NCBI RefSeq assembly: GCF_004010195.1
Contig: NC_057713.1
Coordinates: forward strand, 77,496,360-77,560,359
Direction: 5' to 3'
DNA length: 64,000 nucleotides
From: Chiloscyllium plagiosum
Taxonomy: Eukaryota
In this document: one piece after another, positions 1-64,000 of the stretch
Layout of the letters: the number at the start of each line of letters is the position of its first letter
Numbering within the stretch: the first letter of the stretch is position 1
Position numbers and translations under genes: made by a program
The notes under the pieces: model-generated
Database searches by the model: none
What the model was told of the DNA's origin: nothing
The model's input: the letters and a program-made list of their open reading frames with translations, nothing else

Positions 1-351
1 CAAAGGCTGAAACTTAAAATATCCCTCTTGCTTTCATCTCCTCAGTTCAGTAAGCTTCACACAGTCAGGAAGAAGAGATCACAGCCCAAGTGAGTATGCA
101 GTTTGGGGAATTTGGAGACAGCATGGGAATTTAAGGCAGAGGGAAAGAGGTGCTTTGTGGATGCCTTTTGGGCTCGTAGTTTGTAAGGATTTTATAACCG
201 AATAAATTAAAGCCCAGGATCAGGGGCCCAGCACAAAACAGACATTCCAAATAGACTGTAAGTTCATTTGTTGGTGTTAGCTACTGATTTGACTATTTAT
301 TATAAATTACTTTCAGATTAAAGGTAAACAGGGGAAATATTGATAGATTAT

Positions 352-696
352 ATCATAGAATCCCTACAGTGTGAAAACAGGCTCTTCAGTCCAACAAATC
401 CACACTGACCCTCCAAAGAGTAACCCACCCAGACTCATTCCCCTACCCTATATTTACCTCTGACTAATGCACCCAACCTACACATCCCTGAACTCTGTGG
501 GCAATTTAGCATTGCCAGTTCAAATAACCTACACACCTTTGAACAGTGGGAGGAAACCAGAGCACCCGAAGGAAACCTATGCAGACACTGGAAGAATGTG
601 TAAACTCCACACAGACAGTCACCTGATGCTGGAATCAAACCCGGGTTCCTGGTGCTGCAAGGTTGCAGTGCTAAACCTTGAGCCTTTGTGCCACCC
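352..696 (-). mobile_element. HE1-like tRNA-derived V-SINE
   Basis: Reverse strand begins gggtggcacaaaggctcaagg (A box), then cccgggtttgattccagc (B box), V-domain-like ctgtgtggagtttacac, and a CR1-derived tail cctgttttcacactgtagggattctatga. Confidence 0.9.
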
Positions 697-1163
697 AAAA
701 TAAAATGCCAGTAAAATGTTTTTTAAACATCAAATTAAGAGCTAAATAAGGAAAATAGAAATGCCAGGCTAAACAGTTGTGTTGTAACAGCATGACATGA
801 CAGCTGGTGGATCGCATTGTGGTCTGTGACCACATTCACAAGTTTTAGTTGCTTGAGGAACTCCAGCTCAGAGTTGATCAGCTGGCGACTGAGCTTTGGA
901 CATGGTGATATATCAGGGAGGGGGATAGTTAACTGGATGCTGTGTTTCAGGAGGCAGTCACATTCTTTAGATTAGCTACTTCAAATTTGGTCAGTGATAG
1001 GCAGGTGTGACTACCAGCAAGACTGGTAGAGAGATCCAGGACGCAGTGTTAAAGGAGCCTCAGCCCTCTTGAGCTTGTTTAACAGGTTTGAAATTTTTGC
1101 CGTTTGTGTAGATGAAAGTGAGGGCTATAAGAAGGATCAGCAAACTGAGGATAGCGCGTGATA

Positions 1164-1390
1164 AAGTCGGTTCTGCTACAACACTGATTTCTTCAATTAG
1201 CTATAATGCGAATTAGCTTTAACACGATTAAAGAATTTAGACCATTATTTGTAGAACATGAACTTTCCTTACCTGTACGGGTTATAGCACGATTCTGGCC
1301 CATTAGTTTAAATAGTGCTGTTATTACACGCTTTTCTCATAACACGGGTTGCACGGGAATGAAACTATTGCGTTATATCAAAACCAATTG
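1164..1390. mobile_element. Tc1/mariner (Tigger-like) MITE inserted in CR1 ORF1
   Basis: Imperfect TIRs: aagtcggttctgctacaac at the left, and the right end reverse-complemented is caattggttttgatataac. TA precedes the left end. CR1 ORF1 resumes after 1390. Confidence 0.7.
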
Positions 1391-2313
1391 TTCAAGAGAG
1401 GAGAGAAAAGAGAAATGTCATTGTAATTCGGAATTTTATTCCCCATTTATTCCGTGTGGCCAGGACCAAGAGTCCCAAAGGCTGTGTTGCCAGCCTGGTG
1501 GCCAGGTTCAGGATATCTCATCGGGGCTGCAGAGGAATCTGGAGTGGGAGGAGAAGAATCCATTTGCTGTGGTCCACGTAGGTTGCAACAGTAGATGGAA
1601 AAAAGATGGAAGAGGTTCTGCTGAGGAAATATGAACAGTCAGGATCTCAATTGAAAAGCAGAATCAAAAAGGTAATAATCTCTGAATTACTAACAGAACT
1701 ACAAACAAATTGGTGCAGCGTCAACAAGACTAAAGAGGTAAATAAATGGGTCAAAGATTGGCTTGGCAGAAATGGGCTCAAATTCATGGGACATTGGCAC
1801 CAGCAAGGGTGAAGGATGGAGTGATCCTGATTAAATGGGCTTCGCCTGAATAATGCTGCGACCAGAATCCTGGTGAATCACATAACTGGGGCTGTGGATA
1901 TGGCTGTGAGCTAAATAGTGGAATGAGGGTGGGGGGTCATTTGCATGATAATTATGGAAAACCTTTAAGGGTAGGGAGGGCTCAGGCTTATAGTTTTCAT
2001 ATGCTCTGTCCTATTGTTATGGAAAGGGTCAGGAATTTTACTTGAGACACAGCAGATAAGGGGACAACTATGAGAAAGATAGTGCCGAGGGTGTTGTGCT
2101 TAATTGCACACAATACACAAAACAAGGTAAATGAGCTTGTACTTCAGATTGAAATTGGCAGATATGATGTATCACAGAGACATGGCTGCAAGGGGATGAG
2201 GGCTGGAAACAGAATATCCAAGGATCCAGATGAGGCGGATTTCCATGTTAGTAAGAAATTAATTTAAATTGATAGCAAAAAGCGACATAAGGTTTGAAGG
2301 CATAGAAACTGTG

Positions 2314-3609
2314 GGAGAGAGCGAGGACTGCAGCTGCTGGACATCAGTTTAAAAGTGTGGTCTTGGGAAAGCACAGCCGGTCAGGCAGCATCCGAGGAGT
2401 CAACATTTCGACCATAAGCTCTTCATCAGGAATGTGTGAAGGTTGGGGGGGTGGAGGGGGGTGGGTAGAAGGGGACAGAGATAAATGGGAGGGGCTGGGG
2501 GAAGGTAGCTGGGAGTGTGATAGGTCAATGAAGGTGATGGGTGATGGTAATAGGTCAGAGAGGATGGTGGAGCAGATAGGTGGGAAGGCAGATGGACAGG
2601 TAGGACAGTTCCTGAAGGCAGTGCTGAGTTGGAGGGTTGGATCTGGGATAAGGTGGGGGAGGGGAGATCAGGAAACTGATGAAATCCGCATTGATTCCTT
2701 GTGGTTGGAGGGTCCCAAGGTGGAAGATGAATGTGTTCTTCCTGTTGTCGTAGGGTGGCTCAGATTTGGTGGTGGAGGAGGCCCAGAGCTTGCATGTCCT
2801 TAGTGGAATGGGAGGGGGAGTTGAAGTGTTCGGCCACAGGGCGGTGGGGTTGTGATGCGGGTGTCCTGGAGATGTTCTCTAAAACATTCCCAAGTGGCGC
2901 CCTGTCTCCCAATGTAGAGGAGACCACAGTGAGAGCAACGGATACAATAGATGAGGTGTTTGGAGGTGCAGGAAAATCTCTGCTGGATGTGGAATGATAA
3001 TTTTGGAGCCTTGGATAGAGGTGAGGGTGGAGGTGTGGGCGCAGATTTTGCACCTCTTGCGGTGGCAAGAGAAGGTGCTGGGAGTGGAGAGTGGGTTGGT
3101 GGGGGAGGTAGACCAAACAGGGATTTGTGGAGGAAATGGTGTCTGCAGAATGCTGAAAGGGTGGGGAGGGAAATACATCTTGGATGGTGGGGTCTGACTA
3201 TAGATGGTGGAAATGGCAGAGGATAATGCATTGTATCTGGAGGTTGGTGTGGTGGAAGGTGAGGACCGGGGTATTCTATCCTTGTTGCGGTTGGAGGAGT
3301 GGGGTTCAAGGGTGGAGGTACAGGAAATGGAGGAGATGCACTGGAGGGCATTGTTGACCAAGTGGGAGGGGAAATTGCGGTCCTTGAAGTAGAAGGTCAT
3401 CCGGGATGTTCTGGATTGGAATTGGTCGTCCTGGGAGCAGATGAGGCGGAGAAATTGGGAGTAAGGGATAGTGTTTTTAATGGAGGTGAGGTGAAAGGAG
3501 AGGTAGTTCAGGTAGCTGTGGGATTCAGTGGGTTTGATCTCTATGGCTGTGTTGACTCAGTCGCTGGAAATGGAGGTGGAAAGGTCCAGGAAGGGGAGAG
3601 AGGTGTCCA
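2314..3609 (-). mobile_element. 5'-truncated Penelope-like element (RT C-terminus + GIY-YIG endonuclease, Neptune-type)
   Basis: Minus frames 'CHRKRCKIC...' and 'FSCTSKHLIYCIRCSHCGLLYIG' (GIY-YIG), 'PVAEHFNSPSHS'. PLE terminus ggagagagcgaggactgcagctgctgg. TSD-like agaaactgtg (2304-2313) / agaatctgtg (3610-3619). Confidence 0.92.
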
Positions 3610-4300
3610 AGAATCTGTGTAGGTCAAGTTGAGGAACTGTCAAGGAAAATAAACCCTGATGTAAGATATATACAGACCTCGCAGCAATAGTCAGGATGTG
3701 GGGAACAAAATAAATCAGAAGAAACAAAAGGTATGCAAGAAAGGCACTATTACAACAATCATGAAGCACGTCAATATGCAGGTGGACTGGAAAAATCCAG
3801 TTTGTAGCGGATCTCAAGAAAAGGAATTAGTGGAATGTCTATGAGATGGTTTTCTTTGGAGCAGCTTGGGAAGTAAAGCCCACTGGAGAACAGGCAATTC
3901 CAGATTTAGTGATGTGTAATGAGACACTTGATTAGGGAGCTGAAGATAAAAGAACCCAGAGGAGTCAGTGACCATAATATGATAGAACACCCTGCAATTT
4001 GAAAGGAGAATCTCAAATTAGATGTAATGAAATTACAATTGAGTGAAGGTATGAGCAAGGAGCTGGCCAGAGCTGATTGGAGGGTAATTCCAGAAATACA
4101 GCAGAAATTCATTGTAATTCATACTAAGGGAAAGACCAGCGAACCACAGTTGGCAAGGGGAATCAGGGACAACAGAAAAGCAAAAGAAACAGCATACCAC
4201 CTGATGAAGATTAGTGAGAAGCCAGAGGATTGGGAAGTCTGTAAAAACCAGCAGTGGATAACGAATAAAGCAAGAAGTGGGGAGAAAATGAAATATGAGA

Positions 4301-4620
4301 GGGTGGCTCAGTGTTTGGCATTGCTGCCTTACAGCGCCAGGGACCCGGGTTTGATTCCAACCTCAGGCGACTATCTGTGTGGAGGTTATATGTTCTTCCA
4401 TCTCTGTGTGGGTGTGCTCCGGTTTCCTCCCATAATCCAAAGATATGAAGCTTAGGTCAATTGGCCATGCTAAATTGCCCACAGTGATCAGGAATGTGTA
4501 GGTTAACTGCATTAGTCAGGGGTAAATGTGAGTTGGGGGAGTGGGTTGCTCTTCAGAGGGTCGGTGTGGACTTATTGGGCTGAAAGGCCTGTTTCCACAC
4601 TGCAGGCTTTCTAACTCTAA
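4301..4620 (+). mobile_element. HE1-like V-SINE nested in CR1 ORF2
   Basis: gggtggctcagtg (A box), gggtttgattcc (B box), ctgtgtggag V-domain-like core, tail aggcctgtttccacactg; homologous to 352-696. Confidence 0.9.
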
Positions 4621-6664
4621 ACCAAGATTGCAAGTTATTTTAGATATGTAAAAGGGTAAGAAAGAGGCAAGAGTGAACATTGGACAGCTGGAAAATGAGA
4701 ATGGAGAAGTGGTAACTGAGATCAAAGAAATGGCAAAGGAGCTGAATAAGTATGTTGCATCAGTTTGCACAGTGGAAGACGCCAACAGCATTCTCGAAAT
4801 TCAAGCGAGGGATAACTTCGAATTAGGGTTAGAAGTGAGTTTAGTGGTCATCACGAAGTAGAAGGTGATAGATCTGAAGGGAATAAATCATCCGGACCAC
4901 ATTGACTATACCACAAAGTTCTGGAAGAGATAGCTGAGGACATTTAAAGATATTATTGGTGATCTTTCAGAAAACACTGGAGTCAGGGAGGGTCCCAGAG
5001 GACTGGGAAATAGCTCATGTAACGCTCATTTTTAAGAAGTGAGGGAGACAGGAGACTGGAAACTTTAGGGTGATTGCCCTGACCTCGATCACTGATAATA
5101 TTTTAGAGACCATTATTTAGATGTGATTGCTGAGTACTTGGAAGTGCATGGTGAAAAGGGCTGAGTCAGCACAACTTCACCAAGGGGAGGTCATGCCTGG
5201 AGGTCATGCCTTTGAGGATGTCTGCATAAGTTAGACAAAGGAGAGGCAGTGGATTGGTCTATTTGGATTTCTAGACTGCCTTTGACAAGGTATTGCACAT
5301 GAGACAAATTAATAAGTATCCATGGTGTTAGGGGCAAAGTACTGGCATGGATAGAGGGTTGGCTGACTGCCAGAAGGCAGAGAGTGGAATTAAAGGTGCT
5401 TTTTCAGGATAGCATCCAGTGAATAGTAGAGTTCCGTAGGAGTCCGTGTTGGGATGACAACCTTTTACATGATACATTAGTGATCTGGACAAAGGAACTG
5501 AGGGTATCTTTGCTAAATTTGCAGATGACACAAACTAAGTTGGAGGGACAGGTAGTGTTGAGGAAGCAGAAAGGTTACAGAAGCAGTTGGATAGGCTCAG
5601 AGAGATGGCAGAGAAGTGGCACATGAAATACAATGTGGAGAAATGTGAGGTTATGCATTTTGGCTAGAAGAAGAGGCTGAGATTATTTTCTAAATGCGGA
5701 AAGGCTTTGGAAATCTGCAGCACAAAGGGACCTAGGAGTTCACGATTCAAGGTTTGCATAAGGTTAACATGTAGGTTCAATTCACAGTTAGGAAGGCAAA
5801 TTCAATAGTAGCATTCATTTCAAGAGGGTTAGAATGCAAGAGATCAAGTGCTGAAGTTGTATAATGCTCTGGTCTGACTACATTTGGAATATTGTGAGCA
5901 GTCTTTGACCCCTTACCTGTGGGTCAGATGTGCTGATGTTGGAGAAGATCCAAAGGAAGTTTAATAGAATGATCCTGGGGATGAAGGGCTAGTAATATGA
6001 GGAGCAGTGAAGGTTCTTGAACTGTACTCAGTGGAGTTCAGAATGAACAGGGGTGTTCTCATTGAAACGTACAGAATACTGAGAGGCATGGATAGAGTGA
6101 ACATGGAGACGTTTCCACTTTTAGGAGAGACTAGGACCCAAGGGCACAGCCTCAAAATGAAAGGATGACCTTTTAGAAGTGAGATGAGAAGGAATTTCTT
6201 CAGCCAGCTGGTCGTTAATGTGTGGAGTTCATTGCGACAGAAGGCAGTGGAGGCCATCACTGAGTGTATTTAAGACAGAGATAGATATGTTCTTGATTCA
6301 TAAGGAAATCAAGGTTTATGGGGAGAAGGCAGGGTTGAGAAACCCATCAGCCATGGTCAAATGGCAGATCAGATGTGATGGGCTGAATAACCTAATTCTG
6401 TTCCTATATCTTATGGTGTTCTCTCTATAAAATCTTCATCAATGCCAATCTATTGCTATCTTCCCAACTCCAATGGCCACTAACAACCCCATGTCAATCT
6501 ACACAACTCCTTTAACTCCTCATATCCCATGTATCATCAAAACATCCCCATAGCCTTTTATATCAACTTACTGCCTACTCATAAAACCCACCACTGGGGT
6601 TACAACAGTACTGTCATTACTCTTCTATATTTATGGAAGACACAAAAAGAGAACATGAGTCAAC

Positions 6665-6750
6665 AAAAGAACACAGAAACTGCCAAAAAAGCTCACCAGG
6701 TCAGTTAGCATCTGTGGAGAGGAGTTCAGCTTTCAATAGATCAACCTTCT
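6665..6750 (-). mobile_element. Old PLE terminal remnant
   Basis: aagctcaccaggtcagttagcatctgtggagag resembles PLE termini at 14484 and 42758. Confidence 0.5.
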
Positions 6751-7161
6751 CTTCCCACTCTCTGGACAAAAGGAACTCTGTCCTCTCTTTCACTGTCCCC
6801 TAAAAGACCTCCAGTTTGTTGTAAGGAAAAGGCAGAGCAGTTCTGCCCTGGATTTGTGGCTGCTTCTTCAACTGATTGTGCAATCATTCATGGTGTGTGT
6901 AAATGCACATTTCTGCTTCTATTCTTACCCCCGACACTGCTGTTTGGGTGCCCAATGCATCCTCTAGTTTATTAGCAGCCTGCTTCTGAAAAAAATGGAA
7001 AATGTGAATGTGACCCCAGGAGAGGGAGTTGGGGTTATAACCTGGAAGCAGTCCTGACATTACTTTCTTTTTGGAGTGGGAAAGGTAAAGTCCTTATCTA
7101 ATGCAATTTATTGTTAACCACTCTTCAGCATGTTGAATTTTCCAACTGGTCTGCTTGTATT

Positions 7162-7891
7162 TGTCATGAAAGTATAAAGGTACCATACCTTTAAGAGAGT
7201 TGAAAAGTCAGCAAAACTGCTTGATACAGCACAAAGTATTCTGAACAAGGTAACAATGTGACACATAGTCGACACAAACAGAGTAGATGGGTTGCCATGA
7301 GACAAAACAAATTCAAATTTGGCCAATCAGTTTAAAATATACCCAAAGATATAAAACTCCAATCAAGTTTGAAGTTCATATTTTGATAATGTTAAAATCA
7401 ATGAAACAATCCAATGTTTTGGGGTATAAAACAGGACATTATTGAACAGTTGAGAGAGAACTGCCAAAAGATCAACAGATGTAGGCTGCTAGTTTACGAG
7501 TCCTCTGAGAGATACCTGTCTGGGGAGGGACAGCAAAACATCAAAACCAACCTGGAGACAGAATCTAGAGAGGAAATCTACAGAGGAAACTCAACAAAGC
7601 TGACTGGTTTTGAAATGTGATTTGTTTTCATAAATCGTAATCAGGATTTTTTTTATCAGACTGGTATTATAGAGTGGGAGGTAAAATGTAGGTTTAAGAG
7701 AAAAGAGTTGTAAATAGTTGTTAGTTAATATTCTCTGTTAGACCGAAAGAATAAAGTTGTTAATTTTTACTTTAAATAGTGACTTTTGGGATAGTTCTTT
7801 GCCTCTCAAATTTGAACAGATTGCAGCACGAGGTGAGCTTCTCTGTGTGTTGGGTTTAAATTAGCAGAGAGGTATACCCCGTGTCATAACA
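7162..7891 (+). mobile_element. Candidate solo LTR (730 bp)
   Basis: Termini tgtcatga...tcataaca (TG..CA, 8-bp inverted repeat with 1 mismatch). Flanks tgtatt/tgtaat (6-bp TSD, 1 mismatch). TATAAAA at ~7426 and AATAAA at ~7750 are in LTR order. Confidence 0.65.
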
Positions 7892-8984
7892 TGTAATATC
7901 CCTTTCAGACAGTTGTGATTTTTTTTTTCCTTTTCAGACAGTTGTAGCCTGGGTCACTTTGTGTTCTGTAATCTGCAGAGTCCATTTGCAAGATTTCTGC
8001 TTTCTCCTACTGACCTCTTATTCCCTGAGCCTGCTGTATTTGATCCAAATCCTTCCCCATTTGAAGCAGATTTCTCTGAAATACTGTAATGTTAGATAAA
8101 TTTCTTCTCCAATGTTCCACAAGGCTGCATCTAGCTAGAAAGCTTTCTCTCTCTGATTCTATGGTGCTCTCTAGGGCCTATAACAGTTTGAATTATCCAT
8201 AAATTGTAACAGGCTATCTTCGTCTTCACACTGCTCTCTCTGACATTGGAACTTCAGCATACTTGAATAAAAGCTAGAAATTCTGCACCTGACTTGCTCC
8301 TGTCAATCAAAACGGTGTCAGGGTATTTTACCTTGCCAACTCACCCACACGTAACAGTTGAACATTTTCCTGGTTCAAGACATCAATGATAGTTGGCTGG
8401 AAACTGTTTGTTTACCTTTCTTGTTGGTCAACAGAACACTTTCAAAAGTCCAAATCAAAAATTACTTGCAAAATTTTGCAAAAGAATATACCATCAAACA
8501 GATTCAACGTTAATGTGTGATGTTAGACCAAGAATGTAACTGTCCTTGCTAACATTTTGGAATGTGAGTCTCCGAGGAATCCATATACACGTAACAGGAA
8601 GTCCAATTATTCACATATTGCTGTGACTGTTCAGTAACTTCATTATATTCATCCAGAGTAATAACTAATATGTACATTTTTTTTCTGTTTCGATTAATTT
8701 GTCCTTTCATTCACGTGATATTTCAAGCTGCCTCGCCAATACTAAAGTACCTTACATATTTGATGAGAATCATTTTTGGGTAATACTTTAAGTTAACAAG
8801 GAAAACCAAACACTGCCAGATCTTGTTTTAATTTCCAAATATTATAATCCCTCAGCGGAATTATTTTGCACAGTAAACGGAAGAGCAGAGGAACATGTAA
8901 CAAAAGTAGACTTCTCAAAAACTGGAGCCTGTTCCACCAAAGGAATATTGAGTTATGGATCAAACAAAAAAAATACATAAATTA

Positions 8985-9260
8985 CTAAAGAAACTCCATG
9001 GTTTTGCAGCAACTGTGTAGAGAAAGCAGACTTAAGAATTCAAGTCCAGTGATCCTTCTTCATCATGGTAGCATTTAAGAAAATATTGTACTTATGCTAA
9101 TGATGATGATGGGGGAATAGGAGTAGGCAGATAAGTGAACAAAGAGCACCGACAGAGAGAGAAAAAATGATAGGCAGACAGATTGTTGATACTAGGGAAG
9201 AAAAAAAGATAAATTGATGATAATGGCGACTACTGTTTATAGAGTATATATAATGTGTGA
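8985..9260 (-). mobile_element. Old PLE 3' remnant
   Basis: aaactcc...tgtgtagagaaagcag...aagtccagtgatccttcttca followed by a purine-rich tract, similar to other PLE ends in the window. Confidence 0.5.
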
Positions 9261-9269
9261 TATATGTAG

Positions 9270-10535
9270 TGTTATAGCCCCTCATGTCTTTTTAAAATCT
9301 TTTTTCCTTCACTTTAAAAAATACGCCCCCTAGTCTTGAAGTCCCCCACCCAAGGAAAAGATACCTGCCATTCATCTTACCTATACCTGTCATGATTTTA
9401 TGAACATCTACAAGGTCACCCTTCAAACTGCTTTGCTTCAGCGAAAAATGTCCCAGCCTATCCAGCCTCTCCTTATAACTCAACCCCTCCATTCTTGGTA
9501 AATCTCTTCTGAACCCTTTCCAGCTTAATAATATCTTTCCTATAACAGGTTGACCAGAACAAAAGAGGCCCCACTAATGTTCTGTACAACCTCAACACAA
9601 CATTCCAACTCTTATTATCAATGGTCTGAGGAAGGAAGAAAAGTATACCAAATGCTTCTTAACCATGCTGTCTATATTTAAAACAAACTTCAAAGAATTA
9701 TGTACCCAAATCCCGAGTTCCTTTGTTCTATAACATTACTCAAGGTCCTACTTTAAATTATTCAAGTCCGACCCTTGTTTGTTTTTACCAAAATGCAATA
9801 TCTCACATTTATCCAAATTGAACTCTATCTGCCACTTTTTAGCCCATTGACCCAGTTGATCAAGACATTTTGGTGATTTTAGATAACGTTCTTCACTGTC
9901 CACTATGCCATCAATTTTGGTACAATCTGCAAAGTTACTAACTATGCCTTCTATATTCTTCTCTAAATCATTTATATAAATGACAAACAAAAGACAACCT
10001 AACACTGATCCCTGTGAATCACTGCTGATCATAGGCCTCCAGTCTGAAAAACAACCTTCTACCATCACTCTGTCATCTGCCATCAATTTTATATCCAATT
10101 GGCAAGCTTATCCTGAATCTCATATGATCTAATTTTACTATTTAATCTACAATGTGGAACCTTGTCAAAAGCTTTACTAATGTCCAAGTAAACAATGCCT
10201 ACCGCTTTGCCCTCATAAATCTTGGATTCTTGCTCAAAACCTCAACCAAGTTGATATGATTTCCCTCGCACAAAACAATGCTTACTATCCCTGAACATTC
10301 CTTGCTTCTCCAAATGCATATAAATCCTTTCTTTCAGAATCACCTCCAACAACTTATTTACCACTGAAGTCAGGCTCACAGGTCTATAGTTCCCACACTT
10401 CTCCTTACATTTGTTTTTACACAAAGGCACAGTATCAGCCACACTCCAATCATTTGACACCTCACTCGTAGTTATAGTTGATATAACTATTTCTGTAAGG
10501 GATCCTACAATGTCCTGCCTCACTTCCCACAATGT
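9270..10535 (-). mobile_element. CR1/HER1-type LINE RT fragment
   Basis: ORFs 'GNYRPVSLTSVVNKLLE', 'QGSVLGCLLFVIYINDL...FADCTKI', 'LSYKERLDRLGHFSL'. Confidence 0.92.
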
Positions 10536-11017
10536 GCCTCAGTGCATATGCATGAGTTTGTTTGTTTGGGTGTGAGTAGTGTTGTATGGCTGGTTTAAGA
10601 GATGGAGTGGCTACTAATTACCTGTAATATTTTCTTGGAGCTCTTCCCTGTTGCTAACAGTATACTTTTGAGAAAGAGTTCAGGTCTGCCGGTTGCTCAC
10701 TTAAATGCCTAACCAAAAAATAGCAATGATACTGCAGATCTTTCACAGACCACTTTAAATGGGCAGATTTAGTGTCCTTTGAGGTTTAAATCTGAAATCT
10801 CCAAAATGAAAGGCAATATAAAAGTCCCATGCAACCCAATTATGCAACTATCACAAAAAGCTCTGTAAACTACAATCTGTGATTGAGTATGTTCATAATA
10901 TGGTTTTAAAAAAAGTGTTTAAAATGCATAGATGTAATTTGCAGTATTTAATATTTGAATATAGATACAATATATTTCCAATAGTGGTTGTGGTTTGGTT
11001 TAAATTGATTGATTTGG

Positions 11018-11395
11018 CTCAAAGAACAGTACAGCACAGGAACAGGCCATTCATCCCTCCAAGCCTGCGCCAACACACTTTTTCCCATCGCACTAAAACT
11101 GTCTTCACTTACAAGATCCATATCCCGCCATTCCCTTCTTATTCATGTATTCATCCAGCTGCTTCTTGAATGCTGCTGTTGTGTTTGCTTCCACCAATTC
11201 ATCTGGCAGCGCATTCCAAGTACTTACCACCCTTTGTGTGCAAAACTTGCTTCGCACATCTCTTTTAAATTCCCCACCCACCCCCTCTACATCTTGAATC
11301 TATGTTCCTTGTAATTGATCCTCCCACCCTGGGGAAAAGACTCCTACTTTCTACTCTATCCTTACCATTCACAATCTTATAAACTTCTATCATGC
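11018..11395 (-). mobile_element. CR1 3' end fragment
   Basis: caaagaacagtacagcacaggaacaggccattc is the reverse complement of a CR1 3' tail. Confidence 0.75.
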
Positions 11396-12954
11396 TCAGT
11401 TTCTCATACGGAACTAATAAGTGTTGCCAACTTACATAACAAGCAATTGAAGAGCATTGACTTCTTTGATGTAATAATCCAGTCGTATGTCAAAAGATTA
11501 TGAAACTATTTTTGTTCTAACTTAAGTATTAATGTTCACTAGATTTGTAAAAGGTTATGGAAGAGTTATTCACTATGTTGTGCGTGATTGAACAATCAAG
11601 CTGAGAATGACATGCCAATTTGTATTATTCACTTTGATAGTTACACAGAGGAACACAGTGTCAAATGTCATATATTATAGAAACACAAAAGCAATTAGTA
11701 TTGTGAATTTAGGGTTTATGGACAATTTAGGATCAGGCAGCATTGACACACACAAACCTAAATATAACAATAGTGCTTATGATTTGTTGAAGAAATTTAA
11801 TTAATTGATTTTAAAATACTTTCAGGTTTGTAAATACTTCTTGGGAAATAATTGTGAAATTCATACTTCAGTCTTCAGTGGGTTATCCATTCTTCATTGG
11901 CATGTTAGATTGATCGACAATTTTTCCAGCAAATATGTTTTTGTTAACTTGGGTAGGCAATTTGGAATGAAGCATGTGAAGGCATAATGTTAATTAAGTT
12001 GCATAATTTTCAAAAGGTTGCAAAAGCCTTTGAGGGCTGAAAGGCCTTTTGCTGCTCCTATTTATTTTTTATAATTTTAAAAAATTCTTTATGAAACAGT
12101 AACTTCAGGATTAAATATATTATTTTAAGGTGACAGAACAAGTTGATGAGGATGCTAAAAATGCACACTGTACCCTGAGCTTCACAGAAGGAGAAAAGGA
12201 AATTTAAATCTCACAAAATGCGTGAAACAAATCGACAGGGATGCTTTAAAAACGCAAGCATGGGAAGTTTCACCCTAAACTGTGCTAGCATAATCACTTG
12301 AAGTAATTAACAAAGGTAGAGTTTGGGGAGGCAGTGTAGCTGCAGTTCACTAACCTGGAAAAGACGTATCATTAAACAATATAATAAGACCTCACGTATT
12401 AAGACCATTCTTAAATTTAGCCATTCTATGTTATGTTTCCTGGAACTTGGGAAATCTGACAGTTGAAAATAAATAGGAATGGTGAGATTCAGCAAGCTAG
12501 ATTTTTCCAGCATTGTTTTTAATCAAAAGAAGGGGGTGTTCTTCAACCAAGTCCATCAAACTAAACTTTTTCAAATTCTGTGATACAGTTTTAGGTACTC
12601 TCTGTACAATTTTATTATCCCATCTCCAAATTGTTCCTCTGCGTCTCCCTTTGCCTATGTCCTCCCAGGTGTTCCACAATATCGCCCTGATCCATAATCT
12701 CACCCTCCCTCCTTTCTTCTGTTATTTGTCATCTGTGCTTCATAGTTGTGGACTTATAACACAGTTTTTTTTTCCCCAGCTGAAGGCAGTCAGCCTATCA
12801 TTCTGGCTGAGAATAAGTTAGAAATAAAGTCATAAGAGTTAAATGAAGCCCTAACTTTAATTATATTTGGCACAACATCCAAGAAAACTGCACTGCTGTA
12901 TTTCTGAACAGCTATAATTTTGTCCAACTTGCTTCCTTTATTCCTTGTAACTAT

Positions 12955-13345
12955 TAAAACAAGGAAATTATGTTAAACTTATAAAAATCATCTCTATTTA
13001 GTCATCAGTTGGACGAATGAGTCTGATTCTGGGCTTCACATTTTATGGAGGATGTCAAGATGTTATAGAGGGAGCAGAGGAGATTTACTGTAAGACTGTT
13101 TCTCATCAACCTCTTCAGAGATGTTTTTGCATACTTCTGGAACAGGTGGGATTTGAACCCCAGGCTCAAAAGTAGAGATACTATCACTGCACCACTGTGA
13201 TTTATTCCCATGATACCAAGGATGGGTGACTTAAGCTGTGCAGAGAGGCCAGGAAAATTGGAATTGTTCTCTTTAGAATTAGATATTTCTATGAAAATTC
13301 AATAGACCTGTTCAAAATCATACACAGTTTTTACAGCAGATAGGT
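12955..13345 (+). mobile_element. Old CR1 C-terminal fragment with a nested tRNA-SINE head (~13095-13197, minus strand)
   Basis: attctgggcttcacattttatggaggatgtc...gagcagaggagatttac resembles CR1; gggatttgaaccc is a reverse B box. Confidence 0.55.
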
Positions 13346-13429
13346 AGTCACTATTTTTGCTGGCAAGATCAGCTCCCAATTTCTAAAAATATTTGAGAAA
13401 TGATATCTCAGCAGCAAGTTAACATGGCA

Positions 13430-13730
13430 GTAAAAAACCATCCCAGCTATGCAGCAGTCCAAGTAACTGCAAGACTCATTGTGAAATGGACAATAAATCC
13501 ACAGGATTATTTCCATTTTTAGTGGCTGAAGAATAAATGTGGACCAGGATATCAGGAGGTATCAACTGTCAACCTTGAAGAATGATAACAGGACCTCTGA
13601 ATAAACTTTAACAAGCAGAAATGTCCTTGATTTAGCAGCTCATCCAAAAGACTTTTGTTTGGCATTACAGCAATTTCTTGTACTGGAATTAAAGGTCAGC
13701 CCAATTCATGTGCCCAAGACTCAGGGTAGA
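13430..13730 (-). mobile_element. Degenerate Deu-domain SINE
   Basis: Reverse similarity to the 41145-41820 copy (ataaatgtggaccaggata...ctcatccaaaagac). Confidence 0.5.
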
Positions 13731-13759
13731 TCAATTGAGGTTAAATAAATATAAACATA

Positions 13760-15940
13760 AAGATTAAAAAATTCTACATCCTATTATGATCTTCTTCGAA
13801 TATATGCAACGTAAGAGGCAACACAAAGTGAACAAGAGCCTCTGAGGCTGGGGAAATAATGTGGAATCAGGAAATGGCAGAGGAGTTGAATCAATACTTT
13901 GCATCACTTCTTAAGGTGGAAGATAGGAAGGGCATTCCAAAAAATACACTAAATAATTAATGGGAGAAAGGTGGGGGAAATAAATGCAATAAATATAGTT
14001 AGAGAAAAATTGCAAGAGAAACTAATGAGGCTAAAGTCTGATTATTCCCCGAGACCTGATGAGATGCATCCTCAGATATTAAAGGAGGTTGTTACACAGA
14101 TAATGGATGCGTTGACAATACTTAGTTTCTGGAGATATTCCTTTCTCAGATATTTTTAGAAATTGGGAGCTGATCTGTTAATGGCATTGGAACATCTTTA
14201 ACTTTTAGACTTGTGCGTTCTGCCCTCCTCCCACTCCTACAGTCATTCCTCAATTACCCTAACTTTGACCAATCATCCGTACAGAAGTTCTCATTTTATT
14301 TTCATGGAGAGTTGGGCACACTGATCCATTCTTCCATTCTTTAGGGAGCCTTCAGCCCATAGCTTTTATTTCATTCACAAATATATATCCAATTGCTTTG
14401 CTGTGGAATCTGCTTCCATTCTCTTTAGTGAAATAAATTGTACTTATCCATTTTAATTCAGTCAATAGTTATTTTATTATAATAAAGCAACAAACAGCAG
14501 ATGCTGGAAATCTGAAACAGAAACAAAAATTGCTGGAGAAACTCAACACACCTGGCGGCATCTGTGGAGAGAAAACAGAACTAATGTTACAAGTTCAATG
14601 AGTCTTCTTTGAAAGTATTTTAGTAATTAGACAAAAATTTAGACTATTAACAATTAAATGAGTTATTTTATGTCTACATTTTCTGACACAATCTCTTGCC
14701 AGCAAAGGATTGGAAAACCACCAATCCAACAGCCTTATTCAAAAAGAGATAAATATTTAAAAAAATCAGGTAACTACAGGCCAGTTGGCTTAACATATGT
14801 CACTGGGAAAATATTAGAATTTGCTATGAAGCAGGCAATAGATGAAATTTAGAAATAAGTTGTATAATCAAATACATTGGAATGAATTGAAGGAATTGAT
14901 TTGGATTTCTAAAAGCCATTTGATGAGGCACGAGGTCACCCAATAACATAGAAGCCCAATGGTGTTGGGCAGAGCATATTAATGTGTATAGAGGATTGGT
15001 TAATCAAAAGGAGATAGAGTTGGGATAAAGGGGGTGGGTGGGATTGCAGAGGTGCATTTTCATAACAACAACCTGTAACTGGTAGAGTGCCACAGAGATT
15101 AGTGCTGGGGATATTATTGTTTACAACATGCATTAATAATTTAATGATGAAAGAGATTGTATAGTGCCAGGTCTGAAGGTAACACAAAAGAAAAATGTGT
15201 GAAGGCAAGTTGTGAGGATGACTCAAAGTCTACTTGGGAACTAAGCAGGTTAACTGAGTGGGCAAAAACTTGACAGATGGAATGTCATTTGAGAAACTGT
15301 AACGTTATGCCCTTTAGCAGCAAGAACAGAATATTCAGTGGGTAATTGGGATGGTAAATGGCAGATAAAATAAGAGAAGTCTTGCTAAAACTACACATGA
15401 TACTTGTCAGACCGCACTGTGGAATCAGTGAAGGGTTTTTTGTCCCTTATCGATGGAGAGATACTCTGGCAGCGTGGCCTAAGAGGTTTCAGGAGGTTAA
15501 TTCCAGGTATGGAGGGATTTTCTTATGAGGAGAGGGTGAGTAGATTGAGTTTGTACTCAGTGGAGTTTAAAAGAATGAAGCATATAAAATTATTAAAAGG
15601 ATTGACAGGGTAGCTGTGGAAAGGTTGTTTCTCTTTGTGGGAAAGTCTAAGGCTGGAGTGCATAATCTCAGAATTAAGGGCTGCCCATTATGACAGAAAC
15701 ATGGAGGAACTTCTCTCAAATGGTTATTTATCTGTAGAATTTTTTAACTTAGAGGGCTATTGAAGCTGGTCATAAATATACTTATGGTGGAACTGAGATT
15801 TTTAATCAGTAAGTAAATGAAGGCTTATTGAGATAAAGCTGGAAAGTGGAGCTGATGATGATCAGATCAGTAATGATCTCATTGAATGTTGGGGCAGACC
15901 CAATGGATCAAATGGCATACTGTACTCCTTTGTCATTAGT
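13760..15940 (+). mobile_element. Fragmented CR1 ORF2 + 3' end, with inserts
   Basis: 'LKSDYSPRPDEMHPQILKE', 'GNYRPVGLT', 'IPGMEGFSYEERVSRLSLYS'; CR1-like 3' tail at ~15890-15940. Confidence 0.8.
14484..14612 (-). mobile_element. Short PLE terminal insert
   Basis: cagcagatgctggaaatctgaaacagaaac...gctggagaaactcaac...gcatctgtggagagaaaacag; ends at a decayed hammerhead core. Confidence 0.7.
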
Positions 15941-16939
15941 CCACCTCCTAGTCAGATGGCCCAAAAGTAGAAACTGTGCCACTATACCACAACAGCACTA
16001 AATACTTTTGAATTAGCTGTGCTGACATGTTATGACAGACATCTGAGGCAGGTGGGATTTGAACCCAGACCTTCTGACTTAGATTTAATGCTGATTGCAC
16101 AAGACTTCTCATTTGATGCTTCATTTTTGCAGAGAATAACATTTAATTAAAAGTAAAATTGAGTGCCATAAATTTCTCCAGATGTGTTTTTTTTAGGTAT
16201 GAAAGTGAATGCATTTTTCCTAATATTTACCTGTTGACACACAATAAAGCTGATATCACAGGAGATCAGGTCAGTTGTTAAGAAATCAGGTCCTGTTCAA
16301 ATGAATCACGAGACTAAATAATTAATAGCAATCTTTATAAATTCTTAATACAACAATTATTAAAACTCAAAAGTTCAAAAATGTAAATTCTGAAAAGACT
16401 TTTCACCACATTGTGAAATTCAGTTCCTCCCTTGATTTCAATGGGCCTGCTTAACAAACAACGTCATTATCTAGATCTTACTTCAGATAATGGCATAAAT
16501 GGGATAACTTTCTTATCATCATAATTCTGTATTAGTTTAATTGGAGGTGAAATAAATAATTCTGGATTAGAACTAATGGAGAAGAATCAAAAGTTATAAT
16601 TGCCATACATAAGACTTTAATCACAATGCAATTAAATGTAATTATTATGCAAAAGGTATATGGTATTGGTTGAGTTATTTACTGGCATATTTTTACATCT
16701 GGTTAATTATCTGATGTACACTTTAATAGATGATGATTTTTCCTGGATACATATGTTCCCTGATTGAGCCAGCCAGAATGATGGAGGTAACACCTGTCAA
16801 TGCTTGTCTTGTACTGGCAGTTTGCCATTTCCATTTAACTAAAGTTTGATCGTGGCAATGATGTGGGCCTCTGACAGGAATCCTCAAGCAGGAACTGGAC
16901 TCATTCCACCCACTACTCATCTGATCAATACACATTATT

Positions 16940-17990
16940 TTTTCACTCGTAGGGCATGTACATCACTGGCTGGGTCAACATTTATTGTCCATCCCGAGTT
17001 GCAACTGAGAAGTGGGTGGGGAGCTGCCCGCTGCAACCCACCTGCTGTAGATAGATCCACAATGCCTTAGAGAGAGACTTCCAAGATTTTTACTCTGTGG
17101 AACTGAAGGACCAGCATTATATTTCAAAGTCAGGATGGTGAGAGATTTAGAAGGGAACTTACAGGAGGTGGTGTTCCCATGTATCTGCTGCCCTTGGTCT
17201 TTGAGATGGTAGTAGTTGTGGGTTTGGAAGGTGCTAACTAAGGGTTTGTCGAATTTCTGCAGTGCATCTTGTTGTTGATCCACTCTGTTGCTACTGAGTG
17301 TTGATGGTGGAGGGAATGGATGTTGCAATGTCAATCAAGTGGATTGCTTTATTCTGGATGATGTCAAGCTGCTTTAGTGTTGTTGGAGCTATTCTCATTG
17401 TGGCAAGTGGTGGGTATTTTATGGCATTGCTTACATGAACCTTGTAGACATTGGGCAGGTTTTAGAGAGTCAGGACGTGAGACACTTGCTGCAGAATTCC
17501 TAGCCTCTGACCTGCTCTTGTAGCCACTGTATTTATATGGCTAGTCCAGTTGAATTTCTGGTCAATTGTGATGACCAAAATGTTGATAGTGCAGGATTCA
17601 ATGATGGTCATTTTTGAGACATAGTTTCAGAGTTTGATTCCAACCTCGGGCAACTGTCTGTTTGGAGTTTGGACAATATCCTTGTGTCCGCGTGAGTTTC
17701 ATTCTGTACCTCTGGCTTTCTCCCACAATCCAAAGATGTGCAGATCCAGGTAGATTGGCCATGCTAAGTTGTCTGTAGGGTCCAGGGATGTGCAAGTTAG
17801 GTGGATTAGCCATGGAAAATTTTGGATTATAGGACAGGGTAAGGGGCTGAGTCTGAGTGGGATGCTCTTCAGAGGGTTGGTCCAGACTCAATGAGCCAAG
17901 TGGTCTCTTTCCACACTGTTGGGATTCTGTGATAGCCAATGCCTGGTATTTGTTTGGCAATAATGTTAAGAATGTAATGGGAGGAATGTA
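16940..17990 (-). mobile_element. CR1/L2-superfamily LINE 3' end (tail shared with the SINE at 31836), interrupted by HE1
   Basis: catcactggctgggtcaacatttattgtccatccc is the reverse of the tail gggatgg(g)caataaatg; the same family recurs at 22.9, 25.1, 48.9 and 52.0 kb. Confidence 0.75.
17625..17932 (+). mobile_element. HE1-like V-SINE (5'-clipped)
   Basis: gtttgattccaacctcgggcaactgtctgtttggag...tttccacactgttgggattctgtga; homologous to 4301-4620. Confidence 0.85.
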
Positions 17991-18202
17991 CTAAGAATCA
18001 AGGTTCACTGCTGTACCGGATACACCATCAGTTTTGATTCAATTACCAAAATGACCAAATGTTTCTCTTTTGTGCCACTATTCAAAAAGAAAAGAATATT
18101 CATTACTCTTCTTTAATGAATTCATCAATTCATTAAGAGCAGCATATATTATTAAGACAAATGGAAAATACTGGTTAACACCAAGTTCTGGTCTGAAACT
18201 AA

Positions 18203-18318
18203 AGTCATAGATTCCTACAGCATGGAAACAGGCCACTTGGACCAAGTTGGTTCATGCCAACAAAAACATCCATCCACACTAGCTCCATTTCCCTGCACTT
18301 GGCCCATATAATTCTAAT
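18203..18318 (-). mobile_element. CR1/HER1 3' terminus
   Basis: gtcatagattcctacagcatggaaacaggcc matches young HER1-type ends at 26277 and 59545. Confidence 0.75.
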
Positions 18319-19765
18319 CAAGAGTGTAGTGCTGGAAAATCCAAGTAGGTCAGGCAGCATCTGAGGAGCAGGAAAATCAATGTTTCAAGCAAACACAAAG
18401 CCCTTCATAAGGAATGAGGCTGGGAGCTTCGGAGGTGGAGAGATAAATGAGAGGGGGTAGGGGGACACTGGGGAAGGTAGCTGAGAGTGCAATAGGTAGA
18501 CTGAGGTGGGGGTGAAGGTGATAGGTCGGATTGGGGGTGGAGTGGATAGGTGGGAAGGAAGATGGACAGATGGGACAGGTCATGAGTGTGTTGCTGAGCT
18601 GGAAGGTTGGAATTGGAATAAAGTGGAGGGAGGGGAAATAAGGAAACTGGTGAAATTCACTTTGATGCCATGTGGTTGGAAGGTCCCAAGGTGGAAGATG
18701 AGGTGTTCTTCCACCAGGCATCCAGTGGTAAGGGAGTGGTGGTGGAGGAGGCCCAGGACCTGCATGTCCTCAGTGGAGTGGAAGGGGGAGTTGAAGTCTT
18801 CGGTCACGGGGCAGTGGGGTTGGTTGGTGTCCCTGTGATGTTCTCTGAAGCACTCTGGGGAGACAGGATGCCTACTCACAATGTCGAGGAGACATCATCA
18901 GGAGCAAAGGATACAGTAAGTGACATGTGTGGAAGTGCAAGTGAAACTTTGTTGGATGTGGAAGACTCTGACGGAGGTGAGGGGGTAGGTGTGGGCGCAG
19001 GTTTTGCAATTCCTGCAGTGGCAGGGGAAGGGAGGGTGGGTTGGTGAGGGGGCGTAGACCAGATGACGAAGTTGCGGAAGGAATGGTCTTCACGGAAAGC
19101 GGATGGGGTGGGGAAGGAAATATATCTCTAGTGGCGGGCTCCATTTGGAGGTGGTGGAAATGGCGTAGGATGATGTGATGTACATAGAAGTTGCTGTGGT
19201 GGAAGGTGAGGATGGGGGCTCCTGTCCTTATTGCAGTTGGAGGGGTGGGGTTTGAGTGCAGAGGTGTGGCAAGTGGATGAGATGTGCTGGAAGGCATCAT
19301 CAACCACATGGGAGGGGAAATTGCAGTCTTTAAAGAAGGAGGCCATCTGGTTTTTTCTGTGGTGGAACTGGTCCTCCTGGGAGCATATGTGGTGGAGGCA
19401 GAGGAATTGGGAATAACAGATGGCATTTTTGCAGGAGGCAGGGTGGGAGGAGGTGTAATCCAGATATCTGTGGGAGTCGGTGGGTTTGTAGAAAATGTCA
19501 GTGTTGAGTTGGTCACTGTTGATGGAGATGGAGAGGTCCAAGAAGGGGAGAGAGGTATCAGAGATGGTCCAGATGAATTTAAAGTTGGGGTAGAATGCAT
19601 TGGTGAAGTTGATGAACTGTTCAACCTCCTTGTGGGAGCACGAGGTGGCGCTGATGCAGTCATCAATGTAGTGGAGGAAAAGGTGGGGTTCGTGCGGGTA
19701 TAACGACAGAAGGTAGATTGTTCCATGTAGCCGACAAAGAGACAGGCATATCTGGGGCCCATGTA
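18319..19765 (-). mobile_element. 5'-truncated Penelope-like element (RT + GIY-YIG)
   Basis: 'MGPRYACLFVGYMEQ', 'FLHYIDDCI', 'LPFLDLSISI...FYKPTDSHRYLDYTSSHPASCKNAI' are PLE RT motifs; 'PVTEDFNSPFHS' follows; PLE terminus at 18319-18410. Confidence 0.95.
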
Positions 19766-19868
19766 GGTGCCTGCTATCCATGATACTGCCTATTTTAGTG
19801 TCATCTGCAAACTTACCAATCATGCCTTGTGCATTCTCATCCAAATAATTGATATAGATAACAAACAT
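19766..19868 (-). mobile_element. CR1 RT fragment
   Basis: 'FVIYINYLDENAQGMIGKFADDTKIG'. Confidence 0.8.
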
Positions 19869-20189
19869 CCCTCATTCCCCTACCCTGCAACTTCGACCCT
19901 CCAACCTCCTTCTGATCTTTACTCATCTGTAGCCTGTGTGCCAGCGATGATACAAGACCTCAGGCTGCTGTCATTCCAGCTGAAGCTATGCCTCCCTAAT
20001 TGTGCTGCATTTCAGTCAAGCTTCTAACATCAAATCTGAGCAGATGAGATTCCAACCCCTACCCAGGGGTCCTTAATCCCTAAGAGGCACATGATTTGCT
20101 GGACCTTCCATAAAAGAGGCAACACAGATTTGCCTCTCCTGTTGGCAGACAATAAACAATTAGGTATCATTCTAATGCTTCTGATTTTA

Positions 20190-20375
20190 CATGATGTGAA
20201 GGTGCTGGTGTTGGACTGGGTAGACAAAGCCAGAGGTCACATGACACCAGGTTATAGTCCACCAGTTTTATTTGGAATCACAAGCTTTCGAATCAGGTGA
20301 CTTCACTGTGCTCCAAATGCTTGTGATTTCAAATAAACTTGTTGGACTATAACCTGGTTTTGTGTGACCTCTGAC
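20190..20375. mobile_element. Short PLE-terminus insert (family B), inverted-repeat form
   Basis: Arms agaggtcacatgacaccaggttatagtcca...caagctttcg and gcttgtgatttcaaataaacttgttggactataacctgg...tgacctct are reverse complements. TSD tctgatttta at 20180-20189 and 20376-20385. Confidence 0.85.
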
Positions 20376-22894
20376 TCTGATTTTATAATAAGATTCAAAT
20401 AAATGTGAAACAGTAATATAAACAGTTGCTACATTACTCAATATACAGTAGCCATGAGGTTAGTGATTCAGAGAAATACACAAAGGAGTACTGATCAATG
20501 TCATTTGGGATTAGTCTGAATCTATTTGCATTGGTCAAAGTAAAAAGTTCAAATCTCCCAACTTTCTATGTTCAGTACTACTTATAATATTAAGAATACT
20601 TTGCTGATATATTCAACTTATTGCAAATTAATTTGTTTAATTTAACACACTTAGACACCTTATAAACTCTGAAATCCACTTGCTTGTATGTCCAACGTAT
20701 TCATTGATTTTTCTCATAGTTTGCAACTTTAATAATGACCTTTTCCCATTTGTTTCTAAATTATATTCAATTAATTTTTTTGGACATTAGATGCCTGCTT
20801 GGCTTTGAGCAGAAATCTCATTAATGGTTTTTGCATAGAGAGCAATCTGGGTGAAAATGCTTTTATAATTCGTCAATTTTAAGAAGTGTTTCTTTTGCTT
20901 GAATTAATTTGCACATCACTAAATTAATTTGCATGAAGCAGCGCTGTTGGATAGCCTTTTAGAGATTAATTTCCAAAAATAAATGCTCTGCTGAAGAGTA
21001 TTCTCTGATACACATTGCAGTTTTACCTGGCACTCATGGACTATCTTCCAAATGCTCAGTTTCCTTTTGAAAACATTCATTGCTTCCTGTGACACTGAGT
21101 TCCAATTTCGAACTATTTACCAATGAATAAATGCTCTTCTTCTTTTCCTATTGGATTTATTAATAACAGCTTGTACTATGACCTCATCATTTAATTCTTC
21201 CATTAGTGGAAAGGCTTTCTCTACATCCAGCCAGTCTGACACATTCATAATTTCACAGACCTTCCTTTCATTTCAATTATAACAAAACATAAAACAGCCT
21301 GAAACTTCGAATACATATGGAGATAATACTTAATTCAAATTAAAATTAATTATGAATAAATTCTGCTAATCTGTGCAGGAAATTTGCACTCAGTTTCTAT
21401 ACTGTCCTGGTGGGAATATCTGGGCAGTATCACTTGGTTTTGACATTTCTTTATTGATCAACAGTGGAAACTATCCTCAGGTGAAAAAAATACATTCAGT
21501 TAGCTATCAGATTAAATAAAAGGTACCTAGCTTTCCATTCTCCTTGTGCATTCCTTTCAATATGATGCAAGAAACAATTAATAGTTTATTGGGTTGTGGG
21601 ACACTGTCCTCATTCTGAATGACATTCAGAGAAGCAATCCTCCAAGGGTTGTTTAAAAAAGCAACTGCAGTCTCAAAGCTGTAAATGGGTGAACAGAATT
21701 TCATGGCCCACTCTGGGGATAGGTTGACAGGTAGTATAAGAGCTATAAAATTGAACACCATGCCATAAGGCACTATTTGTGACATATAACCGGCCACCCT
21801 AATGTCACTTGTGGAGGAGTTGTGAAAGGACTGTCCACCCAACTGAGGCCGCTAAATATCTGTTAACGGCTACTCTTAAGGGCTATTCTTCTGTCATTCC
21901 CAATGGTAGGATATGCGCATTATGGAGATCAGCTGGTTTTGCTGCTTGGTTTAGATGTTGGTCATTGGGGTGAAAGGACGGTGGGACTGTGCAGGAGTGC
22001 CTCCTTTATGGGGTTCTTGCAACCATTGAGGTCCCTCCATTAAGGATTTCCCATCCAAATATTTCCTCTCCTCAGCTGTCGTGCCCACCTGGACAAAATC
22101 TTCATACTCCCCTTGGCCATGGCCTCCCAACCTGTTGTTTAACAACATGATGGTTCTGAATGAGTTACTTTTGAAGACACTGCTGTATCCATCTTTTGTG
22201 GGGTCCCGAAGTACATCACCAGTCTACATCCTCCCATCCGTATATCTGAACTAAAGTGTGAAACAATTTCACTATAAGTCTATCAGAGATTTTTTAATGT
22301 TTTGATCTTGATCATGGAATTGCTAATTAGTGCCTCTGGCTCGATATTGTAGATTCTTCATCTCACTGTGATACTTCTACAGGGAGTGATAAAAAGAAAA
22401 CATCATGTGAGGTCACCCCAAAGATCATTTTATATATAAAACTAAGAGCAAAGATGCCAGATCGGATACTAAGTGTTCAACCATGGTGTCCCCTGAGGAT
22501 CGGAGAAGCTCACAAGCCTCGAGCTGAATATTAATATGTTGGTTAGATGGATTGACACAGCACCCTGTCATAATATTTGGAGGCAGTATTGTCTTCCAGC
22601 TTAAATAGAAGCCTTGTAAAATAATATAATGAAAATGTTTTGAGTGTATTTATATAGACTAGAAATCATAGTCTTGTGAAAACCTTTTATAAATAGCTAG
22701 AGATTATGTGAACAACATCAATAATATTACGTATTATTCAAAATTTATAAATCCCAAAACTTTCATTGACCAAGGGAAACTTTTTGACTTACCGGTAAAT
22801 CTTTTGAGCTTTGATATCAACAATAAGAACATATGAGAACTGTTATTTAAAGAGACTATTGTGTTCATGGAGATTTATTACAGGTTTGTTTTCT

Positions 22895-23400
22895 TAAATC
22901 TTTTAATGAGATGTGGACATCTCTGGCAAAGCCAACATTTATTGCCCTCCCCAAATTGTGCTTAAGGCTTTTGTTTGAACTGTTGAAGTCTTTGTGAATT
23001 ATGAGTAAATACACTCAGTGTTAAGAAATTAGTTTTAGGATTTTGACCCGGTGGCAGTGAAGGAACAGTGATATAGCTCTAACTTAGGATTGTGAGTGGC
23101 TTGAACAGCAACTTACTCCAATAGCTGTCATCCAATGGTTCTGTTACCCTTGTTCTTCCAGGTGGTTGAGATCACAGGTTTTGGAAGATACTATTGAAAG
23201 AGACTCTGGGTGCTATTGCAGTACATCAATGCTGTAAGGAGTGAATATTGAAGAGGATGAGGAGCTCATCAAAGTGGACTGCATTTCAACATACTCCTAA
23301 CTTATGCCTTGCAGATTCAGAATTTGGGGAGTTAAAATTTGAATTACTGACTGCAGAATTTCTAGACATTGACCTGCTCTTGTTGCCATACTGTAATTTT
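22895..23400 (-). mobile_element. CR1/L2-superfamily LINE 3' end (same family as 16940)
   Basis: gagatgtggacatctctggcaaagccaacatttattgccctcccc...aggattttgacccggtggcagtgaaggaac. Confidence 0.7.
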
Positions 23401-24159
23401 TAGATGTGAATGCTAAATTATAATTTTGCATGCCTTGTGAAGAAAGATAATAAGTCTTTAAATGGACCTAAGGAGTCTAACAAAATGTCTCCTGGATCCG
23501 AAGTGGCCTCCTTTGTGGATTCAACTGCTTTTGAAGACAAGAAGGATCACAAGACCTTTTGAAATTGAATGAATATGTCCAATGTCAAACCAAAATTCAT
23601 TGGTCTCCTTGAGATGTGAATTGCTCTTCATATAACACCAATAACTAATGGTTGAGACAGTTAAAAAATGCACTTAACTAAAATATAATGACTGAATCTG
23701 TACTCCGGTACCTAATATGGAATATGCTTTATCTGTTTGGATTTACAGCCATTTCTGTTGATAAGCTGTATAAATGTCTGACTGCAAACAGCTACATTGA
23801 GGGGATTCACTGACCACCATGATGGAAAAATTCTGAAACAGCACAGCTTCTCAAAAAGAGAGAGAGTGTGGGGCACTCACAACTGCTGTAATGAACATGA
23901 CTATTAAATGCCACAAATGTTAGTGTCATCAAAGCGGAACAAAGGATACTTCACTCATTCCCAAGTTCTTTTCTTCTCCGTACCATCCAACTATTCAACC
24001 ACAGAAACCATTACTGCTGCTGAAAACTAACTTCATTTTGGATTGATAATCTTTAAGCAAACTAGGCTAAAGAAGAAAGTGACATCATTTTCATCTTAAT
24101 ACTCTAACGATTTCACATATTTGTGTATTATGATTGATTGGACCTCTCAAATGCTAATT

Positions 24160-24325
24160 AACATCTCTCTCTCCTTGCACCTTCTCTGCAGCTGTAACAC
24201 TGTATTCTGCACCCTGTTCTGCTACCCTGATGCACTACGTATGGCATGATATGTCTGTATAGCACACAAAATAACACAATTAACAATATTTCGGTACTTG
24301 TGACAACAACAAATCAAACTCAATT
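24160..24325 (+). mobile_element. Rex1/Babar-like LINE 3' end
   Basis: ctgtaacactgtattctgc...cggtacttgtgacaacaacaaatcaaactcaa resembles the gtgacaataa-(aatca)n tail type. Confidence 0.55.
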
Positions 24326-25139
24326 TCATTTTGTATGGAAATATAAACCAAAAGACAGGAAATCTGTGTCTTTTGTTAACAATTCAAAGGAAAAGTGCAA
24401 CTCTGAGCTGTAAGTTTGCTGAAACTGAATTTGATACTCATATATTGAACCCAGGTGACTTTGGAATAATAATTTTAAAATTGCCCAGACAAAGGCTCAT
24501 GAATTGGTTGTAAGTGGCTATTTGTTGCAACAGTGAGAGAAGAGAGAGTCAGTGGAATTTAGATGATTAAGCCTGCTAGCAAGAAAAGTCATTCTGTCTC
24601 CCCCTCTCTCTTGTTCTCTGTGTGAGTAAAAATAATAAAGTTCAGAGACATTGCAAAAAGTTAGTAATCACCTAACTCAAGCGAGGACCACAGTCCAACT
24701 GGCCAGCTTCTGAATTGCAGATCACTGTAGTCAATGAAAATGTAAAACCATTGCCAAAAAAGGACAAAGATATTACTAAGTAACTGTGAGGGGAAGAAAC
24801 AGCTCATTCCACTAATGCTGTATTGGACTTTAATCATCAAAAGATTTTTGCTCATATGTTCAATACACAATATCATCCTAAAAAAAGGTTTGTCACATGT
24901 GCCTTGTCCATCGAATGAGTGAGCGATTTGAATTTAGATTTAAAGGTGGTATAGTTTAAGTTTGCCTGTTAGTTATTAACAAACTGTTTTTGCCATGATC
25001 AGGGATAGATTTGTTATAATAATTCTTTTTGTTTTTTTCTTCATTAATGAAACCTGATAGGGGTTTATTTTATCTCAGAGAATGGTAAAAAACAGACATT
25101 AACCACCCAAGTGATCAAATTGGTCATTTTCACGTTTGT

Positions 25140-27790
25140 GATGGATGGATTCTACCTTGTTGGAGATGGGCATTGCCTGTATGATATTAATGTCACTTGC
25201 CACTAATCAGCACAATTCTGCAGATCATTCAGATCTTGCTGCATGTGAACATGGCCTGCTTCAGTATCTGAGGATGTGCAAATGATACTGAACATTTCAC
25301 AATGTCTAGTTTACATCCCTATTTCAAACTGTATAATGGAATGGAAGTCACTTATTGGAAGATAGCGGCTTGGGCACTAATTTGAGGAATTTCTATTGTG
25401 GTTTAGATATTTGACACCACTCAGCCACAGTGATCTTCTTCCATGGTGAATATGATGCCAACAAATAAACAGTTTTCCCCATATCTTCAGTGATTCCAGT
25501 TTCATTTGAGGTTCTTTATGCCGTGCTTGATCAAATGCAACTTTTTGTCATAAGAAGTTACTCTCATTTCACCTCTTGCATTCAGCTAATTTGTCCATAT
25601 TAGCCTGAAACCAAATTGAACATTGCACAGCAGTTTATTGCTATACCGTTTGTCAGCATTCTTGATGGACATCCATCACTTTACTGATGATTGAGAGTAG
25701 ATGGGTGGTAATTTGTTGGATTGCATCAGACTCGATTTTTGTGAAAGGTTTTGAGTCAGGACATACATGGGCAATTTTACACAATGCCAAGTAAGTGCTA
25801 GTGCTGTTAATGTATTAGAACAGCTTGACAAGTGTGGAACAAGTTCTGAAAGGCAAGGATTCAGCACAACAAATGACATGTTGCTTTTCCAGTATCCAGT
25901 GTCTTCAGCCACTTCTTGAAAACACATGTAATGTACTAAACAGGCTAAAGAACAGCGTTTTTGATGTTGAGATCTCAGGGGGAGGCTGAGATGAATCAGC
26001 TTCTTGGAACTTTGGGCTGAAGATGTATATAAATATTTTAGCCTCTTTTATTGATGTACTCCATCATTGAGACTAAGGATATTTGTGGAGCCTCATCCTC
26101 CTATTAGTTGTTTAATTGCTCACCAAAATTCACAATTAGATGTGGCAGTTGTTACGTTACGCCTCACAGTTAGTATGTAGTATTCCATTAATGGACATGC
26201 TCATTGTATCATCCCTGTAAAATATCATATGTTTTCTGAGTGTGCAAAATCTCAGATTCCATCTTAACTTTTGATATAGAGTCATAGAGATTTACAGCAT
26301 GGAAACAGACCCTTCGGTCCAACCCATCCATGCCAACTAGATATCCCAACCCAATCTAGTCCCACCTGCCCACACCCGGCACATATCCCTCCAAACCCTT
26401 CCTATTCATATACCCATCCAAATGCCTCTTAGATGTTGCACTTGTACCTGCCTCCACCACATCCTCTGGCAGCTCAGTCCATACATGTACCACCCTTTGT
26501 GAGAAAATGTTGCCCCTTAGGTCTCTTTTATATCTTTCTCCTCTCACCCTAAACCTATGCCCTCTAGTTCTGGACTCCCCGACCCCAGGGAAAATACGCA
26601 ATATTCCAACAGTGGCCTAACCAATGTCCTGTACAGCCGCAATATGACCTCCCAACTCCTGTGCTCAATACTCTGACCAATAAAGAAAAGTATACCAAAT
26701 TTCTTCTTCACTATCCTATCTACCTGCAACTCCACTTTCAAGACGCTATGAACCTGCACTCCAAGGTCTCTTTGTTCAGCAACACTCCCTAGGACTTTAC
26801 CATTAAGTGTGTAAGTCCTGCTTTCCCAAAATAATTGCTTTCCCAAAATGCAGCACCTCGCATTTATCTGAATTAAACTCCATCTGCCACTTCTCAGCCC
26901 ATTGGCCCATCTGGTCCAGATCCTGCTGTACTCTGAGGTAACCCTCTTTGCTCTCCACTACACCTCCAATTTTGGTGTCACCTGCAAACTTACTAACTGT
27001 ACCTCTTATGCTCCCATCCAAATCATTTATGTAAATGACAAAAAGTAGAGGACCCAGCACCGATCCTTGTGGCACTTCACTGGTCACAGGCCTCCAGTCT
27101 GAAAAACAACCCTCCACCACCACCCTCTGTCTTCTACCTTTGAGCCAGTTCTGTATCCAAACAGCTAGTTCTTCCTGTACTTCATGAGATCTAACCTTGC
27201 TAATCAGTCTCCCATGGGGAACCTTGTCAAACGCCTTACTGAAGTCCATATAGATCACATCTACTGTATATGCAAATATTTGTTACAGGCACTTTAATGC
27301 CTGAAGTTGGTTACAAAGAGTAATGCACTTTTGTGAAGGTCAATTTAAAGCACTATATGCTGAGGAAAGTGTGTTTCATGTACAAATACCCTGCTGGAAT
27401 TGAAGTTCTCATCGTGGTGGCAGTTCAGCAGAATTGAACAGCTTTAGTCTGGTTGGTTGATTGTGGGATTGCTAAGCTCTGTCTATTCCTTGCTGTTTAT
27501 TTTGTTCATACCTGTATTCCTGTGTTGTAACTTCACCAGGTTGACACCTCATTTTCAATATGGTCAATGTTGTTACTGGCATGTCCTCCCACACTCTTCA
27601 TTAAATGAAGTTTGACTACTCGATTTGATTGTCATGGACATGTGGAATTTGCTGTGAAATTATGTTATAAGTGGTGGTTGAATAAAAAATATGCCACTGT
27701 GGATGGCCCACCTTTGTTCTGAATCTATTGCATTTAGCATGATGGTAGCATACACAGCAAATTGAATGGTATCTTCAGTGTGCATAAGGG
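25140..27790 (-). mobile_element. Old CR1/L2-superfamily LINE ORF2 remnant hosting a younger HER1 insert
   Basis: Reverse similarity to the RT region (tcagtatctgaggatgtgcaaatgatactgaac); the same family continues at 27350-27790. Confidence 0.55.
26277..27268 (-). mobile_element. Relatively young HER1/CR1 LINE, 5'-truncated with an internal deletion
   Basis: 'YMDFSKAFDKVPHGRL...VPQGSVLGPLLFVIYINDLD...KFAGDTKIGG'; short-repeat 3' tail at 26277-26290. Confidence 0.95.
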
Positions 27791-27910
27791 ATAAACATTG
27801 CCAAGGAAGCCAGGGAAAAGTCCCTTCTTCTTCAAAATAATGCCATATGCTTTTTTATACTCACCTGAGCAAGCAGGTGGTTCTTTAGTTTATTGTCTCA
27901 ACTGAATCTC
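27790..27910 (-). mobile_element. Deu-domain SINE fragment
   Basis: gggataaacattgccaagga...cttcttcaaaataatgccat...tcacctgag is the reverse of the Deu core. Confidence 0.6.
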
Positions 27911-29290
27911 AGCTGGTAGAATAGGTTATAGTGACTTAAATCTGCCAGTACTGCATCATCAGTAGCTAGTTATCAGTCTCATGTTGATATGTGCATTCTA
28001 ATATACCGATAGATCTCCGTAGAATAGAGTTACAGTCAAACTGTAGATAATGTTGTCTAACGATCTTGAACTGAAGTGGTTTATACAGGTTTAATTTTTG
28101 CAACTGCTGTTATCATTAACACATTCTACTGGGATTAAGGTTTCTTTCAACCATCTGGAATTGAAATTAATGGTTGGGAATGCAGCTTTTACAGTTCCAT
28201 TATTTGGCATGAATATTTGATCTAGTTGATCACTTCTACAAATACCTGCTGCAATGTTTTATATGGCCATGGTTTGATGTCTTATCCATTTAGAGTATCT
28301 TCAGTTTCACAGTATATAATATATGGTCTCGACCATAAGGCGTCTAATCTGTGTTTGTTTTCAGCTTTTGATCTCAAAGTCTGATATTCTGGCTTCCGAT
28401 CCTCATGGTGCAGTGCAAACTGTATAGAAGGCAGATCATTATTTCAATGCCACTTGATAAATTAACCTGTGGTGGAATGAAATAACTGCTTTGCTGTTAT
28501 CTGCAAGTCATTGCAGGTCATGGCAAGCAAAGCAGAAAACCACTGAGTTTATTTTTAAAACTCCATTATAAAGTTCATTCTGAAATGGTTAATATGCCGA
28601 AATATTGAAATCAAAACATTGCTTTGTGTTATTGTTTCAAAAGAGTTACATTGAAATTCTGAAATATGTAACAATTTCAGGCCATCAGAAAAATAACAGC
28701 ATATTAGTTCAATCCATATATAAAATACCCTCAATGTTAACTTAAGCCATGAATGGAGAATCCATAGAATAGGACATGAGCTTGGCCAAGTTAAAAAAAA
28801 GTCTACAATGCTTTTGCAATGAATATGGGCCATCTTAACTCCAAGCAGACTATGGGGCACGTTTTTGAGGAGAGAGATTTTAAAAAGACATATGAGGCAA
28901 TGTTTTTACACAGATGGTGATTCTCATGTGGAATGAACTTCCTGAGGAGGTGGTGGATGCAGATACAAAAAGCTAGTCAACTAGTGTACATATCACCATA
29001 TAAATCTGCTATATGTATCCGATCTGATCTACATGACTTCTGATCCACAGAAATGTGGCTGACTCTTCAGCCCTCTAAGATGGCCCAGCAAGCCATTCTG
29101 TTCAATGGCAATTAGAGATGGGTAACAAATGTTGAAATTGCTAGCAACACCCACATTGAATATAAAAGAATATCACTTTCAGCAATTATTTTCCCTAATA
29201 ATGTTTCTGAATATAGTGATATATTACTCCTCTCTTCATCATATCCTAGAACACATCACTTTCCTATTACATACATAAACTTTTCCCAGG

Positions 29291-29413
29291 AGAAAGTGAG
29301 GACTGCAGATGCTGGAGATCAGAGCTGAAAATGTGTTGCTGGAAAAGCGCAGCAGGTCAGGCAGCATCCAAGGAACAGGAGAATCGACGTTTCGGGCATA
29401 AGCCCTTCTTCAG
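29291..29413 (-). mobile_element. Young solo PLE-terminus insert (family A) with hammerhead core and 17-bp TSD
   Basis: Perfect direct repeat cataaacttttcccagg at 29274-29290 and 29414-29430. The insert on the minus strand starts CTGAAGAAGGGCTTATGCCCGAAACGTC. Confidence 0.92.
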
Positions 29414-30489
29414 CATAAACTTTTCCCAGGCAGTCTCCCTCAATTCAATCTCGACATATTTCCTTACATTCATCACATGTGCACTCTTGTTCTCTCTGGC
29501 TTTTTCCCTACCTCCCACGACACACAGTAGATGCAAAGATTCAGTTTTCTTCAGTTTTCAGTAGCTAATCCCAATGTCAACACTATTGTTCAGCATATCA
29601 AGACTGCACATAACGTAAATTCAGGAGTAAGATGGGAAGAGGAGTCTTCATCAGCATTACCCAAATCCACTGAAGGGGATACATTAGTGCTGAGTGTCCG
29701 AGGATAACTTCAAAGAGAAGCTGATAACTACCTCAGAAAGCACTTTGCTGAGTATTAATAATCGTTAAGCTAACATGCAGCATGCTCCAAAATATAATCT
29801 CAGGTCTACCCCTGAAAGTGATCATTTCTCAATCAGTCTAATTTTTTACCATTCCACATTCTTCTGGGTTGTCCAGGATTCTGAAAAGCAAGAAGCCTTG
29901 AAAACATACAATCTTTCACTGAATGCACCATCATTTGCTTCCTCTCTCCCTAGCATCTGCTTAGTCATTGATAATTCTGTATGACCTCAGCAGTGAATAA
30001 TAGCATTTGTACTTCTCATATGCAGGCAATTCACTGCTCAGGAGAGTCCACTGGAAGGTGGATTCTGTTGCAGCTCTGATGGGGGCAGAAATTAGAATTT
30101 CACAAGGTCAGTCATGTATATACAATATGTGGTGTCTCAAAGCAGTTATGTGGGGTACTGAAAGGTCTTAATTATAGAGTTTCAGTATAGTGGCTAAAAA
30201 TATGGGATGTGCTTTGAGGATGGAGTGTACTAGACTATCTTCAGGATGTCAGGACCTGTCAGCAGCAATGAAGGTGCAACAATCTGCAGCCAAGCATTCA
30301 CAAACTCAAACACCTAGAAATGACTTGGCCACAAGCATGCCAATGGTGCTGGTACAAGCAACTGTAAGCTTTCGCCTGCTCTGCTAGGACCACTAGAAGT
30401 GAAAGAGTTAGCATATTTCTTGGTAAGAGGTTTCCTATGAGTCAATTACTTTGGTGGAAAATGAATGGAGACAGTTCCAACATTTTTCA

Positions 30490-30960
30490 ATATATCACAC
30501 TTCTGCTCAATTTCAAAATTTGCTAGCAATAAAACACTTGGGAACAATGTAAACTGTGCGGAGGACAGTGAAGAACTTCAAAGGAACATGACAAGTTGGT
30601 GGAATAGGTGGATGGATAACAGATGGGGTTCATTGTGCAGAAGTATGAAGTGATTAATTTTGGTAGAGAGAACACGGAGACTCAGAATAAAGTACAGGTA
30701 CAATTCTGAATGGTGTGAAGAAGCAGCAAGATATGAATGTACATGTGCATGGATTGCTAAAAGTACCAGGGCTGGTCGACAGACCAGTGAGTAAAGCATA
30801 CAGTATCCTAGCTTTATTGTTAGTGGCATGGATAGCAAATAGCAAAGTAATGTTAAACTTCTATAAGATATTACTTAAGCCTCAGCTGGAGTATTATTCA
30901 CTCTTTTGGAAAGACATGTTGGAGAGAGTACAGAGGTTGATGCAAATGGATCCATGTTAA
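30490..30960 (+). mobile_element. Old CR1 RT fragment
   Basis: 'ISKFASNKTLGNNVNCAEDSEELQRNM', 'YKILLKPQLEY'. Confidence 0.75.
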
Positions 30961-31596
30961 GAATAATTCTTAACATAACACTTGAAATGGTTTACACACT
31001 TTTTAAAACTTCAGCCATTCTTTCCATCTCTGGTTTTTAAAACAATTAATTCTTGTTTCGGTCCCCAGTTTTTAAAACATACAAAATGCAGTCCTTACAC
31101 TGGGTGAACAATGGCCCAACTCTGAGAAATGCTTTCCCTCTGCTTGCCTCCTGTCTCCTGTCTCTTCAAGAACTTGCCCTCCTCCATGTCACCTCTGGTC
31201 ATCCTCCCTGTCATGCTGTAGGCCATGGGGGCTGCAAAATACGAAGTATATATTCTGAGCAGAACACTTAAAGTTAGCCTCATGACCTTCAGCACATGCT
31301 ACACTGCATCATGTTGCCTTCAGCATCTTTAGATATTAGAGCTAAGCACCAAACTCCTCAATAAATGTAGGAACAACCAATAAAGAAAAACAGAAAACTG
31401 AAAATAGGTGATTTTCACATTTACACAAAGTGTCCTTACTGCATCCTTTCCATGCTAATTGCCAGTGTACCTTGCAATGCAGTGTCCTGCCAATATATTG
31501 GAGAGTATTGCCTTAATAGTTGTGAGTGGTTGGCAAATGCCAGATGCCCAATTGTTTGAACAAGCAGTAATTGAAGTTTGAGTTGCAGATGATTTG

Positions 31597-31707
31597 GAAC
31601 TGGAGAGACAGGTGAGTGGCAGAGCTGGAGAGAGAGGATGGGTGGCAGAACTGGAGACAGGGGATGGGTGGCAGAACTAGAGAGAGAGAGTGGGTGGCAG
31701 AACTGAT
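31597..31707. repeat. Minisatellite, ~26-bp unit, ~4 copies
   Basis: Units of agaactggagagagaggatgggtggc and variants. Confidence 0.8.
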
Positions 31708-31835
31708 TTGGCTTCTGCTCACAGCAAGAAATTGATTGGATCTGTGGACGAGAGATTAGTTATCAATGATTGAGATCTTTTTGCTTTGCAGCCACTATAT
31801 GATTGATTCTCAGGTGGTCAAATAGCTTGAAGTAT

Positions 31836-32180
31836 GGGGAGGTAATCACCTGGAGGTGTTATTGCTGGACAATTAATCCAGAGACCCAGGTAATATTCCC
31901 AGGGATCTGGTTCAAATCCCAGGGAAATGGTAGAATTTGAATTCAGTAAGAATTAAAAACCACCAAAGACAATAAGGCCATCATTGATTGTCTGAGAAAC
32001 CCATCTGATTCATTAATGTCCTTCAGAGAAAGAAACTGCCATCCTTATGTGGTCTATCCTACACGTGACTCCAGGCCTATGGTGATGTGATGGACTTTAA
32101 CTGCCCTCTGGAAAATTAGGGATAGGCAATAAATATTAGTCGAGCCACTGTTGCCCTCATCCTGTCGATGAATAAAACAA
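31836..32180 (+). mobile_element. tRNA-derived SINE with LINE-derived tail (MER131-like by recall)
   Basis: B box ggttcaaatccc; body aaacccatctgattcattaatgtccttcagagaaagaaactgcc; tail gggataggcaataaat. Related copies or tails at ~29020-29165, 45060-45290 and 62607-62910. Confidence 0.7.
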
Positions 32181-35009
32181 GTGCTGGGAACAATTTACAG
32201 AGAGAAAGAGAGGTGTTTAGTTTTTCCCAGTGGACCAGTGGAATGGTTCACTGATAGCAGGTGACAAACAGATTATTGGTGCAGAATGTGTCAGCACTCT
32301 TAAGGTTATGGGCAGCATCCTGCTCTCTAGCTGAAGTGTTAGTGAATTCTTCCCTTGGTCTTCTCCTATCCTTCTGGCCCAACTTCCATATGCCTGGTCA
32401 AAACTACATATGAATGCTGCTCTCTGAGAAAACTCCTCTCTTCCCTGAGTCTATTCTTGATCCCTCTGCGATCCTTTTCTAGCTTGGATTTGACTGTCCT
32501 AGCTTCCTTGGCCCCAGTGAAGTTATTCGAGCGCAGATGTGGCTCAGCCCCTGTGAAATTCCCTTAGTTCCTCCTGTCCTGAGTACCCCCATTCTCCGAG
32601 CCTGACACTTATTGTTATATCATATTTCTAGGGAAAGGTTATTTTCTCTGTTTCAATCAGTTACCTGAACCCTTCTGGTTAATGGCCAAGGGATAGCTAT
32701 TCATGATGCTGGATGATCATTATCCCCTTGTCCACCTTCATGTGAGGATTTGTTAACCATTCTTTCTAAGCTTATTTTCAAAACCAACACAATGGTAACA
32801 GACTGCATTTGGGTCAGATGAATTGTTGATGGCAGTCTTGAGCATCATGACTTCTGTGTTTTTCATAATCCTCTCCTTTGTTTTTATATGCTTGAATTTT
32901 GGAAAGTTATGCACTGCTGTAATGGCTTTTAAATGAAATCTCATGTTACACATTAAATACAAGGAAAAATCAGTTTTTGAAGGGAGTCTTCAACATCAGG
33001 AACAGTCTCTCTTTTCTCTGCAGTATGCCAAACGTTTGCAGACTTACCTCCAAACCCAGGCCTCCTTGACCAGTCCAGATCCCATCCCCAGCCTCTGGAA
33101 TTCTCTGGATGCAATCAGCCATGCAGGCACTCCAGCCACCTCCACAGCCGCAGTTGATGACGTCACCTCTGTAGAAGCCACCGTTGATGTCTCTTCCACA
33201 GCCGCCACAGAAAACACCATTCTTGCGACCACCATCTTCGCGAATACCACTGACCTTACCGCTGCTGATGACATCACTTCCACTCCCATGGGTGCTATCA
33301 ACAAGGTTAGTTCCAGCCCTACGACCACTACCGATTATGTCACTTCTGCAAGCGCCCCACCGTGACAGCCGCCGATGTCACTTTTGCTGATGCCGTCGGC
33401 CATGCTGCTTCCATGAACCCCGCCAGTCACATGACTGCTGACATCACCACCAATCCAATGCACACTCCCACTACAGAGACAGTCTCTACTCCCATTCCCA
33501 ACTACAGCTCCACACTCAGCCCCAGCCCCAAGCCCTGCTGAGTATTTATCACCCTCCCAGACCTCCCCCTCACTGAGGATGAACAAGCAGTGATCAGCAA
33601 AGGGCTCGCCTTCATTCCACTATACCCACATGTCAGTGAATTCTGTTGAAATCTTTAATGCCTCCACCTCAATGCCTATTTTTCCAATCGTGACTCCCAC
33701 CACCCTCCGAAGACTCCTTCTTCCACCTCCAACATACTCCATCTTCTTGGACACCCTGTGCTGGCCTTTTATCCTCCCTCAAACCCTTCATCTCCAACTG
33801 CCTTTGTAACATTATCTGCCTTAAAGTCTTCAGCCACTCCAGACTCTCACCTTCGCAAAACACAGTCCTACACTCCTTCGGCTCCAATTCAAGCGTCACC
33901 AACAAACTAGCTGACAAGGGAAGAGCAGTGGTTGTATGGTTCACTGACCTCTACATTAAGGAGGCCAGATGCCAACCCACTGACATCACCTACCCTCAAC
34001 CATGATCCCAACTCCCATCACCAAACCACCATCGCCAAGACCATCCACAATCCCATCAGCTCAGGGGATCTCCCAGCCACAGCTTCCAACCTCATAGTTC
34101 CCCAAACCCACAGTGCTCGGTTCTATCTCTTACCCAAAATCCACAAACCTGACTGCCCCAGTCAACCAATTGTCTCCACCTGCTACTGCCCTACCAAACT
34201 CGTCTCAGCTTATCTCAACTCTGTCCTGTCCTCCTTGGTCTAGAAACTCCCAATATATGTCCAAGACACCACCCAAGCCTTCCACCTCCTCCATGACTTC
34301 CGATTTCCTGGCCACCAACACCTCACCTTCACCATGGACATCCAATCCCCCTACACCTGCATCCTCCATAAGGAACCTCAAAGCCATAGTTTCTTGCTCT
34401 CCTACTGACCTACCCAGTCACCCTTCACCAACACTTTCAATTGGTGGAACTGGTCCTCACCCTAAACAACTTCTTCTTTCAATCCTCCCACTTCCTACAA
34501 ACCAGAAGGATGTTTATGGGTACCTGCATGGGTCCCAGCTATGCCTGTCTCTTCCACAGCTACAGCAGCACCATCCCCCACCTTGTCCTCCACCACATCA
34601 ATAATTGTATCGGTGCTGCCTCCCATGAGGAGCTGAATAGGTCATTCACTACACCAACATCTTCCACCCTGATGTCAAGTTCACCTGGACCATCTCCGAC
34701 ACCTGCCTCCCCTTCATGGACCTCTCCATCTCCACCTCTGGCAACTGACTTAACACTGACGTTTACAGGTAGACAACACTTTATCTGAAATCCTGAAATC
34801 CGAAAGGTTTCTCGTGAAGTCTTTTCTCATTAACAAGGTTGTTTGGCATGCAAACAGTTAACCAACTCCACACCCACTCAAGCATGTCACTTAGATGTGA
34901 TGTGGGTGGGCGTGGCCCAGCACTGACAGGCTTCAATTCTGTCTCAGAGTCCATAGTATTCACATTGAGTCTGCTGTTCGGTATGATTTTTAAAAATTTC
35001 ACCATCAAA

Positions 35010-35500
35010 ATGTAGCAAGTTTTGAGAAGATTTGTAGCTCAGGTTGATGTGTTGGATGTAGGTTTGCTTGCTGAGCTGGAAGGTTTATTTTCAGATGTTT
35101 CGTCACCATACTAGGTGACATCTTCAGTGAACCTCCGGACGAAGCCTGTCTTTTAGTGTTGTTTCTAATGCTGCTAAGAAATCTTTCTTGTCCACATCTT
35201 GGAAGTTGTAATTTAATCCTTACTAAGATGGCTTTTTCAGTTTTTGTTAAGGGTCGATCAGATAAGTTTATTATCCATGCTTCTGTGTTGTCAGTTTTGT
35301 TGCTTTGTGCAAGTTTGTCTAGGTTTTTTTTGCAGGTCAAGTTTTGTTCATTTTCTCTGTTTGTCTCTGTCTAATATCTATGGCTTGATGTACCATGTAC
35401 TGTGGCTTCGTCTGGAGGCTCACTGAAGATGTTACCTAGTGTGGTGATGAAACATCTGAAAAATGAACCTTCTAGCTCAGCGAGCAAACCTACATCCAGA
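35010..35500 (-). mobile_element. PLE family C: two inverted termini with hammerheads flanking an ORF N-terminal fragment
   Basis: TSD accatcaaa (35001-35009 and 35501-35509). Inverted arms at ~35050-35145 and ~35406-35500. Peptide 'WIINLSDRPLTKTEKAIL' is typical of the PLE N-terminal region. Confidence 0.88.
35089..35129 (-). ncRNA. Minimal hammerhead ribozyme motif (PLE family C)
   Basis: Minus strand CA-CUGAAGA-U-GUCACC-uaguau-GGUGAC-GAA-ACAU-C|UG: core, 6-bp helix II and short helix I. A mirror copy lies on + at ~35421-35458. Confidence 0.7.
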
Positions 35501-38500
35501 ACCATCAAAGTGTCACTTATTCCAAAATTTGAAAAATTTCCAATTTTGAAAACCAGCTGGTCCTGAATGTTTTGGATAATGAGTTGTGTACCTGCATTTC
35601 AAATCCACTGACTCCCACAGCTACCTTGACTACACTTCCTCCCACCACCTCTTACTGTCAAAATGTGATCCCTTACTTCCAATTCCTCCACCTCTGCTGC
35701 ATCTGCTCCAGGATGAGCGATTCCACTCCAGGACATCCCGGATGTCCTCCTACTTCAAGGACCACAATTTCCTCTTCCTTGTTACCTCAATCACATCTCC
35801 TCTGTTTCTGCACCTCCTACCTCAAAACCCACCCTTCAATACCCCAACAAAGATAGAAGCCCCCGGTCATCACATTCCACCCCACTAATCTCCAAATCCA
35901 TTGTATCATCCTCCACCATTTTCGCCACCCACAGTCAGACCTCATCACCAAGAACATATTTCCCTCCCCACCCCATTTGCGTCTGGTAGGGACCATTTCT
36001 TCTGTAACTCCCTCATTAAGTCCACACTCTCCACCAACCCCCTCTCCACACCCTGCACCTTTCCCTGCCTCTGTGAGATGTGCAAAACTTACACCCACAC
36101 CTCCGCCCTCACCTCTGTCAAAAGCCCCAAAAGAACATTCCAAATCCATCAGAGATTTATTTGCATATACTTGAACATAATTTGCTGCATCTGTTGCTCT
36201 CAATGTGGTCTCCTCTACATCAGACAGACTGAGTGCAAATTCACGGAACAGTTCAGGGAACAGCTCTGGTCCATACGCACCATCCAACCCCACTTTTAGT
36301 GGCCATCCCTTTCAACTCCCCCTTCCACTGCCCTGGAGTTAAATGCTTGTTCTGGGCCTCCTCCACTGTCTTAACAAGACTACTAGCAAACTGGAGGAGG
36401 CACACCTCACCTTCGATTCAGTAGCCTACAACCGCTTTACTTGAACATTGAATTCACCAGTTTCCAAATCTCCCCTCACCCCACCCTATCCTAGATCCAA
36501 CCCACTGCCACGGCTCCACACTCTTGACCTGATGTACCTGTCAATTGTCCTTCCCAGCTAACCTCTCCACACTTCCCACTGACCTACTTTCACCCACCTA
36601 TCGCCATCCCAACTACCTTTTCCCTAGCCCCACTCGCACTCCTGTTCACTTCTCAGCCCCTTTTCCCCCTCCCCCGTCCAGATGAAGGGTTAAGCCCAAA
36701 ATGTTAACTCTCTTGCGCCTCAGATGCTGCCTAACCTGCTGTGCTTTTTCTGGCACCACACTTTATTGATTCTTATCCCTGCATTCCAATGCAGTGCTAT
36801 GCCGGTAGATGGTGGAAGTTTGATTAATTTGAAACAGAGAGACTGAAATTGTAGGGTGATCCTGTGCAGCTCAGACTTTAGCAAGCTGCACTAACCAATG
36901 TGGCAGCAACAGTCTGGGCTGATAGGCAGTACTGCAGATCTTGCCAGAAGACATGGAAAAAGGAAAGCTTTCATCCTCAGACAAAGGGTTCATATTCCAG
37001 TGCCTCTCTCACAGGACCACATTTGAAGATGTTGAAGAACAGATTGCTTGACTGCTGTGATGTCTTGAAAGCCCCTTTGAACACTGACATCCATAGCTTA
37101 TTGTGAGAATGTGTGTAGCAGCCTGTGTGGTCGCAACCAATGCAACTCCTAAACATAAAGTGGTGTCTGAGAAAGGAGAAAAAAAAATGAATTGAGTGAG
37201 ATAACTTACATTGTTATTGCCAGAGATGTTTAATGTAATCAACATTGAGGAAGACCCAGAATTCACAGGGCTGGTAGAAATGGTTAATTTTATGTCTTCA
37301 AAAATACTAAAGCTCGTGACAAATGTAGTGCGAGTGAGAAGCAATCTTTCAGTAAAATGACTGAAAGTTTGAAAAGAATTAACTTTACCAGTCAAATAAC
37401 AAAATTGGTCAACATTCACTGATCCAATACCTGGTCAGGAAGAAAAAAGCTACCTGGCCTAATAATCCAAGATTCTATAAAATAGAGGCTACCCTTTTCA
37501 GTTAGAAGGTGATTCCCTGATCCTGAAATCTAGATACTACACAAAATACTGTCAGCTGTCTTGCGGGAAGGAACTTTAGGAGATTATTAGTCCTCCTGAT
37601 AAAGTAATAGGCCAAAAGTGTTGTTAATATATGCAAATAATGATATTCTTGGTGAAGGATATTCAAGAGAAAATATATTCCGCAGAGAATTGATCTACAA
37701 ATCAGAAATGATCCCTAGATCAGAACTAGCATCAACAGTCCTAAAGCAAGAGATCCAATATATTCTAAGTCTAAAAAGAGTTTACTCTGAGAAAAGTATA
37801 AAATGACCAGAGGAAAGGTAATAGTTGTGAATGCGATATAATTATTCACATATTGTATAAAGGTTAACCAGGGGAAAATGGTTTGGAAGGGATTGATTCT
37901 GAAGGGGTAATTATTCAGATTACATTTATTCCATCCATCATATTGATGTTCTGCATAGGCTATGGTTGGAGACAAGCAGTTCTGCTCTAACATTCAGAGG
38001 AAGCAGATATATCTGCATCAGCTCCCTAAGGTGCCAGCTATTATGCCTGATCAGCTAGAATTGTATTTATTGCTATCATGCTATCATGCTATCTTGTTAT
38101 TGAAGAATAGTTCCTTTTCTGTCGATATTCTACAGTGGTGTATCCTCTATCAGTAACCACTAGATAGGCATGAGAAAAAGTAAATATCATGGCAAGTGAA
38201 TTTTAGGGCACAATTAATATAATGTTGTTAGGTGAAGGAGGGATGATTAATTGATCAGTTTCTGAGGCCAGTGATAGAGCTGGCAGCACATAGCATTGCA
38301 AGGTAAATTAAATACTTATGCATAATCACTATACAGGGTCTTCAAGGCTACATTGAGAGTCATGGATGACTGCTCTTCATGTCTTCTTAGAGTTTGAGTA
38401 GATAGTGTGCTAAAAACCTGCTGACATAGGGTATCCTTCCACATGAATCCCTCTTGTGCCAAGGCTTTGTGCCCTGCCTGTGAGAGTGTTTTGGCTCACA

Positions 38501-38859
38501 CTATTGCAGCTCGCACTGCCTTTGACAGCTACTTTTAATGTTGGAGCAGAAAGTGCTACAGGATGACTTGCAGTAAGCATGGGCGATGCTTAAGTGATGG
38601 ATAATTTTTTTTGGTTCCAGCATGCAGCCACTTAACAACGCTTTCGACCGTGAACTGCACATTATTACAGTTTAAATGATTAGGCAGTACAAGGTATGCT
38701 TGCTGCTTGCCATTGAAATTAACTTTCTTGTGCTATTCATGTATTATGTATCATGATTGATTTGTACATTTACTGTGGCCATTATATTTTGCACCCATTT
38801 GATTTATTCTCAACAGAAAGGGTTGGACATTAGAAGACAGTACTCAAACATATTAATGA

Positions 38860-40480
38860 AAAACAGCAGCAATGGATCCTTGAGCCTACTCTACCATTCA
38901 ATAGGATCATGGCTGACCTGGTTGTTTTACATTCCTGCCTTTTCCTGATAACCATTCAACTCCTTGATTATTAATTATCTGTTAATTTCTGCCTTAAAAA
39001 TATACAAAGACTGGGTTGTAACGGCCTTTTCAGGAAGAGAGTTAGAAAGATTTATAACCCTCTGTGAGAAGACATTTCTCTTCATCTTTGTCTGAAATGG
39101 GTGATCCCTATTTCTAAACTCTCCAACAAGAGGAAATACCATCTCTATGTCACTCTGTAAAGCTTCCTCAGGATCTTATAAATTTCAATCAAATTGTCTC
39201 TTATTTTCCCAAACTGCATTGATTTCAACCCTAGCCTGCCCAACCTTTTATCATAAGACAATCTACCATTCCAGAGATTAGTTAAAAAGTAAACCTTCTC
39301 CAAACTGCTTCATTTGTATCCTTCCTTACAACAAGACATTAATACTGTACACAGTACTCCAAACGTGGTCACACCAATGCTGATCCAGACTCCACATTTC
39401 AGAGCCCTACAATCTCTCACCATTTTGAAATATGTTTTTTTTTATCCTTCCTGTCAATTAGAATTAGAATCAGATTTCATTGCCACATGTACTCGAGTTC
39501 AGCAACACATCAGTACAAAGAAAAATGTAAAATGTTGCCATTGTCTGGCACCATCTTGGTTACAAAACCAGAATTAAAAAAAAACACTAAATTTTGTTTT
39601 GAAAGAGCCAAAAGGTTAGAAAACATCTAAAGCTTAAAATCTAAAGCATTATCTCCATAAAGGTGTTTGGAATGTTAAGCCACATATGTAGGCACCCTGG
39701 CCTAGCCACGGCCTTGATTCTTAGTCAGCTTGCATGTCTTGTGCTGGTAGGAGCTGTGTTCTTGTTGCTGCTGACAATACCGCGTCCGTCTCCGATGGCT
39801 AAGAGGAGTTTTGTCACTGCTGCCACCACTGCCTCCAAATGCTGGAATGAGTCACGTCATTGCTGCCACAATATACCATTGCATCCAACCATTGGGACAG
39901 CCAGGAGGCTGCTACCATTATGAGAAAGGCCCACTCTTGCTGCCAGTGTCATGCTGCTGCTGTCTTCGATTCCCGTGAACAGCCCGGAGGAAAATGGTCA
40001 GTCTCCCCACATTATGCCAGATCTTTGTCGACTCACTTATATATATTTAATATATATCCTTTATATCCTTTGTAAACTCCTTATGTCTACTTTGCAACTT
40101 ACTATCCAACCTGCGTCATTAACAAATTTAGCGAGCATATTTTCTGTCCCTTGTTCTTCCAAGTCAGTTGTGCAAATTGTAAAAATTGGTTATCCCAAAA
40201 CTGATCCATTTGTCAACCAGGAAATAACCCTGTTTCCTGTTAGCTAGCCAATCTTCCACCTATGTCAATATTTTAACTCTTAAATTATGAGATTTTATTC
40301 CCCATAATAACTTTTGATGTAGCAACTTATCAAGTATCTTCTGGACATTTAAGCACAGTACCTCTACTGATTCTACTATATTCATGGCAAATGTTACTTT
40401 CTCAAAGAAATGCACTAAATTGTTTCCCCTTTCACAAAACAATGTTGGCTTGATCTTAGCAAAGTTGATATTGTATCTTT
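38860..40480 (-). mobile_element. Old CR1 3' region, interrupted at ~39457-40020 by another LINE 3' end
   Basis: ccattcaataggatcatggctgacc (3' tail); 'NVQKILDKLLHQKLL' (decayed AFDKVPH motif); attagaattagaatcagatttcattgccacatgtac is a reversed LINE tail. Confidence 0.7.
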
Positions 40481-40641
40481 AATAAAAGTTGGCACTGGAA
40501 AAGAGAACAAATACAAATGGATGGGAACCAATAGAAGGATGCTTAAGACCACACTTCAAATCAGGCAGGCCCATCTGTTAAGTGCTGGGCCTTAAAAGTG
40601 GTTATTTGATTATTGGGGACTGTTTGAGTCAGCTATTGGTA

Positions 40642-40982
40642 CAGGTGCACAATCCTTTATCCGAAATGCTTGGGACCAGCTGGTTTTCAGAATTTTTCAA
40701 ATTTCAGAATAAGTGACAGTTTGATGGTGAAATTTTTAAAAAAAATTTACCAGAGGAGCAGTCTCACTGAGTAAAACAGACTCTGAAACAAAATTAAGAC
40801 TTGCCAGTGCTGGGCCACTCCCCGCCATGTCACATCTGAGTGACACATCAAGTGGGTGCTGACTTGAGTTAACTGTTTGCATGCCAAACAACCATGTTAA
40901 TGAGAAAATAATTTCACAAAAAACCCTTCGGACTTTGGAGCTTTTCGGATTTCAGGATTTCGGATAAAGGGTTGTCTACCTG
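40642..40982. mobile_element. Intact Tc1/mariner Tigger-like MITE (341 bp)
   Basis: TA-caggtgcacaatcctttatccgaaat ... atttcggataaagggttgtctacctg-TA: ~26-bp TIRs and TA TSD. Confidence 0.92.
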
Positions 40983-41144
40983 TAATATTGCGTTTTTGTA
41001 TAACATTCTGCTATTAAAAATTTATTCTTCATGCAAGGCTTTAGGCAGAATAATCTATGTTAGGGTCTACTGTCTTGTGATTTATTTCATCAATACTGTT
41101 GTAGGTTACTTAATCGTTTAAGTATTAACCCTTTACAGATCTCT

Positions 41145-41820
41145 TATTTAGCACACTTGTCTCTGAGTCAGAAGGTTGTGAGTCACATGTCACACCTTGA
41201 AACCAAAATTCTGGCTGACAGTTGAGGGGATGCTGAATTGTCAGAAGTGCAGTCTTTTAGCTAAGGTATTAAACCAAGTCCCTTTCTAGCCTCTTAGTTG
41301 AATGTATGAGATTAAGTTGTACTTTTTGAAGAAGACCATAAATGTTCAATCATACCTTCCCCATCGCACACAGAGTATGTATTCTGATTCCACCATCACT
41401 AAAAGAGATTACCTAATTATTATCACTTTGCTGTTTGCCTGTGTTTGCCGTGCACAAATTGGTACCATGCTTCCTAAATTACTGCAGTGAACTACACTTC
41501 AAAAGAACTTAATTGGCTGTGCAGAGCTTTGGGAGGTCTTAAATTTGTGAAATGTGCTATTTAAATGCAAGGAGAAAGTGAGGACTGCAGATGCTGGAGA
41601 TCAGAGCTGAAAATGTGTTGCTGGAAAAGCGCAGCAGGTCAGGCAGCATCCAGGGAACAGGAGGATTGACGTTTCGGGCATAAGCCCTACTTCAGATACA
41701 TTCCTGAAGGAGGGCTTATGCCCGTAACATCGATTCTCCTGTTCCTTGGATGCTGCCTGACCTGCTGCGCTTTTCCAGCAACACATTTTCAGCTATTTAA
41801 ATGCAAGCTCAATCTTTCTT
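41145..41820 (+). mobile_element. Deu-domain SINE (SacSINE1/AmnSINE1-like) with a PLE insert in its tail
   Basis: tRNA-like head ctctgagtcagaaggttgtgag; Deu core ttgtcagaagtgcagtctttt...ttaaacc...gaagaaga; tail actacacttcaaaagaacttaattggctgt...gtgaaatgtgctatttaaatgcaag. Confidence 0.8.
41572..41791. mobile_element. Palindromic PLE-terminus insert (family A) with 16-bp TSD
   Basis: TSD gctatttaaatgcaag at 41556-41571 and 41792-41807; ~90-bp inverted arms around the spacer atacattc. Confidence 0.93.
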
Positions 41821-42757
41821 TAAGTAACAGCATTCTCTACAGTTCCCAGTGGAAAGGTCAGAAAGTTGCTTAAATTGGAACATCACTCTGAAAACAGCTA
41901 TGAGGAGAGAGACCAATGAATGAAAAATCTTTTTTTTTTCCTGAGCACTGCTACCTGTCAGAATTTTAAAAGCAGTAAAACATATCAATATATATATAGA
42001 TAATCAAAAAACTATTGAAAAGAAATACAGAAGACATGTATAAGCAAGCAGAAAAAAGCAACCTGATCAAAGATAGAGGAAATATGTAAAGAGATACATA
42101 AAAATAATGTCAAATTGTCAGCATATAAATTCTAACTAAATGGAAGTTAAAATCTTTTTATCTTCATTTCAACATAAGCATCACTGAAGTGCTAAATCTC
42201 CATCAATGTTAATCTTACAACTCTAAACTGAGAAGAATGAATAATGATTTTAAGGATGAAACACCAGATAACTTCCCTTAGAGCTTAATTCTGCTGAGCT
42301 TTAAGCTGTCAAAAGAAAACTGATGATCATACTTCCTGCTTTTAGCAACTTGTGGTTTGTGCAAGAGCCATGACAATATTATCACCATGTCAAATGATGC
42401 CATTCTGTGGAATGAATGGGTTTTCACACTTTAAAGTTACTTTACAACCTTGATCTGTTAATTCACTTATGGACAACTTCAGCACTAGCCCAGTTAGCCC
42501 AACAACTCAAAACTCCCCTTAAGTTCCTCTCTTAACCCAGAACACTATTTATTTTTCCTATCTCCCCTCATGTCCTGCTCCTGACTATCTTGTCCATGAA
42601 ACTTGCCTTCTGCTCTTTTTTTCCTCTTAATTGATGATGACTCATCTTCCTTTACTGTCTCCCAGAACAACTGTTAAAAGTTCTCTCTCTTCAGTTACTG
42701 TCACTTACTTCTTCAAAACTGCCATCATCACAGTTCTCAAAAAAAACTTAATCCCAT

Positions 42758-42857
42758 TGAAACATAAACAGAAATTATTGGAGAAACTCAGTGGGTCTGG
42801 CAGCACCTGTGAAGAGAAAATGAGTTGAACATTTGAATCCAGTTACCCTTCTTCAGA
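42758..42857 (-). mobile_element. Short PLE terminal insert
   Basis: aaacagaaattattggagaaactcagtgggtctggcagc...acccttcttcaga; ends at the hammerhead core. Confidence 0.75.
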
Positions 42858-43347
42858 GCTCATCCTCATCCAATTGTCTTGTCAAACTACTACCCCATCT
42901 CTAAAGTCCTGTAAAACATCATGGCCTATCAAAGCTGGGTCCATCTTTATCTTGAATTGATGCTTCAATCCCATCACAACAGATATCCGTCTCGACCATA
43001 GTACCAACATTGTTCTTATCAAAGTCCCAAATAACATCATGTGTGAATGTAACAGAAGTGAATCATACTTTTTCATTCATCTAAAACTGCGTGCAGCTTG
43101 TGACAGTACTGACCACACTATTGTCTTTCTACTGCTCTACACTGTCATCCACTGGGTGTGAATGCCTAGTTCCATTTTTAGCTATCTAGTCTTAGACAGA
43201 TATTGCTCACAATATCACCTTATTCTGCACCTGCACCATTATCTCAGTTGTTCTTCAAAGAACCATCTTTGATCCACATTTTCTCATCAATGTGCTCCCC
43301 TGAAATGATTTTAAACAGTCCCCATTTATACTGATGACAGACACTTT

Positions 43348-43704
43348 TGTTATATGTACAGTTAAACTCAATTTTGAGTCTCATCCTAAGATAAGTTTAA
43401 ATCTGCTGCCATCATCCTCTTTAAGTACAGGGATCTGCTGGCCCTACTTGGTCATTCGTGGTAAAGAAAAACTATTCCCTGGCTGAACTAGAGGAGGCTC
43501 TTTTATTGAACAAGAAGTTGTTTACTCCATGTTAGCAAGCACCAACCAGCTACATACATATGATAGGTGTTGTTATAGAGTCTATGAAGAGAACCTAGAT
43601 GTTAGGTCTCACTGTTCCATGATTCTAAGCTGTTGACTATAGTTCATATGACATCATCATATGAAGTTTAAGGCACTCCTCAGTATTTACCTTTCAGACT
43701 AACA
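43348..43704 (-). mobile_element. Possible LTR remnant nested in L2
   Basis: tgtta...taaca termini and reverse AATAAA (~43502); no clear TSD. Confidence 0.35.
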
Positions 43705-45059
43705 CCCATGTAAAACCAACTCTACCTCACCACCAAATCTCTTGATCTATCCACTGTCTTGAAATTGCCCAATTGTTTCTGTCACATCTCATTCAGTGAG
43801 GAGAAATTTCCTCCAATTAAATAGTAGGATGACCAAAGTTACTGTGTTATGTGCAATTATAAATTCTTTGGTTAGCCACTGACTCCATTCCTTTCCTTTA
43901 AAATCCGCTTTCTTGCTTTGAAATCTTTGCATGATCTTGTACCTCCTACCTCTATAATCCATAGCTGCACGTTCATTGGAGACATTGACATATTGTCAAT
44001 TCTGACTAAGTTGAACACCCTCAATTTTAATAACTCCATCATTGATGGCTGCCTTTGGTGAGCAAGGTCCGAACCTCCCTTAATCTATTTCTCATGTTCG
44101 TTGTTGATTCTTAAAACTGCTTCTTCAACCAAACTCTTGATCATGTCCCCTAATATTTTATTCCTGGTCATAATAATCCTGCAAAACATTTTGGGATGTT
44201 TTATTACACTAAAAGCACTATCAAATAGTTACTTCAGCGTTCCACCATTAAGCTGCGACTGTTATTAAGATACTCTTCAGTGAGCATTTGAGCAACTGAA
44301 GCAACACAGAAAGCTTACTGCTCGCAAAAAAAAACATTATAGTTAATCATTTTTCAGCTATTGCTTATATAAAATCAACTGGCAGTCTGAATTCATCAGA
44401 GAGAAGAAATAAGAGTAAATGCTGCTTTGTTTAAAGATGTATCATCAAAGTGTAAAAGGCTTTACTATATTATAATAGACTCCGTAAGGAATTAACCGCT
44501 TGGATAGATTTTACTACATTACTTGTCTCCACTTATCTTACCCTGTGATTGTTATTTTAATAATACCTTTCAAAAGAAGCCTGAGTATTATTGACTGTTG
44601 TTATTATGAATGTTATTGGTCTGACGAGGCATTTATAAAGGTAGGGCATGCTTTTTGCTCAAGACAGCAAGTTTTCTATTCTTACCTTCACTGTTAACAC
44701 AATGGTAATTCTAACGTCAAAGCACTTTGTTTGTTATATAGTACATTTGGTTCGTCAAAGATTTTAACAGATGCTACGTAAGTTCTTCCTATGCTTCTTT
44801 ATCCAATGCTATTTCCTAGGCTTCTAAGCTGAATATCAATGGTTAACCACGGGGACTGGACTCCACTGGATCCCAACAGAATTGTTCAATAATTTTATTT
44901 CTGAATAAAGGATCCCATCATCATTTTGGCATTAGATTCTTTTTAAGGATACCTTAGAATTAGGTTTTGGATATTGCAAGACAATCTTATCTAATTGAAG
45001 AAGGAACTTTTATTTTGACAATATAGAGACCAATAAGTGATAGCTTTACAACAAGTGGT

Positions 45060-45290
45060 AGATTTTTTTCTATTAATTTACAGGAATTGGCCATCACTAG
45101 TGAATCAGAGGGATGTTTCTGAATAATTATCAATGGTTTTACGTTTGTTATTAGACTCTTAATTTCAGATTTATTTTTAGTTAATTCAAATTCTACTAGC
45201 TGCTATGGTAGGACTTGAATCCAGGACCCAGAACATTACCAGGGTCTGAATTAATAGTCTTTTGATAATACTACGAGGTCATCAACTCCC
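45060..45290 (-). mobile_element. tRNA-SINE (family of 31836), internally deleted
   Basis: ggacttgaatcc reverse B box; aattcaaattctactagctgc; cccagaacattaccagggtctg. Confidence 0.65.
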
Positions 45291-46632
45291 TCTTATCACA
45301 CTTTGTGACAGTTGCAGCTAAAGAAGCTACACGGCAGCCACATGAGACTGAAGAAGGGAGAAGTGTCAGGAGCATGGCTAATCAGGGGAGGACGGTAGTA
45401 TATGAACCAGGAATATTCACCAGAGTAGCAGCTTGACCAGCCTGAAGGAAATTGTAATAATATATTCATTGAAAAAGAAAAAAAAAGGTATATCTTAAAA
45501 AGTAAGTGAAGGTTCTGTTTTCTTCAATCTGCGACACTTCCTACAAATACATAATGTTGATAAAAACAAAATGGCACTTTGACACTAAGATGAACAATAG
45601 TTCTGTGAATTATTGGAGGGAAATTAAGGATGAGTTTAGAAAGCATGTACATGATTAATAGCTCCAATAGATTATGTAAACCTTACTTCACAATAAACCC
45701 ATGAATGTCAAGTAGCACTTGAATTGTCTCAAGATTGATTTTAATATATCCTACTACACACAAAAGACAGTTTTTTTTTTAATTAAGGAGAAAATGTACA
45801 AGATATTTTCAATATGCTGGTTGTTGCTAGAAATGCTACAAACTATGATACTTCTAAAAGTGGTATTCCATGCTTTTTTACTCCTAAGCAAGATGCAATA
45901 TGTGAATCTATTATCTTTCAAAGGTGATGTGATTTTTTTGCCTTCTAGCAGGGATTTTACCAAATGTGGCAATGCTAACATAATCCCTCATACCATAAGA
46001 ATGTATTGTGGTATTAAAGAATTGAACAGACATTTATTACAACTAGGAATTATGTATGAACATTACTTTCACAGGGATATTAGTGTCTGGGCTATATTAA
46101 AATATTGCATTATGACTCAGGAGAGTGCATCAAATAGCCTCTCATGATTTACTTAAAGATCCTTGGGGAAAGATGGAGCCCAAGACTGTTACACCTTCAG
46201 GTCACATGCTTTTGGCACAGTAATGATACCATAAGCATTTCTCTTGAAGCTACACCAACACATTGCATCTCTTAAAGGTAGACTGACATACAGATCATGA
46301 AACATAACACATCAAATGGCCCAAAAAAGCATATGGCTAAACCAGAAGTTTATGTTTCTCTGCTCAAGTTTAGATCAGCAAGAGATCAGCATGATAGAAA
46401 TCATGAAATTAAAGCACAGGATGTCTGTCCAGAACCTTCCACTGCTTTGCCTCAAGAAAAGGTATAACTGTTAGAGCAACTAATCTGGTGAAAGTCTTCA
46501 GTAGAAATGTAAACTGAGTAACAAGTCACTATCAGTTGGATAAATGTCAAATACAAACCACATTGCACTAATAGAAACTACAATCAAACCAAATCAACTC
46601 CAATTATTTCTGTTCCCAGTGTAATCAATTTT

Positions 46633-47465
46633 AGTCATAGAGTCGTGCAGTACAGAAGAGGCCCTTCGGCCCATCATCTGCACCAATAAAAAGAATCACC
46701 TATCTTCACTAATCCCACTTTCCAGCATTTGGCCCATAGCTTTGAATGCTATGACCTTTCAAGGGCTCATCTACCTACCTTTGAAAAGTTATAAGGTTTC
46801 TCACCTCTCTTACTCTCCCAAACAGTGCATTATAGATTTCCATCACCTTGTGGAGAAAATAATTTTCCTCATCCCCTCTAACCTTCCTGTCTTTCATTTT
46901 AAATTTATGTCCCTCATTATTGACCCTTCAACTAGGAAGAACAATTGTTTCTTATCCACCCCATCCATGCTACTCATAATCTTATATGTTTCAAACAGGT
47001 TTCCCCACAACCTTTTCTGCTGTAAAGAAAATAGCCTGAGCTTTTCCACCCTCTCATCAGAGCTGAAATACTCCATCCCAAGCAACATCTTACTGAAACT
47101 TCTATACACCCTCTCCAGTACAACCACATCCTTTCTATAGTGTGTAGACCAGAACTGCACATAGCTGTGGCTAATCAAAGTTTCGTACAGCTCCAATCTA
47201 ACCTGCCACTCTTAGATTCTATGCCATGACTGATGAGGCAAGTATCCCATATGCCTTCTTAACTACTCAGTTAAACTGTTCTACTGCTTTCAGGAACTTG
47301 TGAAAAAACTTTTCAAGATCTCTGTTTTCCACTTAAGTTCCTAATGTCCTCCCTTTCATTGAGTACTCCCTTGTCTTTTTATTTCATCCGAAGAGCATCA
47401 CCTCACACTTTTCAGAGTTAAATTCCACATGCCGCTGATTTGCCCTTCTGACCAACCCATCTACC
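46633..47465 (-). mobile_element. CR1 3' region
   Basis: 'YVQFWSTHYRKDVVVLERVYRSFSKML...RLWGNLFETYKIM'; tail agtcatagagtcgtgcagtacagaagaggcccttcggccc. Confidence 0.9.
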
Positions 47466-48879
47466 ATAGTGACAATTTTACAATGGGCAAAGAGTATTGT
47501 GCATATCAAAAATAAAATCACATGTTGTATCCCAGCACTGTCTCACATCCAACACGAAACCTCTACATAAACCTCTCATAAAATAATGTTATCTTGCTAT
47601 ATAAGCATAATTACATAGCTTGTCAAAATAGATAAAGGTGTTGCAGGTTTTTGAAATAGGTATTCAGCTCTGGAGATGATGATATTGGCTTACCACATCA
47701 GTGAAGCATACCATCAACTCAGAGATCAGCAGCTAATGTCTTTTGAAAATATTCAATTCAAGTCATATTTGATGTTGGGTTTCCACAGAGTATCATCACT
47801 GCATATATGTATCAATCTATTGTCAGTGATTTGGAAATTCAAATGAATCTTCACTGCACATAGATCCAATTATTTCCATTGGCTCACAAAGATATATTTT
47901 AGTCATGTCTAGGAAGCATGTAGTCTCAAAGGATTTGCTTGCTGTGAAGGGAAGGCTAGGCTACCTACTCAGTCTCTTTAGCACAGCAAATCATGAAACT
48001 ACATTCAGCAGCATTAAGTATCAATAATCAACATCAGAGATGCTATTTGCTGTGAATTCTCTTAAGCATTTCTTGATGCAGAAAATTGAAGGGCATGTAA
48101 GTTAAACTGGATATCGACAAACTTATCATTATCTCTCTGGAAAAAATAAAGCAAAGTTAAAAGATTTGAATTCTGATGGTTTAATTGAAGAAAGTGTACA
48201 CACTATCTCAGTTCTAGTGGTTTCAATATGCTGGTAGCAAATCAAGTAATTAAGTGTGGATAAAATGATTCTCCAATTTTGGTTGTGATAGTTGCAGACA
48301 GATCATTAATTTCTCAGAATTTTATCCTGGAAATCTGGATAAAACCAATCAGAATACAGCAAGGCGAGTGGTTATATTGCAAAGGATAGACACGTGTCAG
48401 CCTGAGACAATATAAAAGTTTACTTGTTAGTGAATCAACAGCAAGACAAATATTCAAATGCGCCATTCAACAGTTTTTTTTTGGAAAAAAAGTAATAATG
48501 TATTTTATCATTGTACTCAATTATGCAGAACATAGAATGCACCTCTGAAGAGTTCTCCACAAGCTGCAAGAACATTATGCTCACCAGGTAAGGTGTGAAT
48601 TTAAAGATGAAACTAAAGAGGGAGATTTTGGGTGATACCAAACCTGAGGTATCAAACAGCCACTGAGATGGCTGTGGTGAGATCTGAGGTTACAAGGTTG
48701 ACTGAGCCCTATTTAGCACAAATATCATTTTGCTAATGGATTTAACAGACAGCAACTGAACACTAGTAAACACATTTTTGCTGAACATTTTGAGTGACTT
48801 ACACAATGATTCTGAAGAATTTGATAGTGAGTTACCTTTGAAATGTTTGCATTCTACGTAATGTAACTATATCGACAGT

Positions 48880-49530
48880 GTCATTAGAGCGGGAGTTCCA
48901 GGATTTTAATCCAGCAACAGTTAAGAGTTAAGTAGTTGTGGGTTTGGAAGATGCTTTTTAAGGAGTCTTGGGGAGCTACTGCAATGCATTTTATACATAA
49001 TACACACTGCAGTCACTCTGTATTGCTGATCCAGAGAGCAAATGTTTATGGATGTAATGCCAACAAGTACTTGACACAGTCTTAGTAGCAAGTCTTAGCT
49101 TTCTGCTTGCTGTTGTAACTGCAGTATTTCTACAAACTCTTCCAGTTCACCTCATAATACAACACCAGGATGTTGATAGTGGGCTATTCAGTTGTGTCAA
49201 TTCCATCAAGGGCAATTACTGCACTCCCTCTTGTTGGATTGGTTATTGTCTGACACTTGTGTGGCACAAACCTTACTTGTCATTCATCAGTCCAAGCCAA
49301 AGAGTTGTCCAGGTCTTTCTGCACTTAGACATGGACAGCTTCATTCACGACTTCTCAAATATTAAAGCAGTTCATGAAACAAGACACAGACAATATCCAG
49401 GCTTGGACTGCTAAGTGGCAAAAGTAACATTTGTATCATAGAATTGCCAATCAACAAGCAGCTTAAAGGAGAATCTAACCATTGTCCCTTTACATTCAAA
49501 GGTATTATCATTATTGAATCCCTTGTTTTC
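48880..49530. mobile_element. Fragments of the 16940-type LINE in both orientations
   Basis: gggagttccaggattttaatccagcaacag (minus) and acaatatccaggcttggactgctaagtggcaaaagtaacatt (plus). Confidence 0.6.
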
Positions 49531-49721
49531 ATTCTTTGGTTAAAATATTCTCCAGAATGTCTGAACCTAACCTTTCGCAAAACAGGCACAAACGGTACTC
49601 CAGGGTGTGAATTCCAGCCCTTTGAAACATGAATGGCTCCACAAAAAGGCAAGTCATTGTATTAAATTATTGACACCTTCACTCATTCCTTCCTCTCTCA
49701 ATCAACAATTTCCTCACACTA

Positions 49722-50272
49722 ATTGGTGAGGCTACACTTGGAGTATTGTGTGCAGACTCCTTATCTGAGGAAGGATGTTCTGCTTATGGAGGAAGTGCAA
49801 CAAAGCTTTAGCAGACTGATTTCTGAAATGATAGAACTGGCAAAAAGACAGAGACTGAATCAGTTAAGAGTATATTTACTGAAGTTTAGAAGATTAAGGC
49901 GATATCTCATAGAAACCTGTACAATTCTAACAGGACTAAACAGGCCAAACACAGGATCAGGGAATCAAGAACCAAGAAACAATGTTTAAAGAAATAAGGT
50001 AGGCAATTTAAGACTGTGGAAAGGAGAAACTTCTTCACCCAGAAAATGGTGAGCCTATAGAATTCTCTGCCACAGAACGTGGTTGAGGCTAAAACATTGA
50101 ATGTTTTAAAGGAGTTAGATGTTCATAGGACTACAGGCATCAAAAGGTATGGGGAGAAACTGAAAACAGAGAAATAAATTGGATGATCAGGCAAGATCAT
50201 GTTGAATGGTGGAGCAGGACAAAGGGCTGAATGGCTTATTCCTACTTCTAGTTTCAACGTTGCTATGTTTCT
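49722..50272 (+). mobile_element. CR1 3' region
   Basis: 'VRLHLEYCVQ.PYLRKDVLLMEEVQQSFSRLI'; tail gggctgaatggcttattcctacttc. Confidence 0.88.
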
Positions 50273-50399
50273 AAGCTTCTAATGCTCTCTCATTGACTTC
50301 CGAAGGGCTTCACTTCTTAGTGTGTATAAGTTTACCTCAATCAGATGTCCTTCTGTATTTTGTCAAACAGTGATGAAAGCAAAACTCTAGCAAGCTTCA

Positions 50400-50585
50400 A
50401 GTAAAAGTGCTTTTCATGACCAGTGGATGGCTCAAAGCACTTTACAGCCAATAGAGTTTTTTTTAAGTTTTCTCATGGTTGTAATGTAGAAACCACATCT
50501 GTTAAATTGCAGTTGGCAAACTCTCAAAAACAGCAATGTGATAATGTCTAGTTAGTCTCTTCTTTATGTTCTTGATTAAGAATTA
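50400..50585 (-). mobile_element. Deu-SINE 3' part
   Basis: caaagcactttacagccaat...gttgtaatgtagaaac...aacagcaatgtgataatg is the reverse of the Deu-SINE tail. Confidence 0.7.
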
Positions 50586-51165
50586 TAATATCTCCACTTT
50601 GCATCTTAGTTCTCTGATAAGTTTTTTTTTAAAGTGCATGAATTTCCAACTAACTTCTCCTAATCACATCCATAATACTATTTAAAGACCTGTGGAAACC
50701 CCTGAAAAATGCTGTCAATGCAATCTCCCAGGAGTTTTGATGAATGGTTTCAAAGGTAAAGCAACTTGGGTTTATATAGCAATTCTAATATAGAAGACAA
50801 ATACCAAAGCAGTTATGGAATGATCAGATAAACACTGAACCAGTGCAGAGATATGAAATTGCTGACAAAAGGCAAGTTAAAGAGGTCTGGTTTAAGAAAA
50901 TTTGAGGGAAGGCAAAATGAAGGTTAAAGAGTTTAAGGGAATATATTGCAGAGCATAGGCCCAATCCGATAACAATAATAACATATCCTCATAACAACCT
51001 GAACATAGTAAGGCATGTGAAGTTGCTTTATGAGCCCACGTGACACTAAGACTAATAAGGAGCTATCCGGCAGGTCATAGAGTCATAGAGATGTACTGCA
51101 CGGAAACAGACCCTTCAGTTCAACTCGCCCATGCTGACTAGATATCCTAATCTAATCTAGTCTCA

Positions 51166-51299
51166 AAGTTAAAAATCACACAACACCAGGTTATAGTCCA
51201 ACAGGTTTAATTGGAAGCACACTAGCTTTCGGAGCACTGGTCCTTCTTCAGGTGATTGTGACCAGGTGACCCCAGTCCAACACCGGCATCTCCAAATCA
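51166..51299 (-). mobile_element. Short PLE family B insert with 13-bp TSD
   Basis: TSD taatctagtctca at 51153-51165 and 51300-51312; homologous to 20190-20375; the last ~30 nt are inverted relative to the rest. Confidence 0.9.
51220..51254 (-). ncRNA. Minimal hammerhead ribozyme motif (PLE family B)
   Basis: Minus strand CAC-CUGAAGA-A-GGACC-agu-GCUCC-GAA-AGCU-A|GUG: helix I CAC/GUG, helix II with 1 mismatch, palindromic AGCU in place of helix III. Confidence 0.75.
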
Positions 51300-52179
51300 T
51301 AATCTAGTCTCATTTGCCAGCACTTGGCCCACATCCCTTTAAACCCTTCCTATTCATATACCCATCCTGATGCTTTTTAAGTTCTGTAATTATACCAGCC
51401 TCCACCACTGCCTCTACCAGCTCATTCCATACATGTGCCACCCTCTGTGTGAAAAAGTTGCCCCTTAGCGCCCCAGGAAAAAGACCTATCCATGTCCCTC
51501 ATGCTTTTATAAACCAAACTGTGCAGATTCACTGTTTGGTCAGTTTGCAGTGTAGGTTTCTTTCTCTCTCCCCCTCCTGACCATGTGCTCGATGCCTCTG
51601 TCTATCTTCCTCCCTTTTAAAAGTGCAGTTGTTTTGATTATTTTTCCCTAAAGTTCAAAAACAACGCAACAGTATATAAAACAGTAATTGCTGCTCGTAG
51701 AATTTGAGGAAGTCACTGCCAGCCATCTAAAGTATCTCAAAAAAGGATCAGTTCTTACAGCCACAATTTTTCCCCATCCTCCATCTTGATGATCAAGAAC
51801 TTGGGTAACAAGATTCAAACCTTCAGATATTAAAATTTTTGAATATGATAGCAACTGGAAGAATAAGCAAGATCATGGATATGGCATTAGGCAAAGTAGA
51901 TCTTATGCTTCTGTCTGCATATTTTTAATATGTTTGTGAGATGTAGACTTACACATGGTGCTGTGAGGAAAGAAGTTCCAGGAATTTGATCCAGTGATAA
52001 TAAAGGAGCACCAATATGCTTCTAACTTAGGATGGCATGTGGCTTAGTGAGGACTTGAAGATAGTAGTGTTTTCTTGCATCAGTGGTCATTGTCATTTTA
52101 GATAATAGAGTTCATGGGTTGGAAAATATCTAAATTCCACATTACCTATGTACTTACCAGGCAGGAGGAGAAGAGGAGC

Positions 52180-52269
52180 TGAAAATGTGTTGCTGGAAAA
52201 GCGCAACAGGTCAGGCAGCATCCAAGGAGCAGGAGAATCGACGTTTCGAGCATGAGCCCTTCTTCAGGA
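52180..52269 (-). mobile_element. 90-bp PLE family A insert with hammerhead core and 17-bp TSD
   Basis: TSD aggaggagaagaggagc at 52163-52179 and 52270-52286. Minus strand TC-CTGAAGA-A-GGGC-tcat-GCTC-GAA-ACGT-C|GA. Confidence 0.9.
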
Positions 52270-52329
52270 AGGAGGAGAAGAGGAGCAAAAGACACAATGT
52301 TTTCAGCTTCTTTAGACTGTTGTAGAGAT

Positions 52330-53100
52330 GTTGAATCATAAGATGTCGGAGACAGGCCATTTGGCCCATCAAGTCTGCTCTGCAATTTGATGAGATCACG
52401 GCTTGTCTGACAATCCTCAATTCAACTTTCTTGATTGTCCTTACTGATTAGAAATCTGTCTATCTCAGCCTGAATATACTTAATGACCTCGCTTTTACAG
52501 GCCACTCAAGAATTCCAGAGATTAGCTACTCTTTAAGAGAAAAAAATCCTTCTTGTCTCTGACATAAGTACCCTTCTAACATGAACTCTGAGCACCCTGA
52601 GAAACTGACATATTCAATTAAAGTCTCCTTTAATTCTTCTAAACTCCAATATGTATAAGCCCATTCTTACTAAACCTCTGCACATAAGGAAGTCCCTCCA
52701 TACCCTGGATTAACCTATTGAACCTTCTCTGGACTGTTTTCACTGCCAGCATATCTTTCTTTAGATATGGCAATAAAAAATGTCCACAGTATTCCACCTA
52801 TGTTCTGTGTAACGGCTGAATATTGTTTTAGCATAACTTCTCTAGTTCAGAACTTCATTTCTTTTGAATTTTGGTCTATTATCTACTGAACTCAGATGCC
52901 ACCTTCTTTGTGATTCATGGACAAGGACTTCCAAATCCCTCTCTGCTGCAACTTTCTGCAATCTTTCCCAATTTAAATAGTTTTCAGTTCCTCTATCCAT
53001 CTTGCCAACGTGAATAATCTCACATTTTCCAATATCATGTTCTATCTGCCAAAGTTTTGCCCACTCACTTAATGTATGTCTATATCTGTGGAGATTCTTT
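52330..53100 (-). mobile_element. CR1 3' region
   Basis: 'LSEWAKLWQIEHDIGKCEIIHVG...ERDLEVLVH'; tail gaatcataagatgtcggagacaggccatttggccc. Confidence 0.85.
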
Positions 53101-53389
53101 GGGCTGAGCCTTATTTGAAGCCATACATTTTGCTTCTGCACTTTAATGCTGCACTGTGGGATGCATTGGCAATTATCATTGTAATGCTGCAGGCTGGACA
53201 CTCTGCAGTCAGAGGCACACACTCAACACATGGACTGGACCCAGTTGTTTGATGTTGTTGCTCTCACTGTCTCTGAACCTACCTGGATACCCACAGTATC
53301 CTGCCTCACCTTGCTTTGCCTTGCCTTTCTATATTGCTGTGTCCTCTTCAGCTAGTCTGTTCTTCAGCCTTATCTCGGTCGCCCTCTAA

Positions 53390-54050
53390 ATTCTTCACTT
53401 TCAGATATACATCCAGCTGTCTTTTGAAACGTCCTTTGGAATCCACCTCTACCATTCACCCAGGCAGCACATTGCAAATCCAAACAACTCTCTTGGTAAA
53501 GAAGTCACCCCCAGTCCTGAAGAAGGGTTCTTCTTGAAAGGTTGACTTCTCCACCTCCAGGCACTGCTGTCTGGCTTGCTGTGCTCTTCCAGCCTCCTGT
53601 TTGTCTACTTCAGATTCAGCATCTTCAGTTTTTTTTGTCCCTTATCTCACTCCTAACTCTCTTGTCAACAATCTTGAAATTTTAACTCCTATTTACTGAC
53701 ATATCAACTCATGGAAAAAGAACATCCTTCTTTACTCTATCAAAATTGTTCATAATTTTGAGCACCTCAATAAGGTCACCTCTTAGTTTTCTATGCTCCA
53801 AAGAGAATAAACCAATTCCTCTCATTTTCCCTTGTATCTAAAATCCCTCATTCTTAGTATCATTCTAGTAAGTCTCCTTAGCACCCTCTCCAGGGCTTCA
53901 ACATCCCTTCTTAACATCCAAAACGGAACACAATAATCCAACTGTGGTCTAACCAATGGATTGGTAGAGGTGTAGCAACAGTTCCTTATTTTTATGTTGT
54001 ATGCCTCTATTTATAAGCCCAATGATCTTATAAGCCGACTGTTTCAACTT
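53390..54050 (-). mobile_element. Old CR1 fragment with a PLE terminus insert (+, ~53515-53640)
   Basis: cacctcaataaggtcacctctt...accctctccaggg (CR1). The insert starts cctgaagaaggg and ends cagcatcttcagttttt. Confidence 0.7.
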
Positions 54051-56843
54051 GATGAGGAACTCAATTGTGAAAAATCCTGATGGGTCGGCACATCATGCAC
54101 TGGATGCATTGAATGATGTGCTAGTGCAGCACTGTCTGCTTTTCCAATATTTGTCTTCCTGTATACTCCAACCACTGCCCCCATCAACCCCAATCATCTT
54201 CAACCTTTATGTAGACCAATTCTTTTGACCTCCCCTGACTTCAGGGTGCCACAAATTTCTGGTAAATCCATGATTTCACTAAAAAACCTCCAAACATCAT
54301 CAGGGACATTTCCAGACACTTTGCAAAAGAGAAAATAAGCAAAAGAACATCTGAGCTGCAAGTTGCAAGCCTGGTCACCTCTTATAAGCCTCTTGCAATG
54401 TCATATTTGCTACTTCCAGAACGAAGCTGCTGCCCTGCACATTCATTGAACAATCTGCAAACTAGATGTCATATCAGTCGATTGGTCTACATGTTAGTAC
54501 GAGCTATTGTTCAAAGTCTTCCAGCCCTCTTCTATGTTTTCTTGTACAGCAGTGTGGCATATATTGTGCAGAGAGAGAACAAAAGCCTTCATAGCAGAGC
54601 AACAAACAACTTAATGGAACCCATTTGTTGCCACAATATGTCCATTTTGGAATTAGAGTTGGAAACAAGTAATAATTTTCCGAAGATCGAAACCAAAATA
54701 ACTTACAATAAAAAATACATTTGCAACTGCATTCCCTTAGGGAAAGATCATTAAAACAAAGGCCAGTCATATTTGGAAATTAATGTACTGGATGTACTCA
54801 GCATTCCCACTTCTTTTTTTCATTCTTTACATGTTGGGGAACTGCTGCCAATATTTTTTGTCCTTGTTGGCAATTTCAGCTTTGTCCTACCGATATGGCT
54901 ATGTCTACATCAAGCCTGGCCACCAGACATAACCCCTCATCAACATCTTCATTTTGGAGACTCCTGGATGGACCTGGTGGTGGAGTTCAGCCAGAATTTG
55001 ATTACAACTTTTGCTCGGGACAATAACTCTTGGTCCCCAGAACAATATGCTGTTCTCTACCGTGAGCTGGTCACTCTGGGTCTAAAAAGGTTTCAATTCT
55101 AATTATGATGGCCTTTTGGCTTCCCCCATCACCACAGTTATATTAGTTTTGAAAGGGTTGGGTCATTCTGTGTCCAAAGTCTGATATTGTCAGCTGCAAA
55201 TGGCGTGAGTCAAGAAAACTTAATATCATTACATACTCTTCCATTGGGGGCACCAGTGGTGTATATGCTAAAGGGAGGCAGCAGGTTCAACACTCACTAC
55301 TTGGCCACCCAGATAGTGCACTGACGTATCAGTGTAGGTACTTTGCATTAGAGGCCATTTGGACCATGTGGTCCAAAGCTATGGGCAGCACTGACTTGTG
55401 CTTTTTAAGTGGATCAAGTAGGTGTTTATTGTCCATAATTATTAGAAATTTCCTTCCATAATGGTATTGGTGGAACTTCTTGACTCCATCTTATTTTACC
55501 TGGACAGACGTAGGAGCCGGGGCACATTTGGTCACTCTCACTTTATCTCCCAACAGGTGTAATCTGATCTTATCGACTCTGTAGCCCAAGTAGGTCATTT
55601 GGGGGACCTGGAACCTACATTTTTCCCTTCTTGCATATATGCCTGCCTTAGAAAAATGTCTTAGGACTATATCCAAGTTAAATGTGTTCCTTATTAGTTT
55701 TCCTTGTTATTATTACATAATCTGGGTAACCAGCAATATGGGGTAGACCTTGCAAAATGTTCTCCATCGTCTGCTGAAAAATTGAACAGGCTAACAATGC
55801 ACCAAATGGCAATCTCATATGTTGGTTAAAGCTCTTATGGCTATCAATTGTAGCTTACTTCTGGGAATCTTGATCTAAATGTAATTGTTAGTAACTGTGG
55901 CACATGTCCAGATTCTTGAATACAGCGTCCTGCTTGAACTGCATATAAAATCCTCAGTGCGAGAAATTGGGTATTTATCCAACTGTGAAAAGCGGTTTAC
56001 TGTTTGCTTAAAGTGCCCACAAAGACAAATTGACCTGTCGGGCATCAAAATCGGTAGAATTAGTGATGCCCATTCCACAAACTGGACTGATTTGATGATT
56101 CCTCCACTTTATAGATATCTGATTTCTGCCTTTACTTTTGCTCTTAAGGCAAATGACACTGGCTGGGCCCTGCAGAATCATGGAATCGCTTCCTGGTCAA
56201 CATGCAACGTGGCCTTGGCTCCTCTGACAGTCCTTAGGCCTCTCTGGAAGACTTCTGGGTATTCTATTAGGACTTCACTCAGGTAGCTGTTTTCTATTGA
56301 GAAGTGTTGAACCAATCTAGGTGAATCACTTGCAAACAATTTTACCCAATAAAGGTTGGGCCTGAGCCTTTTACCACAATGACTGGCAACTGAGCCAGCT
56401 GCTTTTCATAAGAGTTGTGAAATAAGGTTGTCCTTAATCTGTAGAGGTTCTAAGTAGAGATTCTCAGCCAAGCTGAGGTGCTGCACAAAGTTGAGGGCTG
56501 GAACTCAGAGCGAAATATGTTAAAAGCTGGTCCTGTGATCACTGATACAGCTGCGCTGCTATTGACTTCCATTAGAAGTGGATGTTCATTTAACAATGTG
56601 TTACCTAGATTGGTGCTGATTTTGATGTTGCTAAGCGATTTAACTGTTCAAAACCACATATGGATGGACTTCCCAGAGTACGACCTCTCCTGAATACCCT
56701 CCTGAATATCGGCTTATGAATTATCTTACTCAATCTAGGTCTAGTGGGACTCTTTTGCTGCCTCGAGTCCATATACCAACAAAAGCTACAATGCTTGCTG
56801 GCCAGATCCTGAAGAAAATTTTAACTGTTTGGCTAAGGCTTGG

Positions 56844-57281
56844 TGTTGAGGAATTTATTTAGTCTGAGACTTGTTTCAAGAGCTTTTTTTTGTGAATACA
56901 CGGAAAGCCTGCCACAGTCTTCACTGTCCCACAGCATCTTCTCAAGCCGAACAGTCAGCCTATATTTATGCAATGATACAAACAACTTTGCTTGTTTTAT
57001 TTAGATTACATTCCACACTCAAGTAATGTTGAATACAATAATTGAAGATAAAGAAAAGTACAGTGTAGCTACTCCCTTTGTTCCTGATATTGCTCAAGGA
57101 CAGATAGACTAATGAGTTTAAGATTCATTCTCTATATTTCATCAAACTATAATTACACAACCTCAGTCTTTATCTCCAGCAATACTTTTCCACTAAAGCT
57201 GTGAGCCTGAGAACCAGGTCACCTTTTACCTTGGTCAATATTCCATCCTGCAGCAGTATGTTAAGTTCATACTACTTCCAT
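56844..57281 (-). mobile_element. Candidate solo LTR nested in the Gypsy gag region
   Basis: Flanked by gcttgg direct repeats (56838-56843 and 57282-57287); tgttg... / ...cca(t) ends; the minus strand has a TATA-like cataaatata, then AATAAA near the end. Confidence 0.6.
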
Positions 57282-58122
57282 GCTTGGCTTTATTTTGGGC
57301 TTTGCTGTGGGCAGACCTAGAGTCCCTCTGATTAGAATATGCCCTGAGTGAGGCTATGAAATTGCCTGCATTCACGTTGTGTTCCCCCATCTCAGTCGGA
57401 TTGGTGAGGATGTCCACTTCCATCAGAATATGCTGCAACTCACATGCTCCACTTGCAGCATTTTGCATTGATAAAGCCAGTTGTAGCCCTTTAACTAGTT
57501 GGTATTCTTGCATAGTTACATTATTATTTCCATATATCAGACAGTCTTTAAGCATCTCATTAAGATTTAAACCAAAGTTGCAGGCCTCTGCCAATCATCT
57601 TCACCTAGTCAGCAATCCTGATATGGATTTCCCTCCTTCTCTAATTGCAAAGTAAAATAATAGTGTCTCAGAATGAGAGGCTTGGAATCTTAATATTCTT
57701 TAACTATGTCCATCAATTCTTGAAAGGTTTTTTCCCTGGTGCCTCATGGAAAGTTAGGCTTCTGGTAACAGAAAAAGCTGCAGATCCACGAGCTGTCAGG
57801 AGAATTATTCATTGATTCTCATCTGTTGCAACATTGTTTGCTGGGAACGAATGATACATTTTTTTCCACATGTTGGGCCAAGTCCTTGATAGCTAGATCA
57901 AAAGAGTCAAGCTTCCCAAACAAATGCTTGTTCCAACTCAGAGGCAAGCAGGTTTCTTCAGGATCATGCATAACTTCTGTTGCTCCTGAAATAATTCCAC
58001 AGAGGCTGGTATTCATCACCAAGTCACCCTTTATTTATACATGAACCATCCTTGACTATAGTACTGCCTCATACAGTGTAAGGTACCAGAGTGTCAATAT
58101 CCCTGAAACTCAACCTTTTATA

Positions 58123-58714
58123 GGCGAAAGTGAGGACTGCAGGTACTGGGGATTAGAGTCAAGAGTATGGTGCTGGAAAAGCACAGCAGGTCAGGCAGCA
58201 TCCGAGGAGCAGGAGACTCGCCGTTTCAGGAAAAAGCCCTTCATCAGAAATGTGGCTGTGAGCCGAAAGCATGATGAGATAAATGGGAGGGGAGGTGGGT
58301 CTGTGGGGAATGTAGCTGAGAGTGCAATACGTAAATGGAGGTGGGGAGAATGGTGATAGATCAGAGAGCAAGGTGGAGCAGATAGGTGGGAAGTAAGATG
58401 GACAGGTCAGGAGGGCATTACCATGTTGGGAGGTTGGAACTGGGATAAGGTGGGGGTAGGGCAAATGAAGAAACTGGTGAAATCTGCATTGATGCCGTGG
58501 AGTTGGATGGTCCCAAGGTGAAAGATGAGGCATTCTTCCTCCAGACATTGGGTGGTTTGGGAGTTGGGATGGTGGAGGCTGAGGACCTGCATCTCATTGG
58601 TAGAGTGGGAGGGGGAGTTGAAGTGTTTGGCCAGAGGGTGGTGGGGTTGGTGGGTGCGGGTGTCTCAGAGATGCTCTCTGAAGCAATATGCAAATAGGCA
58701 TCCTCTTGACTTAT
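58123..58714 (-). mobile_element. PLE 3' fragment inserted in the Gypsy LTR
   Basis: ggcgaaagtgaggactgcag terminus; 'LEEECLIFHLGTIQLHGINADF'; ccttttata at 58114-58122 and 58715-58723. Confidence 0.9.
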
Positions 58715-59544
58715 CCTTTTATATGTCAGTCAGGGCTCCCTGATTAGACCAGGTTAACAGCCCAATCAGGGAACTCAAATTCTATGAGGTCCAGCTGGCT
58801 GACCTCATTACAATCACTACAATATGGACCTCCAAACTCTGTGCACAGCAGTGAATTCAGAATCAGAAGTCACTACTGTGAACGATATCAACTGCACAAC
58901 TTAGAGCGAATGTTGGTCAAACTGGATCTCCACTTCGATGTATACAAAATGAATCAGACCAGGATGAATCTTTTTCAAGTTTTACTGGTTTCTCTTTCTG
59001 AGTTCTTAAAGGACCACTTGTTTTGGTTTTCAGTATTTGAAAATTTTGAATCAACATTTCCCTCAGAAGTTCACTCATTCTCTGGTATCTTTGACTTAAA
59101 CTCTTCTAAATGAAGAAACCCAGTCAGATAGCGAACTATTAATACCTTATATAATCTGCCTTTTCTTGTCATTCACTGTATGTCTTTAGAATAAGCAATC
59201 GGAACTATTTGCTTTGTGTAATTGCCAAGAATTCTGGATATTCACATAGAATACTAGAACCAGCCATCCCCATGTCCTGTGTGCATACCTCAACCCACTC
59301 CTCAGCAAGGAAAAGAGGCTGAATGAAATAAAATGTTTCCAAATAAATCTGATAGTATTTTATCTATTAAAACAAAAATAAAGGCATTAACTTCTGAATT
59401 ACACGTGAGGTTATTACCAGCTTCAATCGCAAGAACACACAAGTGCAAGGGCCACAGCTGAGAGAATAATTCTATTCCTGACCCTCAGAACTTTCCCCAA
59501 GGGATGTATAGCACTTTCCTCCATTCCATGAATCCCTTAATTTA

Positions 59545-60062
59545 GAGACATAGAGATGTGCAGCACGGAAACAGACCCTTCGGTCCAACTCATCCATGCT
59601 GACCAGATATCCCAACCCAATCTAGTCCCACTTGCCAGTACCTGGCCCATATCCCTCCAAACCTTTCCTATTCATATACCTATCCAGATGTCTTTTAAAT
59701 GTTGCAATTGTACCAACCTCCAGCCCTTCCTCTGGCAGCTCAGTCCATATACATACCATCCTCTGCATGAAAAAAACTTGCCCCTTAGGTCTCTTTTAAA
59801 TCTTTCCCATCTTACTCGAAACTTATGCCCTCTAGTTCTGGACTGCCCCACCCCAGGGAAAAGACCTTGTCTATTTATCCTATCCATGCCCCTCATGATT
59901 TTATACACCTCAATAAGGTCACCCCTCAGCCTCTGACATTCCAGGGAAAACAGCCCCAGCCTATTCAACCTTTCCCTGTAGCTCAAATCCTCCAACTCTG
60001 GCAACATCCTTATAAATCCTTTCTGAACCATTTTAAGTTTCACAACATCCTTCCGATAGGAA
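59545..60062 (-). mobile_element. Young HER1/CR1 3' end
   Basis: 'YRKDVVKL...LSYRERLNRLGLFSLECQRLRGDLIEVYKIMRG...SRTRGH'. Confidence 0.95.
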
Positions 60063-62194
60063 AGATTTCTGGTTCCATTCCTTCGCAAACCTGCAATCTG
60101 ATGTTCCCCTTGTCTTTTTTACCTAAATCTTGCTTCTTGTTATAGGTCATCAAGCATGAGTCCATCTTTGCTTGACTGCTTCACTCCTTGATGTACATAT
60201 AGCAAGGAGTTAGTTGCTGTTCATATCGAGAGTCCATTGTCAGTGGTGCTAGATGATATGGAACTGGCAGATGGGGATAAAATCTATAAATGGAACCTAG
60301 TCGATAATGTCTTTGTAAATAATATTAATATTAATAAGCTTTCATAAGTGAGCACTCGTAACAAGTCCAGCCCTGCATGCTAAAATCATTCAGAATCCAG
60401 GTGTGTTGTTTATGCAGTCATTGGTATAATCTATGATTGATTGATTTGCCCCCTTTTCTCTGTGCATCATTCAAATTGAGCTGGTTCCACTGTAGTCCAT
60501 GTTTCAGATTATTTGCAAGTCATGTCCCAGGAGATCTACAAATAATACTAATGCATATGAAAAATATGACTAAGCTGAGACCAGCCAGAGAAGATTTTGT
60601 CAGGTCAATAGATTACTTTATTGTATTATTATTTTTAAATGGTCATTGTTTTGTTTAGATATACTTTAAATTGAAATCATAAGAAATGAATATTCTGACT
60701 CAGCAGGTGAATAAAGAAAGCCATGAATATTGGAAATCTAGTCTAAATCTGGAGAACTCTAGGAGTCTCAGAGAAGTAGGTAATTGCTTGAAGGAACAAG
60801 TTGCAACTTTTGAATGTGACTGAACAAAAATATTTCTCCATATCCCTCAAATTATTAAACTTTCTGTGTATTTTACAATACCAGTGAGAAGTCCCTATCA
60901 AGCCAATCCAGGTGTGATTCCTTTTGGGAAATTGCGATTGTAAAATATGTGGAGTGCAGCCGACTAACTGAGAACTTTGTCGACCAGAGTCTGTGATCTG
61001 ACCAGTGCTCATTGCAGACACTACCTCTCATAGTGAGTCACCAACTGCAGAGGCACTTTGAGCTGTGTTTTTGCATGTATTAAGTGAATGCCTGTTAGCG
61101 ACCTTCGCAGCCTATTATCATTTGAGCTATCTGTAAACTGACTGTAATAGACACTACTCAGTATCTTCTTTATGAAATCTGCTGGTAAATTTTCCACAGT
61201 GCTGCATTTTTATACCCACGTAGTCATCAATCATACTGAAAGCTGGATGATATTCTAGTCACTTCGCATTAAGTGAATTATTCTTTCAGAAAACTAACTT
61301 TGAGTTCACAGTGTGATAAAAGTAATGCAATTTTGCAACTCCTATTCAAATAAGTGGTGAATATATAATGCTAATTACTACCTCTGATTATGCTACAAAT
61401 GCTGCTTGCTGCATCTTTATTTATGAAATCTTACCAGATATCCCATTGAGGATTTTTAAGCATCCATAAATCGGCATATTTGTGCCTTGCTTACTTTATT
61501 TAATCAGTATCTGTATGCATCATAAGAATCTCAAATAGGCTAACTGCATTGTTTTGCTCCTGAACCTCATTATTCTGAGACTTTATTGCTTCCTATTTTT
61601 ACTTCGACACTAGCTTGGGTTGAAATCAGATTCTCATAAATGAGATCATTGTCTGTAGTCTATCTGTTCACATGGAATTTAAAAATGAGTCATAATGAAT
61701 CCATCTTCCTCTTTACCTCTCTGTAACTGCTTATCATATAAACAAGTAGTCCTTATTGCTTGCAGGAGACCTTTGCAAGACAAATTATCATGCATTTTTG
61801 AAAACTAATTCTGCCATGACTAACACATTAACATGGTTTTGAATGGGCACTTTACACTGTAACATTATAAAACTTGTTGTCCACAGATGGAATGCCTATT
61901 CCTACAGGATACTTCATTGTGAGCTGAAGCAAAATGTTATAAAAGGACTTACCTGATAAACAATTGACTGACAGTATCTGTGAGTCTCTAAAAATCAGTC
62001 ACAGAGAGTTTCAGTATCATTCAGTTTATTTTTTGCTCTTTAGGCTAAGGTTGCTATTATTCAGTAAGTGGACATACAATGGAAAACAACAGCTATTCAA
62101 CCGTGAAATCCAATTTTTTTTTACTTTTAAACCAGTCAATTAATCTAATTGCCTACTGATGTTTTCCAAATACCTCCATATATCCACTGGTATT

Positions 62195-62500
62195 AGATCA
62201 TCAGATATATAAGCAGAATTAGGCTATTTGGCCCATCAAGGTTGCTCTACCATTCGATCTTAGCTGGTATGTTTCTCAACCTCATTCTCCTGCCTTCTTC
62301 CTGTAACCCTTGATCCCCTTACTAATGAGACCCTATCTGTCTCTGTCTTAAATACACTCAATGACTTGGTCTCCACAGCTCTGTCCAGCAATCAATTTCA
62401 CAGAGTCATCACCCTCTGCTTGAAGAAATTCTTCCTCATCTCCGATCTAAAGGATGGTCACTCTGAGGCTGTGCTCTTGGGTCTGAATCTCTCCATGTCC
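62195..62500 (-). mobile_element. CR1 3' end
   Basis: gatatataagcagaattaggctatttggcccatc; reverse homologue of 6150-6420. Confidence 0.8.
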
Positions 62501-62606
62501 ACTATCACCATAACATACCTCCTTCACAATAAGGGGTTCAGTAATTGATCCAACCAGTTCCACTAAGGCTATTGTCAGTACTTATCACTCAATGAAGGGA
62601 AGCACA

Positions 62607-62910
62607 AGGGGAAATGATGGCCGAGTGGTATTGTCGCTAGATAATGTTCTGGGGAGCTAGTTTGAATTCTGCTGTGACAGAAGCTGGAATTTCAATTTTC
62701 TTAAAAATCTGAAATTAAGAATCCTACGATAATCATGAAATGTTTGTTGGAAAAACATATTTGGCTCACTAATGTTCTTTAAGGAAAGAAACTACCATCC
62801 TTACCTCATCTGGACTGCCTCAGACTCCAGAACTGCAGTAACATGGTTGACTTTTAACTGCCCACTGGGAAAGGCAATTACCTCCATCTGTGAATTTATA
62901 TAAAATAAAG
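62607..62910 (+). mobile_element. tRNA-SINE (family of 31836)
   Basis: ggggaaatgatggccgagtggta (A box), gtttgaattc (B box), ggctcactaatgttctttaaggaaagaaactacc. Confidence 0.7.
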
Positions 62911-63534
62911 CCTCTACTTATCCCCCAAAAAGAAGCATGCACCAGGCATCATAAAATAAAAAGAAAAAGAATTTTTTGCAGAGATTCACTTTTAAAAAGC
63001 AGGTTGTCCAACAAGTCTTAGATCTTGAAGGCATACTAATTGACACAATAAGGTTTGACAGGTTCAGATGGCTGTTGACCTGACACTTGTAAGCATAAAG
63101 GTGGGTTTTTGCTGAACATATGTAGCTGTCACTGGTGACAGTCGCATGCGCAGTTGTTCAAGAAATGTAAAGTCTTCTCATGTGAAAATAGCTAGTCGAA
63201 AGATCCACGTACTACAAAGGTCTAAGAGAAGCAGGAGACCTGAGTTGGGAAGCTCCTTTCTTTCAGCAGTCTTCTCACCACTGAAAAATCCAAACAATCC
63301 AAGCCTGCAGAATGTTATTCAAACAGAGATCCACTGTAAAATATTGTCATTAGTATATGTCAAAATTCATTACTCTTACAGGATAATCTGAAATTATAAA
63401 GGTACCTCCTGGCATTTCTGTTCTACTGAAAGCATTTCCTTACAGCAATAGAAATAAATTGGCCATTTTCAAAGTGGAAGGCAGTAGGAAAAGGGGTAAT
63501 ACAGGGATTGGTACTTGAGCCCCAGCCATTCACA

Positions 63535-63620
63535 ATAAGAGAATCCCTACATTGCGGAATGAGGCCATTCACCTATCGAATCTGCACCTACCTTCCAAAG
63601 AGCATCCCCAGCCCCCTCTG
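63535..63620 (-). mobile_element. HE1-like SINE 3' fragment
   Basis: gaatccctacattgcggaatgaggccattc...ccttccaaagagcatccc matches the HE1-type tail at 352-430. Confidence 0.55.
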
Positions 63621-64000
63621 CTATGTTGTTTCCTTTTCTAACCCATGAGGCAAATTATCTGTAATATTCCTCTGGCTTTACATCAAACTCTTATCAGTCT
63701 TTATGTTTTTGTGTCCCATCTCTCTCTCTCTTGCCTTCTCTGAGCTACTTTGTCCATGAGACGATTATTTTCAGAAATGTTGGTTAGCTCACAAGTATCA
63801 TACTTCCAAAGAAAATTACCTTTCTTTTTCACTTTTGCTTTATCTCCTTTTCATTCAAGCCTCACACACATTACAAAGGAGCGGAAATTCATTTGAGGCT
63901 GGTGTCCCACCAGATTTGTGCAGGAGACGAGTAGAAATCACCGCTCTGCATCCCTCTCCTACAGTGAATTCTGGATCCAGATGCACCTATTTTGAGATCC

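Follow-up and report, generated by a model that had tools for sequence, protein, structure and literature searches.

The focal insert and related copies in the window

The window, as we call the whole 64,000-nucleotide stretch of Chiloscyllium plagiosum DNA analysed here, carries on its minus strand a 123-bp insert flanked by exact 17-bp duplications of its target site (TSDs), just what the original prediction read (Table 1). Its first base on that strand is the initial C of CUGAAGA in the hammerhead core; GGGC-UUAU-GCCC and GAAACGUC come next, again in agreement with that reading. Element positions are numbered below along the sense strand from this C (+1, window 29413, minus strand), zero being omitted. 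The insert belongs to the end of a pseudo-LTR (pLTR) of a Penelope-like element (PLE).

Table 1. Features of the focal insert and of related copies (positions in the window)
Feature	Position	Strand	Remarks
Left 17-bp TSD copy	29274..29290		Exact repeat
Focal insert, 123 bp	29291..29413	-	Element +1 to +123 of the PLE pLTR end; tailed, without inverted arm
Right 17-bp TSD copy	29414..29430		Exact repeat
Minimal hammerhead core	29386..29413	-	From sequence, fold and the description of minimal hammerheads in the accessible part of PMC4209133
First preferred 3' end, AGCT (+88 to +91)	29323..29326	-	Putative first RT start site
Tail of ~32-36 nt, to the second preferred 3' end (+123 to +127)	29291..29322	-	Putative second RT start site
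Relative 1, head-to-head compound	41556..41807		16-bp TSD, 41556-41571 / 41792-41807
Short insertion of a second hammerhead-bearing family	51153..51312	-	13-bp TSD, 51153-51165 / 51300-51312
Relative 2, tailless single arm (52176-52267)	52163..52286	-	17-bp TSD, 52163-52179 / 52270-52286
3' end of an older long relative	58126..58247	-	84% identity to the focal insert

The two near-identical relatives that had been announced, each with its own TSD, both exist, but the site at 41572 is a double arm and not a single copy. A tailed arm (41573-41695, minus strand, 4 mismatches in 123 positions to the focal insert) is separated by 8 nt from a tailless arm in inverted orientation (41704-41794, plus strand, 3 mismatches in 91), and a single TSD encloses the pair. 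Relative 2 has 4 mismatches in 92, and in the older relative the element sequence runs on at its upstream side. Contigs of the focal site from one study (runs X15, X16, X17 and X18) reach from a flank no more than 20-25 letters into the insert, where bridging would require 31; they are compatible with presence of the insert, list no joint that skips it and are unable to show its absence.

The window also holds remains of other elements. The segment 32937-36764 (plus strand) is probably an older long PLE. Its Thr/Ala-rich ORF (32937-33365), which to the eye is similar to the N-terminal portion of the young ORF of a copy elsewhere in the genome (L275), is followed by RT-like and GIY-YIG-like stretches and, near 36681, by a degraded hammerhead. 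Two older ORFs of the window have no match in Pfam. Older head-to-head repeat pairs of other families lie at 20225-20379 and 35088-35462, and both arms of the latter bear hammerhead-like cores.

Hammerhead motif

Sequence and fold of the insert display the features of a minimal type I hammerhead, namely the core CUGANGA..GAAA..UH, a stem II and a palindromic helix III. In the focal copy these are CUGAAGA, stem II at 29394-29405 and GAAAC-GUC with the palindrome ACGU and no loop III, and the cut is predicted to fall between 29386 and 29385. Because the insert begins at core C3, which is preceded by a host G, helix I lacks its 5' strand (element -4 to -1). Copies that reach -4 could form a helix I of 2 bp plus a mismatch, as read from their sequence. 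Stem II alone is stable in folding of the focal insert (z -0.01), and an Rfam scan gives no hammerhead at E<=1 and only 2 chance-level matches.

Family size and parent element

The family is the pLTR end of a young and very abundant Penelope-like element, putatively of Neptune type. Exact matches in the 3.56-Gb genome number 45,227 for element +1 to +26 and 32,789 for +49 to +91, against 0 for a reversed control pattern, which argues that the family is not a product of chance. Counts come from exact patterns; when the insert was used as query in a BLAST-type search, which skips very common words, the genome gave 0 matches, an uninformative result. The sample of arms was drawn from 100 places listed of the 32,789 and comprises 101 arms in 90 insertions, one mate lying just past the list; it is confined to the initial 9.2 Mb of contig C1.

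A 3.9-kb insertion at locus L139, with a 15-bp TSD read by eye, has an inverted arm that ends at +91 and a forward arm that ends with the tail. It encodes a parent ORF of 674 aa that matches Pfam RVT_1 above cut-off (E=8e-9). By eye, the translation of a further frame shows the linker CNRKKCKTC (C-x4-C-x2-C) and the GIY-YIG-like IYCIRC..LYIGETG..RFREH. The parent fits the Neptune/Nematis type, a label based on this predicted linker motif as described in the accessible part of PMC8557442. Its layout is pLTR, hammerhead, tail, ATG at +163, RT/GIY-YIG ORF and pLTR. The sequence past the tail is common to copies and leads to the ATG at +163 and the ORF start. The studied stretch is found both at the 3' end and before the ORF, which identifies it as the pLTR. 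Tails that continue into element sequence number 1,156 in the genome. A 43-mer of the RT region has 20 matches; it represents the variant of one copy and long copies are often interrupted by N gaps, so no copy ratio is drawn.

Three loci (L219, L228 and L230) have a tail end at +113 to +131 that is similar to a 3' splice site (CTCAC, pyrimidines and AG at +131), with no matching donor seen there, and two short upstream ORFs before the ATG at +163. In two older long copies (L029 and L041) no stop codon closes the endonuclease frame across the 3' region, and it enters the hammerhead, which may be due to chance in C-rich DNA.

3' ends, inverted arms and target site duplications

Two 3' ends are preferred: 37 of the 101 sampled arms are tailless and end at +91 to +98, while 64 are tailed and end at about +123 to +127. 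An inverted arm is adjacent in 53 of the 90 insertions, and 50 of those 53 have a one-sided tail. TSDs of at least 10 bp are found in 55 of the 90 insertions, with a median of 15 bp and most at 14-16 bp. The two-arm plan of the short copies recurs in the 3.9-kb insertion at L139. The RT of Poseidon_Ac uses two start sites a tail-length apart and extends both target strands, according to the accessible part of PMC11167929, and the two 3' ends and inverted arms found here match these start sites and this two-strand extension.

Identical or nearly identical complex inverted-arm junctions recur at unrelated loci (L021/L023, L005/L034/L072 and L009/L020/L042), either as favoured microhomologies or as re-copied hairpin insertions. 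At L149 and L003/L004 the inverted arms are parted by several hundred to ~1,600 bases of other sequence; these may be single insertions carrying unrelated DNA.

The 5' edge and the extra G

A start at the hammerhead core, put forward in the original prediction, is true of the focal copy and is not the family rule, the modal start being -4/-3 with a sharp edge at -4. With a downstream anchor, the 5' ends of the 101 arms fall at +11 or beyond in 18, at +1 to +10 in 26, at -5 to -1 in 38, at -9 to -6 in 5 and at -10 or farther upstream in 14. One arm beside an N gap had its start reassigned by eye from -569 to -3, and 7 of the 14 long arms are cut by N gaps. Among the 57 arms that reach -1, 38 stop at -5 to -1, about 25 times the rate farther upstream (0.13 ends per nt, vs 0.005 at -10 to -110). 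Genome counts fall from 45,227 (+1 to +26) to 12,410 for -9 to +26, and stand at 11,786 for -44 to -10, the last pattern not being nested; interior counts are biased low because long copies are often cut by N gaps. Few ends coincide with the predicted cut: 2 of the 101 arms begin at +29 itself, and +26 to +29 together account for 9. This spread of ends is not smooth, and the suspicion that the short copies are something other than random truncations proved correct.

The edge base is the A of TCATTC at -4, which fits the initiator consensus. The base at -5 was tallied by hand in the 100 matches listed out of 5,012 that carry A or C at -6: 48 have C, 35 G, 13 A and 4 T. G accounts for 35 of the 52 non-reference bases, vs 0.19 expected from the window (p=3e-14). 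Long arms carry C at -5 in 64 of 64 read (65 examined) and G in 0. In the tally as a whole C nevertheless leads at -5 (48 of the 100 listed), in part from long copies with a -6 variant. By the same hand tally G is present in both stem-loop subfamilies (30/83 and 5/17 of the matches listed), indicating that it is not the base of one master copy. TSDs were read by eye for this analysis, short ones having been missed by the TSD finder. At L163, L167 and L169 the G falls inside the TSD and is therefore target-derived, selected only by microhomology; at L084 it lies clearly outside. A G acquired by copying a cap is known in other retroelements; our literature search found no paper on cap-derived G. 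A splice acceptor as the edge was rejected, AG being absent at -6/-5 and no upstream exon being common to the copies.

A second hammerhead-bearing family, with 18,918 exact 38-mer matches in the genome and one short insertion in the window (Table 1), offers a comparison. Its sampled loci (L245-L274) have two 3' ends ~38 nt apart and inverted pairs. Short copies begin 6-8 nt ahead of the core, on the A of a CA, and G frequently stands in front: by eye, G precedes this A in 6 of 7 readable short starts and C does in 9 of 9 long copies, after leaving out of the 30 loci 7 without readable core and 7 with inverted, ambiguous or other junctions. The distance of the edge from the core differs between the families (-4 in the first, -8/-6 in the second), the edge being at the A of CA in both. 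One locus of the second family (L256) has PLE-like ORF pieces upstream, as seen by eye.

Relation of short and long copies

The short copies are young, as foreseen, with a private mismatch of ~2.3%. Their proposed identity as a distinct mobile unit is weakened by the haplotypes that they share with long copies and by their mixing with them on the tree. Haplotypes were compared in a pool of 237 arms from several searches (160 short, 65 long, 12 other), which includes some duplicates and arms of older subfamilies. Each of the four common haplotypes holds both classes (57/23, 31/21, 24/6 and 20/8; chi2 p=0.25), and private mismatch is 2.4% in short and 2.2% in long copies. A FastTree phylogeny of 198 arms requires 44 label changes vs 51.6+-2.8 after shuffling, where a separate clade would need ~1; the short copies cluster mildly, 3 of 300 shuffles being as low. 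The 69G sub-lineage (2,378 matches) has 28 short and 2 long copies in 30 sampled, and the 2 long ones led to its rejection as a short-only lineage. Other apparent short-only variants were likewise rejected, as they are older subfamilies whose upstream sequence is not alignable to the reference. Short and long copies have in common their haplotypes, divergence, both 3' ends and inversions.

Thirty of the 569 matches to the ORF start were sampled. Ten are joined directly to a unit starting at -9 to +10, their junctions scattering from +196 to +423; the others have longer units (9), later starts (3) or none (8). The templates of these joined units held ORF sequence that is absent from solo short copies. 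A fixed RNA 3' end near +217, suggested by 3 loci, was rejected because 30 loci scatter from +196 to +960.

The copies display one SINE-like feature, a defined 5' end with its edge at -4, but not a lineage of their own with diagnostic changes apart from the autonomous partner. Judged by eye, they resemble tRNA-like boxes, at a spacing that is too short. In the loci examined there is no array of uniform complete-hammerhead units, and the partial tandems differ at their junctions. Short copies may to some extent be copied secondarily. By the features tested the insert is a member of the PLE class, neither retrozyme nor SINE.

Origin of the short copies

We privilege as probable the reading that the insert is a short retrocopy of the pLTR end. 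The element's RT, primed at the cut target, would have begun synthesis ~95-130 nt downstream of the 5' terminus, likely capped, of the element's own mRNA and run off there, which gives a product similar to strong-stop DNA. Transcription of the ORF-bearing mRNA would start at the A of TCATTC (-4) and the extra G would record a C added opposite the cap. RT priming would take place at +91 or about +125 of either pLTR, giving run-off copies after ~95-130 nt from the 5' pLTR and long, variably truncated copies from the 3' pLTR. Priming on both target strands, one per start site, would generate head-to-head arms with a single tail. The run-off cDNA would then anneal to the target by microhomology with loss of few bases (four in the focal copy); alternatively, it would meet a second cDNA from the other strand, as putatively at 41572, or jump back onto the RNA. 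The hammerhead would be carried along because it lies close behind the start, its cut site not being the main boundary. The accessible literature describes a transcription start site and an internal promoter within the pLTR of D. virilis Penelope (PMC2377424), as well as internal RT starts with no need for hammerhead cleavage (PMC11167929). Against the run-off reading, the edge coincides with the 5' strand of hammerhead helix I, and 44 of the 101 arms start downstream of -1, so that trimming or early stops are needed. The target-derived G at several loci, the frequent C at -5, the mild clustering of short copies and their predominance in 69G also weigh against it.

The coincidence with helix I (-4 to -1) speaks for a barrier to RT. 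Priming would always occur at the 3' pLTR of long RNAs, and RT would usually stall at the 5' edge of the hammerhead, add a C and join the target, the obstacle being a folded or dimeric ribozyme or a bound protein. Minimal hammerheads are thought to dimerise (PMC4209133, accessible part), and common haplotypes and equal age fit this model equally well. We consider it unlikely, since a stall would be expected on helix entry from the 3' side (+20 to +32) and not past the helices, stem II is the sole stable helix in folding, and the edge moves from -4 in one family to -8/-6 in the other, always at the A of CA. Moreover, short-start units join pieces of the ORF start, which sit just behind the 5' pLTR. 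Somewhat less likely again is the separate non-autonomous unit of the original prediction, SINE- or retrozyme-like, for which short masters would supply the transcripts and the PLE protein the mobility in trans. In favour of this view, the copies have no ORF, possess individual TSDs and a sharp 5' edge, and run to tens of thousands; the predominance of short copies in the 69G lineage (28/30) and the mild clustering on the tree point the same way. An internal promoter like that of D. virilis Penelope (PMC2377424) could allow copies starting at the transcription start site to be transcribed, and pLTR sequences were enough for trans mobilisation in a rotifer (PMC3846280), both from the parts accessible. 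However, each of the four common haplotypes includes long arms, as does 69G. The 5' junctions vary, with the G in two subfamilies, uniform arrays are absent from the loci examined, where partial tandems differ at their junctions, and the focal copy, devoid of -4 to -1, could not build helix I by itself. Copies that arise as a by-product of the RNA of the autonomous element are a better fit than a unit moved in trans.

Definition of the 5' ends by hammerhead cleavage is very improbable. A minor cluster of 9 of the 101 arms at +26 to +29, 2 of them exactly at +29, speaks for it, but the cluster sits on palindromes that favour joints and the main edge lies ~32 nt upstream of the cut. Hammerhead mutants also left in vitro insertion unchanged in the accessible account (PMC11167929), and cleavage as main cause of the 5' ends is refuted by their distribution. 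Even less credit can be given to ordinary random truncation by a poorly processive RT. Heavy 5' truncation is typical of PLEs (PMC8557442, accessible part) and the ends upstream of -10 are indeed scattered, but the ~25-fold excess at -5 to -1, the drop from 45,227 to 12,410 matches within 9 nt with little more by -44 (a pattern not nested in the former) and the excess of G before the edge stand against it. For the short class this explanation is refuted by the end counts.

If the run-off reading of the short copies is true, the start of transcription, the cap and both priming sites can be read from the genome itself to the exact base, the model is testable in the existing in vitro PLE assay, and the solo occurrence of many metazoan minimal hammerheads would be explained. 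The short copies also touch on the open question of pseudo-LTR regeneration, for which the accessible part of Schostak et al. gives no obvious mechanism beyond a tendency toward tandems. A bolder and rather doubtful extension is that PLEs replicate through a target-primed equivalent of strong-stop DNA, with priming behind the cap, run-off and transfer of the cDNA to the 3' pLTR or elsewhere on the RNA. pLTRs and partial tandems would then be regenerated by cDNA transfer, and the short copies, in their tens of thousands, would represent stranded intermediates from which the start sites, cap and jump points of each family could be mapped. On the run-off reading, the short copies should not be annotated as a separate SINE family or as working ribozymes.

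Comparison with known systems

Inverted arms, tails, TSDs and solo minimal hammerheads are already in print (PMC8557442, PMC3846280 and PMC4209133, in their accessible parts). For cap run-off copies of PLEs no paper was found by a search outside which lay most subscription papers, repeat databases and supplements. Craig et al. 2021 (PMC8557442) and Arkhipova et al. 2013 (PMC3846280) describe insertions of EN+ PLEs with a CX2-5CxxC linker as 5'-truncated, in partial tandem and inverted, and as bearing a tail of 30-40 bp. The family studied here has in common with the EN+ PLEs of Neptune/Nematis type the RT ORF, the GIY-YIG-like C-terminus, the pLTR hammerhead and the TSDs, as well as the one-sided tail, the head-to-head arms and the occurrence of inverted and tandem insertions. 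It departs from these accounts in that one edge, accompanied by an extra G, is where the majority of copies stop, whereas truncation is variable in the accessible parts of the same papers and inversions are attributed to self-priming on the antisense template.

Poseidon_Ac (Frangieh et al. 2024, PMC11167929) likewise has two internal RT start sites downstream of the hammerhead; shorter 5' templates lead to shorter products and both target strands are extended. In Poseidon_Ac the ATG is at stem II and the start sites fall within the ORF, while here they lie ~40-70 nt before the ATG. The accessible portion of that paper has neither mapping of transcription starts nor genomic run-off copies.

The core, the G-C-closed stem II and the palindromic 15.2-16.2 are those of the metazoan PLE minimal hammerheads (Cervera and De la Pena 2014, PMC4209133), which are mostly single, "probably related to truncated PLEs", and in some cases paired on opposite strands. 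Unlike them, as far as the accessible part of that paper describes them, helix I is reduced to 2 bp plus a mismatch in the long copies and its 5' strand is absent in the focal copy. Non-LTR retrozymes, in the accessible parts of their descriptions, are similarly ORF-less, PLE-derived and equipped with a type I hammerhead (Li et al. 2026, bioRxiv 10.64898/2026.07.22.740005; Cervera 2020, PMC7229834). They form tandem arrays of complete ribozymes and circular RNAs, in contrast to the single or inverted copies dispersed here among long PLEs.

Two further processes are comparable with the proposed run-off copies. Retroviral minus-strand strong-stop DNA is primed close to the RNA's 5' end and runs off at the cap, and in twin priming of L1 two primers on one target lead to an inversion. 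Strong-stop DNA is tRNA-primed, whereas priming here would be by the target, and, unlike those of L1 inversions, the arms found here mostly overlap in sequence.
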